Below, in pieces: positions 1 to 64,000 of a stretch of DNA of 64,000 nucleotides (positions are counted from its first letter, which is position 1; each line of letters begins with the position of its first letter). The notes under the pieces are model-generated. The model was not told where the DNA came from and ran no database searches. It saw only the letters and a list, made by a program, of their open reading frames with translations. The stretch is from Candidatus Falkowbacteria bacterium. Lineage in GTDB: Bacteria; Patescibacteriota; Patescibacteriia; UBA11705; JABHMO01. A program made the position numbers and the translations under genes. The DNA is taken from contig JABHAL010000010.1 of assembly GCA_018674305.1 (NCBI GenBank), forward strand, positions 25,708 to 89,707, read 5' to 3'.

Positions 1-233
1 TCCTCAACTACTTCAACCGGAACATTTAATGATTTGCGAACCTCTTCTGCTGTTTCCCTGGCTCTTATTCTTGGACTGACAAAAATAACTTCAATTCCTT
101 TTCCCTGAAGTTGTTGGGCCAGTTTTTGAGACTGTTTTTTTCCTTTGTCGGTAAGATGATCATCATAATCACCGCCATACCGATCCTCGATGTCACCTGT
201 AGTTTCGCCGTGGCGGATTAGGTAAATTTTCAT
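1..233 (-). CDS. Histidine phosphatase family protein (3' end runs off the window)
   Basis: Manual translation from ATG at 233: MKIYLIRHGETTGDIEDRYGG...LTDKGKKQS...IFVSPRIRARETA; RHG catalytic motif and SP..RA motif; absent from the ORF track. Confidence 0.85.
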   Translation of the reverse strand, partial: MKIYLIRHGETTGDIEDRYGGDYDDHLTDKGKKQSQKLAQQLQGKGIEVIFVSPRIRARETAEEVRKSLNVPVEVVE

Positions 234-259
234 ATAATTTAACTTTTCATATTTTAACT

Positions 260-1207
260 TTAGAATCCCACATATTGAACCTCTTCTTCCAGCTGAACAC
301 CAAACTTATCACGTACTTTTGTTTTTACTAAACTAATGAGCTGCATTACGTTATCAGCTGTGGCATTATCGAAATTAACAATAAAATTTGCATGTACATC
401 AGAAATCATAGCTCCGCCGATCTTTTTGCCTTTTAACTCTAGTTCTTCGATAAATTTGGCGGCCGGCAACTTGCCTTTGATTTCCCAATCCTTATATTTT
501 TCCAATTCTGGCGTGTAAAGTAAATTCTTGAATGAACAGCCAGCGCTAGGTAGATTTAACGGTTGCGAACACATTCTTTTGTTCCATTCATCTTCAATTT
601 GCTCTAATTTCTCAGCTGCATTGGTATCAGCAATTAAACGAAAAACCACTTCCGCAATAATCCAATGTTTATTTTTCTTGAAAAGACTTTCTCGATAAGC
701 AAACTCACATTCTTCTTTACTCAAAACTATCAGACTAACCTCTTCGCCTTCGACATCAATAATCTCTACGCGGTCAACATAATCACCAGCTCCCTGACCA
801 TAAGCGCCAGCATTGCCATAAACCGCCCCGCCAACCGTACCAGGAATATTAGCTCCAAATTCTAATCCACCAAGTCCATGTTTCACGCTATCGCGAATAA
901 AACCTGACCAACTATTACCAGCAAATACTTTAGCACTAGAAGTGGAAAACTCTGTTTGCCCTTCGTCAAGCTTAATAACCAACCCGTCATAACCGTTATC
1001 TGAGACTAATACATTACTGCCACCACCCAAAATAAAAAAAGACAGTTTTAACTCACGAGCTGCTTTCACTGCCTTGTACAAATCAATCTTATTATTCACT
1101 TTAACCAAAAATTTGGCGGGTCCGCCAATTTTAAAAGTAGTATATTTTGCCAAAGGCTCATTTTCCAAAACCTCCAGTCCGATTTTTTGAGATAACTGCT
1201 GTTTCAT
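260..1207 (-). CDS. murB: UDP-N-acetylenolpyruvoylglucosamine reductase
   Basis: TTFKIGGPA, GGGSNVL, IPGTVGGAVYGNAGAYG, PSAGCSFKN, HANFIVN motifs; start placed at MKQQ (1207). Confidence 0.95.
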   Translation of the reverse strand: MKQQLSQKIGLEVLENEPLAKYTTFKIGGPAKFLVKVNNKIDLYKAVKAARELKLSFFILGGGSNVLVSDNGYDGLVIKLDEGQTEFSTSSAKVFAGNSWSGFIRDSVKHGLGGLEFGANIPGTVGGAVYGNAGAYGQGAGDYVDRVEIIDVEGEEVSLIVLSKEECEFAYRESLFKKNKHWIIAEVVFRLIADTNAAEKLEQIEDEWNKRMCSQPLNLPSAGCSFKNLLYTPELEKYKDWEIKGKLPAAKFIEELELKGKKIGGAMISDVHANFIVNFDNATADNVMQLISLVKTKVRDKFGVQLEEEVQYVGF

Positions 1208-1234
1208 AGTTACATTATAACAAAATCCTTCCAA

Positions 1235-1393
1235 TTAATCAAATTTCAACTTAACAGAGGTTTTGCCTGTTTTGGCATAACCCTTCGCTGATTTGGTTCT
1301 GGCTAATTGACCACTCAGTGAACCTGAAGACTTGGCAAATTTCTTCTTTTGTTGCTTTTTTGGCCGTCCCTTTTTACGTATTTGATCATCCAT
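1235..1393 (-). CDS. 52-aa basic protein with AT-hook-like KKGRPKK
   Basis: Manual translation MDDQIRKKGRPKKQQKKKFAKSSGSLSGQLARTKSAKGYAKTGKTSVKLKFD; fills the murC-murB gap on the same strand. Confidence 0.55.
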   Translation of the reverse strand: MDDQIRKKGRPKKQQKKKFAKSSGSLSGQLARTKSAKGYAKTGKTSVKLKFD

Positions 1394-1402
1394 ATATTCG
1401 TA

Positions 1403-2767
1403 TTAAATCTCACTCGCAAGCTTATAAATATCTCCAGCGCCCATCACCAAAACAACATCTTCATCCTGAATTATGGACTTGACCTTTACTCTCGCCTCCA
1501 TTAAATCTTCAGCATATTCAATTTGCTTCTTTGGATCATTTTGCTTAATTTTTTCAACCAAGTCCTTGGAGCTAATACTCTGTCCTTCTTCACGACCCGC
1601 GACATCATAAATTTCCGGAACAATAACAACATCAGCCAGATCAAAACTTTTCACAAAATCATCAAACAACTTTTTAGTTCGATCTCTTTGATGCGGTTGG
1701 AAGACTACAACAACCCTTCGGCCAGGTAAAAATTCACGAACAGCCTTGATTGTTTCCTGAATAGCGGTTGGGTGGTGAGCGTAGTCTGAGATTACTGTAT
1801 ACTTTTCATTCTTTATAACCTCGAACCTACGCCATATCCCCTTGAACTCACTAAGTGCTTGCTTAACTTTTCCAATTGGAACATCCAGAGACAACGCGTA
1901 AGCAATCGCGGCTAAGGCATTATAAATATTATAATCACCAGGAACATTTAACTCAAAATCACCGATATCCTGACTATAATAAACCACATTGAAGACTTGT
2001 TTTCCTGGTAACTTGCGAACATTATCAGCCCACACGTCTGCGCCACCGATTAATCCATATCTAATCAGCTTACATTTTGGTAAAATAAGATCTCGAATAT
2101 TAACATCATCATTATTATAAATTAATACATCATCCTGATCACGCAGACCGCTAATGTATTGCTGAAATGTTTGTTTAATATGATTTATATCTTTGTAAAA
2201 ATCTAAATGATCTTCTTCAATATTATTCAAAATAATTGTTTGCGGTTTCAAAAGCAACATGTGAGCTCGGTATTCACAAGCCTCCATAATTAATAGCTCC
2301 GATTGTCCGCAACGAAAATTCTTATCTAACTTATCAAAACATGACCCTAAAATTACACTAGGATCTTTTTGTGCGTCAATCAGCACTCCGGCCAGCATCG
2401 CAGTAGTTGTTGATTTACCATGTGTGCCAGAAACTGCCACAGTTTTATTTTCACGGCTAAGCTCACCCAAAACTTCGAAATAACTTTTTTGAGTAATACC
2501 CTGTTCTTTTGCTTTAATTCTTTCAGGATTATCATTGGGGACGGCGGATGAATACACAAACAAATCACAAGCATACGTAACATTCTCCGCTTTTTGCTCA
2601 TAATAAATTTTGATGCCCAGCTTTTCCAATGCTTCAGTTATTTCAGACTTTTCTACATCCGAACCAACAACTTCTACTCCATGACAATTAAAATACCGCG
2701 CCACAGCTGAAACGCCAATACCGCCTATTCCTGAAATGTAAACTTTTTTTATATTATCTGAATTCAT
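1403..2767 (-). CDS. murC: UDP-N-acetylmuramate--L-alanine ligase
   Basis: GIGGIGVS, SGTHGKSTTT, DHLDF, SDYAHHP, FQPH, MGAGDI motifs. Confidence 0.95.
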   Translation of the reverse strand: MNSDNIKKVYISGIGGIGVSAVARYFNCHGVEVVGSDVEKSEITEALEKLGIKIYYEQKAENVTYACDLFVYSSAVPNDNPERIKAKEQGITQKSYFEVLGELSRENKTVAVSGTHGKSTTTAMLAGVLIDAQKDPSVILGSCFDKLDKNFRCGQSELLIMEACEYRAHMLLLKPQTIILNNIEEDHLDFYKDINHIKQTFQQYISGLRDQDDVLIYNNDDVNIRDLILPKCKLIRYGLIGGADVWADNVRKLPGKQVFNVVYYSQDIGDFELNVPGDYNIYNALAAIAYALSLDVPIGKVKQALSEFKGIWRRFEVIKNEKYTVISDYAHHPTAIQETIKAVREFLPGRRVVVVFQPHQRDRTKKLFDDFVKSFDLADVVIVPEIYDVAGREEGQSISSKDLVEKIKQNDPKKQIEYAEDLMEARVKVKSIIQDEDVVLVMGAGDIYKLASEI

Positions 2768-2768
2768 A

Positions 2769-3422
2769 CTAATTGATTTGTTTTGTATTTTCTTTGAACC
2801 AGGACAGTGACACGTAATTTATGTCAGTTTTGCTATCTACGTTATGAGCAACACACAAGTCTCCAGATGAATCTATAAGAAAACCAGTAACTATCCAAGT
2901 GTCAACTTGAACAGCATCTTCGTATTGATATTTTTCACCAATCACAATACCATCAAATTCATTCTTTGCCAAGTAGTACTCTTTACTATTTTCATAAAAC
3001 GGAACATCCGATTCTTTTAATACAGCACCAGGAGAAGTTATTAATACAGACCCATTCTGTCCTGGAAATTTTATAGCGATCTCGTCACTCTCTAATCTAA
3101 GAATAGTGCACCGAATCCACTTTGTAGCATTCCTATAATAAACAATATCTTCAACTGTAATTTCTTCGTCAAACTTAAGATCTTCTATTTTCACCACCTT
3201 TGTCTCAATAAACTCAACAATCTCCTCTTTCTTGGCGATGTAATCGCGCATAACTTGAAGTGCTTCATTGTCACCGGCCTCAGCTTTCTCTTTCAGTTCA
3301 GCAAATCCAAGACCACCTGAGATTTCTTCCAACTCTGACATTAATTTATCAAAATGCACTTGCTGAACTTCGGTGAAGTTAGCTTTGAGGGATTTCTCGG
3401 TTAGTTGTTCTATGCTTTTCAT
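2769..3422 (-). CDS. Constant-N/variable-C family paralog 1 (hypothetical)
   Basis: Shares ~75-aa N-terminus (SLKANF..QQ.HFDKLMSELE.ISGGLGFAELKEKAEAG..EALQVMRDYI.KKEEIVEFIE) with six other ORFs. Confidence 0.85.
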   Translation of the reverse strand: MKSIEQLTEKSLKANFTEVQQVHFDKLMSELEEISGGLGFAELKEKAEAGDNEALQVMRDYIAKKEEIVEFIETKVVKIEDLKFDEEITVEDIVYYRNATKWIRCTILRLESDEIAIKFPGQNGSVLITSPGAVLKESDVPFYENSKEYYLAKNEFDGIVIGEKYQYEDAVQVDTWIVTGFLIDSSGDLCVAHNVDSKTDINYVSLSWFKENTKQIN

Positions 3423-3465
3423 ATTTGATATTTTTTAGTAGGTATTGGTTATTGGGTATTAGAAA

Positions 3466-3568
3466 TTTTACTCGTTACTGTTCTCGTCCCGCATAGCGGG
3501 ATCCCGTTTGCGGGAGATTTAACATACTTAGTATTGCTTCTCTGCGTAGCGGAGTCCGCTATGCGGAC
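3466..3568. repeat. Intergenic repeat copy 1: inverted doublet of GC-rich palindromes (REP/BIME-like)
   Basis: ~100 bp nearly identical to 4277-4379; contains GTCCCGCATAGCGGGATCCCGTTTGCGGGA and TCTGCGTAGCGGAGTCCGCTATGCGGAC. Confidence 0.85.
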
Positions 3569-3580
3569 GTGATTCATAGA

Positions 3581-4222
3581 CTATTCTACTTTTTTAAATC
3601 TATTATTAAAAGATTGTACATCTTCATTAAAAATATCATTATTTACCTTTATTTCAAAATCAAATACCCACAAAACATGAGCTATTCCAGATTGAATAGT
3701 AAAACCAACAATTTTTACCGGCCGAGCCCTGTCTGACTTCTCTATAAAATTATCACCAATCGAGTGTTCGTATAAATCTCTACTAGCTAACAACTTTGCT
3801 TCTCCAAATTGAAGAGTTTTAACGCTACGACTTGATTCCTTTAGCACAAAGCCTATGGGAGTTGTATGTTTTCCTATTGTCTCAGATAAAAACTCAACAT
3901 TATTCCCATCAATGCTTTCAACTGTACCCTTTTCAAATGTTTTACGTCCATAGGATGGAAACATGTAAACAATATCACCAATTTTTATTTTTATTTTCTT
4001 TGTTTCAATAAACTCAACAATCTCCTCTTTCTTGGCGATATAATCGCGCATAACTTGAAGTGCTTCTTTGTCACCGGCTTCAGCTTTCTCTTTCAGTTCA
4101 GCAAATCCAAGCCCACCTGAGATTTCTTCCAACTCAGACATTAATTTATCAAAATGCGCTTGCTGAACTTCGGTGAAGTTAGCTTTGAGTGAATTTTCAG
4201 TTAGTTGTTCTATGCTTTTCAT
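3581..4222 (-). CDS. Constant-N/variable-C family paralog 2
   Basis: 5' ~224 bp differ from paralog 1 at 11 positions by my count; C-terminus divergent, with KIGDIVYM KOW/SH3-like start. Confidence 0.85.
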   Translation of the reverse strand: MKSIEQLTENSLKANFTEVQQAHFDKLMSELEEISGGLGFAELKEKAEAGDKEALQVMRDYIAKKEEIVEFIETKKIKIKIGDIVYMFPSYGRKTFEKGTVESIDGNNVEFLSETIGKHTTPIGFVLKESSRSVKTLQFGEAKLLASRDLYEHSIGDNFIEKSDRARPVKIVGFTIQSGIAHVLWVFDFEIKVNNDIFNEDVQSFNNRFKKVE

Positions 4223-4276
4223 GAGGATTAACTATTGGTTATTGTGTATTGGTTATTGGGTATTGGGTATTGGGTA

Positions 4277-4379
4277 TTTTATTCGTTATTGTTCTCGTCC
4301 CGCATAGCGGGATCCCGTTTGCGGGAGATTTAACATACTTAGTATTGCTTCTCCGCGTAGCGGAGTCCGCTGTGCGGAC
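4277..4379. repeat. Intergenic repeat copy 2 (REP/BIME-like), adjoining TATTGGG 7-mer run at 4233-4280
   Basis: Near-identical to 3466-3568. Confidence 0.85.
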
Positions 4380-4390
4380 AAATTTCATAA

Positions 4391-5155
4391 TTATTCATTG
4401 TCTTTTTCTAATACTTCAAAATATTCTGCAACCTTGTCAGTGTTTACCATAATCATCTTTGCAAATGGAAGGCCTTGACCAACGTTAAACATAATTTTTA
4501 CCAATATTTCAAAACCACTCTTTTGTATTTGATCTCCTCGCGGAACTGCAAATCTTTCTATTTCAACATCTTTCACGTCAATGGCCTCAATATGCCAAGG
4601 TAACTCTGGGCAGAACTCTTTAGCCATCGATTGATCAAGAAACTTTAATTTTTGCCCGACCCACAATCCATAATATTTATTTCTTTCAAACACCTCTACA
4701 AAACCTACATTTTCTACATTTATCTCATTTCCTGAAGTTTTAAAAAGCTGATCTTTGTTAACAGGGAGACTAAATCCTTCTTTCTCACCTTCCAATTTAA
4801 TATGAATTATATCAACGACGTCTGAATCTTTCCGAATGATTTCACATTTTTGCCAGACACTGTCCCTATAAATCTGGGCCTGGTCACCAGGGTGTAATTC
4901 AACTTCTTCAAATTTTCCACCCGGAAATTCCTTCTTCTCAATAAACTCAACTATCTGCTCTTTCTTGGCGATGTAATCACGCATTACTTGTAGTGCTTCT
5001 CGATCACCGTCCTCAGCTTTTTCTTTCAGTTCAGCAAAACCAAGTCCACCTGAAACTTGTTCTAACTCAGACATTAATTTATCAAAACGCGCTTGCTGAA
5101 CTTCGTCGAAGTTAGCTTTCAAAGATTTTGATTGTAGTTCAGAGTCGAAATTCAT
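4391..5155 (-). CDS. Constant-N/variable-C family paralog 3
   Basis: Same N-terminal block; LHPGDQAQI and LWVGQKL beta-barrel starts. Confidence 0.85.
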   Translation of the reverse strand: MNFDSELQSKSLKANFDEVQQARFDKLMSELEQVSGGLGFAELKEKAEDGDREALQVMRDYIAKKEQIVEFIEKKEFPGGKFEEVELHPGDQAQIYRDSVWQKCEIIRKDSDVVDIIHIKLEGEKEGFSLPVNKDQLFKTSGNEINVENVGFVEVFERNKYYGLWVGQKLKFLDQSMAKEFCPELPWHIEAIDVKDVEIERFAVPRGDQIQKSGFEILVKIMFNVGQGLPFAKMIMVNTDKVAEYFEVLEKDNE

Positions 5156-5161
5156 AATAAA

Positions 5162-5899
5162 TTATTTTTTTATAGCTTTTTTCAGTTTCTCAATATCATA
5201 AGAGCAAGCAAAACTCAGTGATCCTCCAGTAACAGTATTGAAATCAAAATGAACGAGAGCTAAAAGCTTATCTGGCAGACTACTATTAAAAAAAACTCTT
5301 AAAATTTTTGCGGTTTTAAGTTCATGCTTCTCAAAATCCTTCCTTACACCCTTATCCAAAACGCCCTGAATATCAAAATCATTAGGATCTATCTGGTATT
5401 TTTGAAGTAATTTTAATCCGAAAATCGACTTCACATCAAAATTATAAACAATATCGCCAACTGACATTTCTTCAGTTTTTTGAACTTTTATCAAGTCTTT
5501 TTTTAAAATCCACGGCTCCGCTACCCCGTTAACCCCTGTTCTTATTTTAATCAAATTACCGTTAGCTTCAATATCAATAACTGGACAAATCTTACCATGA
5601 TGACCAGCCCCTGGTTTCCAAAACATAACTTTGTCAAGCACTTCAATATCACATTCCCATGTTATTGGCACCTCCTTATTTTCAATAAACTCAACAACCT
5701 CCTCTTTCTTGACGATATAATTGCGCATAACTTGCAAGGCATCTTTATCACCGCCCTCAGCTTTCTCTTTCAGTTCAGCAAAACCAAGTCCACCTGAAAC
5801 TTGTTCTAACTCAGACATTAGTTTATCAAAATGTCGCTGTTGGCGTTCATCAAAGTTTGCTTTGAGAGATTTCTCTTGTAATTGTTCTAGAGTTTTCAT
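5162..5899 (-). CDS. Constant-N/variable-C family paralog 4
   Basis: Same N-terminal block; divergent C-terminus. Confidence 0.85.
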   Translation of the reverse strand: MKTLEQLQEKSLKANFDERQQRHFDKLMSELEQVSGGLGFAELKEKAEGGDKDALQVMRNYIVKKEEVVEFIENKEVPITWECDIEVLDKVMFWKPGAGHHGKICPVIDIEANGNLIKIRTGVNGVAEPWILKKDLIKVQKTEEMSVGDIVYNFDVKSIFGLKLLQKYQIDPNDFDIQGVLDKGVRKDFEKHELKTAKILRVFFNSSLPDKLLALVHFDFNTVTGGSLSFACSYDIEKLKKAIKK

Positions 5900-6031
5900 A
5901 TTTTAAGTATTCCCACAACCTGAAACTGGGGGAAATGTATTTTGTAGTTGTTACATGTTACATGATTTATGATACATGATTTCCACTTATTTTTCAACAA
6001 AAAAATCCTTACTTTGAGTAAGGACTGTGTA

Positions 6032-6649
6032 TTATTTCTCTAAATTACTTAAATCAGTTTTTAATCGCAGAATTTCTGCGCTCATTGCATCACGTAGCTT
6101 TTCAATTACCTTGAGAATGGTTTGATAAACCATATCTTCATCTTGATTACACTTTTTCCTAGCAATCGCCTTGTTCTTCACAGAAGCTGCTTTTATGTGA
6201 ACCATACCGTAAAAAACATCACAGTATTGCACAAAAAATGTCATATCGTTGAGTGCATTTTTCAGAACGGCTTTCTTTTCCTCAACTGATAACTCCTTCT
6301 TACAGACTGGTGCCCAGTCAATATCTGGATACAAGGCCTCCACTGCCCGTTCATTAACTTTGGTTGCCTGTTCAAAATATCGATACAATAAAGTCATCCC
6401 AGCGTTAATCTCGTCATTGGAAGGACTTCTGTTTATACCGATCAGTAACGGATTTTCTTTTGTCGGCTTTTTGATCTGAGCCTGTGCTTCTGGTACAGCT
6501 ACAAACAAAACTGAAATTGCCAAAAACATAAACGCCAGTATTACCAACACAAAGTAGAAAAACGAGAATGAAACTGGCGAGTAATCAACATCCATGGCTC
6601 GGGCAACTCGCGAACTGCGTCGCATTTCAAAACGCTTGTAGTAACTCAT
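6032..6649 (-). CDS. Orphan membrane-anchored/secreted protein
   Basis: 205-aa ORF with basic N-terminus then hydrophobic helix; SD GAGGT; own promoter and terminator (5998-6027). Confidence 0.7.
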   Translation of the reverse strand: MSYYKRFEMRRSSRVARAMDVDYSPVSFSFFYFVLVILAFMFLAISVLFVAVPEAQAQIKKPTKENPLLIGINRSPSNDEINAGMTLLYRYFEQATKVNERAVEALYPDIDWAPVCKKELSVEEKKAVLKNALNDMTFFVQYCDVFYGMVHIKAASVKNKAIARKKCNQDEDMVYQTILKVIEKLRDAMSAEILRLKTDLSNLEK

Positions 6650-6683
6650 GACTCAACCTCATATTTGAATGAACTAAGGTCTT

Positions 6684-6712
6684 AATTTAGCATAGGCTTA
6701 TATCTTTGTCAA
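6684..6712 (-). promoter_or_regulatory. Sigma70-type promoter
   Basis: TTGACA-17nt-TAAATT with TG extension; followed by GTTCATTCAAA and SD. Confidence 0.65.
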
Positions 6713-6762
6713 CTGAAACAAGGACCAAAAAAGACCTCAAAATAGAAGTCCTGAATATTTTT

Positions 6763-7479
6763 TTATTTTAACTTCGCAACCGTCACTATATTTAAACCTC
6801 GTAACCACGAGCTCTTCTTTCCTGGCCGATCCGGATCATTCTTCGCGCTGTAATAGTTTTTGGTCACTGTAAATCCGTTTTTCTGAAGTAATCTTTTAAT
6901 TCTTCCTTTTGTAAATGCGTAATAATAGAGTGGAACGTCGACGCCTGTGGTTTTCCAATGAGTTGTAACTCCACGCTCACCAAAAAGAATCATGGCCAGC
7001 GAAACATTTTTCCAGATTGATTTTAAATTATCTCGATTCCAAAGATTCCAGTTTACCATCAACAGTTTTCCACCCGGTTTCAACAATCTTTTCACATTTT
7101 CTATGACAGACTGTTGATTATCCTTTGGAAAATGGTTCAAAGAAGAAACCATGAAGATAACGTCAAATTTCTTAATACCCAATTCACAATCCCCAATATC
7201 CAATACATCACAAACTTCAAATTTCTGATCAGGATATGATTTTTGTGCCTGTTTAATCAACCCTTCACTATTATCAATACCTAAATAACTTATACTTTCA
7301 CCTTTTACCTGTAAACTTTCCACTAGCCGCCCATTTCCACAACCCAAATCAAGAATGTTATCGCCATCCTTGATATTTTTTGCCAAAAAGGAAATATCAC
7401 CCCAAACATAACCACGAGTGCTAGAAAATAATTCCGCAATCTTATTGTAACTTTGCTTATTTTGTTCGATTAGATCCAT
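6763..7479 (-). CDS. Class I SAM methyltransferase, Trm9/ALKBH8-like
   Basis: ILDLGCGNGR motif I; N-terminal YNKIAELFSSTRGYVW resembles the Trm9 Y..IA..FS.TR...W signature. Confidence 0.75.
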   Translation of the reverse strand: MDLIEQNKQSYNKIAELFSSTRGYVWGDISFLAKNIKDGDNILDLGCGNGRLVESLQVKGESISYLGIDNSEGLIKQAQKSYPDQKFEVCDVLDIGDCELGIKKFDVIFMVSSLNHFPKDNQQSVIENVKRLLKPGGKLLMVNWNLWNRDNLKSIWKNVSLAMILFGERGVTTHWKTTGVDVPLYYYAFTKGRIKRLLQKNGFTVTKNYYSAKNDPDRPGKKSSWLRGLNIVTVAKLK

Positions 7480-7558
7480 ATTGAATAAATATCAAATTTA
7501 AGCTATTATAGTAATGTTACTAAATTCTTAATTCATACTTCATAATTCACAATAGTGT

Positions 7559-8644
7559 ATGTCAAAATCAAAAAAACTTCAAGTACTATGCATCGTTCTA
7601 ATTATGACAGCTTTGCCAATTTTAGCAAGCGCAGCTGGCTTTCATTCAGGAAAAATTTATTTACAAGTAGAATCTAATGGCGAAGCCTGGTACATTAATC
7701 CAACCAGCAACAACCGCTACTATTTAGGTCGACCTGATGATGCCTTTGCAATTATGCGTGGACTTGGCCTAGGAATCACCAATGAAAATCTAAAACAAAT
7801 CCCAATTGGCCTAATCAATATTTCTGGTAATGACAATGATCTTGATGGCCTGGGCAATGATTTGGAAACTGCCATTGGAACAGATTACAACAATCCAGAT
7901 ACCGATGGTGATGACTTTTTAGACAAATCGGAAGTCGAAAGTTGGAATAATCCAAATGGTGAAGGGGCACTACCTGTAAACAATGCTTTGATTAATAACC
8001 TAAAAGGACGCATTCTACTTCAAGTTGAAAACAACGGCGAAGCCTGGTACCTAAACCCAAACGACAACAAGCGTTACTTTCTTGGACGACCGCAAAGTGC
8101 CTTTGAAATAATGCGGCAACTAGGAATTGGCATTACCAATGCTAACCTAAACCAAATTCCATCCAGCTACGTCAAAGCTGAAAAAGAAATTTCAGAACAT
8201 TATAGTATTGATTATCCGAACAGTTGGAATTTCTCACAAAACTTGCAACACTCAGACGCAGTTTATAACAAAATGACAATTGTTCACGATTCTTTATTTG
8301 AATTTTCTACCGGTGCCGGTTATTTGGAAATCCTAACCCTAGAGTCCGGAAAAGATTACACTCTGGGCGATTTCAACGTTTCCGCCAAGACAGGCGCTGA
8401 AAAAATTTACAATGAAGATTTCGTACTTGAAGTAAAGCCAGTAAAAAAACAAAAATTTAAATATCAAACACTTGTAGAATACAAAACCGAAACATTTGAT
8501 AAGGGTGCAAAGCTGTATGCCGATATAATGATCAACACACACAAGTTCATTCATATGCATATGGCAATCTTTAACGAGACTGACGTTAAACTTTACGAAG
8601 ATTATTTTAATGATATTATAAAAGACTTAAAGTTAGTTTATTAA
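7559..8644 (+). CDS. Secreted surface protein with duplicated LQVE..GEAWY repeat, Asp-rich Ca-binding motif and PsbP-like C-terminus
   Basis: Signal peptide; two copies of G(K/R)I.LQVE.NGEAWY.NP....RY.LGRP..AF.IMR.LG.GITN.NL.QIP; DNDLDGLGN and DTDGDDFLD. Confidence 0.75.
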   Translation: MSKSKKLQVLCIVLIMTALPILASAAGFHSGKIYLQVESNGEAWYINPTSNNRYYLGRPDDAFAIMRGLGLGITNENLKQIPIGLINISGNDNDLDGLGNDLETAIGTDYNNPDTDGDDFLDKSEVESWNNPNGEGALPVNNALINNLKGRILLQVENNGEAWYLNPNDNKRYFLGRPQSAFEIMRQLGIGITNANLNQIPSSYVKAEKEISEHYSIDYPNSWNFSQNLQHSDAVYNKMTIVHDSLFEFSTGAGYLEILTLESGKDYTLGDFNVSAKTGAEKIYNEDFVLEVKPVKKQKFKYQTLVEYKTETFDKGAKLYADIMINTHKFIHMHMAIFNETDVKLYEDYFNDIIKDLKLVY

Positions 8645-8700
8645 GAAAAAATAAGGCTACACAAGGCTATACGAGGCAACAAGGCTCAACTGTGTAATGT

Positions 8701-9090
8701 ATGAACAAAGCAAACAGTAAAAATTTAGGTGGTCATACTAAGATGGTTGTTTGGCAAAGCATCGAACAACTTGATGACATCGTGCAGGACATTTTAATGT
8801 GTATCCCTAAAAACAAATACAAAATATATAACCAACTAGAAAGCTCAAACGATTCTGTCGCCTCAAACTTTGTTGAGGGATACTATTCCGGTTATCTCGG
8901 TGAATATATTAAATTTCTAAAATACAGTAGACGTTCAGGTGCTGAAGTCTATACTCGTGGAAGAAGAGTTTATAAACACAAATATTTTGGAGACAATCTA
9001 TATAAAAAGTTTGAAGAACGCTGCGTAAAAACCATGTATTTAATTGACAGAACAAGACAATCTCTCGAAAAGAAACGTAATCAATTATAA
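8701..9090 (+). CDS. Four helix bundle protein (S23-IVS/Avd-like family)
   Basis: VWQ...QLESSNDSVASNFVEGY....EYIKFLKYSRRS.AE pattern; flanked by inverted ~9-nt repeats. Confidence 0.8.
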   Translation: MNKANSKNLGGHTKMVVWQSIEQLDDIVQDILMCIPKNKYKIYNQLESSNDSVASNFVEGYYSGYLGEYIKFLKYSRRSGAEVYTRGRRVYKHKYFGDNLYKKFEERCVKTMYLIDRTRQSLEKKRNQL

Positions 9091-9157
9091 CTTTTGTTGC
9101 CCTCCTATTTCTCTGTCCCCCGTTCCCTTTTCTAGCCCTGTTTAGCCCTGTTGTCCT

Positions 9158-10750
9158 ATGAATATTCACAAACAACTAGTTTTGAAACTAGCTGGCTTGA
9201 AGGTAAAAAATTCTAATCGCCTAAACAAAGTCAAACGCCAGTTTGCCAACAAACACAAGATCGGCATGATAAGCAATGCCGAACTTTTGTATTTATATCG
9301 ACAAATGCTCAAGAAAAAAGCGCTACCTCACAATGAAGACCTAGAAAAATTATTACAAAAAAGAAAAATCCGCACATTGTCAGGTGTAGCCCCTGTTGCA
9401 GTTTTGACAAAACCATACCCCTGCCCAGGAAAATGTGCCTACTGTCCAGACGAAAAATTAATGCCCAAAAGCTACCTATCAAATGAACCGGCAGTTATGA
9501 GGGCAATTTTAACTAAGTTTGATCCGTTTACCCAAGTAAATGTACGAATTCGCGCACTAACTGACAATGGCCACCTGACCGATAAAATTGAATTAATCAT
9601 TATGGGTGGCACCTGGTCATACTTTCCTAAACAATATCAAAGTTGGTTTATAAAAAGATGTTTTGATGCTTGTAATGGAAAAACTGCCAAGAATATAGAA
9701 CAAGCTCACAAGTGGAACGAAAACGCCAAACATCGTATTGTTGCTCTAACTATAGAAACAAGACCTGATTATGTTTCCCAAAAAGAAATTGCCTACTGGC
9801 GAAAACTTGGAGCAACCAAAGTAGAACTTGGTGTACAATCGCTTAATGATAAAGTTTTGCATTTAAATAAAAGAGGTCACTATATCAAGGAAGTAGCTGA
9901 AGCTACAAAATTATTCAAAATGGCTGGTTTCAAAGTGGCCTACCACATGATGCCGAATTTGCCAGGCTCAACCACTGCTAAGGATTTAAAAGATTTTAAA
10001 ACTCTTTTCGGAGACGAAGGATTTCAGCCGGACTTGATTAAAATTTACCCAACGGTTGTAACAAAGAACTCCCTACTTTTTCGTTGGTGGAAACAAGGCA
10101 AATACAAACCTTATTCAGCAAAAAAATTATTCGATTTACTTATCAAAATAAAGTTGTTAGTACCAGCCTATGTAAGAATCATCCGTTTAATTAGAGACAT
10201 TCCACTTGAAAGCATTGAAGCTGGCAATCCTATTTCCAACCTAAGACAAGATCTACAAAAGGAGTTACATAAGCAAGGTAAATTCTGTAAATGTATTCGT
10301 TGTCGCGAAGCGCGTGAAGATTTACAAGGATTAGACAAAGCAAAGCTATCCAAAATTCACTACCAGGCACCTGATGCTGATGAATATTTTTATCAACTAA
10401 CAAATTATAATAAAAAGAAGTTATTTGCATTCCTTCGTTTAAGATTACCACACAAAGACGAGCAAAACTTTATTCCAGAACTTCAAGATTGTGCTATGAT
10501 TCGCGAAATTCACACTTACGGTCGTTTAACTCCCTTAGAAAAAGAAAAAAAGAAAAAGAACATTCAACATTCAGGACTTGGAACAAAACTAACACTGGAA
10601 GCTGAAGAGTTTGCTAAGAAAAAAGGCTTCGCTAAAATGGCCGTGATTTCTGGCGTAGGCGTACGCGGTTTTTACAAAAAACTTGGCTATAAGCAAGTTG
10701 GGACATATATGATTAAAGATTTAAGTTGTAAGACTAAAACAAAGAAATAA
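9158..10750 (+). CDS. elp3: tRNA U34 modification radical SAM/GNAT enzyme Elp3
   Basis: RTLSGVAPVAV, CPGKCAYCP, MPKSY, ETRPD, KIYPT, CKCIRCRE, REIHTYG, QHSGLG motifs. Confidence 0.92.
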   Translation: MNIHKQLVLKLAGLKVKNSNRLNKVKRQFANKHKIGMISNAELLYLYRQMLKKKALPHNEDLEKLLQKRKIRTLSGVAPVAVLTKPYPCPGKCAYCPDEKLMPKSYLSNEPAVMRAILTKFDPFTQVNVRIRALTDNGHLTDKIELIIMGGTWSYFPKQYQSWFIKRCFDACNGKTAKNIEQAHKWNENAKHRIVALTIETRPDYVSQKEIAYWRKLGATKVELGVQSLNDKVLHLNKRGHYIKEVAEATKLFKMAGFKVAYHMMPNLPGSTTAKDLKDFKTLFGDEGFQPDLIKIYPTVVTKNSLLFRWWKQGKYKPYSAKKLFDLLIKIKLLVPAYVRIIRLIRDIPLESIEAGNPISNLRQDLQKELHKQGKFCKCIRCREAREDLQGLDKAKLSKIHYQAPDADEYFYQLTNYNKKKLFAFLRLRLPHKDEQNFIPELQDCAMIREIHTYGRLTPLEKEKKKKNIQHSGLGTKLTLEAEEFAKKKGFAKMAVISGVGVRGFYKKLGYKQVGTYMIKDLSCKTKTKK

Positions 10751-10898
10751 AAACACCGAAACCCTTTCCTGAATTTAATCCACTCAAAATAAAGTACCTT
10801 CAATTAATATACATTAACCTCGACTAGTCTTGGCAAAAACACCAATTTAGTATAAAATAAACTTACTTAAATATCACAACTTTAACCTAAAATCTAAC

Positions 10899-12788
10899 AT
10901 GAAAGTATACTCAGGCTCAAAATATCCTAAACATAAAAGTTACTACAAAAAACCCTTTCTAAAAACAAGAGGCTTTTATTTTTTATTAATAGTAATTATC
11001 GCCGTAAGTAGTTTTATATACTTTTCTATCAAAAACACTTCCCCGGAAGATATTAACGACCAAAAATTTTCTGATCAAAATAATTTGCCTATCAACTCCG
11101 CAAAAGTACTGCTTGCTGACGGCAGCCTCGAAATCAAAGCCCCAAATGAAAACTGGCAAGCCATAGGTCCAGATTTTCAAATTGAAAGCCAAAGCTATAT
11201 CAAAACCGGCTCAGACTCAAAAGCGATCATTGAATTACCTGATAAAAGCTTAATTCGCATGAAGGCCGACACTCAAATCAAACTTGAAGAAATCGGGATG
11301 GCCGATATTATTATTGAGCAACTAAACGGAACCGCCTTTCATCGAGTTAATGATAGTTCCACTGCAATCTACCGCGTCAAAAACGGTTCATCTGAGCTGA
11401 CTGCCCTCGGAACAGCCTTTAATGTTTTTACAACTAGTCAATTAACTAAAGTCACTGTAACGGAAAGCAGAGTCAAGGCTAAAATATATGACAAAGATGA
11501 AAATATTATTAACATGAGAACAATTGATAGTGGCACCACGGCAACAATTAATCCTGATTTAGCTTTAGAAAAAATGATAGAAACTGAAGATGTTTCCAGC
11601 AATGACCTGATTGACGACAATTGGTACGCCTGGAACCTGGAACAAGACCAAAATTATAAATTTTTTACTGGCATCTTTGAACAAACTATAAAATTAGTTA
11701 TAACGAAACCTGAAAAAGCGGAAATGACCGTTGATAATGAGAAAATCACCATCGCTGGTGAAACAGAGCCTGGCGCTGACATCTTTATGTCTGGAAAAGA
11801 ACTGGATAACAACGATGGGCACTTTGAAACTGAATATTTATTAGGTTCAGGTGAAAACGAAATTGAAATTGTTGTCCAAAAAGGCAAAAACAAAAACAAG
11901 AGATTACTTTTAATAACCTCTACGAAAGAAAAATCTATTCTAACATTATCTGGCAAAACTGAAGATAACGCAGTTACTTTATCCTGGGAATCTGAGAACC
12001 TTGATGACTTCACAGATTTCATTGTCCTAAAAGGTGGGACCGAAGATCCAACATATCCAGATGCACCATATCATTCAGTCAAATCAACTCTTTTTTCAGA
12101 CACTTGGTCAAACTTAAGTGATGGTCACTATTTCTTCCGTATTTGTACCTTAAACAGTGAAAATGAGTGCTCTAATTATACAGATAATTATGAAACTTCT
12201 GTTGGTGAAAACAATGTTACCGAGGGGTCAATTGCTTTAGTTGCCACAAAAGAAGACGAAAATATAACGCTAAGTTGGAATTTAAGTAATGACTTGAACC
12301 CAACAGATGGGTTTAAAACCATTATCTCTCAAACTGAAGATCCTGTTTATCCAGGTAATTCCTATCATTCATTAAATAGTAATGAACGTAATGACACTTG
12401 GAAAAAACTTACTCCTGCAACATATTATTTTCGAGTTTGCCTACTCAAAGACAATGTCTGTATTTTGTACAGCAATAATGTAGCTATTGAACTCGAAGAA
12501 TTACAACAAACTGGTAAATTAACTTTAATTGGTGCACAAAATGGAAATAAAATCGACCTAGCCTGGGAAAACTCAGACACTCCAGTTACCAAAGGATTTA
12601 AAGTAATCATGGGTGAAAGTCCTGGAATCACTTTTCCAAGCAAAGACCACCATCTAATAACTTCCAATACCGCAACTAATGACTCCTGGGCAAACCTAGA
12701 AACAGGAAAAACTTACTACTTTCGTATTTGTCAAAACTTAGGTAGTAGTTGTGGCGTTTATAGTAATGAAGTAAAAATCAATTTTTAA
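10899..12788 (+). CDS. Membrane-anchored FecR-domain protein with Ig/FN3-like repeats
   Basis: N-terminal TM; IKTGSDSKAIIEL and TALGTAFNV FecR motifs; three C-terminal repeats with L.W...P.YP...YH...W..L....YYFR.C. Confidence 0.75.
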   Translation: MKVYSGSKYPKHKSYYKKPFLKTRGFYFLLIVIIAVSSFIYFSIKNTSPEDINDQKFSDQNNLPINSAKVLLADGSLEIKAPNENWQAIGPDFQIESQSYIKTGSDSKAIIELPDKSLIRMKADTQIKLEEIGMADIIIEQLNGTAFHRVNDSSTAIYRVKNGSSELTALGTAFNVFTTSQLTKVTVTESRVKAKIYDKDENIINMRTIDSGTTATINPDLALEKMIETEDVSSNDLIDDNWYAWNLEQDQNYKFFTGIFEQTIKLVITKPEKAEMTVDNEKITIAGETEPGADIFMSGKELDNNDGHFETEYLLGSGENEIEIVVQKGKNKNKRLLLITSTKEKSILTLSGKTEDNAVTLSWESENLDDFTDFIVLKGGTEDPTYPDAPYHSVKSTLFSDTWSNLSDGHYFFRICTLNSENECSNYTDNYETSVGENNVTEGSIALVATKEDENITLSWNLSNDLNPTDGFKTIISQTEDPVYPGNSYHSLNSNERNDTWKKLTPATYYFRVCLLKDNVCILYSNNVAIELEELQQTGKLTLIGAQNGNKIDLAWENSDTPVTKGFKVIMGESPGITFPSKDHHLITSNTATNDSWANLETGKTYYFRICQNLGSSCGVYSNEVKINF

Positions 12789-12790
12789 AA

Positions 12791-12920
12791 ATAACCAATT
12801 GACCAATTAACCAAACTCTAAACAAATACGAATATTCAAAATACAAATTATTTTAAATTTAAAGCTTTTGAGTTTTGAATTTTAATTAGGATTTGATAAA
12901 TTGATTAATTGATAATTAAC
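12791..12920. repeat. AT-rich imperfect palindromic element, copy 1 of 4
   Basis: CAATTGACCAATT...TTTGATAAATTGATTAATT ends; related copies at 15745-15895, 30511-30630, 53438-53570. Confidence 0.6.
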
Positions 12921-12925
12921 TTAGT

Positions 12926-14176
12926 ATGCTTACTCACCTATCAAAACAAGATCCTCAAATTGCTGAGGCCATAGAAAAAGAGCTCAAACGACAACAAGAA
13001 GTAATTGAGCTCATTCCTTCAGAAAATTTTGTTTCAGTATCAGTTCTTGAAGCGCTGGGTAGTGTCCTGACTAACAAATATTCAGAAGGTTATCCAGGTA
13101 ATCGTTATTATGGTGGAACCGAAAACGTAGATATTACCGAACAACTGGCGATTGACCGAGCGAAACAACTATTTCAAGCTGAGCATGCTAATGTTCAACC
13201 ATTATCTGGTGCGCCAGCTAATATTGCAGCTTATTTTGCTTTGCTTAAACCAGGCGACACAATTTTGGGGATGGACCTATCACATGGTGGTCATTTAACC
13301 CATGGACATCCAGTTACTTCCATGTCAAAAATATTCAATTTCATAAGATACAAAACTGACAAAGAAACCGGATTGATTGATTATGATAATTTACTAGAGA
13401 TGGCCAAAGAACATCAGCCTAAATTAATTTTAGTTGGCTACTCAGCATATTCCAGAGAGATTGATTACCAAAAAGTTCAACAAATCGCTGATGAAGTTGG
13501 AGCCTTAACCATGGCTGACATTGCGCACATAGCGGGCTTAATTGCAGCTGGGGTAATGAACAATCCTGTACCAATCTTTGATATTGTTACAACTACAACT
13601 CACAAAACTTTAAGAGGCCCTCGCGGAGGCATGATCCTATGCAAAGAAAAATGGGCCGGAAAAGTTGACAAGGCCGTTTTCCCTGGATTGCAAGGTGGCC
13701 CACATGAACATAATATTGCAGGAAAAGCCGTTGCTTTTGGTGAAGCTCTAAAACCTGAGTTTAAAGTTTACGCAGCTCAAATCCTAAAGAATGCCAAAGC
13801 TCTAGAAAACAAACTAAAGGAACATGATTACAAAATAATGTTTGGTACAACCGAAAATCATTTATTATTAATTGATGTTTCAAACAAAAACTTATCTGGC
13901 AAACAGGCTCAAGAACTATTGGATTCAGTTGGCATCACTTGTAATAAAAACATGATCCCCGATGACCCAAGAAGCCCGATGGATCCATCTGGCATCAGGC
14001 TAGGAACCCCAGCCATGACCTCTCGTGGCTTTACTGAACAAGACTTTGAATTAGTTGGTGAACTCATTGCCAAAACTTTAGCTAACCCAGAGGATCAGCA
14101 GGTTCATTCTGAAGTTAAACAACAGATTCAGCAGTTGACCACGAAATACCCGCTCTATCCAGAATTAAATAACTAA
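12926..14176 (+). CDS. glyA: Serine hydroxymethyltransferase
   Basis: LIPSENF, NKYSEGYPGNRYYGG, TTTTHKTLRGPRGG, SGIRLGTPA. Confidence 0.97.
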   Translation: MLTHLSKQDPQIAEAIEKELKRQQEVIELIPSENFVSVSVLEALGSVLTNKYSEGYPGNRYYGGTENVDITEQLAIDRAKQLFQAEHANVQPLSGAPANIAAYFALLKPGDTILGMDLSHGGHLTHGHPVTSMSKIFNFIRYKTDKETGLIDYDNLLEMAKEHQPKLILVGYSAYSREIDYQKVQQIADEVGALTMADIAHIAGLIAAGVMNNPVPIFDIVTTTTHKTLRGPRGGMILCKEKWAGKVDKAVFPGLQGGPHEHNIAGKAVAFGEALKPEFKVYAAQILKNAKALENKLKEHDYKIMFGTTENHLLLIDVSNKNLSGKQAQELLDSVGITCNKNMIPDDPRSPMDPSGIRLGTPAMTSRGFTEQDFELVGELIAKTLANPEDQQVHSEVKQQIQQLTTKYPLYPELNN

Positions 14177-14236
14177 TTATATACTAATACTAACAAAAAG
14201 TATTAATCATATGATCAAATTATATTCAAATCAACT

Positions 14237-15061
14237 ATGATAGAAAAAATAATAGATGGTAATGATCTAAGCGAAAAATTTATCCAAAAAATTAAAAAGC
14301 AAGTTCGAGAAATGGAAGAAAAACCAAGCTTGGCTGCTATTTTAGTTGGAGATGATCCAAGCTCAAACTTATATGTTAAATTAAAAAAACGAGCTTGTGA
14401 CGAATGCGAAATTGACTTTCATGGTTATACCATCGAAAAAGATTTCTCCGAAGAAGAACTCATCAAAACCATCCACTTTTTAAATTCTGATCCCAGTACT
14501 GACGGGATTTTAGTTCAATTACCTTTACCCCCCCAATATAATACTGACAAAGTTATTGCTGAACTTGATTTCCGGAAGGACATTGACGGTTTTCATCCGA
14601 CTAACCGAGAAAACATGCAGAAATGTGTCTACAAATTAATGCCTCCGCTACCCGGAGCAATTATCGAAATGATCAAATCTACTGGTGAAGTTATTGAGAA
14701 TAAACAAATTTGTGTTCTTTGCAACACCCCAATGTTTGCTGATCCATTTAAATGTGTTTGGCAAGCCAAAAATACAATTGAAGTAATAACGACTAAAGAT
14801 AATTGGTCTGAAGCCACAAAAAAAGCGGACATATTAATAGTCGCTGTAGGAAATCCTAATTTAATTACTAAAGACTCAATAAAACAAGATGCTATCATTA
14901 TTGATGTGGGAATAAACAAAGTTGGCAAACAAATTATAGGTGATGTAGATCTTGATGATGTAATTGAAAAAGTAAAATATATTTCTCCAGTTCCTCGTGG
15001 CGTAGGTCCCATGACCATTGCCATGTTGCTAAAAAACCTTGTTGAACTGAAAACTTTTTAA
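14237..15061 (+). CDS. folD: Bifunctional methylenetetrahydrofolate dehydrogenase/cyclohydrolase
   Basis: LAAILVGDDPSS, GILVQLPLP, KDIDG, IDVGIN, SPVPRGVGPMT. Confidence 0.93.
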   Translation: MIEKIIDGNDLSEKFIQKIKKQVREMEEKPSLAAILVGDDPSSNLYVKLKKRACDECEIDFHGYTIEKDFSEEELIKTIHFLNSDPSTDGILVQLPLPPQYNTDKVIAELDFRKDIDGFHPTNRENMQKCVYKLMPPLPGAIIEMIKSTGEVIENKQICVLCNTPMFADPFKCVWQAKNTIEVITTKDNWSEATKKADILIVAVGNPNLITKDSIKQDAIIIDVGINKVGKQIIGDVDLDDVIEKVKYISPVPRGVGPMTIAMLLKNLVELKTF

Positions 15062-15612
15062 AAAAATTTAGGGCCTGCTCCTTAGAGTCAGGCCCAATAT
15101 TATAACAAGTATTAAACGAACTAGCCCGGTGGCTCTTCAGTCTGCTGCAGAGTCTGCATGCGAACGGCCTCCTTCAAGCTTAACAATTTACAGGGAGGGT
15201 TAAACCGCCCGAATCGAATCACTATTGTTCGATCCTGACTACCTCGACGTTTACGCGATTTTACGCGAAAAGTCTCGATTTTCCAGGTTTTCCAGCCAAG
15301 CTGTTCAGTTAACTGCTCGATGTGTACGTTCACGAGACAAATCCAGGTGGTCGACTTACAAAGTTTCAACATTTCAATTTAATTGCGACCTTTCAAAAAA
15401 CGTACACTATGAGCTCACATCAGCAATCGCCAGTCATTCGTGGTCCCTCCGTTTTTTATTATCAAATTAGCTCTAAAGAACGTCGGACATTTTTCCCCCT
15501 CCGAACTGGGTGCCACGAGCTAGAGGAATCTCTGCTCGCCAACTACGCATGGTGGCATCACCCCCACCTCGGGCTTCACGCTGAATAACTCAAAGGCTCT
15601 CAGCATGAACGT
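15061..15612 (-). ncRNA. Candidate ~550-nt non-coding or multi-sORF transcript
   Basis: TTGACA-17-TATAAT with TG extension at 15647-15619; terminator GGGCCTG/CAGGCCC at 15071-15095 plus T-rich tail; only tiny SD-led ORFs and one weak 83-aa ORF. Confidence 0.4.
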
Positions 15613-15907
15613 AACTGCATTATAGCATATACTTAACAACTTGTCAATAGCCAGATTAACTGCAAGCTAATTTTACACAAAATACTTATCCAGAGTCTAT
15701 TCACTTGTGCTTATTACAATACTCTAATAAGATGTAGATAGATAATGATCAATTGACCAATTTGCCAAATCCTAAACAATGTCAAAACTCAAAATGATAA
15801 AATACGAATTTCACTTTTGAATTTGTATTTCTATATTCCTCAACCGACCAACAATTCAACAGTAATTTAGATTTTGATCAATTGATTAATTATAATTTTC
15901 AATAAAT

Positions 15908-17299
15908 ATGTCCGATCAATTACCTAGCAAAATCCCACCACAAAACCTAGAAGCTGAGCAATCTTTGCTAGGCTCTCTTTTGTTAGATAAACATGCATTA
16001 GACAAAATTGCGGACATTATAGACCCTGATGATTTTTACAAAGAGGCCCACCGCTACATTTATGAAGGCATGGTAGATATATACTCAAGACAAGAACCAA
16101 TTGACTTGTTAACCATAACTAACCTTTTAGAAGAACGAAATCATTTAAAAAAAGTTGGGGGGCGCAGTTATCTGGCGAACCTAGCTAATATTGTGCCTAC
16201 GGCCAGTCATGTTATACAATACGCTCACATTATCAAGAAAAAAGCTACTTTGCGACGATTACAACGTGTGGCAACTGAAATTGTGGGCTTATCCAGCAAT
16301 GAAGATGAGGACATTGATAAATTACTAGACCTATCCGAACAAAAACTGTTTACTGTCTCACAACGTTTTTTGAAACAAAGTTTTACTCCAATTAGCAACA
16401 TTCTGGGCGACACTTTTGACAGGATTGATGATATGCACAAAAACTCTGGTCAAATGCGTGGCTTGGCCAGTGGATTTACTGAACTAGATACTCTTCTAGC
16501 AGGATTCCAAAAATCAGACTTAATTGTTTTAGCGGCCCGGCCATCTGTAGGAAAAACTTCCATAGCATTAGACATGGTTCGAGAAATTGGTATTCGAGGA
16601 AAGGTACCAGTTGGTATTTTCAGCTTGGAAATGTCCAAGGAGCAAGTGGTTGACCGCCTGCTCTGCGCTGAATCAAACGTTGATTTATGGAAACTAAGAA
16701 CCGGTCGCCTATCTGACCGTGAAGATGATGATGATTTTCCTAGATTGGGTCATGCCATGGGATTATTATCTGAATCTCCAATTTTCATTGATGATTCAGC
16801 CACCTTAAATGTAATGGAGATCCGAACCAAAGCACGACGATTAAAATCTGAACATAATTTAGGAATGATAGTAATTGATTATCTTCAGTTGATGGAAGCG
16901 CGCGCCAACTCTGAAAGTCGCGTACAGGCTGTAGCAGAAATCACTCGCGCACTTAAAGGAATTGCTCGTGAATTAGATATTCCGGTGTTAGCATTATCTC
17001 AGTTATCCCGTGCGGTAGAAATGAACAAGCCAGCGATTCCAAAATTAGCGAACTTGCGTGAATCTGGTTCAATTGAGCAGGATGCTGATGTTGTACTCTT
17101 CATTTACCGTAAAGCTTCAGATAGAAATTACCGAGATGAAGAATTGACGGCGCAGGAAAAACATATTGCTGAAGTTCACATTGCCAAACATAGAAACGGG
17201 CCTACTGGCCTAGTAAAACTCTTTTTTGACGGACCTAAGGCCAGTTTTCGTAACCTTGATAAACGATTTTCACAACATGAATCCAGCTTTGATGAATAA
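15908..17299 (+). CDS. dnaB: Replicative DNA helicase
   Basis: PPQNLEAEQ, AARPSVGKT, IDYLQLM, LSQLSR, LRESGSIEQDAD, KHRNGPTG. Confidence 0.97.
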   Translation: MSDQLPSKIPPQNLEAEQSLLGSLLLDKHALDKIADIIDPDDFYKEAHRYIYEGMVDIYSRQEPIDLLTITNLLEERNHLKKVGGRSYLANLANIVPTASHVIQYAHIIKKKATLRRLQRVATEIVGLSSNEDEDIDKLLDLSEQKLFTVSQRFLKQSFTPISNILGDTFDRIDDMHKNSGQMRGLASGFTELDTLLAGFQKSDLIVLAARPSVGKTSIALDMVREIGIRGKVPVGIFSLEMSKEQVVDRLLCAESNVDLWKLRTGRLSDREDDDDFPRLGHAMGLLSESPIFIDDSATLNVMEIRTKARRLKSEHNLGMIVIDYLQLMEARANSESRVQAVAEITRALKGIARELDIPVLALSQLSRAVEMNKPAIPKLANLRESGSIEQDADVVLFIYRKASDRNYRDEELTAQEKHIAEVHIAKHRNGPTGLVKLFFDGPKASFRNLDKRFSQHESSFDE

Positions 17300-17321
17300 T
17301 TTATTATAAAGTATTATTTTT

Positions 17322-17588
17322 ATGTTCGACAAACTAAAAATGCTAAAACAAGCAAAAGACTTACAATCCAAAATGGCCAGCATGAACTTTGATCATGAAG
17401 AAAACGGAATTAAGCTTTCAGTGAATGGCAAACAAGAAGTAATTTCTCTTGAAATTACTAATGATGAATTACTCGAAGATAAAGAAAAATTAGAAAGACT
17501 CTTGAAACAAACTGTAAATAATGCAATCCAAAATTCTCAACGCCAGGCAGCCATGAGCATGCAAGGTGAACTCGGTGGACTGTTTTAA
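17322..17588 (+). CDS. YbaB/EbfC nucleoid-associated protein
   Basis: 88 aa, AKDLQSKM...IKLSVNGKQEV pattern, directly upstream of recR. Confidence 0.8.
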   Translation: MFDKLKMLKQAKDLQSKMASMNFDHEENGIKLSVNGKQEVISLEITNDELLEDKEKLERLLKQTVNNAIQNSQRQAAMSMQGELGGLF

Positions 17589-17640
17589 TTTTACCAGAAA
17601 TGAGGCCTGCACAGTGTACAGGCCCTACCCACCTCGTTTT

Positions 17641-18243
17641 ATGCGTTATCCTGAAACTATCAACAACCTAATCGAATCCTTTTCTCGCCTACCGGGAATT
17701 GGACGCAAAACTGCTGAGCGGTTTGTTTTTTATTTACTAAAGAGACCTGGTGCTGAAATTGAAAAATTTGCCAAAAACCTGTATGAACTGCAAAAACACA
17801 ACTTTACTTGTCCAGATTGTTTTAATTTTTCCGAAAACCAAGGATTATGTTCAATTTGTTCTGATTCAACCAGAAACCAAAATACAATTTGTGTAATTGA
17901 AGAATTCCATGATCTAAATGTTATTGAAGCTACAGGTGAATATAAGGGACTATATCACGTACTTGGTGGCAAAATAGACCCCCCTGAAGGCATCACTCCG
18001 GACAAACTAAAAATAAAGGAGTTATTGAGGAGAATACAACAAAACAATATTCAAGAAATTATTCTAGCCTTGAATCCAGACATTCAGGGTGAAGGAACTA
18101 TTATTTACTTAAAAAACATTCTTAAACCTCTAAACATAAAATTAACTCTACTCGCACGAGGACTTCCAATGGGATCTGACATTGAATATGCGGATGAAAT
18201 TACATTGAGTAATGCTCTGAAAGGGCGACAAGAATTAAAATAA
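17641..18243 (+). CDS. recR: Recombination mediator RecR
   Basis: LPGIGRKTAER, C4 zinc finger, YHVLGG, LARGLPMGSDIEYADE; start placed at ATG 17641. Confidence 0.95.
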   Translation: MRYPETINNLIESFSRLPGIGRKTAERFVFYLLKRPGAEIEKFAKNLYELQKHNFTCPDCFNFSENQGLCSICSDSTRNQNTICVIEEFHDLNVIEATGEYKGLYHVLGGKIDPPEGITPDKLKIKELLRRIQQNNIQEIILALNPDIQGEGTIIYLKNILKPLNIKLTLLARGLPMGSDIEYADEITLSNALKGRQELK

Positions 18244-18277
18244 ACAGTTTATAATCAACACTTTCAGCTTAGCATTC

Positions 18278-18400
18278 CACGGGGTCTGGGGCGGAGTTCG
18301 CCCTCGCACTTCCCACGAACAAAAATTGTCCCCACGCGAATTCGAAGCTCCAGCGTTTTTTGGTTACTTTTTGACGCCAAAAAGTAACTCACCGAAGGAC
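18278..18400. repeat. GC-rich palindromic intergenic element
   Basis: GGGGTCTGGGGCGGAG...; hairpin GTTACTTTTTG-ACGC-CAAAAAGTAAC. Confidence 0.45.
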
Positions 18401-18425
18401 AACTCCTGGCATGATTATTAAAAAT

Positions 18426-18452
18426 AAAAAACAGGCCTTATGGCCTGTTTTT
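18426..18452. terminator. Bidirectional intrinsic terminator between recR and rplU
   Basis: AAAAACAGGCC-TTAT-GGCCTGTTTTT. Confidence 0.8.
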
Positions 18453-18462
18453 ATATTGTAAA

Positions 18463-18777
18463 TTAAACTTTGTTGATCTTAACTTTTGTAAAATGTTGCC
18501 TGTGTCCAGCTTTTCGTCTATACCTTGTCTTTCTTTTATATTTTACAACTATCACTTTTTTATCACGAGCTTGTTCTAATATTTCAGCTTCAACCTTGGC
18601 ATCCTTAAGAAAAGGTTTACCAATTTCTAGCTTTGAACCTTTGTCGTCTGATTTTAGTAAAACTTGGTCAAACTCAATTTTATCACCAACTTCACCTGGT
18701 AATTTCTCAAATTTCATTAATTGTCCTTTGGTAACTTTGTACTGCTTACCACCAGTTTTTATCACTGCTAAACTCAT
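18463..18777 (-). CDS. rplU: 50S ribosomal protein L21
   Basis: AVIKTGGKQYKV and GHRQHFTKVKI. Confidence 0.97.
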   Translation of the reverse strand: MSLAVIKTGGKQYKVTKGQLMKFEKLPGEVGDKIEFDQVLLKSDDKGSKLEIGKPFLKDAKVEAEILEQARDKKVIVVKYKRKTRYRRKAGHRQHFTKVKINKV

Positions 18778-18843
18778 ATTATTGAAGAAAACAAACGGGA
18801 ATGTTCTCTTGTAATTTTAGATGTTAACTAACCATAGGATACA

Positions 18844-19965
18844 CTATTTTATTTCTCCAGTCAATAGACGATCGCGCCTTTTTTTCTTTGTATAAACATA
18901 GGCTAAAATTAGCATAAATACCACCACAACCAAAACAACTGCTGCCATAAAACTTAAACCTTTATCCTGAAAGGAATATGCAATTAGACCAAAAAGTATA
19001 GCAATTAAATACAAAAAATACACAGCCTGTTTAACACTTAGCCCGGCATCCAACAAACGATGATGCAGATGCTTACGGTCAGCAGAAAATAATGGCTTAT
19101 TTTCCATTCTCCGACGAATCAAAGTCCAAATGAAGTCCAGTACTGGAATTGAAAGTAACATTAAAGTTATTCCAACTTTACTACCACTAATTATAGACAA
19201 ACTACCTAATAAAAAACCGGCCATCGTACTACCACCCTCACCTAAAAATATATTAGCAGGATTAAAATTAAATACCAAAAATCCAGCAAACACCCCGGCT
19301 ATTATCACCGCCAGGAGAGCAACATCATATTGAATAATATCGCCCTTATTTAATGCGGTCAAAAATATAAAAACTGAAGCGATTATTGCTATACCAGAAA
19401 CTAAACCATCAAGACCATCCAAAAGTTTAGTTGTATACATCATAGCGATTAGCCAAGCAAAGGTAAACAAGTCCGCAAATAAAGTTACTTTGTACGGAAA
19501 TCCTTCATACCAAAATAAATTAAAACTGTATTTATTCAATTCAAAAAGTCCTTCACCAATCGGATTGGAAATAAATTCAATGCCAATACCGCAAATAATT
19601 ACACTTAAAATTGCGAATACCGGCCAAATGATTTGCCATTTTGGTTTCAGATCAAACTTATCATCAAGAATACCACCGACTGCCAAAAATAAACTACCAA
19701 TGAATATACCCAAAAGGTTTTTCAAAATTATAGTATCACCAATTAAATCCTTGGTGATGATTGAATAAATAAGTATTACTAAATTTATACTTAAAAAAAT
19801 AGCCAATCCACCGAATAGCGGGGTTGGTTTTTTGTGAATCTTTCTTTGACCATCTGGCCTATCAATTGCCTTGGACCTTTTAGCAATCCAAATAACAACT
19901 GGTGTCAAAATCAGACAAGCAAAAAAAGAAAGCATTAGAGCGAAAATGTAATCGTAGCTGTTCAT
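18844..19965 (-). CDS. MraY/WecA-like glycosyltransferase family 4
   Basis: RKIHKKPTPLFGG, GILDD, DGLDGL, FNFNPANIFLGEGG, DRKHLHHRL; start placed at MNSY because the upstream LVLLVL is a 9-mer repeat. Confidence 0.9.
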   Translation of the reverse strand: MNSYDYIFALMLSFFACLILTPVVIWIAKRSKAIDRPDGQRKIHKKPTPLFGGLAIFLSINLVILIYSIITKDLIGDTIILKNLLGIFIGSLFLAVGGILDDKFDLKPKWQIIWPVFAILSVIICGIGIEFISNPIGEGLFELNKYSFNLFWYEGFPYKVTLFADLFTFAWLIAMMYTTKLLDGLDGLVSGIAIIASVFIFLTALNKGDIIQYDVALLAVIIAGVFAGFLVFNFNPANIFLGEGGSTMAGFLLGSLSIISGSKVGITLMLLSIPVLDFIWTLIRRRMENKPLFSADRKHLHHRLLDAGLSVKQAVYFLYLIAILFGLIAYSFQDKGLSFMAAVVLVVVVFMLILAYVYTKKKRRDRLLTGEIK

Positions 19966-20075
19966 AAGTAAAACTAGCAAGAAGAGCAAGACAAGTAAAA
20001 CAAGTAAAACAAGTAAAACTAACAAGACAGTAACTTGTCTCGTTGGTCTCGCTTGTCTAGCTAGTCTTGCTAGTT
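19966..20075. repeat. Inverted degenerate 9-mer tandem repeats
   Basis: (ACAAGTAAA)n followed by complementary (CTTGTCTCG/CTAGTCTTG)n. Confidence 0.75.
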
Positions 20076-20175
20076 CAATTCTACACTATTTTACTATTTA
20101 TTTCAACCTTAAACTTGACAATTTTCAAAAACTATAATATACTACTACATTGCACTAAAAACAAGGAGGTGTGCA

Positions 20176-20442
20176 ATGTGGTTCTTGATTGTTTTCCTAC
20201 TTTCAATTAGTCCTCGGTTGATCATGTTCATCCTGTTCGTGGCAACGGACTACTTGGGCAGTGCCTTTGACAGTGTCTTTTGGCCAATCGTAGGTTTTCT
20301 TTTCATGCCCTGGACCACACTGTGGTGCGCTTACGTATGGAACAATGGCGAATTCGGCACATGGCGAATCATTGTTCTGGTACTCTGCGTATTAGCTGAT
20401 CTTGGTGGCGGCAAAACCGTAACCTCGGGCAGCTCTAGCTAA
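20176..20442 (+). CDS. Small membrane protein (orphan cassette)
   Basis: Hydrophobic 88 aa with GFLFMPWTTL; TTGACA-17-TATACT at 20115-20143; SD AAGGAGGT; terminator ~20449-20482. Confidence 0.8.
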   Translation: MWFLIVFLLSISPRLIMFILFVATDYLGSAFDSVFWPIVGFLFMPWTTLWCAYVWNNGEFGTWRIIVLVLCVLADLGGGKTVTSGSSS

Positions 20443-20521
20443 ATTAACAAAAAAGACTCATGCTTCACTTGCATGGGTCTTTTACTTTTAAAATATAGTA
20501 TTAAGGAATATAACAATTTAC

Positions 20522-23278
20522 CTAAATTTCCTTGCCCTTCTCAACTCGAAGAGTATTTCCAACTTCAAGGATAACTTTATCGCGTCGACCAACTTCGCCA
20601 GCTAAAATCTTTTTAGCCAATGAATCATCAATCTTTTCTTGAATTGCTCTACGCAGTGGTCGCGCGCCAAACTTCGGATCAAAACCTGCTTCAGCCAATT
20701 CAGCAATAGCTGCTTCAGTAGCAGTAAATTCAATGCCCTTTTCTTTTAATCTTTTAGTTATTTTATTCACCATCAACTTAGCAATCTGAATAACATCCAT
20801 CATTGATAGCGGTTTAAACACAACAACACCATCAAACCGATTTAGAAACTCTGGTCGATAATGTTCTTTTAATTTTTCATTGATTAAGACTTCTTTAATC
20901 TCTTCAACCGATGTGCCTTTATTTATTTCATCCTGAATATATTGAGCCCCTGCATTAGAGGTCATTATTATAATTGTATTAGTAAAGTCAATTGTACGCC
21001 CCTGAGCATCAGTCAATCTTCCATCATCCAAAACTTGCAAAAACAAATTTAAAACATCTGGATGTGCTTTTTCAACTTCATCAAACAAAAGTAAGGCAAA
21101 CGGATTTTTGCGAACTGCCTCAGTTAAAATACCAGTGTTAGAACCAGAACCTATTAAACGATCAATACTGGACCGCTCCTGATACTCAGACATGTCAGTA
21201 CGAATCATAGCATTTTCATTACTAAAATAAACCTCGGCAACGGTTTTGGCTAACTCGGTTTTACCCACACCAGTTGGACCAAGAAACAACATACTGGCAA
21301 TTGGGCGCTTTCCTTCCCGAAGCTCAGCTCTCGCGCGCCGCAAACTGGTAGCGACAATATTTACCGCCTCTACCTGATCGATCATGCGTTCATGAATTCT
21401 ATCCTCCAGATTTAATAATTTTTCACTTTCTTTTTGAGTAACTTGGGTTAATGGAATGCTGGTTAAATTTGAAATAACCGCTGCTACATCCTCACCACCC
21501 ACAACCTTATTTTCCCCTCGTTCTTTTTTTACCTTTATAGCAGACTGTTCTAGTATTTCAATTGCCTTTTCAGGTAAATAACGATCATGAATGTACCTAG
21601 AAGATAAAATTGCAGCTTTCTCAATCGCAGAATAGGAAAAATAAACATGGTTCTGATATTCCATTGGTCCACTTTTGGCTTCCAAAACTTGAATAGCATC
21701 ATTAAGTTCAAGTTCTTCAACTTTTACCGTCTGAAAGGCTGAATCCAAGCTCTTGTTTTCAACTGCTCCAAGATAACCATCTCCAGTAGTAGTGGCTACT
21801 ACATGAAACAAATGCTTAGAAAGTAATTGAGCGAATACTTCAGACAAATCTAAACTCTGTTCACCGCCAGCTGTAATGCCATGTAAATTATGCAAATTCT
21901 CCACTGCTAAAACGATATTTCTGGCTCTCATTGCCTCATTGATAATCAACATCAAGCGCTGTTCCGCTGCAGCCGCATCAGCACCAGCCAGTAAACTTGA
22001 AATATTTAAACTAACTAAACGTTTATCTTGCAAAATTTCGGGTACATCCTCAGCTACCATTTTTTGGGCCAATCCTTGCAAAATTGTAGTTCGCCCAACA
22101 CCTTGATTTCCAACCAACAATACGCCTTGTCGACTACCCTCAATAATACGAAACATTTGCTCAAACTCTTTTTCACGACCAATACAAGGGAAAAACTGTC
22201 CGTATTTAGCCTGTAAAGTTAAATCTTCACTAAATCTATCTAACATTGGTGTAGCGATCGCAGTCATGGCCCTATCCATACCTGACTTAGGTTTATAACG
22301 AGCTTTGCCTTGATATCTTTGCCAATTTTTTCTTAACTGATCCTGAATACGAACCCAGGCTACTACATTCTTCACTTGTTGATAATTCAATCCAAAATCA
22401 ATTAACAATTCTTCGACATCATCCTTTTCCACCTCGGTTTTTTCTGGTGAAGCTAAAGCCAACACAATTTCCGCTAAATCAACTTTTGGCCAATGTCCTT
22501 CATACGCTTCTAAATAAGCAACAATAAGCAAACGATGCATTTCCTCAGACAAAATCGGATTACCCGGTCTTGCAATAATATGTTTAGATAAATATCTACT
22601 TATTTTCTTTTTTAATTTATCAAATGAAACTCCCAATCGTCCCAAAATAATCGCCGACTTGTTGAACTGGAACAAAACACCCAATAAATGAACGCGCAAT
22701 ATTTCATGATGTTCAAAGTGCCCAGCCAATTCCCAACTCGCCTGAAGAGCTTTCTTGGATTCAACTGTAAAAGACTTGGAAATATCAACCAACTTACTCT
22801 TTTTTAATTTCCAGACTTCTTGCCAATCCAAAGAAGGATTAGGAAATTCACTCTTTTTATGAAAATGTTTAGCTAACACATTATATTTAGCTGAACTTTC
22901 CTGATCTAATCGATAATATAAATATAGATCTACTAATAAAGTCAACCAAAAATACATTTTTTCAAAACTTGGAGTTGACCAATATTTCAAAGTAAAAAAT
23001 GAACTAAAGTTATCAAGATAACCAATATAAGCCATAACTATAAATCCAGAAATACCAAAAAGCGCTAATACAGCATTAATAATCAAACGTACTTTGCGAA
23101 TTCCTTTTTCGTAAGCATTATTTACAGGATCATAAAACTGTCCCCAATATAAAACTTTGTCTTCAAGAAAATAGACTACGCCAAGCCCACGACAGGTATT
23201 ACATAACAGCCCATCAGTATATCCGGCTCCATCGCACTCTTGGCAAACTAAAAAATTGTTATCTAATTTCTCACTCAT
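20522..23278 (-). CDS. Membrane-anchored Clp/Hsp100 AAA+ ATPase
   Basis: N-terminal CxxCxGxG...CxxCxG, two TM helices, NBD1 (GNQGVGRT), NBD2 (GPTGVGKT, LFDEVEKAH, RPEFLNR, GARPLRR). Confidence 0.9.
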   Translation of the reverse strand: MSEKLDNNFLVCQECDGAGYTDGLLCNTCRGLGVVYFLEDKVLYWGQFYDPVNNAYEKGIRKVRLIINAVLALFGISGFIVMAYIGYLDNFSSFFTLKYWSTPSFEKMYFWLTLLVDLYLYYRLDQESSAKYNVLAKHFHKKSEFPNPSLDWQEVWKLKKSKLVDISKSFTVESKKALQASWELAGHFEHHEILRVHLLGVLFQFNKSAIILGRLGVSFDKLKKKISRYLSKHIIARPGNPILSEEMHRLLIVAYLEAYEGHWPKVDLAEIVLALASPEKTEVEKDDVEELLIDFGLNYQQVKNVVAWVRIQDQLRKNWQRYQGKARYKPKSGMDRAMTAIATPMLDRFSEDLTLQAKYGQFFPCIGREKEFEQMFRIIEGSRQGVLLVGNQGVGRTTILQGLAQKMVAEDVPEILQDKRLVSLNISSLLAGADAAAAEQRLMLIINEAMRARNIVLAVENLHNLHGITAGGEQSLDLSEVFAQLLSKHLFHVVATTTGDGYLGAVENKSLDSAFQTVKVEELELNDAIQVLEAKSGPMEYQNHVYFSYSAIEKAAILSSRYIHDRYLPEKAIEILEQSAIKVKKERGENKVVGGEDVAAVISNLTSIPLTQVTQKESEKLLNLEDRIHERMIDQVEAVNIVATSLRRARAELREGKRPIASMLFLGPTGVGKTELAKTVAEVYFSNENAMIRTDMSEYQERSSIDRLIGSGSNTGILTEAVRKNPFALLLFDEVEKAHPDVLNLFLQVLDDGRLTDAQGRTIDFTNTIIIMTSNAGAQYIQDEINKGTSVEEIKEVLINEKLKEHYRPEFLNRFDGVVVFKPLSMMDVIQIAKLMVNKITKRLKEKGIEFTATEAAIAELAEAGFDPKFGARPLRRAIQEKIDDSLAKKILAGEVGRRDKVILEVGNTLRVEKGKEI

Positions 23279-23691
23279 ATAAGTTTTCCAAACACATTAA
23301 GGTTGTACAAAATCATGATAACTAAAAAAATTGGCAAGACCAGCCAAAATATAAAAATAATTAAACTAAATATTAACCAGAATATTAGAGCAAAAGTTCT
23401 AAATATTATATTGAACAAACGCATGAAAAAACTAATGATTCTGCTCTGCCAATCATGTTGCCCAAACATAGGCACGAAAATATTTTTCAGCCAAAGTGTT
23501 ACACCTAATTCAGAGTTACCCTGAGAAATAAAACCCGTCATGCGTTTAAAGGCCTTAATCAGGCCAGCTGAATACCACCAGATAGGCCAATACAAAAAAT
23601 CTAAAACTATATCCTTTACAATAAATTTAAAAGATTTGAGTAAAATGTTTTCCTTCACCATACTTTTTATTTTTGATCTTTGTTTACTCAA
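23275..23691 (-). CDS. Conserved membrane protein overlapping the Clp ATPase start
   Basis: YWPIWWY, KNIFVPMFGQ.DWQSRIISFFMR; 4-bp overlap with the ATPase gene. Confidence 0.75.
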   Translation of the reverse strand: MSKQRSKIKSMVKENILLKSFKFIVKDIVLDFLYWPIWWYSAGLIKAFKRMTGFISQGNSELGVTLWLKNIFVPMFGQHDWQSRIISFFMRLFNIIFRTFALIFWLIFSLIIFIFWLVLPIFLVIMILYNLNVFGKLI

Positions 23692-23921
23692 ATATTATAC
23701 CATAAACTGCAATTAACACACAATAAGTAATGCACACACCCTCATATAAACTATTACTAAAGCTCAATCATCCCACCCTCCCTCCCCACTGGAGGCGCCT
23801 GCGGCGGGCCTGGTTCGTCGTCACTATGTTGTTCCTCCTCACCTTTTTCTTCACAGTAATCTAAAGTCTTGTGATCTTGTACACATTGGCCATTAGGCCA
23901 ACAGATCTGTATATCATGTAA

Positions 23922-23960
23922 CAAAAAAAGAGGACTAATTCGCATTGCGAATTAGTCCCT
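23922..23960 (-). terminator. Intrinsic terminator of the large RNA
   Basis: 12-bp stem GGACTAATTCGC/GCGAATTAGTCC followed on the minus strand by TCTTTTTTT. Confidence 0.85.
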
Positions 23961-25113
23961 TTACCATCGTTGAACATTGACTTGTGGGCCAACATCCTCG
24001 TACATTAAAGTTTGATTTTACCATTACAGTTTGTCTTTGAGACACGGTTTGTTCATTTGTGAAGTGCTAGTTTTGAAGCTTGGCTTAACCAATTCTTGAT
24101 TTTTGTTTTGTTCTGACCGAGGTCAGTTTCCAACTATTACAAGTTTGGCGACTTACCGTCCCGAAGGATGGCTAAAGATAGTTTATCACTCTATGATTGC
24201 TCATTGAGTTTCCGCTATCAAGTCTTACTTTTGCTTTTTCTTCTAGTTCTTCTGAACATTCCTTGTGTTCTGTTGTCTTGTCAACACTAGGCTGACATCG
24301 CGTGAAGGTTAATTGTCTGACCGAAGTCAGTGAGGAACATTTCGCTAGCCGAAGCTTTTGATTTGTTCTTACTTTTAACTTTCCAGAATACTTTGCTCTT
24401 TGGACATTAGCTGTTTCGTTTACTTGCTGGATTTTTGTTTTCTTCCTTTCGGAGGATCACTTTGTCCACTGGGGTAAACTACTAGTTCGTTTTCTCTGTC
24501 GTTCTGTAGTCTTGCTAAAGCAGTTTTACCAAGGAGTTTTTCGTTTTTACACAAAATACTTCTTGATTTTTTTGCTTTGATGCAAGTTGCTTGCGTTGAA
24601 GATTGGCTCTTGATCTAGTCTTGGCTAGCTTTTTTCTTCTGTTACCGAAGTAACGTCAGAATCCGGTTAACTTTGATTTTGATCCGTCATAGCTTATCTT
24701 CTGCATGCCCACTGATCGATTTTGATTGCGAATTAGCGACGTTTAACTTACTTGCCTCGAAAGGTTTTCTGTCTTTGTCTACTGCTAATTTACTGTTTAG
24801 CTCCATTTATAATAGTAGTCGTTGGTTTTTCCGAAGAAAATCCTGACTGCTAAATAGAGGCCAAATCTGTCATTGCCTTTTCTGAGTGGGTTGGTTACCA
24901 CTACAGTAAAAGCTCGAGATCTGTGGTGCATGTTAGTGTCAAGGCGCTTTTCACGGCTGTGCCCTTAAGTCAGTTGTCCAAGTTAATTTGGAGTATTGCT
25001 ACTCTTTGGTTAACTTTTTCTCCTGTCTCAGGACTCCACCTCAGAACTTGCATTCTTTGGTTTCCCTTGTCTTTACTTGCTCAATTACTTGTAATGAACT
25101 TTGTTGATGGTAA
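23922..25113 (-). ncRNA. Candidate giant (~1.19 kb) structured non-coding RNA
   Basis: No minus-strand ORF >=60 aa within it; consensus promoter, terminator, complementary ends, seven UNCG-type and several GNRA hairpins. Confidence 0.75.
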
Positions 25114-25118
25114 TTCAC

Positions 25119-25146
25119 ATTATACTCGTATATCAAAACCTGTCAA
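25119..25146 (-). promoter_or_regulatory. Consensus sigma70 promoter of the large RNA
   Basis: TTGACA-16nt-TATAAT; perfect DnaA box TTATCCACA just upstream at 25156-25164. Confidence 0.8.
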
Positions 25147-25304
25147 GTGCCTAACTGTGGATAACTTTTAACTCTATTTTTTGTTTAATTTTAGAGGAAA
25201 ACTTTACCCCATTGACAAAATTATATATTATTGTTAATCTTTTATATCTGCTATAAATTTATAATAGCAAGTGTTTATTAACAATTGACCACTAGAAGGA
25301 GGGA

Positions 25305-25997
25305 ATGATGGAAGCTACGCTAATTGGTGTTTTTGTTTTAAGTGTACTTATCTTCTTGTATTGGACATGGACACTTATGTTTGTACGGAACATAGACACT
25401 GAAGCCTTTATGGCCCAGATTCAAAAACTGATCATGGCCAACAACCTTGACCGAGCAATTAAACTTTGTAATGCTGCCCCAAATGCAGTCATGACTCAGC
25501 TGACTAAAAGCGTTTTGATTTGCGCTAATCAACCACACAGATTATATCTAGCCTATCTACAGACGACTTTCAAGCTGAATCACGAGGCGAAAAACCTAAA
25601 AAAATCTCCAACCCGAATCACAATTATTATTCTCATTTATGGGCTACTAGTAATGGGTTTCGTTGTGCAACCTCTAGGCTGGACGTTGGGTGCGGTTCTA
25701 GGCATCATTGCTTTTGTTTTGCTATCGCTGACCTCTGCGTTCATTTCCGCTCGTCTTGTCAAAACCAAAAAGGACAAGTTATACCTATTCAGGCTGATGG
25801 ACCTCTTGCAATATCGAATGGCTAATTACAACACGGATGAATCCAACGAAGGCCTAACTTTTATGCAAGCCAGGCCACTAACTGAAGACGAACTAGCCAG
25901 GCGCATGTCAACTGGGGCGCCTCCCCCGAAGGTTAGACCTTCGCCAGTGGACGAACTCAAATCAAAATTGCAATCCGAACTATTACCCAAGCTTTAG
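25305..25997 (+). CDS. Membrane protein with MotA/TolQ/ExbB-like N-terminal segment
   Basis: TM then FMAQIQKLIMANNLDRAIKLCNAAP; TTGACA-17-TAATCT at 25212-25240; SD AAGGAGG. Confidence 0.65.
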   Translation: MMEATLIGVFVLSVLIFLYWTWTLMFVRNIDTEAFMAQIQKLIMANNLDRAIKLCNAAPNAVMTQLTKSVLICANQPHRLYLAYLQTTFKLNHEAKNLKKSPTRITIIILIYGLLVMGFVVQPLGWTLGAVLGIIAFVLLSLTSAFISARLVKTKKDKLYLFRLMDLLQYRMANYNTDESNEGLTFMQARPLTEDELARRMSTGAPPPKVRPSPVDELKSKLQSELLPKL

Positions 25998-26009
25998 GGA
26001 GGACGAATA

Positions 26010-26708
26010 ATGCTATTTGTGATTGGTATAATACTCTGTGTATTTGCAGGTTTAACGATCCTTGGTTCCATAATCGAAATAATGAAAGAAAGTATCGCTA
26101 TTACTGCCTTCATGCATCAGGTAAAAAAGCTGGTTCTGAGCAATAATATTGATCGAGCAATTAAGTTGTGTAACTGCGCGCCCCATTCAACGTTAGCCGT
26201 TGCAGCTAAAAAGCTGTTAACTAGAGCTAACAAGAACAGTGCGCTGTACCAAACATTTTTACAAGCCAAAATGGAACTTGAGATAGAAAGTTGGTCAAAC
26301 AAGTCTGCTACCAAATGGGCTTTGTGGAACCTAACACTTGCAATTGGATTTTTCACTGCTGGCTCTATGTACAACATGTTATTCGAGGGAGCGCTTTTGT
26401 GCGGTATTGCCTATACCAGTTTCTCACTAGCACAGTTTGTGTCCTCATTCAGACACAAACTGCTTTGCAAAGAGATTCCAGCCCTAGAGGACTTACTCCA
26501 AACACTAATGGAGCGCTTAGGGGTAACTGCCCCTGACTTTGCTCTATTAGATAATCCATCTCAGGAACTGCTAGCTAAACAAGAAAAGCTAATGGAAGCC
26601 TTTGAGCGGAGTTACACCAAAGACAAAGATGCTGGTCGAGAAACTCGACCGGTAGAAGCTGTTTTCCTCGAGAAGATAGATCTACGAACCGGTCTTTTCC
26701 CTGCTTAG
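26010..26708 (+). CDS. Paralogous MotA/TolQ/ExbB-like membrane protein
   Basis: FMHQVKKLVLSNNIDRAIKLCNCAP...LLTRAN; SD GGAGG; terminator 26715-26748. Confidence 0.65.
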   Translation: MLFVIGIILCVFAGLTILGSIIEIMKESIAITAFMHQVKKLVLSNNIDRAIKLCNCAPHSTLAVAAKKLLTRANKNSALYQTFLQAKMELEIESWSNKSATKWALWNLTLAIGFFTAGSMYNMLFEGALLCGIAYTSFSLAQFVSSFRHKLLCKEIPALEDLLQTLMERLGVTAPDFALLDNPSQELLAKQEKLMEAFERSYTKDKDAGRETRPVEAVFLEKIDLRTGLFPA

Positions 26709-26770
26709 ACAACCAAAAAGTCGATTGTTCACAACAATCGACTTTTTTATTATTCAATACTAAATGTCTA

Positions 26771-27385
26771 CTAAAGGTATTCTTTTAATACTTCTAAAAA
26801 ATTATCAAAATCAATTGCCCTATTTTTAAAATCTAAATCGTCATAATTAATAATAATCACTTGCGCCAACTTGAAATTGCCAGCCCAGTTGTCATACAGA
26901 TCATTTAAATCTTTAATATATTTACGGTCAATGGTTTTCTCAAAATCCCGCCCGCGCTTTTCAATTCTCTGCATTATTCTATCCACAGAAGCTCGCAGAT
27001 AAATAACCAAGTCAGGTGCGGGTAAAATTTTCGTGCAAACTTTATAGATCTGACGATACGATTTCCAGTCTCGTTTGGAAATATGTTTTCTATTATATAA
27101 ATGCCGGGCAAACACTTCTGCATTTTCATAAATACTACGATCTTGAATTACTGAATGTTTATCCACAGTTAAATCATAATGATCCTGCAATCTCTTGCCC
27201 AAGAAAAACATTTGCGAATGGTATGCCCACTTTTTCATGTCTTTGTAAAAATCTTCCAGGTACGGATTTTCGGTTACCGGTTCTATATATGGCTTCAACT
27301 TAAAATGACCAGCTAACTTTTTAGTTAGAGTTGATTTTCCAATTCCAATGTTGCCTGAGATGGCGATGAATTTCTTATTCTTCAT
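26771..27385 (-). CDS. Deoxynucleoside kinase
   Basis: ISGNIGIGKST, NPYLEDFY, QDRSIYE, RIEKRGR. Confidence 0.92.
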   Translation of the reverse strand: MKNKKFIAISGNIGIGKSTLTKKLAGHFKLKPYIEPVTENPYLEDFYKDMKKWAYHSQMFFLGKRLQDHYDLTVDKHSVIQDRSIYENAEVFARHLYNRKHISKRDWKSYRQIYKVCTKILPAPDLVIYLRASVDRIMQRIEKRGRDFEKTIDRKYIKDLNDLYDNWAGNFKLAQVIIINYDDLDFKNRAIDFDNFLEVLKEYL

Positions 27386-27426
27386 ACAGATTACAGATTT
27401 GTACGGGTGTACGGATTAATTAGGAT

Positions 27427-27801
27427 TTAATTAATATTAACTACTCTTCTAAATTTTACTCCTTCAGGTGAAAACAAGATTAACAAACCAACCTCTAATT
27501 TCAATAGTTTTAAGTATTCATTTATTTGATCAAAGTCTTTTCTAATAAATCTTTTACCCACTTTCAACTCAATCAATATTAAATCAAAAAATAATATATC
27601 CAAACGACTATTACCAATTTTTTCACCTTTATATTTAACTGGCAAATTAATTTGAGAACTTACTGGAATATTTTTACTTTCAGAATCCTTTATTATTGCT
27701 CTTTCATAATATTTTTCTCTGTATCCAGATCCTAATTCATTATAAACATCAAACATTATTCCAATTATAATTTCTGTTTTGTCTTTATGAAGGAGTTCCA
27801 T
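27427..27801 (-). CDS. GxxExxY protein (PD-(D/E)xK-like)
   Basis: VYNELGSGYREKYYE, RLDIL, IELK, Q..EYL; flanked by inverted TACGGAT/ATCCGTAC repeats. Confidence 0.85.
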   Translation of the reverse strand: MELLHKDKTEIIIGIMFDVYNELGSGYREKYYERAIIKDSESKNIPVSSQINLPVKYKGEKIGNSRLDILFFDLILIELKVGKRFIRKDFDQINEYLKLLKLEVGLLILFSPEGVKFRRVVNIN

Positions 27802-27972
27802 ATATGTCTATTCTATCAAATTTTTCAAGATCCGTACATCCCAACTACCGCGAACAGGCGCACAAATCCGTTAACTGTTTTTGTGAATCCGTACATCCGT
27901 ACAAATCTAAAATCCGTACCTATATAAAAAAACAGAGCCTGGTTAGAGAACCAAGGCTCTGTTGTGTTATTA

Positions 27973-28515
27973 CTATTTATCTTCGATAACACGTACCATT
28001 GCCGGCGGAGTGGCCAGCTGAAGTGGCTGATCGCACAGCATGTACGTCCCGCTCCACTCTAGGTAAACATCATCCGTAGTAAAGAAGAAAACCGCGTCAC
28101 CATTGGTTCCGTACGAACCATCGAGCTGCGGGCTTTCCACAACCTTACCACCAACACGTCTACGTGCAAAAGGATCATCGACAATCTGTTCACCAGTAGT
28201 TAACTTGGAGTTAACACTGGAGACCTTACCCTTGATAGTATGAAAGGCCATCACCTTACCATAGCTAACCAGGTAAATGTAGCTGATCTTGTTCGGATCA
28301 TTGAAACGGTTAAGCCGCTTTGACAGGTTATCTCGCTCCAAAGAACTCTCGATCTTGGGCGGCGGCGTGGCCTTGATCAGACGACCCTGCTGCTCTTCCG
28401 TGAAATTGGCCTCTGCCTTCTGGGTCTCACCCTGGCCCTCGTAGGACTCATCATCACAACCAACAAAGGCAGTGAACGCGAAAACACACGCAATTGCCAG
28501 CATAATTTTCTTCAT
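27973..28515 (-). CDS. Lipoprotein, paralog A
   Basis: Lipobox FVGC; SYIYL, KGKVSS, ESPQLDGSYG, VFFFT; SD GAGGAGG. Confidence 0.8.
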   Translation of the reverse strand: MKKIMLAIACVFAFTAFVGCDDESYEGQGETQKAEANFTEEQQGRLIKATPPPKIESSLERDNLSKRLNRFNDPNKISYIYLVSYGKVMAFHTIKGKVSSVNSKLTTGEQIVDDPFARRRVGGKVVESPQLDGSYGTNGDAVFFFTTDDVYLEWSGTYMLCDQPLQLATPPAMVRVIEDK

Positions 28516-29102
28516 TTCGACACCTCCTCGTCGCTCGTATCAGTCTTGGGATTATCCTCAATAATGCGAACCATCTCCGGAGGAGTAGACAGCTGAAGTG
28601 GTTGGTCGCTCAGCATGTATGCACCGTTCCACTCCAAGTAAATATCGTCCGTGGTGAAGAAGAAAACCGCATCGCCATTAGTTCCATATGAACCATCGAG
28701 CTGCGGGCTTTCTACTACCTTACCAGACCTGCCCTCATGATGAGCAAAAGGATCCTTCACGATCTGCTCACCAGTAGTCAACTTTGAATTAACACTAGAA
28801 ACCTTTCCCTTGATTGCATGAAAGGCCATGACCTTACCAAAATCGACCAAGTAGATATAACTGATCTTGTTGGGATCATTGAAACGAACAAGACGCTTGG
28901 CCAAATTCTCACGCTCCAAAGAGCTCTCGATCTTGGGCGGTGGGGTGGACTTGATCAGACGACCCTGCTGCGCTTCCGTGATCTTAGCTTCTTCCTTCTG
29001 GGTCTCACCCTGGCCCTCATAAGTTTGCTTTTCCGTCTTGCAGCCAACAAAGGCAAACGCCAGAATCAAGCTAAACAAAACCAACGTCTTTCCAGTCCTC
29101 AT
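28512..29102 (-). CDS. Lipoprotein, paralog B
   Basis: Lipobox FVGC; highly similar to paralog A; SD AGGAGG; TTGACA-17-TATTAT at 29187-29159. Confidence 0.8.
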   Translation of the reverse strand: MRTGKTLVLFSLILAFAFVGCKTEKQTYEGQGETQKEEAKITEAQQGRLIKSTPPPKIESSLERENLAKRLVRFNDPNKISYIYLVDFGKVMAFHAIKGKVSSVNSKLTTGEQIVKDPFAHHEGRSGKVVESPQLDGSYGTNGDAVFFFTTDDIYLEWNGAYMLSDQPLQLSTPPEMVRIIEDNPKTDTSDEEVSK

Positions 29103-29227
29103 CGCAACCTCCTCAAGGTTATTAAGATGAATACACTAACAGATAGTGTAAACATCCTATAATATCACATATGAAATACTTTGTCAATAGCGACTGTAAT
29201 TTTACCACAAAGTCGCCCCTTTGAGAT

Positions 29228-29290
29228 AAAAAAACAGAGCCTGGTTAGAGAACCAAGGCTCTGTCGTGTTATTACTACTTGTCTTCGATC
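29228..29290. repeat. Duplicated gene end plus terminator (second copy 27926-27988)
   Basis: AAAAAACAGAGCCTGGTTAGAGAACCAAGGCTCTGT.GTGTTATTACTA occurs twice; both upstream genes end IEDK-TAG-TAA-TAA. Confidence 0.85.
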
Positions 29291-29817
29291 ATCCGGACCA
29301 TGGCCGGTGGCGTAGACAGTTGCAGTGGCTCAGTAAGCCACATGTAATCACCTCGCCACTGGACCAATACTTCTTCTGTAGTCCAGAAGAAGATCGCGTC
29401 TTCACTCGGACCATAGGATCCGTCCAATCCAGGACTTTCCATCGTATGTCGAGTTCGTCCAGCGCCAGTTGATCCATCGCCGACCTCGACAACCTGATCA
29501 CGCGTAGTCAACTTAGACGAACAATAAGTAACCTTGCCCTTCACCGTATGAAAGGCCATCACCTTGCCATAACTGATCAAGTAAATATAAGAGATTCGAT
29601 CTTCACGATTGATCTCCTTGAGATACTTCACCAGATTCTCCCGCTCTAGAGAATTTTTCATCTCCGGCGGAGGAGTCGACTTGAGTAACCGTTCCTGGTT
29701 CCTCTCTGTCATTTCCATCTCATCGATGGTAGTCTGGCCAGTATCCAGCGCCTTACCGCAACTGATCATACCCATAGCCAGAACACAGAGAGTAACAATC
29801 GTCATAAGCTTCTTCAT
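29275..29817 (-). CDS. Lipoprotein, paralog C
   Basis: Lipobox ISC; same SYIYL/KGKV/DGSYG motifs; SD AGGAG. Confidence 0.8.
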   Translation of the reverse strand: MKKLMTIVTLCVLAMGMISCGKALDTGQTTIDEMEMTERNQERLLKSTPPPEMKNSLERENLVKYLKEINREDRISYIYLISYGKVMAFHTVKGKVTYCSSKLTTRDQVVEVGDGSTGAGRTRHTMESPGLDGSYGPSEDAIFFWTTEEVLVQWRGDYMWLTEPLQLSTPPAMVRMIEDK

Positions 29818-29826
29818 GTCAATCTC

Positions 29827-30342
29827 CTACTGGCCGGGGATAGTGAAATCTGCCGGATGCGTCGCCGGAAGATCATCAGTTTTGAACAGCTCACGGTTGG
29901 CCATTTCAGTTCGCGCATTGTACTTGGCCACCACGTCTCGCCGTTGATTCTGCAGACCCAGCACGATCGTGTTGAGTCGAGAATACTCGGTCTTGTCCTC
30001 GAACGTCCAATCCTTGCGCGGACCAGCGTCTTCCTTGAAGCGCTTGAGCGCCGCGTCAGAATTGACGATCTTGGACTCCAGCGACAGGATATCCTGATTC
30101 GTCTGCTTGAACCACTCGTAGTTCTGGATCACGTTGTCCGCGTCCAGAGTCTTCTCCATGATCTTCACAGCCTGCTCGCCGGGATAACACACCACCCGGA
30201 CAACCGTCCCGATGAGTCCCAACACAATCACAACTGCGAGGATCTTGAAGAACATACTCCAAGGTCCACCTTTGGCCAGGTTGTAGGCCGTGTTTTCGTA
30301 CTTTCGCCCAACATCATCCCATCGATCATCATTCCGTGTCAT
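29827..30342 (-). CDS. Single-TM coiled-coil partner protein
   Basis: TM then ADNVIQNYEWF...VAKYNA; SD AAGGAGGT before MTRN; TTGACA-17-TATACT at 30432-30404. Confidence 0.75.
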   Translation of the reverse strand: MTRNDDRWDDVGRKYENTAYNLAKGGPWSMFFKILAVVIVLGLIGTVVRVVCYPGEQAVKIMEKTLDADNVIQNYEWFKQTNQDILSLESKIVNSDAALKRFKEDAGPRKDWTFEDKTEYSRLNTIVLGLQNQRRDVVAKYNARTEMANRELFKTDDLPATHPADFTIPGQ

Positions 30343-30628
30343 CTCCACCTCCTTAAGGTTTAGACACAAAAATACTTCTATTCAGCAACACAGTTTTCAT
30401 AAGAGTATAGCATAAAGATTAAATACTGTCAACCCTATTACCTAAATTTACAACAGAAATACTATTTGAAACAAAAAACAGGCAAATAACGCCTGCTTAA
30501 TAACAAAGAAACAATTAACCAAATCCTAAATAAACACAAAATATCAATGCTTAAAATATAAAAATAACTTTTGAATTTAAATATTATAATTTGTTTAGAA
30601 TTTAGAGTTTGATTCATTGATCAATTTG

Positions 30629-32593
30629 TCAATCTACATAAATAACATCTTCGCCCTCATCATTAAACCCATACGGCTGATGTCCTTGCTTCATATACTT
30701 TGATTCATCTAACTCACGGATGAACATAGACGGTTTGGAAAATACCTCACCGAACTTGTAACTAAACGAACGAACCGGGAACAACATATTCAATTCATCC
30801 TTGGCTCTCGTGGCCGCCACGTAAAACAAACGTCGTTCTTCCTCCAACTCGCGCGGATTGTCAATAGATTTATGGTGAGGAAAATGACCATCGCGTAATC
30901 CGATTATAAAAACTACTGCCCACTCCAAGCCTTTGGCTTGATGAATTGTGGACAAAATCACTGCGTTCTTGTCATGTTCATGCTCATCAGCAAACGACTC
31001 ACTAAGCATCACGTCAGTTAAAAGTTTATCCAAATCATTATACATTGCCACAAAGTTAACCAATTGACCTAAGTCATCCAGGCGGTCACGATAATTCTCA
31101 TAAGCATTTTTCAAATACTCTTCATAACCATGCGCTAAAACATATTCCACTGCCTCGGCAATATAACCTTTTTGATTTTTATCTAAATCTTTCAGAAAAC
31201 TAAAAGTTGAAGAAATCCTTCCCCAGCTAATTGCAGCTTTACCCGTTAACTTTAAATTTCCATCGATTAATTCGCTCAGCTCACCGAATTCCTGAATTTT
31301 TTTCCAAATAACTTCAGCTCTTTTCATTCCAATGCCTTCATACATTAATAAAATTCGTTTCCAGGAGACCTCATCCTGATAGTTAGTTAAAACTTTTAAA
31401 TAGGCCACAACGTCTTTGACGTGAGCTTGCTCAAAATAGCGCATACCACCGCGTACAACGTAAGGAATATTTTGTTTTGATAGTTCCAGTTGAATTTCCG
31501 CTGATTGAAAAGTTGCGCGATACAAAACTGCCATTGATTCATAATTAACACCATCACGATACAGTTGCATTATTCTTTTGATAATCAAACTAGCCTGTTG
31601 TTGCTGATCACGTGCGGCAATCAAAGTTGGTAAAATATTATCTCCTCGGTTTGGTTTTAATGCTTTTTGAAATTGATCCACGTTATGCTCAATACTATTA
31701 TTTGCTAAATCTAATATTTGAGGAGTACTACGATAATTAGTTTCAATTTTGTAAATTTTGGTTTTTGCAAACAGTTTAGGAAAATTTAATATGTTCTTTA
31801 CATCAGCAGCGCGAAATGAATAAATACTTTGTGAATCATCACCAACTACCAGTACATTATTATGAAATGACGACAAATGTCGAATAATTTCCGCTTGGAT
31901 GTAATTTGTATCTTGATATTCGTCAACCAAAATGTATTCAAACTGCTTGGCAAATCTTTCTTTGATATCTGGGAATTGCTCTAACAGTCTCAACCAATTC
32001 ACTAAAAGGTCATCAAAGTCCATCACGTTGGCAACTTTTTTCTTTTTATTATAAATAAAAGCAATCTCTTCACATTTTTCCGCAATAAAATCAGGGTAAG
32101 AATAATACACTTCAACCACCTCACGAATATCTTGATTGGTGTTTCGGGAATAACTAATCATACCTTGAACAATACTGGCCTTAGGAAAATTCTGCCCTTT
32201 AACATTCAACGCCAATTCTTCCATCGCGGCCTTAACCAAACTGATTGAATCAGCTTGATCTAAAATATTGAAGTTTCGATTATAATCTAGCTTGTCAGCG
32301 TATTTACGAAGAACTCTATTGGCAATACGATGAAATGTACCGCCCCACAAATGATCAGGGTTAAATCCTAACAAATTTTCTACTCTGGCTAACATTTCAT
32401 TGGCCGCTCTATTGGTAAACGTAACCAACAATATACTTTCAGGTTTTATCCCACATTCTACTAAATAAGCCACACGAAAAACTAAAGTGCGTGTTTTTCC
32501 TGACCCGGCGCCCGCCAAAACCAAACAAGGGCCGTCCGATTCGGTAACGACTTGATATTGTTCTTTATTTAGTAGTTTTTTATACTCAATCAT
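30629..32593 (-). CDS. UvrD/PcrA/Rep family SF1 helicase
   Basis: LAGAGSGKT, VDEYQDTN, VGDDSQSIY, NYRST, TIHQAKGLE, EERRLFYVA.TRA. Confidence 0.95.
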   Translation of the reverse strand: MIEYKKLLNKEQYQVVTESDGPCLVLAGAGSGKTRTLVFRVAYLVECGIKPESILLVTFTNRAANEMLARVENLLGFNPDHLWGGTFHRIANRVLRKYADKLDYNRNFNILDQADSISLVKAAMEELALNVKGQNFPKASIVQGMISYSRNTNQDIREVVEVYYSYPDFIAEKCEEIAFIYNKKKKVANVMDFDDLLVNWLRLLEQFPDIKERFAKQFEYILVDEYQDTNYIQAEIIRHLSSFHNNVLVVGDDSQSIYSFRAADVKNILNFPKLFAKTKIYKIETNYRSTPQILDLANNSIEHNVDQFQKALKPNRGDNILPTLIAARDQQQQASLIIKRIMQLYRDGVNYESMAVLYRATFQSAEIQLELSKQNIPYVVRGGMRYFEQAHVKDVVAYLKVLTNYQDEVSWKRILLMYEGIGMKRAEVIWKKIQEFGELSELIDGNLKLTGKAAISWGRISSTFSFLKDLDKNQKGYIAEAVEYVLAHGYEEYLKNAYENYRDRLDDLGQLVNFVAMYNDLDKLLTDVMLSESFADEHEHDKNAVILSTIHQAKGLEWAVVFIIGLRDGHFPHHKSIDNPRELEEERRLFYVAATRAKDELNMLFPVRSFSYKFGEVFSKPSMFIRELDESKYMKQGHQPYGFNDEGEDVIYVD

Positions 32594-32598
32594 TTGGA

Positions 32599-33174
32599 TT
32601 ACGAGATTACAAGATTATTCCTGTCACGTTGCCATTTTTGGGGATTGCAACGAATATACCAACGAACTTGCTCTAATTCCTCCTGACTTCGAATTATCCG
32701 ATCGTAAAATCTCCCCTGCCAAAACCTTTCACCAACTGTCCCCCTTATTTTATTAATTTGTTTAGCTGACTGCATTTTAAATCGTCCAATCATTTTGGGC
32801 AATAACATATGGCGACGAATCATTCGACGACACGTTGTGTCGTCTGCATACATTCGTAGAGACAATTCATGAATTGTCTCTACATCACGGTCGTCGCCAT
32901 TAACAATTCTAATTATCCCATGAAAATGATTGGGCATAATTATATATTTATCTATTTCACATTGTGGATAATGCCGAAACGCATCTTGCCAACATTGCTC
33001 AACAATTTCACCAAAGTCATTTAGAAACATCTTTTCATTCCTAACTTTCCCTAGCCACTCAATCATATAAGATGTACACATCGTAACATAATAGAATCCA
33101 TCAGACGAATAATTCCAATACGGCAAACGTGTTGATTTAATTCTATACCTGTTTTTATATAATTCCTCACTCAT
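32599..33174 (-). mobile_element. REP-associated tyrosine transposase (RAYT, IS200/Y1 HUH family)
   Basis: RLPYWNYS..G.YYVT, IMPNHFHGI (HUH), FWQGRFYDRIIR, YI..NP; internal 28-bp GTAG palindrome. Confidence 0.85.
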
Positions 33175-33249
33175 ATTGGTATTATTTTACCACAAAAATA
33201 GCCAAAACAAAAAAAGGGCCTAATGTAGACCCTTATAATATTCAACAAC

Positions 33250-33657
33250 CTAAGTACCAAGCTTAGTGGCAATGGCACTCACATAAGTATCGATATTTAC
33301 TTCTCCGAAAACAGTATGCTCAAACAACCGTCCATCAAACAACTTCCGAGTATCATCAGTAACTGAATGTCCGATACAAATCAAGACCTGCCGTTGTTCT
33401 TCAGTCAAAAGATCATAAACACGCCTTGAAAACCCAGGAGTCATCGGGCGCAAACACAGAAAAATCAAGTCAAACTTTTTTCCCCTAAAATGTTGAATCG
33501 CGGCTTCATCAGTTGGCAGTGGCCACAAAAAATCATTTTCAAATTCTATACCATCTCTTGTAAAAAACCCAAACAATGTTGTTATCGCCTGAAAAAAACT
33601 ATCGTCTGGTGCCATTTCACTAGTTGTAAAAAACAAAACCCTCTTTGTTTCTTTCAT
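33250..33657 (-). CDS. Orphan protein, possibly receiver-like alpha/beta fold
   Basis: Start MKETK after SD AAGGAGG; TTGACA-17-TAATCT at 33714-33686; FDLIFL motif. Confidence 0.6.
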   Translation of the reverse strand: MKETKRVLFFTTSEMAPDDSFFQAITTLFGFFTRDGIEFENDFLWPLPTDEAAIQHFRGKKFDLIFLCLRPMTPGFSRRVYDLLTEEQRQVLICIGHSVTDDTRKLFDGRLFEHTVFGEVNIDTYVSAIATKLGT

Positions 33658-33802
33658 GGGGGCCTCCTTTGCCTTCCAATAATAGAGATTAACAAAGAAG
33701 TTGAATTTTGTCAATATATAAACAAAGAGTATCAAGCATTGTAAAATAAAAAAATCCCACCATCGGCAAGATTATATCCGCTTTATCCACGTGTAATCCG
33801 TT

Positions 33803-34336
33803 CTATCCGCGCTGACTAAATTCACAACCACAATAGTCCTGCCTGTGGAAATCTTCTTGCGAACTTAATTCACAAGATTTTTTGAAGCCTTCGTTCTTAC
33901 GCCAAATCGTATCAATGAATTTTAGATTATAAAACTCTGCGAACTCCTGGCCGATCTGATTTATCATTTCCGCGGGTTTATGTGGACTAATAGTTAAAGT
34001 TGAAGCAAACGCGTCAAAGCCATCCTCCATCGCTCGTTGCGCCACCTCACCAAGTCGATGCATAAAACATTTGCGACAGCGCTCACCCTTTTCTGGTTCA
34101 TTTTCCAAACCTTTAATTAACTCTAACCATTCATCATGTACGTATTTTCCTTCAATTAATTTAATCCCCAATTTTTCAGTGTAACGCTTAACCTCATCTA
34201 AACGTAGTTTATATTCCTCTTCTGGAAAAATATTTGGATTATAAAAATAAACAGAGACCTCATGTCCCTCTTTTTGCAATTCATTAATAACTTGCCCGCC
34301 GCACGGAGCACAGCAAGAATGGAGTAATATTTTCAT
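33803..34336 (-). CDS. queH: Epoxyqueuosine reductase QueH (DUF208)
   Basis: LLHSCCAPC, FYNPNI, GERC..C, STLTISPHK, RQDYCGC. Confidence 0.9.
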   Translation of the reverse strand: MKILLHSCCAPCGGQVINELQKEGHEVSVYFYNPNIFPEEEYKLRLDEVKRYTEKLGIKLIEGKYVHDEWLELIKGLENEPEKGERCRKCFMHRLGEVAQRAMEDGFDAFASTLTISPHKPAEMINQIGQEFAEFYNLKFIDTIWRKNEGFKKSCELSSQEDFHRQDYCGCEFSQRG

Positions 34337-34406
34337 AAGATCAAGGATCAAGGGGCAAAGGTCAAAGAAGGATTAAAGCATAAAGATAAAAGAATAAAGA
34401 ATTACA

Positions 34407-34799
34407 CTAATCTTTTTTCTTGATTCTAGTTCCTTCCTTTCCATGAATTATTGAACCTAGGATTTTAGTTAACTCCAAAGCCTCTTGTGCCAACCTTTGT
34501 CTTTCTGCTTCTATTTTTTTATCATCCTCAATTACATACAAAAGACTCAGCCAGTGACGACTTTCTTTTGCTTCTTTCCGACATATTTTTAATCTATGTA
34601 ATTCATCTTTTGGACTTACTGATTCCCAACCTTCAATATAATTTGCGCCAACTGAACCCGAGGACCTAACCAATTGTTTTCCATCTTCAATATTGGCCGT
34701 TGTTTTTTGTAATTGTCTAACTAACGACCTACAATCCTGACCAAACTTTAAACAACGGTCATATAATTGATTTTTTGCTGAAAAATTATTCTGTTCCAT
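34407..34799 (-). CDS. Four helix bundle protein
   Basis: QLVRSSGSVGANYIE...KICRKEAKESRHWL; flanked by inverted 7-mer repeats. Confidence 0.88.
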   Translation of the reverse strand: MEQNNFSAKNQLYDRCLKFGQDCRSLVRQLQKTTANIEDGKQLVRSSGSVGANYIEGWESVSPKDELHRLKICRKEAKESRHWLSLLYVIEDDKKIEAERQRLAQEALELTKILGSIIHGKEGTRIKKKD

Positions 34800-34822
34800 A
34801 TGTCCCACGTTCACTTTAAGCT

Positions 34823-35113
34823 TTATTCTTTACTCTTGGCTCTTTCTTTGCCCTTTACCCCTTGCTCTTTGCTCTTAATCCAAACCTGCTTAAAGATCTG
34901 CAACGTCAAAGTTGATAAGATAAAAGCCAACGCCGGCACAATTGAATTCATAAACGGTTTTGGTAAGCCGGCAAAATAAAAAAACACAACTATAACAACA
35001 TAGGTTAAAATCGCAATCACAATTTTCCGAAACCAACTGGTTTCCCATGCCTTGTCAGCTTCAACTCGGCGGTTACGTTTTTTGATTTGGATTATTTCCT
35101 TTTCCAGATCCAT
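34823..35113 (-). CDS. Small two-TM conserved protein
   Basis: RNRRVEADKAWETSW; C-terminal tail encoded by 7-mer repeats. Confidence 0.7.
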   Translation of the reverse strand: MDLEKEIIQIKKRNRRVEADKAWETSWFRKIVIAILTYVVIVVFFYFAGLPKPFMNSIVPALAFILSTLTLQIFKQVWIKSKEQGVKGKERAKSKE

Positions 35114-35189
35114 AATTATATTTAATTCTTATTCCTGAACCCTAAAACCTTAAAGCTTCCCTAACTCTTGAACCTTGAATCCTAAACCT

Positions 35190-35540
35190 TTAATGCAGAT
35201 AGCTTTCCTTATAAAGCCAAGCGCTAAGGGTAGTTACAATTGTATAAATTGCTGCACCCAAAAAGCCGGCCCACCAAATAGTTATATCAAAGCCTTGGAT
35301 AAAGGTTGCTACAAACCAAAAGACTAAAGCATTAATCACCAAATTGGATAAACCCAAAGTGATAATGTTAATTGGAAAAGTTATCAACTTTAATATCATC
35401 CCCGGAACAAAATTAACCAAACCAATTACCACCACTAATATCATGGCGTAATAAAGGCTGGCCACTTCAATTCCCGGGATAAAATAACCTATGGCCAATA
35501 AACCAACTGCGTTTATAAGCCAACGAAGAATCATGTACAT
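35190..35540 (-). CDS. Phage holin family / DUF360 four-TM membrane protein
   Basis: LRWLINA, IPGIEV, LKLITFPINIITLGL, VINA. Confidence 0.85.
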   Translation of the reverse strand: MYMILRWLINAVGLLAIGYFIPGIEVASLYYAMILVVVIGLVNFVPGMILKLITFPINIITLGLSNLVINALVFWFVATFIQGFDITIWWAGFLGAAIYTIVTTLSAWLYKESYLH

Positions 35541-35597
35541 ATTAAATAAATCAAGAAAACAAGAAATCAAGAAAACAATTATAAAATACGTCCATAA

Positions 35598-36158
35598 TTA
35601 TTGCTTTTTTGCTTTTTTGCTTTTTTGCTTTTTTACAATTTTTGTTTTAATATAATCTTTCACTAGTCGCTCAACCCAACCGTGCTCATCAAGTAAGTCC
35701 AGGAAATAACGAGCTTCTCTGCTAACTTTGCGACGATTAAATAAATAAACAAGCTTAGCAATCCAATAATATACTATTATTAAAATTATTATTGTGTAAA
35801 GCACCCACCAAAACCAGTTGTTCTTCAAAGACCAAAACTGAATATTCAAGCGAACAGTATCATAACGAACATTTCCGTATTGATCCTCAACTTTTAGCTT
35901 AATGACATGTTCACCTTTATCAAAAAAATAACGAACCTTCTCAGACAAATAAATATCCTTGTTATCGATCGTCCATTCGTAATTTAATCCCTCATGATCA
36001 GGCAGAGTAGACACAACATAAAATTCATAAGTTTGCCAACTCAATTGAGAATATTTAATGTAAGCCTCTTGAAGTGGCTGAACAAAAGTTTGCTGGGCCA
36101 ACCCAACATTAAAACTAAAAATAAACAATATTACAATTACAACAATTTTTTTTGTCAT
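35598..36158 (-). CDS. PKD-like domain membrane protein
   Basis: Signal peptide, YEWTID, GEHVIKLKVED, C-terminal TM. Confidence 0.7.
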   Translation of the reverse strand: MTKKIVVIVILFIFSFNVGLAQQTFVQPLQEAYIKYSQLSWQTYEFYVVSTLPDHEGLNYEWTIDNKDIYLSEKVRYFFDKGEHVIKLKVEDQYGNVRYDTVRLNIQFWSLKNNWFWWVLYTIIILIIVYYWIAKLVYLFNRRKVSREARYFLDLLDEHGWVERLVKDYIKTKIVKKQKSKKAKKQ

Positions 36159-36160
36159 TT

Positions 36161-37345
36161 TTATTCCCTCCTTAACTTCTTAGGTTTTTTTGGTTCACGT
36201 TTTAATTTTCCATTTTTTTTATCGCTTTTTTTCGGTGCATTGTGTCTGAACTCATAAGAATACAGAAAGATTAAAGCAATGAACACTAAAACAATTAACC
36301 ATAACCAATAATTATATACGGACCAAAAAGCTACTACCACAGTAACGTTATCATAAATATAATTTTCAAACGGCCCCTTGACTTTCAAGGTTACAAAATA
36401 ATCACCCGTTCCACGAAATCTGTGATCATCATTAACATTAGCATCACTACCATCACCGTAAAGCCAATGATATTCCAAATTATCAGTACTTAGATCTTGG
36501 ATATTTGTCGAAAAATCAAACTTAAACGTGTTCCAATTTATCTGCTGAACATTAATTTTCACTTCTTGTAACAATTCCACAACTGGAGAATTATAAAATT
36601 CTTCAACTAATTCTGCCTTTTCTGGCTCCGGATCCTTGGGGGTAAAAATTTGGCTAATCAGACTTGGCTTCTTGGGTTCAGGTTCTGGAGCTGGAGCAGG
36701 TACTGGAGTAACTTCAACTACAGGCTCTGGCTCGGGCTCTGGTATCACCGGCTCAGGTTCATCTTTGTATTTATTAGGATCCAGCGGATAAAGATCATCT
36801 GCATCAAGCACACCATCACCGTCAGTATCTCTATTGTCCTTGTCAGTTCCAAGTTGCTCTTCCTGACCATCAAGCAAAGAATCATTATCATCATCAGTAT
36901 CTAAATCGTCCCCAATTCCATCCTGATCATTATCACCTTGAACTATGAACTTTTGAGTAATTATTGAATTGTTAGTTAAATTGTCATCATTAGGAATTAT
37001 CGACAACAAGGTTACCATTACACGAAAATCATTTTTAGGAACAGTAAAATCAACATACACCTCATCATAATATCCATCAGCCAAAACTGAAACTTCTGCG
37101 CTACCAATCATTTGTGATTCATTATTGATATAAAAAGCAATATACCCCAAAGCATCTTGATTACCATTATTATAAACAGAGGCATATACCCTAAGATCTT
37201 CACCAACTAAAAGATTATTGGTGTTTTTAGAAAACCTAATCTCATTGGCATTAAGACCTAAATCAACATCATGATCAGCGGCATGTATCCCAAACAAAGG
37301 ACAAGTCAAAAAAACAATTGTAAAGAAAATGAATAATTTTCGCAT
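36161..37345 (-). CDS. Surface protein with Ig-like, Asp-rich (TSP3-like), Pro-rich and PKD-like parts
   Basis: DNDQDGIGDDLDTDDDND, DTDGDG, PEPEP linker, WLYGDG, C-terminal TM; start placed at MRKL. Confidence 0.75.
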   Translation of the reverse strand: MRKLFIFFTIVFLTCPLFGIHAADHDVDLGLNANEIRFSKNTNNLLVGEDLRVYASVYNNGNQDALGYIAFYINNESQMIGSAEVSVLADGYYDEVYVDFTVPKNDFRVMVTLLSIIPNDDNLTNNSIITQKFIVQGDNDQDGIGDDLDTDDDNDSLLDGQEEQLGTDKDNRDTDGDGVLDADDLYPLDPNKYKDEPEPVIPEPEPEPVVEVTPVPAPAPEPEPKKPSLISQIFTPKDPEPEKAELVEEFYNSPVVELLQEVKINVQQINWNTFKFDFSTNIQDLSTDNLEYHWLYGDGSDANVNDDHRFRGTGDYFVTLKVKGPFENYIYDNVTVVVAFWSVYNYWLWLIVLVFIALIFLYSYEFRHNAPKKSDKKNGKLKREPKKPKKLRRE

Positions 37346-37346
37346 A

Positions 37347-37790
37347 CTAAATAACTTTAAGCTCACTTAGAGCATCTTTGAATAATTTTAAAACCTTACG
37401 TGCCTCTCCATGCTTCAAGTCGTAGCGGACATTATGCACAATCTGATTTCGGACTTTGTGTGCCCACCATACTTTTTTTAATCTTGGAAATTTATAGGAA
37501 GCTAATTTTAATCTTTCTGCCATGGTAGCTCCAGTAAAAAACATTACTTTTAACGCCTCGTCCAACAATTTATCAGCTTCAATTACTGCCAGTTTATAAT
37601 TCATCTCTTTGCCATAACCCATCAATTCTTGTATCTTTCTCCAACGCTCTCGGAAAAACTTACGATCTATTTCACTTGGTAACCTATTCTTTCGAGCAAA
37701 CATTCCGACTACCAAAGCTAACACTAAAATTATCACAATTCCGACAAGAACAGTATAATCAATCACTGTGAATTCCCAAGCAATACTCAT
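37347..37790 (-). CDS. Conserved single-TM hypothetical protein
   Basis: AVIEADKLLD...GATMAERLK...WWAHKVRNQIVH. Confidence 0.75.
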   Translation of the reverse strand: MSIAWEFTVIDYTVLVGIVIILVLALVVGMFARKNRLPSEIDRKFFRERWRKIQELMGYGKEMNYKLAVIEADKLLDEALKVMFFTGATMAERLKLASYKFPRLKKVWWAHKVRNQIVHNVRYDLKHGEARKVLKLFKDALSELKVI

Positions 37791-37841
37791 ATAGCATGTA
37801 GTCTGTAGTATCTTCTGTGACTGTTTAATGATTATAGTTTA

Positions 37842-39266
37842 TTAAATAATTTGCTCAACTTGGTGCGCAACATTTAATAAGGTTTGCTCATCAAAATGCT
37901 TGCCCAAAAACTGTAAGCCAACCGGCAACTTTTTTACTTGGCCACAAGGAATTGAAATTCCAGGCAACCCAGCAACATTAGCAGAAACCGTAAAAACATC
38001 GGACAAATACATAGTCAGCGGATCGTCAAATTTTTCACCAATATTAAAAGCTACTGTCGGTGAAGTTGGAGTAACAATACAATCAACCATTTCAAAAGCT
38101 TGATCAAAATCTTCTTTTATTAAACGTCGAACCTGCTGAGCTTTTTTATAATAAGCATCATAATAACCCGAAGACAAAACATAAGTTCCTAACATAATCC
38201 GTCGACGCGCTTCTTCTCCAAAACCCTTTCGTCGACTTTCCAAATACATTTCTAATAAATTCCCTGCCTCAGCTCGATAACCATAACGCACTCCGTCATA
38301 ACGAGCTAAATTAGAAGATACTTCCGCTGGCATTAAAACATAATATGTAGCTAAGGCGTACTTGGTTCTTGGTAAACTGATGTCAACCAACTCAGCGCCA
38401 AGCTTAGACAATTTACTAATAGCCTTTTTAACAACTTTTTCTACTTCAGGATCCATACCCTTGATAAAATATTCACTTGGGATACCAATTTTTAAACCTT
38501 TGATATCTTTTTCTAAATTGTTAATCACCAGAGGTTGTTTATCCACAGTTGTTGAATCAAACTTATCTAAACCAGCAATTTTTTCGTATACATAAGCAGC
38601 GTCTTTGACCGTCTTCGTCAAAGTTCCAATCTGATCAAAACTAGAAGCCATCGCCATGAGACCATAACGAGAAGTACGTCCATAAGTAGGTTTAAATCCA
38701 ACAACTCCGCACAATGATCCTGGCTGTCGAACAGATCCACCCGTATCCGAACCCAAAGCATAGATTGCCTCATTGGCTGCCACAGCAGCTGCACTACCAC
38801 TAGACGATCCACCGGGAACCTTTTCTAAATTATGTGGGTTTTTGGTTGGCCCGAAATGTGAAGTTTCTCCGGAACCGCCCATTGCAAACTCATCACAATT
38901 AGTTTTTCCTATAATAACCGCGCCTTGATCTTTTAGCTTTCTAATTGCGGTCGCATCATATGTTGCAATGTATGTCGATAAAATTTTCGAACCTGCAGTT
39001 GCTTTTACTCCATCAACCATAATATTATCTTTGATCGCGACTGGAACACCTTCTAGAACATTAAGCTTGCCGTCTTTTTTGAATTTTTTATCAACTTTCT
39101 CAGCCTGTGTATACGCTTGATCTTCTGTTATGGTAATGAACGCATTCAAATCATTATCTTGCTCTCGAATAGAATCAAAACAGGATTTAGCCAATTCCAC
39201 AGCGGAAAACTGTTTTTTGCTAAGTCCTTCGTGAGCATCTGCAATTGTAAGAGTATTGAGTTTCAT
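37842..39266 (-). CDS. gatA: Asp/Glu-tRNA amidotransferase subunit A
   Basis: GKTNCDEFAMG, PGGSSSGSAA, GSDTGGSVRQP, SSNLARYDG, RRIMLGT. Confidence 0.97.
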   Translation of the reverse strand: MKLNTLTIADAHEGLSKKQFSAVELAKSCFDSIREQDNDLNAFITITEDQAYTQAEKVDKKFKKDGKLNVLEGVPVAIKDNIMVDGVKATAGSKILSTYIATYDATAIRKLKDQGAVIIGKTNCDEFAMGGSGETSHFGPTKNPHNLEKVPGGSSSGSAAAVAANEAIYALGSDTGGSVRQPGSLCGVVGFKPTYGRTSRYGLMAMASSFDQIGTLTKTVKDAAYVYEKIAGLDKFDSTTVDKQPLVINNLEKDIKGLKIGIPSEYFIKGMDPEVEKVVKKAISKLSKLGAELVDISLPRTKYALATYYVLMPAEVSSNLARYDGVRYGYRAEAGNLLEMYLESRRKGFGEEARRRIMLGTYVLSSGYYDAYYKKAQQVRRLIKEDFDQAFEMVDCIVTPTSPTVAFNIGEKFDDPLTMYLSDVFTVSANVAGLPGISIPCGQVKKLPVGLQFLGKHFDEQTLLNVAHQVEQII

Positions 39267-39286
39267 TATAATAAGTCTAATAATTT

Positions 39287-39583
39287 TTAATCCTTCTCAA
39301 CAAAGACTGCTTTCACCTTGACCTGTTTTTTGCTTAGCTCCGGAGCCTCAGCCAAAACTTTTTCCGGATCACAAATCTGAACAACTTTATCTTCGCGAGT
39401 TATATTATTCAAATCAAAAACGTGGGTAAGTGGTTCCACGTTATCTGTGTTTAATTCCTTGAGTTGTCCAAAATAATCTAAAATAGTAGAAATCTGCTCA
39501 GCATATTTCTCTTTTTCTTCTTCAGTAATACCTAACCGAGCCAAATTGGCTAGGTGCTCAATATGTTCTTTATCTATAGACAT
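39287..39583 (-). CDS. gatC: Asp/Glu-tRNA amidotransferase subunit C
   Basis: IEHLANLARL, VEPL, TRED; upstream of gatA; start placed at MSID. Confidence 0.92.
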   Translation of the reverse strand: MSIDKEHIEHLANLARLGITEEEKEKYAEQISTILDYFGQLKELNTDNVEPLTHVFDLNNITREDKVVQICDPEKVLAEAPELSKKQVKVKAVFVEKD

Positions 39584-39661
39584 AAATTCACTTAAAATTA
39601 TACCAAGATTATACTCAAAATGCAACAAAAAAATCCTTACTTTTGAAGTAAAGATTTATTA

Positions 39662-39826
39662 TTAATAAAACCCATAATACTTTTTAGCAATCCACAAAAG
39701 GCCTTTAAAAATCCAGACTGAGAAAACAGCACCAAAAAAACCAGCAACTACCATAAGTACAAATTCTTGCCAGTTTTGAATCAAAGCTTCATCAATACAA
39801 CTTTTGAGCTTTTTCCCAATATTCAT
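39662..39826 (-). CDS. 54-aa membrane peptide
   Basis: Manual translation MNIGKKLKSCIDEALIQNWQEFVLMVVAGFFGAVFSVWIFKGLLWIAKKYYGFY; SD AGGAGG; ATGA overlap with upstream ORF. Confidence 0.55.
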   Translation of the reverse strand: MNIGKKLKSCIDEALIQNWQEFVLMVVAGFFGAVFSVWIFKGLLWIAKKYYGFY

Positions 39827-40062
39827 GCCTCCTGACTCCTAAAGAACATGCTTATTTGCAACATAACTAAGTTATTTTCAGGCTCTAACAGCAAAGTTCC
39901 AAGAGTAAGACCTGTGCAATCTAGAACAACATTCAACTGCTCAGAGCTTTCTATTAACTGACAACTCTCCCAACGACTTGCCCAACCTCGAGGTGCCCGA
40001 TGCCAAAGTTCAATTCCTTGATCAAGAAACTTCACTGCCCAACGATAGTCCAAAAAGAACAT
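39823..40062 (-). CDS. Orphan 79-aa protein
   Basis: SD AAAGGAGG; TTGACA-16-TATAAT at 40114-40087. Confidence 0.55.
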   Translation of the reverse strand: MFFLDYRWAVKFLDQGIELWHRAPRGWASRWESCQLIESSEQLNVVLDCTGLTLGTLLLEPENNLVMLQISMFFRSQEA

Positions 40063-40086
40063 ATTTTCCTCCTTTAGAATAACCGT

Positions 40087-40153
40087 ATTATAGTGATTTA
40101 ATAAGAAATGTCAAATGCTCATACCTTGACAAACTCATAAATTTAGATATAAT
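40087..40153. promoter_or_regulatory. Back-to-back divergent consensus promoters
   Basis: Minus TTGACA(40114)-16-TATAAT and plus TTGACA(40126)-16-TATAAT. Confidence 0.7.
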
Positions 40154-40189
40154 GTAATGTTCATTAACATTCAACCTATGAGGTGAGAA

Positions 40190-40678
40190 ATGAATTATAA
40201 CAAGAAGAAAGATGAAAATACTAGGTATAACATTGTTAACTTTCTAGACAACTGCTTTTGGCTGAGTTCTTTAGCCTGGGGATTGCTTACAATTTTGTGC
40301 TTTGTCCAGGTTTACTTTTTTGAACTTGATGAAAAATTCTTTGATCACTGGTGCTATGCCTACTATATCTTTGTGGTTTCCTATGCGATTAGCCGCAAAG
40401 CCAAGTACACCCTATATCCGACCAAAACGGAAACTCGCTACAGTGAATACATTGTTGTGGGTTGGTTCATTATAACTGTGGTCTTTGGAGCTTTAACACA
40501 GTTCCATTATCACGGTAAACTTGATTTAATGATTGAACTATTTGAAGTAGATGCGGTTATCGCTAGTGTTCTTGGACTTGGCTCAGCCTATAAACGCTGG
40601 ATCATTCCCATGATGAAACTCAAGCAGTTCAAAGAGAGACTGGAAGGTGAGGAACTCACTGAAGATAAGAATGATTAA
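40190..40678 (+). CDS. Orphan multi-TM membrane protein
   Basis: Four hydrophobic segments; SD GAGGTG; terminator 40684-40718. Confidence 0.7.
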   Translation: MNYNKKKDENTRYNIVNFLDNCFWLSSLAWGLLTILCFVQVYFFELDEKFFDHWCYAYYIFVVSYAISRKAKYTLYPTKTETRYSEYIVVGWFIITVVFGALTQFHYHGKLDLMIELFEVDAVIASVLGLGSAYKRWIIPMMKLKQFKERLEGEELTEDKND

Positions 40679-40716
40679 ACACGAAAGCTGCCTACGTAAC
40701 GACGTAAGCAGCTTTT

Positions 40717-41376
40717 TTATTGTAAAATATAGAGATTAGTAATTGAAGAGAAAAAAATCGGCTTATTTTCATCCTCAATTTCTAAATATTCTCGAATACT
40801 AACTACATGGCCTTTAAGAACATGATAGCCATCAGCCATGAAAAACTCTCGACACAAATCATCAAAATCAACAAACGAATAATCAACTACCACTCTTTGA
40901 TGTCTGACGATTTCTAAATCAGATCGATGCATTGCACTAAAAGCTTGAATAATACCTTGCCTTTCTGAAATAAATAACTCAGCAAGCTGACACAAAACAT
41001 TATCCATGGCTGGTTCAATCACTAAGATTTTCCCCTCATCAGTCAACATTCTTCTTGCTTTGTGTAGTGCCTCTATCTTGCGATCTAATCCACCTTTAAA
41101 GTGATGTAAACAACTAGAAAAAACTACTGCATCAAAACTTTCGACCAATTCAACATCAAAGTAATCAGCTCGGATCATTTCAACTTGAGGAAATCTATCC
41201 TTGATTTCCTGATATCGGCGTTGGCGTAATTCGATGCCTGTTAACTGTGTATTCTCACATAGCAAAGCTTGCATCTCCCGGCCGGACCAACAGCCCACTT
41301 GTAAAATTTTCTTTCCGGCCGGCGAAACTAAACTCTGAATTACCTGAGCTTCCAGACTAGAAGGTGAAATTTTCAT
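40717..41376 (-). CDS. Class I SAM-dependent methyltransferase
   Basis: ILQVGCWSG, FDAVVF...LHH, GKILVIEP; TTGACA-17-TATAAT at 41433-41405; SD GAGGT. Confidence 0.75.
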   Translation of the reverse strand: MKISPSSLEAQVIQSLVSPAGKKILQVGCWSGREMQALLCENTQLTGIELRQRRYQEIKDRFPQVEMIRADYFDVELVESFDAVVFSSCLHHFKGGLDRKIEALHKARRMLTDEGKILVIEPAMDNVLCQLAELFISERQGIIQAFSAMHRSDLEIVRHQRVVVDYSFVDFDDLCREFFMADGYHVLKGHVVSIREYLEIEDENKPIFFSSITNLYILQ

Positions 41377-41454
41377 TAGTTACCTCATTTTTAATGGACA
41401 CTTCATTATAATTGAACTCCCAAAGTTTGTCAATGTAGAGACATTTTCACAATA

Positions 41455-41530
41455 GTCATTCCGGACTTGATCCGGAATCCCAGGTCTCCTTATAAAGATT
41501 TTTAAGACTCCGGATCAAGTCCGGAGTGAC
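41455..41530. repeat. Palindromic element with 25-bp inverted arms
   Basis: GTCATTCCGGACTTGATCCGGAATC ... GACTCCGGATCAAGTCCGGAGTGAC; left arm identical to 59525-59549 inside murI. Confidence 0.85.
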
Positions 41531-41599
41531 GCTTTGGGGTATATTAGATAAAACAAACAAAAACACCAACTCGAGTTGGCTTTAAATATGAGGATTCTA

Positions 41600-43642
<2,043 letters not shown>

Positions 43643-43718
43643 TCAATATATTAACTAATTTTACCCAAAAGGTCAAGGAAATACTTGACAAAACGCAAAA
43701 TGTATGCTATAATGAAAC

Positions 43719-43951
43719 CTGTTCGTTGAAAATTGTTACTATAGTTAAATTAATTATAGTAACAGGAGTGCCCGACAAAAGCCTTAGGGTGTCAGGCCAA
43801 GAATGTTCATTAAAAGACTGAAATTAAAGAAACCCCAACAAATGGAGATCGTCATGACCTGGACTTAAATTCATTTAGCCCCATCGGACCACAGTAGGTT
43901 GTTAATTCTTAGGAATAACAACTGAAGGTCACAGAGATGGGGCCTTTTTTT
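43719..43951 (+). ncRNA. Candidate ~230-nt small RNA
   Basis: TTGACA-17-TATAAT with TG extension at 43685-43713; 10-bp 5' hairpin; long 3' hairpin GCCCCATC...GATGGGGC plus T-run; only a 4-codon SD-led ORF. Confidence 0.5.
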
Positions 43952-44828
43952 ACAAAATAATAAATATCCCACCCGCCACAATCAGACCAATCGCCATGGT
44001 CTTTTTTAGTAACACTTTTCTACTATGTCTTTCCAAAATAATTTTAGGATAAAAAAAGCTCAGGAAAGTAGCTGCAAAAAACACCAACATTGGTTTAGTC
44101 GCCATTAAAGCTGAAACCAATGAAACCGAACCCAAACTAATGGCTTTGGTGAAAAAGATTAGGGCCAATCCAGATAAAATCGCAACAAAGCACAAATGAA
44201 TAATTCCCACTTTTGCCTTTTCCCGAATATGAGGATGATGGACCACTAACAAAACTAAAGGAACAACTATTCCACCAATTCCAAACCAGAATAACATTGG
44301 CCAAAAATCAATACCTGAACTTACATACTTAATTAAAATATTTCTCAATGCAAAAAACATCATTGCAACAAAAGCAAAAACATAGAATTTAAATAATTTA
44401 CTTTTGGCCTCCGATTTTCGATGAGTGATTAAAACCGCCCCAGTGATTATAAGTAAAATCCCAATATAGTTCATAATACTTAAGCGTTCCTGAAAAACAA
44501 AAAACGCAATAGCCGAAATCAACAACGGTTCAGTCGATAACATCGGGGCCAGTCGAGAAACTTCAACCTTTTTCATGGCCATATAGTAAAAACCCAGGCC
44601 CGTAGAATAAATAATTCCTGCCAACATTGCCATAATTACCATCCAAACCGGAATAATTACGCCACCATTCAGAACTGCTACTAAAATGAACAGTAAATAA
44701 ATTGTAAATCCAAAAACCGTAGTAACTAAAATAGGGTCTCGTAGTTCATGCCCAATTATATATTTATCCATGATGTTCACCACAGTCCATAAGAGCATGG
44801 CAATTAGAGTAAAAATGATCCAAAGCAT
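43950..44828 (-). CDS. EamA/DMT family transporter
   Basis: Ten TM segments in two repeats; EVSRLAP...P, FQERLS, GSVSLVSAL. Confidence 0.85.
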   Translation of the reverse strand: MLWIIFTLIAMLLWTVVNIMDKYIIGHELRDPILVTTVFGFTIYLLFILVAVLNGGVIIPVWMVIMAMLAGIIYSTGLGFYYMAMKKVEVSRLAPMLSTEPLLISAIAFFVFQERLSIMNYIGILLIITGAVLITHRKSEAKSKLFKFYVFAFVAMMFFALRNILIKYVSSGIDFWPMLFWFGIGGIVVPLVLLVVHHPHIREKAKVGIIHLCFVAILSGLALIFFTKAISLGSVSLVSALMATKPMLVFFAATFLSFFYPKIILERHSRKVLLKKTMAIGLIVAGGIFIIL

Positions 44829-44906
44829 ATTATAATTGATTACTGATATTTACTGATGTACTGATAGGATAGCTCAAATCATCAGTAAATCAGTATTATT
44901 CAGTAC

Positions 44907-45707
44907 TCATTTTTTAATCACACTCTCACTAAACAAAACATAATCAAACAAACCAAGCGTTGGCGAATATCGAGGCATATCAACCATTAATCGATGACTA
45001 GCTTGGCCTTGTTTGCCCAAAGCTTCAATACTTAAAGTATTAGGAAAAGCTTTGGATTGGCCTGATGCATTGTCCAATGAATATAATTTTATCGTTAAAT
45101 TATCAGCGGTACTATAAAGCGCCTTGACTCGCACTCTATAATTACCAGAACTGCTAATATAATTATTCAAAGCTGAATTTGAAGGTTGTCCGCCACTATA
45201 AAGAAATTTTTGAACTGCTAAATCTTCCAACTCCCAATCAAGTGGCAGGACTGGCCATTTAAACACAAAATTATTCGGCCATTTAATTATGGAAACCTCC
45301 AACCAAGTGGTTGATCCTTGCCAATCAAAATAAACCGATTCAATCTGACTGGTCTGAGTATTTTTTTCTGGAGTAAACAGGTCAAACTGCACTGTTTGAT
45401 TAGTTGGTAGATCTAATTTTAATTCTTTAACTGCCTCACTATCAACATCCAAATCACAATCAATATCATCCACGTTACAATCCCCAGCCATTGGTAATCT
45501 ATCCAGTTTTCTAATTGAGTATAGTGCTTTTTCGATTCCACTCTCAGCATTATAAAAAGCTGATTGAGCCGTGGTAATCAAGCCGGTCTGAACAATAGAA
45601 CTACGTACCAGATTGGAAAGCACGATCGTGGAACTTAAAATTGCCGCAATGGTTAAAAGCGAATAGATCAATACATTTCCTTGTTGTGATTTAAATTTTT
45701 TTTCCAT
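44907..45707 (-). CDS. PilX-like minor pilin
   Basis: QQG-NVLIYSLL hydrophobic N-terminus; AFYNAESGIE motif. Confidence 0.75.
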   Translation of the reverse strand: MEKKFKSQQGNVLIYSLLTIAAILSSTIVLSNLVRSSIVQTGLITTAQSAFYNAESGIEKALYSIRKLDRLPMAGDCNVDDIDCDLDVDSEAVKELKLDLPTNQTVQFDLFTPEKNTQTSQIESVYFDWQGSTTWLEVSIIKWPNNFVFKWPVLPLDWELEDLAVQKFLYSGGQPSNSALNNYISSSGNYRVRVKALYSTADNLTIKLYSLDNASGQSKAFPNTLSIEALGKQGQASHRLMVDMPRYSPTLGLFDYVLFSESVIKK

Positions 45708-45763
45708 TTTTAACCTTAATAATTTTTCACTTTATGAACTTTACAAACTTTCAACTTTACAAC

Positions 45764-46330
45764 TTATCTCGCATAATAACGTGAACTAATCGTGGTCTGT
45801 AAAGCTAATGGTTTTTGGTCCTCCTCATGTACCGCAACTGGCAAAGCTTTTAAATAAATTGTTATTTGCGGTTGTTTATCACTTTTGTACTGCTTAGTTA
45901 TATTATCAAACTCAAGCGGGTCTTCATTCGGAGCAATTCTAAAACTTAAACTTTGAATATCAAAATTATCCGCTGAAATTATTGATCTCTGATCATCAAT
46001 TGACTGAATTAAGCAAGTTTCTATTCCTAATGCACAACCAACAGTTTCAGTTCCAAATGCAACTTTTTGGTTTTGTGAATTTATCAAATGGAGTTCATCC
46101 TGCAATTCATTTATAGGCAAGTGATATGCTGAATAGTCAATCTGGCTCAAACGAATCTGCTGAGCAATTTGCTCCATATTGTACTGTAAATCAACCATAG
46201 ATTTTTGCATAACCATACTTTTTCTTTGAGAAATAGTTACTGATAAAAAAATATCACTAACCACAAGCATCATGGTCATAAAAACGGCCATTACCACCAA
46301 CATTTCAATTAAGGAAAAACCTTTTTTCAT
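45764..46330 (-). CDS. PilW-like prepilin
   Basis: KKG-FSLIEMLVV methylation motif; LQTTISSR end. Confidence 0.85.
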   Translation of the reverse strand: MKKGFSLIEMLVVMAVFMTMMLVVSDIFLSVTISQRKSMVMQKSMVDLQYNMEQIAQQIRLSQIDYSAYHLPINELQDELHLINSQNQKVAFGTETVGCALGIETCLIQSIDDQRSIISADNFDIQSLSFRIAPNEDPLEFDNITKQYKSDKQPQITIYLKALPVAVHEEDQKPLALQTTISSRYYAR

Positions 46331-46332
46331 AA

Positions 46333-49300
46333 TTATTTAACTTCCCTCGCGATATAACAACTTTCCGTCAAGTCATACCCCCCGCCTACCTTACCATTAA
46401 ACGCAAACGGCTCTGACAAAGTTACATTTTTGTTTGGTTCTCTAGAATACTTAGTTATGTGAGCAATTGTCATACTGTAATTTGAAATCGTACCTGATAC
46501 ACCTGGAACAATTACCTTTTTAGCACCTCTTTTAACAGCGACTTCTTGCATTTGATCCAAGAATTTCTCAATTAAATAATTGATGTCTAAGTCTGCTTCT
46601 CCAGGCACATCAAAACCCCGAACCAACAAAACCTTATCGCCATTTCTATCTTCTAGTTCAAACATCAAAACTGATCCTATAAATTCAGCATCTCCCAGTT
46701 CATCTTTTACCACAAACTTATAAGGAACAACATTAGGATATGTTTTCAATAAAGGATACTCAGCCGTATAACAAACATCCGCAATATATCCAGCCATTTC
46801 GCCAACAAATCCACGATCAGGAATTAATTTAACATCCAGTGGCGCGCCAGTTTCTACTTTAGAGAAATTAGCTACCTCAGCTCTAAGCGGATCAACCTGA
46901 GACTTGAACAATTTAGAAACATCCACCAGTTTAGAATTATCCTTAGCTCCAGTAATTTGTTTCCAAGCTTCTTCAGTCCAATAACCTTCTTCGTTTTTCT
47001 TTTGCGTATTTATTACATGATCTTTAATAAAGTTATCCACAATATTAATAATATTCAAAACTCCTTGTGCTGTCACTTCCCCTTCTAGTCCACTGATTAA
47101 ATTTTCTAAAGTTTCAGGTGAAAAATTAACTGTGAATAATTTTTTCAGAATAATCTGTCGCAAAACCGGGTATATTTCTGATTTACTAGCAAAGCGTCGA
47201 TCAACCGATAGTAATGGTATCAATAGAGCATCCAAGTCCTGAGCAGCTTGAACATCTGCTAATATTTTTTCATAATTTGAATATTGCATCTTGATATATT
47301 TATTATCCGGTTTCTTGACCAGGATTTCCTGGAGTTCCTTGAGCTTCTCACGAATTCGTACTTCGGCTTTACTTTTCAATCCAGTTATATCTTTTGGATT
47401 TTCTGAGGCCTCAAATATTTCTGCTCGCAAAAGCTCAAAATCTGCCTGTACTTTTTCAACATTAACTTCAAGTCTAATTCTAGGAACAGACACCTCAATA
47501 ACTTCATAACCAGCAGGCAGTTCTGTAATTTCACCAGCACTAAAATCGCTATTCCAATCTTCAATAATTTTTTCCATCCTTGGTCGACCACTATCGAATC
47601 GGTGAGTACTTTTACCAGTCATTAGACGTAAAATCTCCGTTTCAAATGTATTATATTCTTCAAGTTCTCCGATTGTATCTTCAGAATAGAGTAGTTGTTT
47701 TATTTTATCTAACCGTTTCTCCAACTCCTCAACATTGGTTATCCCTTGAGCAACTTGTTCTTCAGGCAAATCAATACCTTTTTGCTCATGCAGAACAATA
47801 TTCCGATAATATTCAAATATTATTTTAGTTTTTGACAATCCAAATCGTTTCACATACTCAATTGAGATGTCAAAACTTTCTTGATCTAGTTCAACAGTTG
47901 GCTCATAACCACCAAATATATTACTCATAAACTGACTTGTTCTATCATAATCATTGTGAGTGAATGCGTTTCTCTTTTCGTTTGATTTCTTAGGTAAAAC
48001 ATCCAAGAACTCCTCTACTTTTTGTTCACCAAAAACTAATTTCCAAACTTCTTTTCCGCCGAAACGAATAAACGAAGTAGAATCTTTTTGAGCGACCTGT
48101 TTCAAACTCTTTTCTATTTTTTTCAATACTTCTGAGTAATCACTTGAATTATATATAGCAGATTCAATCTCAGAAACCGTCCACTCATCTTCCCTACTTC
48201 CATTTTTTGATAAATTATCAGCAAAATTATAATATTCAATAATTTTCCTAACGAAATCAAGCTGACCTTTTTTTTGAAAGTCATATTTTTCTAATAATCC
48301 TTGTATCAGCTTAGCTGGCCAACTTATAATTATACCGAGTAACTCACTTCTGCCTGCCTCATCTTTTAGCACAGCTGGGTCTTGATAAACATTATTTAAA
48401 CTTTCTTCAAGTCCTGGTTCTTCCTCGAAATAATTTTTGTGCGCCATTACCATTTTTGGGAATTCCAGGAAATCTCCATTTTCTGGATTTGCCATTAATT
48501 TCATTAAAACCCCATTTGGTTTATTGCCTGCATCATTAATAATATCAAAAAACAGGTCTTCCCTTCTTAATCCCAGCTCATTACAAATTTTATTAAAAAA
48601 TATTACATGGTCAGCATCATCAGGATCAAAGTCCTCAAACAAGCGCTCAATATGTGCCCTGATTAACTCCGTCTTATCAAGACCAAGCTTTTTTGCAATC
48701 CCCACTAACTTGACTAGAACCTCTTCTTTTCCACCACTCAAATGATAAAAAGCTGACAATTCATCTTTCGTCCAATTATGTTTTTCCTTCAATTCCTCGC
48801 ATATTTCTTCATTATACACAATCGCCTTGGGAAATCGAATCATATTCCGAGGAGAAGCTATCTGATTTAAATAGGAATCCTCATCTACTAATATTTTGAT
48901 AACTTTTTGTTTTTCTTCAGGCAATGTAACTAAATATTTCTGCAATACATCCTCAGGTAGTTCACGGCCCAATAAAGCTATCTGATAAACTGCTGTTGAA
49001 ATTGTATCTCCACGTTTTTCTCTAAATGCATATTGCAAAAACATATCCAGCGCCTCAGGTCGGCCCAATGCTCTCATAGTAGGCATAGCCATTGACGGAT
49101 CACCTCTTTCGTCCATTAAATTTTCATTATTCAAAGAATTAAGGACTAAACCAGTAAATTCGGCAACTTCATCTTCAGCCACTAAGCCAGATTCAACTAA
49201 ACTCGGGGCTAGGGTGTTCCAATGATGACCTCTCTTTCCTCGAACTTCAAATGCCGTTATGTTACCTGGAATCAAATCTCTACGAATTTTCATTTGTTCT

Positions 49301-50418
49301 ACCTTTCGACCAACATCTTCTTTTAATCTATCCCCTTTCAAGGTATCCAGTATTTTGGTACTCAATTGCTCAGCCTTTTTACCAGCACTATAAGTAGCCA
49401 TCAAGTCAAGCCAGTCACTAACAGTAACCTTGGCTCCTCTCGCATAACTCAATGAATTCAGAATTTCTCCTAAATCATAAAGTCCGTGTGTTTGATATAA
49501 ATTGGCGAGTTCTCTTTGTAATTCCTGAAATCTTTTATTTTCTTCAGGTGTTTGCGCATGTACACTCTTTGAAAATGCAAGGTCCATAAACTCACGAACC
49601 CACTCCATAATTTCCGCCTTCTTCTGGTCGGTAAATTTTCCCAAAGTTGGTAAAACAGCGTGCTCTTGCAAACTTTGAGAATACTCTAACCAAGCCCCTT
49701 CAAGTGCATTTTCTATATTTAATTTATGGTCCCTTACGGTTTGGTCAAAATAGGTTACACTAATACTTCTGACAAGTTTTTTTTCATTTTTACCAAGACT
49801 GAGCATGGTGACATTAACTTCCGACAGTTCGCCTCTAGCTTCTTCGATTTGATTTTTCAGTTCCTCAATTTCTAAATTTAACTTTTCAGCTTTCTGACCT
49901 GAACTGGCTAATTCTTTTTTATTTCTGAATTTACCTAGGAACTGAGTCGACAAATCTGCAATTCTCCTCCTAGTTTGCGTTTCTTGCTTTTCCAAATCAA
50001 TTAATCGTTTTCTGTCTTCTGTTAATTCAAGTTTTCTCTTTTCATGCCACTGAACAATCATGAAAGCTTCATCCTGAAACTGCTGTAACATGGTATAAAC
50101 CTCTCCAAGGTCAACCCGTTTTTCCTTTTCTATTTGAGTCATCAATTCATACAGGTCATCTGAATAAGAATTTAACTTGGAAACGACTTCTTCTTGGTCC
50201 ATGTCTATCGCTTCCATACTGGTATCAACCTCCTGTCTCAGATTCATTATTTTCTGAAACATCTGATGATCCAAGCTTTCTCTCAATTCTAAGCCTTCTT
50301 TTACTTTTTTCAAATGATCAACAAGACCACCAGAACCAGTCTCGGCAGTTTGCTCAGGCCTCTCGCTTTTAGCCTCTGGAGAATCTTCTCCAATTTTTTT
50401 AGCACTGTTTTGTGTCAT
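46333..50418 (-). CDS. 1361-aa hypothetical protein, coiled-coil N-terminus, possible GNAT-like C-terminus
   Basis: Long open frame, no signal peptide or TM; 1-2 bp gaps to flanking pilin genes. Confidence 0.75.
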   Translation of the reverse strand: MTQNSAKKIGEDSPEAKSERPEQTAETGSGGLVDHLKKVKEGLELRESLDHQMFQKIMNLRQEVDTSMEAIDMDQEEVVSKLNSYSDDLYELMTQIEKEKRVDLGEVYTMLQQFQDEAFMIVQWHEKRKLELTEDRKRLIDLEKQETQTRRRIADLSTQFLGKFRNKKELASSGQKAEKLNLEIEELKNQIEEARGELSEVNVTMLSLGKNEKKLVRSISVTYFDQTVRDHKLNIENALEGAWLEYSQSLQEHAVLPTLGKFTDQKKAEIMEWVREFMDLAFSKSVHAQTPEENKRFQELQRELANLYQTHGLYDLGEILNSLSYARGAKVTVSDWLDLMATYSAGKKAEQLSTKILDTLKGDRLKEDVGRKVEQMKIRRDLIPGNITAFEVRGKRGHHWNTLAPSLVESGLVAEDEVAEFTGLVLNSLNNENLMDERGDPSMAMPTMRALGRPEALDMFLQYAFREKRGDTISTAVYQIALLGRELPEDVLQKYLVTLPEEKQKVIKILVDEDSYLNQIASPRNMIRFPKAIVYNEEICEELKEKHNWTKDELSAFYHLSGGKEEVLVKLVGIAKKLGLDKTELIRAHIERLFEDFDPDDADHVIFFNKICNELGLRREDLFFDIINDAGNKPNGVLMKLMANPENGDFLEFPKMVMAHKNYFEEEPGLEESLNNVYQDPAVLKDEAGRSELLGIIISWPAKLIQGLLEKYDFQKKGQLDFVRKIIEYYNFADNLSKNGSREDEWTVSEIESAIYNSSDYSEVLKKIEKSLKQVAQKDSTSFIRFGGKEVWKLVFGEQKVEEFLDVLPKKSNEKRNAFTHNDYDRTSQFMSNIFGGYEPTVELDQESFDISIEYVKRFGLSKTKIIFEYYRNIVLHEQKGIDLPEEQVAQGITNVEELEKRLDKIKQLLYSEDTIGELEEYNTFETEILRLMTGKSTHRFDSGRPRMEKIIEDWNSDFSAGEITELPAGYEVIEVSVPRIRLEVNVEKVQADFELLRAEIFEASENPKDITGLKSKAEVRIREKLKELQEILVKKPDNKYIKMQYSNYEKILADVQAAQDLDALLIPLLSVDRRFASKSEIYPVLRQIILKKLFTVNFSPETLENLISGLEGEVTAQGVLNIINIVDNFIKDHVINTQKKNEEGYWTEEAWKQITGAKDNSKLVDVSKLFKSQVDPLRAEVANFSKVETGAPLDVKLIPDRGFVGEMAGYIADVCYTAEYPLLKTYPNVVPYKFVVKDELGDAEFIGSVLMFELEDRNGDKVLLVRGFDVPGEADLDINYLIEKFLDQMQEVAVKRGAKKVIVPGVSGTISNYSMTIAHITKYSREPNKNVTLSEPFAFNGKVGGGYDLTESCYIAREVK

Positions 50419-50419
50419 A

Positions 50420-51043
50420 TTATCTCCAATTATATAAGTAATCGACTAAAGAAATATTCCGCCAAGCTGGACCCTGCTTCCAACGAACCATAGAAAAAAC
50501 CTGAATACCTATTTGCTTATTGGGACAGGCTTGACCAGACACACAGATACCATCTCCACCACAAGCAGTTGTTGATTCACAAATTGGACGATTCTCAACC
50601 ATGCGATAATAATTAGTTGGCTCGTCAGATTCAACTGAACTATAAAAACCCTTATCATCAAAATACAGCCGACACATTTCATCTTCCTGACAATCATCGA
50701 AATCCATCCCTGTCGATTTCAGGGTCCATTCACCATCATAAGGACTAATATAAACAATAAATCGATAATCAAGCCCATCCTGTAAAAAAGTATTCCAGTA
50801 AACGCAATTTTCTTCATCATCTGGATCAAAACAACCCTTCAACCAATTAGAATCGCGGGTATTACGAACAACCTCAACTCCTTCGCGAGCTAAATTCAAG
50901 GCTGTATTTCTATTGATTGATTCAGAAATTGCGATAAAACTTTGTGTAGAGCGTGACAAGAAACCAACTAACGCAATCGCAATAATAGCCACTGCGATAA
51001 TGGCTTCAATCAAAGTTTGACCTTGTTTATTTTGGCTTAACAT
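50420..51043 (-). CDS. PilV-like prepilin
   Basis: KQG-QTLIEAII; ALNLAREGVEVVRN.RD; YLYNWR end. Confidence 0.82.
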   Translation of the reverse strand: MLSQNKQGQTLIEAIIAVAIIAIALVGFLSRSTQSFIAISESINRNTALNLAREGVEVVRNTRDSNWLKGCFDPDDEENCVYWNTFLQDGLDYRFIVYISPYDGEWTLKSTGMDFDDCQEDEMCRLYFDDKGFYSSVESDEPTNYYRMVENRPICESTTACGGDGICVSGQACPNKQIGIQVFSMVRWKQGPAWRNISLVDYLYNWR

Positions 51044-51047
51044 AAAA

Positions 51048-51560
51048 TTAATTTCCCGAAGTTACCAATCCCGACTCTAAATCAACAACTAAATATCGTA
51101 TTTCCTCAGATTTTTTTGATTTTAAATGAAATGTATAACCACCACTCTGTTCACAGTCGCCACCAGCTAAACAAGTATTATGTCCTTGCTGGTCCCAACG
51201 AAAGCAAATTATCTTATTTAGGAAGTTTTGAAACTCTACACCTTCAGTCAAATTAATCACTTGATCAATTTCGTCGCCTGTATTGAAGTTGCAATCTGCA
51301 TTATTATCAAAAAATAAAGTATATGCTTTACCACTAGGTTCTATTTTTAAACCGTACATTTCCGAGCTTTGATGGTTGTTCATCTTTCCAGACAATGCGT
51401 TGATCTTCTGTTCGTTTAATTTTTGCTCCAAAAGATTAACTTCGTTCGCTAGACTTTGCCTTTGACTTTGATTTGAAAAACTCAAAACACCCATAGTTGT
51501 GATTATGGCAACTATAGCAATAGAAACGATCAATTCGATCAAACTAAATCCTTTTTTCAT
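51048..51560 (-). CDS. FimT/GspH-like prepilin
   Basis: KKG-FSLIELIV methylation motif. Confidence 0.82.
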   Translation of the reverse strand: MKKGFSLIELIVSIAIVAIITTMGVLSFSNQSQRQSLANEVNLLEQKLNEQKINALSGKMNNHQSSEMYGLKIEPSGKAYTLFFDNNADCNFNTGDEIDQVINLTEGVEFQNFLNKIICFRWDQQGHNTCLAGGDCEQSGGYTFHLKSKKSEEIRYLVVDLESGLVTSGN

Positions 51561-51561
51561 A

Positions 51562-52350
51562 CTACAAACCTAGGTTTGTTAAATACCAAGCTAATAGTTG
51601 TTGTCCCCAAAATAAAGCTACAAAGGTGGAACCCGTCAGAAACACACCAAAAGGCACCGGGCTTTTCATAGTTTTTATTTTGAAAGCTAAAAGTATTACA
51701 CTAATCACAGCACCAGAAACATAAGCTAAAATTAGAGCCACAAAAATTATTGGCCAACCAAGCATAAATCCCATTACTGCGCCTAAACGAATATCACCAC
51801 CGCCAACCCATTTACCCTTGGAAACCCAATACTGCAGAGCAAAAAAACCACCACCAATCAGACCAGCTACTATCAAATTAATTAGAATTGAAAAGTAATT
51901 TCCTGAATGACTTAAAATAAAAAAGTTTACCAAAAAGGCAAACACCATTAACGGTATAGAAACTGCATCAAAAATTAAATAATACCGTAGGTCAGTTGTA
52001 AAAATAATAATTAATCCCGCCACAAAAACTAAATCTCGAAAGAACATAGGATTTGCCATAGCTTGACCCACTTGATGATGATAAGCTAAAAAAACAAACA
52101 GCAAACCCGTCACCAATTCAACACTTGGATATTGCCAAGAAATCTTCTGTTTACAACCACGACACTTAGCCTTTAACCAAATAAAACTAAAAATTGGAAC
52201 TAGATCATAGTTCTTTAATTTTTGGTGACAGTGAGGACAGTTCGACCGCTTTTTCCAGATTGATTTTTTTTCTGGCAAGCGATAAATCACCACATTTAAG
52301 AAGCTTCCAATACAAGCTCCAATTATGAAGATTAAAACGTAAGTTAACAT
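51562..52350 (-). CDS. pilD: Prepilin peptidase
   Basis: GSFLNVVIYRLP, RS.CPHC, CRGC, ISWQYP.VE, GGGD, PFGVFL; start placed at MLTY. Confidence 0.92.
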   Translation of the reverse strand: MLTYVLIFIIGACIGSFLNVVIYRLPEKKSIWKKRSNCPHCHQKLKNYDLVPIFSFIWLKAKCRGCKQKISWQYPSVELVTGLLFVFLAYHHQVGQAMANPMFFRDLVFVAGLIIIFTTDLRYYLIFDAVSIPLMVFAFLVNFFILSHSGNYFSILINLIVAGLIGGGFFALQYWVSKGKWVGGGDIRLGAVMGFMLGWPIIFVALILAYVSGAVISVILLAFKIKTMKSPVPFGVFLTGSTFVALFWGQQLLAWYLTNLGL

Positions 52351-52424
52351 AAATATATAAGTTCCAAGTTTCAAGATCCAAGTACCAAGTTATCACTTGA
52401 AACTTGTTACTTGTCGCTTGTTAT

Positions 52425-53417
52425 TTAGACTTTTTCTACCATTTCAACTAACCGATTCGCATAACCCCATTCATTATCATACCAAGCTAGAACTTTGACT
52501 AAATTACCGTCAACCACTTTTGTAAATTTAAGATCAACAATTGCTGAAGCGGTTGTCCCGATAATGTCACTTGAAACTAATTCATCTTCGCTAACTTCAA
52601 GCACTCCCTTAAAATGAACCATTTTTGAATATTTTTTGAAGGCTTGATTGACCTGCTTTTCAGTAACATTTTTCTTTAACAAGGCCACCACGTCAACTAA
52701 GGACCCAGTAATCATTGGCACTCGGATGGACATACCATCGAATTTGCCTTTTAAATTGGGTAATACTTTACCAGTGGCAATTGCAGCACCAGTAGTAGTT
52801 GGAATAATATTACCAAGAACAGAACGTCCACGACGCCAATCTTTTTCATAAGCCAAATCAACCGTTCTTTGAGATGAAGTAACTGCGTGAATAGTTGAGA
52901 GCATGGCTTTTTCTACACCGAATGCACTTTCCAAAACTGCCATAATTGGTGAAACACAATTTGTAGTACAAGACGCATTTGCAAAAGCTTTTTCTTTTTT
53001 TACATTATTATCATTAATACCCCGCACCACCGTCATTACACCTTCATCTTTTATTGGAGCAGACAAAATTACATTTTTCGCTCCAGCGGTTAAATGCTTT
53101 TTGACCTCGTTGGTTTTGCGAAAGGCACCAGTACACTCCAGGGCGACATTAACCTTATGTTTTTTCCAGGGAAGTTTTGCTGGATCGGCAATTGAATAAA
53201 CTGGAAACTTCCTACCATTAACAACTAAATGCTGACCACTAACACTGATTTTTTTGTCAAACTTTCCGTGAGCGGTGTCATATTTCAAAAGATAAGCTAA
53301 ATTATTTATATCAGCCAAATCATTTATAGCTACAATCCTTAGATTCTTTTTTGTTAACGCAACTTTAAATGCAGCTCGGCCTACCCGGCCAAAGCCATTG
53401 ATTGCTACTTTAGTCAT
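52425..53417 (-). CDS. gap: Type I glyceraldehyde-3-phosphate dehydrogenase
   Basis: INGFGRVGR, NASCTTNC, NIIPTTTGAA, WYDNEWGY. Confidence 0.97.
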   Translation of the reverse strand: MTKVAINGFGRVGRAAFKVALTKKNLRIVAINDLADINNLAYLLKYDTAHGKFDKKISVSGQHLVVNGRKFPVYSIADPAKLPWKKHKVNVALECTGAFRKTNEVKKHLTAGAKNVILSAPIKDEGVMTVVRGINDNNVKKEKAFANASCTTNCVSPIMAVLESAFGVEKAMLSTIHAVTSSQRTVDLAYEKDWRRGRSVLGNIIPTTTGAAIATGKVLPNLKGKFDGMSIRVPMITGSLVDVVALLKKNVTEKQVNQAFKKYSKMVHFKGVLEVSEDELVSSDIIGTTASAIVDLKFTKVVDGNLVKVLAWYDNEWGYANRLVEMVEKV

Positions 53418-53656
53418 AAAATAAAATATTAATTATTAATTACCAATTGATCAATCACCTAAAATCTAAATAAACCTAAATGAACAAATTCGAAAATAAT
53501 TTCAAACCTTTGGAAATTTTTATTTTAAATTTATCTGGGACTTAGAGTTTTGATCCATTGATTAATTTCATTAGCTTTATTATAACAAATTTTACCCATT
53601 TTGGCGAAAAAAACAGAGGTGTGGATACCTCTGCTTTTATGTAATATTTTGTCTAC

Positions 53657-54415
53657 TTAATCAAGTTGAAATTTTCTTATAAACACCTTAGCAATCTCAC
53701 TCTCTAAATTCTCAGCAAATTCTATTTGCACAAACTGATCAGAAACTGGAATAACAATAGCGGTACTATCTACATAATATTTAAATCCAATCTTGCCAGC
53801 AATAGAGATCAAAGAGGACTCTTCATCAGCGAAATTATTACTGTCCGTAACTGTAACAATAACGTCCCCGACATCCTCGGAATCATCTGGACGAATCTGG
53901 CCGTCAGCAAAAAAATGCACCTGTTTAACATATGGTCTATCAAAATAAGTCCAGGAATTTGGAAAATAAGTAGTCACTCCATACTTAGCAAAACTTAGCC
54001 AATCATCTTCAATCTCTAAAATATCTTCATCAAGTTCTGCCTCTAAATCATCTGCATCTATATTCCCACTCATCCAAGAAAAAGCCTCACTCGACTCTGA
54101 TGGTGTAAATGCACTAGTAAACTGCGCGGGAAGGATATCTTTCAGTGCCTCCTGGAATATCACTCTAGTAATTCTAGTTTCCATATACATGGCACCAAAC
54201 AAGACACCAAAAGCAATGAATACACAGAATATTAAAACTGTGATCATGATCGCAAGACCTTTGAAATAATGAACTTCAGTTTTCAATAATCGAATTCTAA
54301 TCTGATCATCTGTTAATTTTTGCTCTAACTGTTTTTTTGTTTTTTCTACTGGTTTCTTTTTTGTTGTTTTTGTTGTTTTTGTCGTTTTTTTTGTTTTTGC
54401 TGGCATAAAGTACAA
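53657..54415 (-). CDS. Single-TM hypothetical protein
   Basis: Lys/Thr 9-mer-encoded N-terminus, TM, YGVTTYFPNSW PsbP-like motif. Confidence 0.7.
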   Translation of the reverse strand: MYFMPAKTKKTTKTTKTTKKKPVEKTKKQLEQKLTDDQIRIRLLKTEVHYFKGLAIMITVLIFCVFIAFGVLFGAMYMETRITRVIFQEALKDILPAQFTSAFTPSESSEAFSWMSGNIDADDLEAELDEDILEIEDDWLSFAKYGVTTYFPNSWTYFDRPYVKQVHFFADGQIRPDDSEDVGDVIVTVTDSNNFADEESSLISIAGKIGFKYYVDSTAIVIPVSDQFVQIEFAENLESEIAKVFIRKFQLD

Positions 54416-54502
54416 ATATAAAAATTAAAAATAGAAAGCTTAAAGCACTTACTTTCAACTTTCAACATTTAACTTTTAACTGCCATTATTATACCACATT
54501 AT

Positions 54503-55267
54503 TTAATTCAAGAAAACAATACTCTGGATAAAATAATCCACTTCCGGTAATATTTCATCAGGAACAAAGGCCATTACATAAAAATCCTCCCGAGGATAAA
54601 CGATAACCAAATGACTATCTTCCTGGTCGGAACCTTCATTATCTTGAAAATATCGATACAGAATATACTTTTGGTTCAGAATATTTTCCTTAACAAAACA
54701 ATTTCTAACTTCACCCAAATCTAACAATTTCAGTTTTTTGAACAGTTGCCCATCACATTCCCCAGATTGATTTTGGGACAATACTTCTTGAACTGCCAGG
54801 TTAGCATAATCAACTTTCTCAGCCAAAGAAAAATCATAAGTCGCCACCGTCAACTCTAGAGACTCAGTCTCCTCTGCTTTACTAAATTTACCAAAATAGC
54901 GAAAGCCTTCATAATCTTCAACCTGTTTATCGTCCTTATTTTCCAAAGAAAAACTTCCCCAATTTGCAGGGCTTTTGAATTGAAATTTAAAATCACTGTT
55001 TTGATAAATTCGCCACTGCTTAGTAGCCTCTGTAAACTTCAAAGCTTTTTGGGCAGTTTGCTCATCGGAAACTGAGAATTGATCAATCTTATCATTGGTG
55101 GTATTTATCTGCTGAATTAAATTAAAAACACCTTGTTCCACATTTTTCAGATCAGTATAAATATAATTTACAAACATTAGAACAAAAACAAAAAGTACAA
55201 CCAGCACTACAATTAGAACCCCAGACCAAGTAAATTTAATCTTCTTGCTTTTTTTTCGTTTAGGCAT
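54503..55267 (-). CDS. Single-TM hypothetical protein
   Basis: Basic N-terminus, TM, WRIYQN..FKFQFKSPANW PsbP-like motif. Confidence 0.7.
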   Translation of the reverse strand: MPKRKKSKKIKFTWSGVLIVVLVVLFVFVLMFVNYIYTDLKNVEQGVFNLIQQINTTNDKIDQFSVSDEQTAQKALKFTEATKQWRIYQNSDFKFQFKSPANWGSFSLENKDDKQVEDYEGFRYFGKFSKAEETESLELTVATYDFSLAEKVDYANLAVQEVLSQNQSGECDGQLFKKLKLLDLGEVRNCFVKENILNQKYILYRYFQDNEGSDQEDSHLVIVYPREDFYVMAFVPDEILPEVDYFIQSIVFLN

Positions 55268-55288
55268 TTATAATCAGAATTAATTTAA

Positions 55289-56452
55289 CTAAGGAGTAAT
55301 TTTCTCCCATAAAGTTATAAAAAAATCTTTGAATCGTAATAAATCTCTACCTGTTACAACCACAACTAACAACATCAGAAAAGCAAAACCAGCTGCATGA
55401 ACTATCTGTTCTGTTTTTTGTTTGATTGGTTTACCTCTCAATTTTTCAACTATTAAAAACAAAACTCTACCGCCATCTAATGCTGGCAAAGGCAAGAAAT
55501 TAATAATCGCTAAATTCAATGATAATAACGCAGTAAATTGCAAAATGTAAACAAAGCCCATACGCGCAACCTGTCCGGTCATGACCGCAATACCTACCGG
55601 CCCTGCTACATCAATTCCCAAAGGCTGACCAACAATTGCATTTTTGATTACTGTATAAAAAGCTACAATAATTTGCACAAACATTATTATCGTGGCCTTG
55701 ATTCCCAACCAGATCGATTGATACCAAGGATACGAAACTGTTCCGGTCTTGGCCAAACCAATACCTACCGCTTTTTCACTCAATTCTTCTATCTCTACTG
55801 CTGAAACTGTAAATTCCATTTCCTCATCAAGTCTTTTAATTGTAAAGTTTAACGGCTCCTCCTCATTCTGATCAATATAATCTTGCACAGCTTGAACTTC
55901 TGTAAATTTTTCTCCATTTATACTAAGAACAACATCACCCATCTTTAAACCGATTTCTTCAGCTGGAGAATCTTCCAAAATCGACATGATCTGTACTTTC
56001 GGATTTTGAATGTGAGCTTGTGCCAAATCACCGTCAATAACTTGCGGTGCGCCAATCATAAAAGCAATGATCAAGCAAACTGCAGCTAAAATCACATTCA
56101 TAGTCACACCAGCACTTAAAATTGTAGCTCGCTTCCAAGCTTTTTTGCCACCGAAACTATCTGGATCGGCCTTACTTTCTCCATCTTCGCCTTTAATTTT
56201 CACAAAACCACCAAGTGGAATCCAGTTCATGGAATAAATTGTATCGTCAGATTTAATTTCTTCAGTGGCTTTATTTCCCCAGAAAAATTTGCGTTTACCA
56301 TTAACTTTGCGCCAGCCAAAAATTCTAGGTGGGAATCCAAAACCAAACTCGTCACATTTAACTCCCAATTTACGGGCAGTCCAAAAGTGGCCCAATTCAT
56401 GGAAAAAGACCATCACTCCTAAGATAATAATGAAAACAATTAACGTGAACAT
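55289..56452 (-). CDS. rseP: RIP metalloprotease RseP
   Basis: HELGH, IPLGGFVKI, AGV.MN, PDZ domain, GPVGI, NFLPLPALDGG; start placed at MFTL. Confidence 0.93.
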   Translation of the reverse strand: MFTLIVFIIILGVMVFFHELGHFWTARKLGVKCDEFGFGFPPRIFGWRKVNGKRKFFWGNKATEEIKSDDTIYSMNWIPLGGFVKIKGEDGESKADPDSFGGKKAWKRATILSAGVTMNVILAAVCLIIAFMIGAPQVIDGDLAQAHIQNPKVQIMSILEDSPAEEIGLKMGDVVLSINGEKFTEVQAVQDYIDQNEEEPLNFTIKRLDEEMEFTVSAVEIEELSEKAVGIGLAKTGTVSYPWYQSIWLGIKATIIMFVQIIVAFYTVIKNAIVGQPLGIDVAGPVGIAVMTGQVARMGFVYILQFTALLSLNLAIINFLPLPALDGGRVLFLIVEKLRGKPIKQKTEQIVHAAGFAFLMLLVVVVTGRDLLRFKDFFITLWEKITP

Positions 56453-56588
56453 AAACGACATAATATCCAATACACAATACACAATTCATAATAAAACTTG
56501 TTTATTGTTTATTGTTTATGATTTAATTTTTATTAATTTATATTTATTGTTTATTTTATTGGGTATTTGGTATTTGTCACTGGTTATT

Positions 56589-57311
56589 CTAACTAATTTT
56601 ATCAAACCCTATCTTAAACGCGCTCAATGATAAACCAGCTACCTTACGCTTCCCAGATACATCAACAGCACTATGATATTCAAATAATACACATAACTTT
56701 TTGGGGTCTTCAGATAAATCCGTAAAAAAACCTATTACACGAGTTTTGTAATCACTATTTGATGACCTGGACTTAAATTCATCACCAACTTTATATCCTT
56801 TATATTCGTGTAGTTCTAATAAAACCTCCTTAATTTGACCAACATTTTCAGTGTTTTCATATTTGGATTCAACTGGTCCGGCAATTTTAATTAAACTAGC
56901 CATTTCAAAAGTATGCCATGAATTAAAAACATCTAGAAAAACCTTAGCAAGTAGTTTAACAGGTTCCACCGTCTCGATTCGTCCAGGTTGAAAATCTCCT
57001 TCTGGGGTCATAACGACTACCCGATCACCCTCCTTCATTTCTGTAATCTCCACAAATTCATTTTCTGGCGATATCTTCATCTCCTTGGTTTCAATAAACT
57101 CAACTATTTCCTCTTTTTTTGTAATGTAATCGCGCATCACTTGAAGCGCCTCTTTACTTCCAGCTTCGGCCTTTTCTTTCAAGTCAGCAAATCCAAATCC
57201 ACCTGAAATTACTTCTAACTCAGACATTATTTTATCAAAATGCGCTTGCTGAACTTCGTTGAAGTTAGCATGCAAGGATTTTTCGGTTAAAGATTGTTCG
57301 GGATTTAACAT
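56589..57311 (-). CDS. Constant-N/variable-C family paralog 5
   Basis: MLNPEQSL... same N-terminal block; MKEGDRVVV and YKVGDEFK. Confidence 0.85.
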   Translation of the reverse strand: MLNPEQSLTEKSLHANFNEVQQAHFDKIMSELEVISGGFGFADLKEKAEAGSKEALQVMRDYITKKEEIVEFIETKEMKISPENEFVEITEMKEGDRVVVMTPEGDFQPGRIETVEPVKLLAKVFLDVFNSWHTFEMASLIKIAGPVESKYENTENVGQIKEVLLELHEYKGYKVGDEFKSRSSNSDYKTRVIGFFTDLSEDPKKLCVLFEYHSAVDVSGKRKVAGLSLSAFKIGFDKIS

Positions 57312-57391
57312 AATTTTCAGTAAACGGTAAACGTTAAACAATAAACCTTTAATTACTTATTGGATATTAGGTATTGGGCATTTGATATTGG

Positions 57392-58117
57392 TTACTCCTT
57401 GGCGTTAGTATTTATTTTCTTGAAATTTCTAGAAAAATCAGCTATATACCAATGACCGACCTTCCTTTTTCCAGCCTTATCTAAATCATAATCTATAAAC
57501 TCACCTAAAATTTTTAACTTTCCGTGAACAAGCACAAATCCTATCAAACGATTTTTCCAGTTTTGGACCTTTGATTTAAACTCGTCACCAACTTTATACT
57601 GCTCAAACTCATGAAGCTCTAATAAAAGTTCTTTGTCATCAACCTCTTCCTCACCAACAACTGTGTATTTTTCACCAACTGGTCCGGCGATTTTAGCTAA
57701 CCTTGTTATCATATATCCACGAGTAACATCTTCCTCATCCATTTTAACGTTTACGCCCAGAAAAGCATCCGGACTTGAGCAGATTGTCCCTATTTGAAAT
57801 TGTCTTGCTCCATCTAAAATTAACACGCTGTCACCATTTTTAAGTTCTGTTATCTCCACAAATTCATTTTCTGGCGATATATTCATTTCCTTTGTTTCAA
57901 TAAACTCCACAATTTCTTCTTTCTTCGCGATGTAATCTCGCATCACCTGAAGAGCTTCCTTACTTCCAGCCTCAGCTTTTGCTTTTAGCTCAGCAAAGCC
58001 TAACCCACCTGAGATCACTTCTAACTCAGACATTAGTTTATCAAAATGAGCTTGCTGACTTTCATCAAAGTTTGCATGCAAAGATTTTTCGATTAAAGAT
58101 TGTTCTAGCTTAAACAT
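57392..58117 (-). CDS. Constant-N/variable-C family paralog 6
   Basis: Same N-terminal block; LKNGDSVLI, KIAGP, YKVGDEFK. Confidence 0.85.
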   Translation of the reverse strand: MFKLEQSLIEKSLHANFDESQQAHFDKLMSELEVISGGLGFAELKAKAEAGSKEALQVMRDYIAKKEEIVEFIETKEMNISPENEFVEITELKNGDSVLILDGARQFQIGTICSSPDAFLGVNVKMDEEDVTRGYMITRLAKIAGPVGEKYTVVGEEEVDDKELLLELHEFEQYKVGDEFKSKVQNWKNRLIGFVLVHGKLKILGEFIDYDLDKAGKRKVGHWYIADFSRNFKKINTNAKE

Positions 58118-58123
58118 AGTTAA

Positions 58124-58843
58124 TTATCTAATTTTTTTACACTTTAACAAAAAAGGTTCAGGCTCATTATAGTACACAAAATACTTCCCAGTCGCTTCAT
58201 CAACATTATCAATAGTTTCATATAACAATTTAACCACACCACGGTCCAAAACAAATGCAATCAATCGCACTTTATAGGGAGTATTTTTTACCGCAAACTC
58301 ATCACCAACCTTGAAATCTTCATATTGATGAGTTTCTAACAAAAGAACATCCAACTGTTCTTCAGTTGATACAGGGTTGCCATATTTAAGACCAAATGGA
58401 CCAGCTATTTTTGCTAATGTTAGCAATGGACACCTAGTAATTCTCATTCCATCAAAAGCTACTTTTGCCCTTTTACTATCACCAAAATCAAAAAAATCTT
58501 TTATTTCACCTATCTTTCCATGTCTCCATGAACCCTCCTGTAAAAACGTAACCGTATCATTAACTTTTATTTCAGTAATTTCTACAATCGGATTCGCCTC
58601 GAAATCTGGCATTTTCTTGGTTTCAATAAACTCAACTATCTGTTCTTTCTTGGCAATATAATCCCGCATCACCTGAAGAGCTTCCGTACTTCCAGCCTCA
58701 GCTTTTTCTTTTAGCTCAGCAAACCCTAATCCACCCGAGATTACTTCTAACTCAGACATTAATTTATCAAAATGCATCTGCTGAACTTCGGTGAAGTTAG
58801 CTTTGAGTGCGTTTTCTTGTAATTGTTGTTCTGGGTTAATCAT
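58124..58843 (-). CDS. Constant-N/variable-C family paralog 7
   Basis: Same N-terminal block; IKVNDTVTF, KIAGP, FKVGDEF. Confidence 0.85.
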   Translation of the reverse strand: MINPEQQLQENALKANFTEVQQMHFDKLMSELEVISGGLGFAELKEKAEAGSTEALQVMRDYIAKKEQIVEFIETKKMPDFEANPIVEITEIKVNDTVTFLQEGSWRHGKIGEIKDFFDFGDSKRAKVAFDGMRITRCPLLTLAKIAGPFGLKYGNPVSTEEQLDVLLLETHQYEDFKVGDEFAVKNTPYKVRLIAFVLDRGVVKLLYETIDNVDEATGKYFVYYNEPEPFLLKCKKIR

Positions 58844-58844
58844 A

Positions 58845-58955
58845 TAATACGAATGAATTAAGATACGAATGCCGCGAATATTCGAATGCCACGAATAGAA
58901 TCCAAAATATTTATTCGCATATTAGCATCATTCGCATGAGAGTATATTCGTATCA
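58845..58955. repeat. Inverted degenerate 8-mer repeats (ACGAAT/ATTCG)
   Basis: ATACGAAT/GCGAAT/ACGAAT runs followed by ATTCGCAT/ATTCGTAT, overlapping the murI 3' end. Confidence 0.7.
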
Positions 58956-59821
58956 ATCTTATGTAACTCAATTTTCTCACCAAAAAACTTATCTGCTGTT
59001 TCCTGAAAATTATCGCTTAGATCTGTCACTAAATATTTGGTTTGTGAATTTTTACTTAAATCATTATCAATTTCCGGATGCCTCTTTAAATAATCTTTTA
59101 AACTCTTGGCCACAATCTCACCAGGATTAGGAACCAAGCAATTCGGCCCCATTATTTGTTTAATTTGTTCTATTAATAATGGATAATGAGTACAAGCTAA
59201 AACTAAAACTTGAACCGCTTGCTCTCGCAATGGTTGAATATATTTTTCTAAAATAACTTTGGTTTCAGGTTCATTCATCCAGCCTTCCTCAATCAACGGC
59301 ACCAGCAATGGACAAGCTTGTTGAACTATATTGAGTTCATGAACCTTTGACCCTGAACCTTTACCCCTTCCTTGCCCCTGAATCCTGACTCCTTGACCCT
59401 TTAATTCTACCACATAAATGTTCGAATTAACAGTTCCTCGCGTGCCAATTATTCCAACTTTACTACAACCAAGCCCTGCCACATACTCTGCCATCGGCCG
59501 CACCACTCCCAGTATATTAAATTCGTCATTCCGGACTTGATCCGGAATCTCACGAACAAGGCCGGGTAGCCACTCTTGCTGCAATCGTCTCAACGCTTTC
59601 GCACTGGCAGTATTACAAGCAACTATAATTAATTTGCAACCATTTTTAAATAAATAATCACACGCCTTTCTGGTCAAACCAAAGATAGCCTCATCAGATC
59701 TATTTCCGTAAGGAACATGAAGTGTATCACCCAAATACATATAATCGTATTTCGGCAAACTACGTTTAATTTCTTTTAATACGGTTAATCCACCTAAACC
59801 GCTATCAAAGACACCAATCAT
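58928..59821 (-). CDS. murI: Glutamate racemase with two repeat-derived insertions
   Basis: IGVFDSGLGGLTV, PYG, VACNTAS, LACTHYP. Confidence 0.95.
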   Translation of the reverse strand: MIGVFDSGLGGLTVLKEIKRSLPKYDYMYLGDTLHVPYGNRSDEAIFGLTRKACDYLFKNGCKLIIVACNTASAKALRRLQQEWLPGLVREIPDQVRNDEFNILGVVRPMAEYVAGLGCSKVGIIGTRGTVNSNIYVVELKGQGVRIQGQGRGKGSGSKVHELNIVQQACPLLVPLIEEGWMNEPETKVILEKYIQPLREQAVQVLVLACTHYPLLIEQIKQIMGPNCLVPNPGEIVAKSLKDYLKRHPEIDNDLSKNSQTKYLVTDLSDNFQETADKFFGEKIELHKIDTNILSCE

Positions 59822-60000
59822 AGAAAAACAAGATATTAGACAAATATTGACTACTATTAACCTAATATTATAACCTTACTTGCCCAGAGTTCATCGAAGG
59901 GTATTTTACTATTTTAGCAGAAATTACAGTAACAGTAAATATACTTGACAAAAACAACTTTTTGAGTTAAACTTGCTTGTAATCACAATGAGGTGTCTAA

Positions 60001-60291
60001 ATGATTGAAATACAAATCGAAGAAAGACCTAGTCCTGAACTAAAAATCGCCTTTGTACAAAAACTGGATAACGGCAACACCGTATTGAAAGTTCTTTTAC
60101 TATCTGAACACTTGGACATTCTTTTTGAAAAAATACTTGAACTCAAACCTGGGTACAGTTTTCACGAATACACTCAGGAAGTAAAAAGAAGAATTGAAGG
60201 AAAGAGTGTAGATGACGCAATCAAAGAGATCCGATTTTTCAATCAATCAAGTCCAACCGTTGTACATCATTTGAGAAAAAGGGAGGAATAA
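60001..60291 (+). CDS. Orphan protein
   Basis: TTGACA-17-TAAACT at 59945-59973; SD GAGGTG. Confidence 0.65.
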   Translation: MIEIQIEERPSPELKIAFVQKLDNGNTVLKVLLLSEHLDILFEKILELKPGYSFHEYTQEVKRRIEGKSVDDAIKEIRFFNQSSPTVVHHLRKREE

Positions 60292-60293
60292 CC

Positions 60294-60581
60294 ATGCTAA
60301 CAGTTATGCTTAAGTCCCCACGACCTGAATGTCAAGTTTACATCCGTGAATTTCACAAGCCTGACAATCCAGCCTTGTTCGTTACCATTCGGGTAATGGA
60401 CCCACAAGATCAAATCTTGCTTGAAAGCCGGGCTACGATTTTACCAGGATACACCTCTGCTGACTTGCGCTATGATATGGAAACTGCCATGAGAGATTTG
60501 CCTCCGCATGACGGCAAAGGTGCTACGATTATAATCAATGATCTTATTCTCAGCATGCCAGAAAAATTACGGGTAGCCTAA
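60294..60581 (+). CDS. Orphan protein, probable distant paralog of 60001-60291
   Basis: SD GGAGG; shared P.PE, DN, IL.E and PGY(S/T); terminator ~60595-60621. Confidence 0.65.
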   Translation: MLTVMLKSPRPECQVYIREFHKPDNPALFVTIRVMDPQDQILLESRATILPGYTSADLRYDMETAMRDLPPHDGKGATIIINDLILSMPEKLRVA

Positions 60582-60679
60582 ACTAAAACACCACAACAGC
60601 CCAACGATTTGGGCTGTTTTTCTTTTTTAAATATTATGTTAAAATTTTAGTAGACCCATTCATTTAACGGAGACTAAAA

Positions 60680-61144
60680 ATGGCTAACTCAACAAATTCA
60701 GCAGAACAATTGAAGGATGTAGTTTTAGTAGGATCTGATCATGGCGGATTTGAGTTAAAACGGAAAATTCTGGATTTTCTTGAACTTAACTATATTCCTG
60801 TCGAGGATGTTGGCACTTATTTCAGCGAACCTTGCGACTATCCTGATATTGCCAGACTGGTAGCCGAGCCAATCTCTACTGGAACACACACTCGCGGAAT
60901 TTTAGTGTGCGGAACTGGACTGGGTATTTCAATTGCTGCGAACAAATCCCCAGGAGTACAAGCTGCGGTCGGCTACAATGAAATTGCAACTCAAATGGCT
61001 CGCGAACACAATGATGCTCACATCATCTGTTTTGGAGAACGTACTATGGACCATGATGAAGTTTTAAGGTGCGTAAAAATCTTTTTGGAAACGCCCTTTT
61101 CAAATGGAGAGAGACACATTAAAAGACTTCAGAAGCTCGAATAG
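60680..61144 (+). CDS. rpiB: Ribose-5-phosphate isomerase B
   Basis: GSDHGG, DYPD, GILVCGTGLG, AANK, REHND, RH..R. Confidence 0.95.
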   Translation: MANSTNSAEQLKDVVLVGSDHGGFELKRKILDFLELNYIPVEDVGTYFSEPCDYPDIARLVAEPISTGTHTRGILVCGTGLGISIAANKSPGVQAAVGYNEIATQMAREHNDAHIICFGERTMDHDEVLRCVKIFLETPFSNGERHIKRLQKLE

Positions 61145-61426
61145 TCTTTATGTTTTCCAAACAAAAAAACCACCAACTACATTGTAGTGGTGGGTTTTAT
61201 TTTTCACCGCAAAGGCTTATCAAAAACCTCTGATCTTGTTGATTTCCCTTTCAATCAACAGTTGCGTATCCGTAGCAACTGTTTCTTTTGGCAGCGACTT
61301 CAGCAAAGTAGAATCAGGACTGCGAGTGAAACCCATGAACTTAGTATTCTGTCAGCAATTAGCTAAAATTAAACAAAAAAATGAACCATTAGGTTCATTT
61401 TTTATATTATATTACACCTTAAATCT

Positions 61427-62770
61427 TTAATCTGTCCGTATTATCTCTAAAATCTCATCACGCTTTTCTTTCATCAACTCTTCCGTCTTTGCTTCTAAGT
61501 TTAATCGCAGAAGCGGCTCGGTATTACTTGGACGAACATTGAACCACCAGTCTTCAAATTCAAAAGTTCCACCATCAAACGCCTGAGTCAAATTATCACC
61601 AAATCTTTCTTTTAACTTGGCAATAATCTCATCCTTGTCTTCAACTTCTGAATTAGTCTCTTCAATCCGATAATATGTTTGAAATTCTTTAATTGTTTCT
61701 GAAAATGACTTACCTTCTTCACTTAACATCTGCAAAACAATTACGGTCGCGATAATTCCACTATCCGCTCGATAATTGTCCTTGAAATAATAATGACCTG
61801 AATGCTCACCAGCAAAAACCGCGCCAGTTTCTTTCATGTCCTGTTTAATATATGAGTGTCCAACCTTACTTGTAAAAGCTTTTCCACCCATTTTTTCCAC
61901 AACTTCAGGAACGGCCTTACTCACAACCACATTACGAATTATTGTAGCGCCTGGATTTTTTTCTAATAATTTTTTCGCCACCATAGCCGTTATCCAAGAG
62001 CTGTCAATCATATCCCCTTTTTCATCAACAAAAAACACTCGATCTGCATCACCATCAAAGGCTAAACCAAGATCAGCGTTAGTTTCTTTCACTTTGGCGA
62101 TTAAGTCCAAATTATTTTCAATTTCAATCGGACTGGGCTGATGGTTTGGAAAAGTACCGTCCAACTCAAAATATAGAGGAATAATTTCGCAGGGTAAATC
62201 ATTAAAAATTGCCGGGACAATTTTTCCAGCCATTCCATTTCCAGCGTCAACTACAATTTTTAGAGGTTTTATTTTTTCTTTATCAATAAAAGTGTAAACA
62301 TGCTCGGCGAATTCTTCTAAAATCCCATCTTTTCCTTCAACTTGCCCCAAAACTTCAGAATCAGTAAATTCGTTTTTCAAAACTAATTCTTTCATTTCAG
62401 TTAGTCCGCTTTCCTTTCCAACTGGCTGGGCTCCGGACAAACAAAACTTAATCCCAATATAATCCTTTGGATTGTGCGAGGCTGTGATCATGGCGCCTGC
62501 CATTTGATATTTTCCAGAAGCAAAATAAACTGTATCAGTGCTGACAAGACCAAGAGTTATTACCTTTGCTCCCTGTTTTGTTGCTCCACGAATAAAAGCC
62601 TGACTCATTTGTGGTGAAGAAATTCGCATATCCCAACCCAAAACTAATTCTTTGATTTGAAAATGAAGAACAAAAGCTTGTCCTACTCGTTCCATTATTT
62701 CTTCATTGAATTGGTCAGGATAAATGCCCCGAAAATCGTAGGCTTTAAAAATTAATTGATCAATCTGCAT
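61427..62770 (-). CDS. Phosphomannomutase/phosphoglucomutase
   Basis: FKAYDFRG, ITASHNP, FDGDADR, GEHSGH, RPSNTEP. Confidence 0.93.
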   Translation of the reverse strand: MQIDQLIFKAYDFRGIYPDQFNEEIMERVGQAFVLHFQIKELVLGWDMRISSPQMSQAFIRGATKQGAKVITLGLVSTDTVYFASGKYQMAGAMITASHNPKDYIGIKFCLSGAQPVGKESGLTEMKELVLKNEFTDSEVLGQVEGKDGILEEFAEHVYTFIDKEKIKPLKIVVDAGNGMAGKIVPAIFNDLPCEIIPLYFELDGTFPNHQPSPIEIENNLDLIAKVKETNADLGLAFDGDADRVFFVDEKGDMIDSSWITAMVAKKLLEKNPGATIIRNVVVSKAVPEVVEKMGGKAFTSKVGHSYIKQDMKETGAVFAGEHSGHYYFKDNYRADSGIIATVIVLQMLSEEGKSFSETIKEFQTYYRIEETNSEVEDKDEIIAKLKERFGDNLTQAFDGGTFEFEDWWFNVRPSNTEPLLRLNLEAKTEELMKEKRDEILEIIRTD

Positions 62771-62775
62771 AAAAA

Positions 62776-63891
62776 TTATTTTAATACACCCTTAAATATT
62801 AAATACAATGCCCCAAATCCAGCGGTGCTTATAATTAAATTAATTAAAAATCCAACAAAAGGCAAGGATATTGCCACTACAACAATAAATACTCCGAGTA
62901 TCATTGGCCAAAATAATTTATTATTTTTCACGTCTTCTTTCAAAATCAAGGCACCAATTGCCAAAGCCACAAAAACTTTAACCACATAAAAAGCAATCAA
63001 ATATAGTCCCATAGCAATTAACCCCAATGGCATTCCAACCATAGTCGCCATTAATAATAAACTAACCATCGGAGTAAAAATAAGCCACCAAAAGCCATGA
63101 TTAAAACACTTTAATGGATCTTTGCTAACTGTTGCCGCTAAAAGCATGGTGATTTTTTTCATAACCCTAATCATCACCATTGCCAAAACCAATAATCCAA
63201 AGAAGTAAAATAGTCTCCCAAATATATACAGATAGTCAAAAGTTTTCCTCCAATCAACGCTGACTTGCTGGCTTAATTGCTTAGTTTGCCCAGTAATCTG
63301 CAAAGAATCAAAGTTAACCATTGTTTTTCTGGTTGGAGAATATTCCAAATTACCACCAACACTTAATCCTTCTGCAAACTCTACCGACCCCTTTGGATCA
63401 ATATGCAAAAATAAATTACCACCAATATTTTGATCAAGCTTAGCAGAAACACCAAATAAATTTATATCGCCTTGATGTTCTGACTGTAAATCAAATTTAT
63501 TTGCTCCAACCATAATATCCTGACCAACAGTCCCTGAAACGATAACTGACTCTCCTGCTCCAGTAAAGTTTTTTCGGACCTCTCCCGTAATCACTATTTT
63601 CCCAGCCAAGAATCGCAAATTGCCTTTTACTGTGCCATTAATTGTCAAATTTTCGGCTGCTCCAATCAAATCCCCTTCAATAACACCATCAACTACAACT
63701 GTTTCAGCTAAAATATAAGCATCTTTTTGTAATGTGCCAGAAATATCAACGGTCTCCCCAGTTTTGAAAAAATTATAGCTAATAACTTGTTCTTTTGGAA
63801 TAAATACGTTTTCCATCTCTCCGTAACTAGCTAAAGTCACCGCAGGCAAACATAAAACAATTAGAATTAATATCAGCCAAAACTTTTTCAT
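62776..63891 (-). CDS. Membrane protein with bactofilin-like beta-helix repeats
   Basis: Signal peptide, repeated V.I.G.V.GD/N units, C-terminal TM bundle; start placed at MKKFW. Confidence 0.75.
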   Translation of the reverse strand: MKKFWLILILIVLCLPAVTLASYGEMENVFIPKEQVISYNFFKTGETVDISGTLQKDAYILAETVVVDGVIEGDLIGAAENLTINGTVKGNLRFLAGKIVITGEVRKNFTGAGESVIVSGTVGQDIMVGANKFDLQSEHQGDINLFGVSAKLDQNIGGNLFLHIDPKGSVEFAEGLSVGGNLEYSPTRKTMVNFDSLQITGQTKQLSQQVSVDWRKTFDYLYIFGRLFYFFGLLVLAMVMIRVMKKITMLLAATVSKDPLKCFNHGFWWLIFTPMVSLLLMATMVGMPLGLIAMGLYLIAFYVVKVFVALAIGALILKEDVKNNKLFWPMILGVFIVVVAISLPFVGFLINLIISTAGFGALYLIFKGVLK

Positions 63892-64000
63892 AAATTTGTA
63901 CTTTTTAATTATTAATTTACCCACTTTTCAACTTTGACGTTTAGGTATAAGTATTATACAATATTAGCAGAAAAATACAAAAATTTAGGAAAGCACGGAA

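Follow-up and report, generated by a model that had tools for sequence, protein, structure and literature searches.

A large structured RNA gene, probably of an undescribed family, behind a putative DnaA box in Candidatus Falkowbacteria

In a 64,000-nucleotide stretch of Candidatus Falkowbacteria DNA (hereafter the window; its genome, G000, measures 1.28 Mb, and phylum-level relatives range from 0.4 to 2.1 Mb), about 1.2 kb of the minus strand appeared to lack a credible ORF, and an earlier note on this DNA had proposed a giant structured non-coding RNA with its own promoter and terminator. This raises the question of whether the locus indeed constitutes an RNA gene, whether that RNA belongs to a described class, and what it might do. 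The analysis below argues that the locus is a genuine gene for a structured RNA whose family is undescribed, a reading to which we assign a probability of about 0.9.

Promoter, boundaries and coding potential of the RNA gene

Inspection of the minus strand confirmed the proposed frame at every coordinate given. The promoter, a boxA-like segment GTTCATTACAA (25099-25089) and a long stem at 24800-24860 all read as the note had given them, and the predicted 5′ end proved complementary to a segment just before the terminator. The terminator and its U-tract are present as well, with 13 pairs rather than the 12 first counted. A further feature, absent from the note, lies upstream of the promoter.

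25156..25164, minus strand: TTATCCACA, which we take to be a DnaA box, 9 nt upstream of the -35 hexamer
25119..25146, minus strand: sigma-70 promoter TTGACA-16-TATAAT, 12 of 12 consensus positions; homologs have a promoter at the same position
23922..25113, minus strand: RNA gene, about 1192 nt including the terminator, its start predicted from promoter and closing stem
25106..25113, minus strand: 5′ strand of the closing stem (P1), TTACCATC, complementary to GATGGTAA
23961..23968, minus strand: 3′ strand of P1, GATGGTAA, from a best-partner scan
23922..23959, minus strand: intrinsic terminator, 13 pairs plus U-tract

The RNA is thereby confirmed as a stand-alone unit consisting of DnaA box, sigma-70 promoter, 5′/3′ closing stem and terminator. 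It is present as a single copy in G000, and its strand (25113-23922) contains 39.5% A and 21% U. The RNA strand has no ORF of at least 60 aa, and none of the 30 stop-free six-frame segments of the gene gave a tblastn match in nine homologs, on which grounds a coding reading was rejected. A perfect promoter is not rare in this genome, which has 62 perfect TTGACA-N16-18-TATAAT sites, and only 4 of its 35 DnaA boxes like TTATCCACA precede a TTGAC. The sole other AAGTTATCCACAG-TTGAC promoter in the genome (L117, C8:63184-63208, minus strand) is followed by a palindrome overlapping its spacer and then by a protein gene.

RNA-library contigs coincide with the predicted unit

The stretch is contained in 19 runs, six of which are RNA libraries. 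In the latter, 0.57-0.68 of the query words were present, with the element making up 0.74 of the query. Contigs of three of the six RNA runs and of one DNA run were placed on 20000-29000.

23964..25099, strand not assigned: overall span of the perfectly matching, mismatch-free RNA-library contigs

These contigs cover 23964-25091 in X14, 24029-25099 in X15, and 23969-24202 plus 24260-25099 in X16. They thus stop 14-22 nt short of the predicted 5′ end, and those of two runs reach to within 8 nt of the 3′ closing strand. The contig of the DNA run extends past the gene both ways (23776-25834). Since X14 comes from the study of a possible source run, and a single campaign may have produced both X15 and X16, this amounts to about two independent sources. 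The flanking genes yielded almost no RNA contigs of the organism's own; among those listed in X15 were only two 151-nt pieces at a depth of 4, versus 670 on the RNA, a difference that provides no expression ranking because the runs were chosen for containing the stretch and consist of contigs, which show neither strand, true ends nor level. The RNA-library contigs therefore agree with the predicted unit and support its transcription, while the high expression ascribed to it earlier is only hinted at by such preselected runs and by contigs instead of reads.

Homologs occupy one chromosomal slot

The gene is flanked by housekeeping synteny, of which the first two elements below served as anchors.

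26771..27385, minus strand: deoxynucleoside kinase (PF01712, E 1e-51), upstream anchor
23275..23691, minus strand: small membrane protein of no known family, downstream anchor
20522-23278: ClpB/ClpA-like ATPase, after the small membrane gene

Between kinase and RNA promoter, G000 encodes a pair of paralogous membrane proteins, each about 230 aa long and without a Pfam family (25305-26708, plus strand), perhaps ExbB/MotA-like; their genes lie on the strand opposite to the RNA and were not seen at the corresponding site of the relatives examined. A variable islet separates UvrD from the kinase; it comprises three paralogous lipoprotein-like genes (180-196 aa) and a fourth gene (27973-30369, minus strand), without a Pfam or NCBIfam family, and G002 has a similar pair.

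Because blastn with the element found it in only 1 of 40 relatives, the remaining homologs were obtained via synteny and promoter patterns. The survey was anchored on the downstream membrane gene, found in 25 of the 26 genomes of the order, and made 15 genomes of the family scorable (G014 was left unscored). In 10 of these 15, the interval from kinase to anchor contains a large structured RNA, and the kinase stands directly upstream of the RNA in the nine large members other than G000.

RNA lengths, terminators included: G010 369, G011 598, G007 656, G015 670 and G013 795 nt
RNA lengths, terminators included: G012 1001, G006 1042, G004 1138, G000 1192 and G002 1273 nt

The size of about 1.19 kb originally proposed thus holds for the G000 copy, but does not define the family, whose members span 369-1273 nt. 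A DnaA box precedes the promoter exactly in 9 of the 10 large members and as a reverse-oriented consensus in the tenth (G011). At the three empty sites (G001, G003 and G009), no DnaA box was found in the 1.5 kb before the anchor gene; in G001 and G003 the kinase is followed at once by the small membrane gene, and G003 represents a clear loss. The sister genomes G005 and G008 have no kinase at the slot and instead hold promoter- and terminator-bounded closed-stem units with C-rich loops, which are candidates for a minimal form, a divergent 6S RNA or unrelated sRNAs, homology being unproven.

L160:530-730, minus strand: short closed-stem unit of G005, 201 nt
L161:745-913, minus strand: short closed-stem unit of G008, 169 nt

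In G015 (L156), the region from RNA terminator to membrane gene contains a second short stretch that ends in a near-copy of the RNA terminator and carries a GCGAAAAG-TTCGC hairpin like the 5′ end of the RNA, perhaps a duplicated fragment or a second RNA.

Sequence or profile matches link G000, G002, G004, G006, G007, G012, G013 and the metagenome contig L064 (88% identical to G004), whereas G010, G011 and G015 gave no profile match and rest on slot, promoter frame and root shape. Contigs L072 and L073 also carry homologs. Over 736 nt, the RNAs of G002 and G004 show 68% identity, whereas the G000 copy has only short blocks in common with them. On the protein tree, carriers occur throughout the family clade (support 95/94), in which G003 is sister to G000 (100/99) and G002 is closer to G000 than G004 is (97/93). 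This spread, together with the loss in G003, suggests that the gene was probably ancestral to this one family of Patescibacteria and lost at least once. As G002 is the closer kin of G000 but its RNA resembles that of G004, the G000 copy would have been remodelled quickly.

Outside the family, ten loci from other families showed no such RNA frame within 1.5 kb upstream, a distance at which an RNA can be missed where a gene intervenes, as in G004. Searches with the pattern of DnaA box, promoter and boxA led to G007, from another genus, with its 656-nt RNA. Class-level scans matched 2 of 401 and 8 of 401 genomes, among which only G007 was new, and the phylum-level scan matched 1 of 401, not a family member. 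Two of 6 metagenome matches and two of 24 genome-contig matches were real. Scans of viral contigs gave 0, 41, 11, 2 and 19 matches, none homologous on inspection, and two queries found no match among INPHARED phages. Absence outside the family is weak evidence, since the models can miss the window's own copy: the 5′ model R2 does not find it, R1 misses it in a genome-wide search, and R3 reaches only E 0.026 and misses it in another search. The two outside-family matches of R3 were rejected as boxA-like leaders of protein genes. In G080 (L118:1501 onward, minus strand) and G278 (L119:1501 onward, plus strand), a DnaA box, promoter and boxA-like leader are followed by 200-300 nt of structured sequence that has no Rfam match at gathering score and is unrelated to the family by R1.

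The RNA fold is under selection

Local folding was stronger on the minus strand (z -6.7) than on the plus strand (z -3.4; 15 shuffles), and the RNA has six GNRA/UUCG hairpins with at least 4 pairs, whereas 200 shuffles gave 0.83 on average and never more than 4. The ten tetraloop hairpins listed by the earlier note were all found in place, although several short ones are marginal alone and the one at 24755-24764 does not fold by itself. Among seven newly found family members, folding z ranged from -3.9 to -11.4 (G007, -9.2); G002, outside these seven, reached only -2.8.

For a non-circular test, the structure of one sequence was scored on another through an alignment based on sequence only. 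This revealed compensatory changes in 30 of 237 pairs versus 14.8 +/- 3.2 under the null, a count reached by 0 of 2000 shuffles; 77 of the 237 pairs were broken, partly from misalignment. A second such comparison yielded 27 of 165 pairs (13.3 expected), and that of L064 with G004 yielded 12 of 232 (1.2 expected), neither ever reached in 2000 shuffles. RNAalifold moreover found two-sided change in 47 of 224 pairs. These data show that the RNA fold is under selection, and they provide the covarying homologs against which the earlier proposal could be held.

A conserved root, 5′ domain and junction carry variable arms

The following parts of the molecule could be delineated by comparison between members.

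25087..25099, minus strand: boxA-like segment (7 of 10 members), which also forms the 5′ strand of root helix P2
24000..24011, minus strand: proposed 3′ strand of P2, from comparison between members, weak in G000
23972..23997, minus strand: P3, a 3′ hairpin with A/C-rich loop that completes the root three-way junction
24918..24979, minus strand: conserved 5′ domain, a UGAAA-type-loop hairpin plus flanking helix, from similarity to G004 and a profile match
24965..25030, minus strand: arm module of helices split by A-rich internal loops with a GCAA cap, second match of model R1 (E 0.002)
24137..24233, minus strand: conserved inner three-way junction (CUAUCUUUAG, UUCG hairpin), model R1

At the root, a scan of the entire molecule placed the best partner of the 5′ end at the 3′ end in 8 of 10 members, the sequences differing between them. 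The resulting P1 has 6-10 pairs and is followed by an A-rich linker of about 5 nt. For P2, the root provides the best partner site in only 4 of 10 members and a near-tied one in 2, and the single-sequence fold of G000 does not form this helix. Cognate P1/P2 strands outperformed non-cognate ones (0 of 20000 permutations). As each fold had itself determined where the 3′ windows were set, this test is circular in part, and the best-site scan was relied on instead.

The 5′ domain is 86% identical to that of G004 over 36 nt, was matched by a profile at E 4.8e-6 (with 0 matches in the reversed-sequence control), and occurs with a UGAAA/CUAAA-type loop in seven sequence-linked genomes. The covariance model R1, built without G000, matches the inner junction at E 1.5e-5 with all core pairs kept, and the junction also appears in G007 (R1, E 0.0026). 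In total, the profiles gave four matches in the G000 copy and none in reversed controls; as all four are colinear, the idea of module reshuffling between G000 and G004, which had come from three common 9-mers, found no support in them.

Conservation is confined to this root, the 5′ domain and the one junction. The body arms consist of short helices (median of about 4 pairs) with A-rich internal loops and mostly GCAA or UUCG caps, and UUCG to GCAA swaps were seen between G004 and L064. Such mostly interchangeable GNRA/UUCG caps fit stability rather than specific pairing. No loop-loop or loop-linker complementarity of at least 5 nt (with at least 2 G-C) was predicted in any of 11 single-sequence folds, the aligned sequences being too few for covariation-based pseudoknot detection. 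Arms are duplicated internally in G002, G006 and G012, and direct repeats within the G000 copy are short. Longer members are richer in A, its fraction going from 0.22-0.25 up to 0.37-0.40 (Spearman 0.90 over 10 members that, as kin, are not independent), and in the long forms about 60% of unpaired positions are A.

The boxA-like segment shares its core with CATTACAA, near the start of the 16S leader of G000, and the core also precedes protein genes in other genomes, with NusB present in 5 of 5 genomes. This indicates a general leader signal rather than a mark of the family.

Possible roles of the RNA

What such an RNA does can be approached from its frame and its architecture. Our overall reading, held at somewhat less than even odds, is that of a DnaA-controlled, length-extensible RNA in which a conserved root bears a variable number of duplicated A-rich arms, serving either as a modular scaffold or as an adenine store tied to the replication cycle. 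Of the individual roles considered here we favour, more tentatively, that of a flexible scaffold or titrator, in which a protein partner would dock on the root and the 5′ domain. Judging from the motifs, DnaA bound just upstream of the -35 would tie RNA synthesis to the replication state, and the boxA-like segment would recruit NusB/NusE and let polymerase read through the hairpins. The closing stem may in turn hide both RNA ends from nucleases, and the arms could supply either stable interchangeable bulk or repeated A-rich binding surfaces, by analogy with the arms of yeast telomerase RNA. No partner protein tracking with the RNA was found among CsrA, Hfq and Ffh (0 of 5 genomes each) and TROVE (1 of 5). 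Furthermore, the weak P2 of G000, a G000 copy that is barely alignable to that of its closer relative G002, and the miss by R2 count against a scaffold, and the loss in sister genome G003 indicates that the role is dispensable.

A store of purine (adenine), i.e. an end-protected polymer made while a host feeds the organism and degraded to provide nucleotides for replication, in which nothing but stability and bulk would count, would agree with a length that varies 3.4-fold, with the climb of A content with length and the A-rich unpaired positions of long forms, with the DnaA box and with the adjoining deoxynucleoside kinase, a salvage enzyme. CPR bacteria are, to our knowledge, without de novo nucleotide synthesis. 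However, such a store needs neither a conserved 5′ domain nor an inner junction, the short members are not A-rich, rRNA constitutes a larger reserve, and we know of no precedent for an RNA purine store, which makes this explanation unlikely.

We also consider it improbable that the RNA forms an RNA-only oligomer or nanocage through A-minor and tetraloop-receptor contacts, as GOLLD and ROOL do. The likeness lies in comparable sizes, in an abundance of GNRA loops and in A-rich junctions, and in being a large, multi-junction, stand-alone ncRNA of unknown function with conserved and variable regions. GOLLD and ROOL are reported to be prophage- and tRNA-associated cages that use kissing loops, pseudoknots and A-minor bridges, GOLLD often exceeding 800 nt with a conserved and a variable half, and ROOL being abundant yet non-essential (PMC12286853). 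The family RNA, in contrast, is chromosomal, vertically inherited and confined to one slot rather than to prophages near tRNA islands (the 64-kb window holds no tRNA, and no phage copy was found), it has a DnaA box, and its growth from 369 to 1273 nt by arm duplication is a poor fit to a fixed cage, as is the absence of predicted kissing loops in all 11 folds. GOLLD (RF02032) did not exceed its cut-off in any of 5 genomes, and none was found at the locus at E 10. The family RNA could nevertheless oligomerise through tetraloop contacts.

That the RNA is a 6S-like molecule of much enlarged size, binding sigma-70 polymerase and represented in minimal form by the closed-stem units of G005 (201 nt) and G008 (169 nt), appears decidedly unlikely. 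Some 6S RNAs resemble a closing stem with 3′ hairpin, as found at the root here, and canonical 6S was not met elsewhere in these genomes: RF00013 matched 0 of the 26 genomes of the order, in a search whose control matched 5 of 14 known genomes, so that a divergent 6S can be missed. However, RF00013 did not match even the short elements, three family genomes have an empty site, and the body of the family RNA is branched and up to seven times longer. Moreover, no long closing stem with a central bubble was found; a 6S promoter mimic needs a longer stem than the 6-10 pairs and linker of about 5 nt of P1.

Could the RNA instead be near-neutral or selfish, being folded only since unfolded transcripts of a strong promoter would do harm? 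The gene was lost from one lineage at least, and probably from three; this, the fast arm turnover and the lack of a partner among the proteins above would fit, but promoter, DnaA box and root have been retained across 7 genera of small genomes, deletion of the promoter would be cheaper, and neither a mobility gene nor a second copy was found, rendering this highly doubtful. Finally, an effect of the DNA itself or of its being transcribed (DnaA titration or origin-linked transcription), with the RNA being secondary, is hardly credible in spite of the conserved DnaA box and the position of the gene on the G-rich strand, given that there is a single box and no cluster, that C6 shows no skew switch here, and that the compensatory changes show selection on the RNA fold. 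A replication origin was rejected on the same single box and unswitched skew.

A DnaA-controlled RNA with extensible arms would be of wider interest in that organisms with genomes of about 1 Mb keep it and a DnaA box is tied to every large member. The family offers a natural deletion series (369, 598, 656, 670, 795 and 1001-1273 nt) as well as natural knock-outs, which makes core-versus-arm function and cage versus scaffold directly testable by in vitro transcription. If the reading is true, the long forms of 1.0-1.27 kb would be among the largest bacterial ncRNAs outside rRNA and introns, and the series from 369 to 1273 nt would directly show the growth of such RNAs.

Comparison with known RNA classes

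The covariance models of Rfam 15 (including ROOL, OLE, raiA and HEARO) gave only chance-level matches at the G000 locus and for G002, G004, L064, G005, G006, G007, G010-G013 and G015, leaving the claim of novelty unrefuted. Together with the covarying homologs, this lack of an Rfam match supports the earlier suggestion of a possibly undescribed large RNA class. We found no description of this RNA in the literature, of which the motif catalogues in supplements could hold it.

Signatures of rRNA, tmRNA, RNase P RNA and group II introns were indeed lacking, as initially observed. G000 has its own 16S, tmRNA and RNase P RNA elsewhere, and no Rfam intron model matched. A tmRNA was rejected given that ARAGORN finds none at the locus and a normal one at C4:5877-6266, and RNase P RNA was rejected given the genome's copy at C16:313401-313778, which itself scores 85.9 bits, below the Rfam cut-off. 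The 16S gene is solitary in that a 23S gene does not directly follow it. Likewise rejected were an SRP RNA (no Ffh, PF02978, in five genomes; no Rfam match), a CsrB/RsmZ sponge (0 GGA loops in the G000 RNA; no CsrA in five genomes), an Hfq-dependent sRNA (no Hfq in five genomes), a retron, DRT or group II intron (no RT in the 12 neighbouring proteins scanned; no intron match) and an antisense sRNA (no genome-wide antisense target better than E 0.077). A bacterial Y RNA was rejected as TROVE is absent from G000 and G002 and occurs only in G012 (1 of 5 genomes); the TROVE/Ro60-like protein of G012 (C33:8862-9608, minus strand) has an open frame of 603 aa.

Partial likenesses were found with several other systems. 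tmRNA resembles the family RNA in topology only (closing stem, linker, long helix with large insert, 3′ hairpin), and the latter has no T-loop, 3′ CCA or tag ORF. With rRNA operon leaders the RNA shares a boxA-like segment soon after the start, its core being that of the G000 16S leader, and the presence of NusB; unlike in such leaders, no rRNA or tRNA follows, the segment also serves as one strand of a helix, and 3 of the 10 members lack it. OLE is likewise a chromosomal large structured RNA with a closing stem; it is about 600 nt long, highly conserved in sequence and has dedicated partner proteins, whereas the family RNA diverges fast and has no Rfam match. We consider the RNA new at the level of the RNA class, since it matches no family or mechanism, although it shares with GOLLD, ROOL and OLE the loose label of a large structured RNA without a known function. 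Time and again, such large RNAs of bacteria have proved to harbour new biochemistry. The architecture of the family RNA is also reminiscent of the yeast telomerase RNA TLC1, in which long, fast-evolving, imperfect helical arms are mounted on a small core over about 1.2 kb. Homology is not claimed, and neither a reverse transcriptase nor a template was seen for the family RNA.
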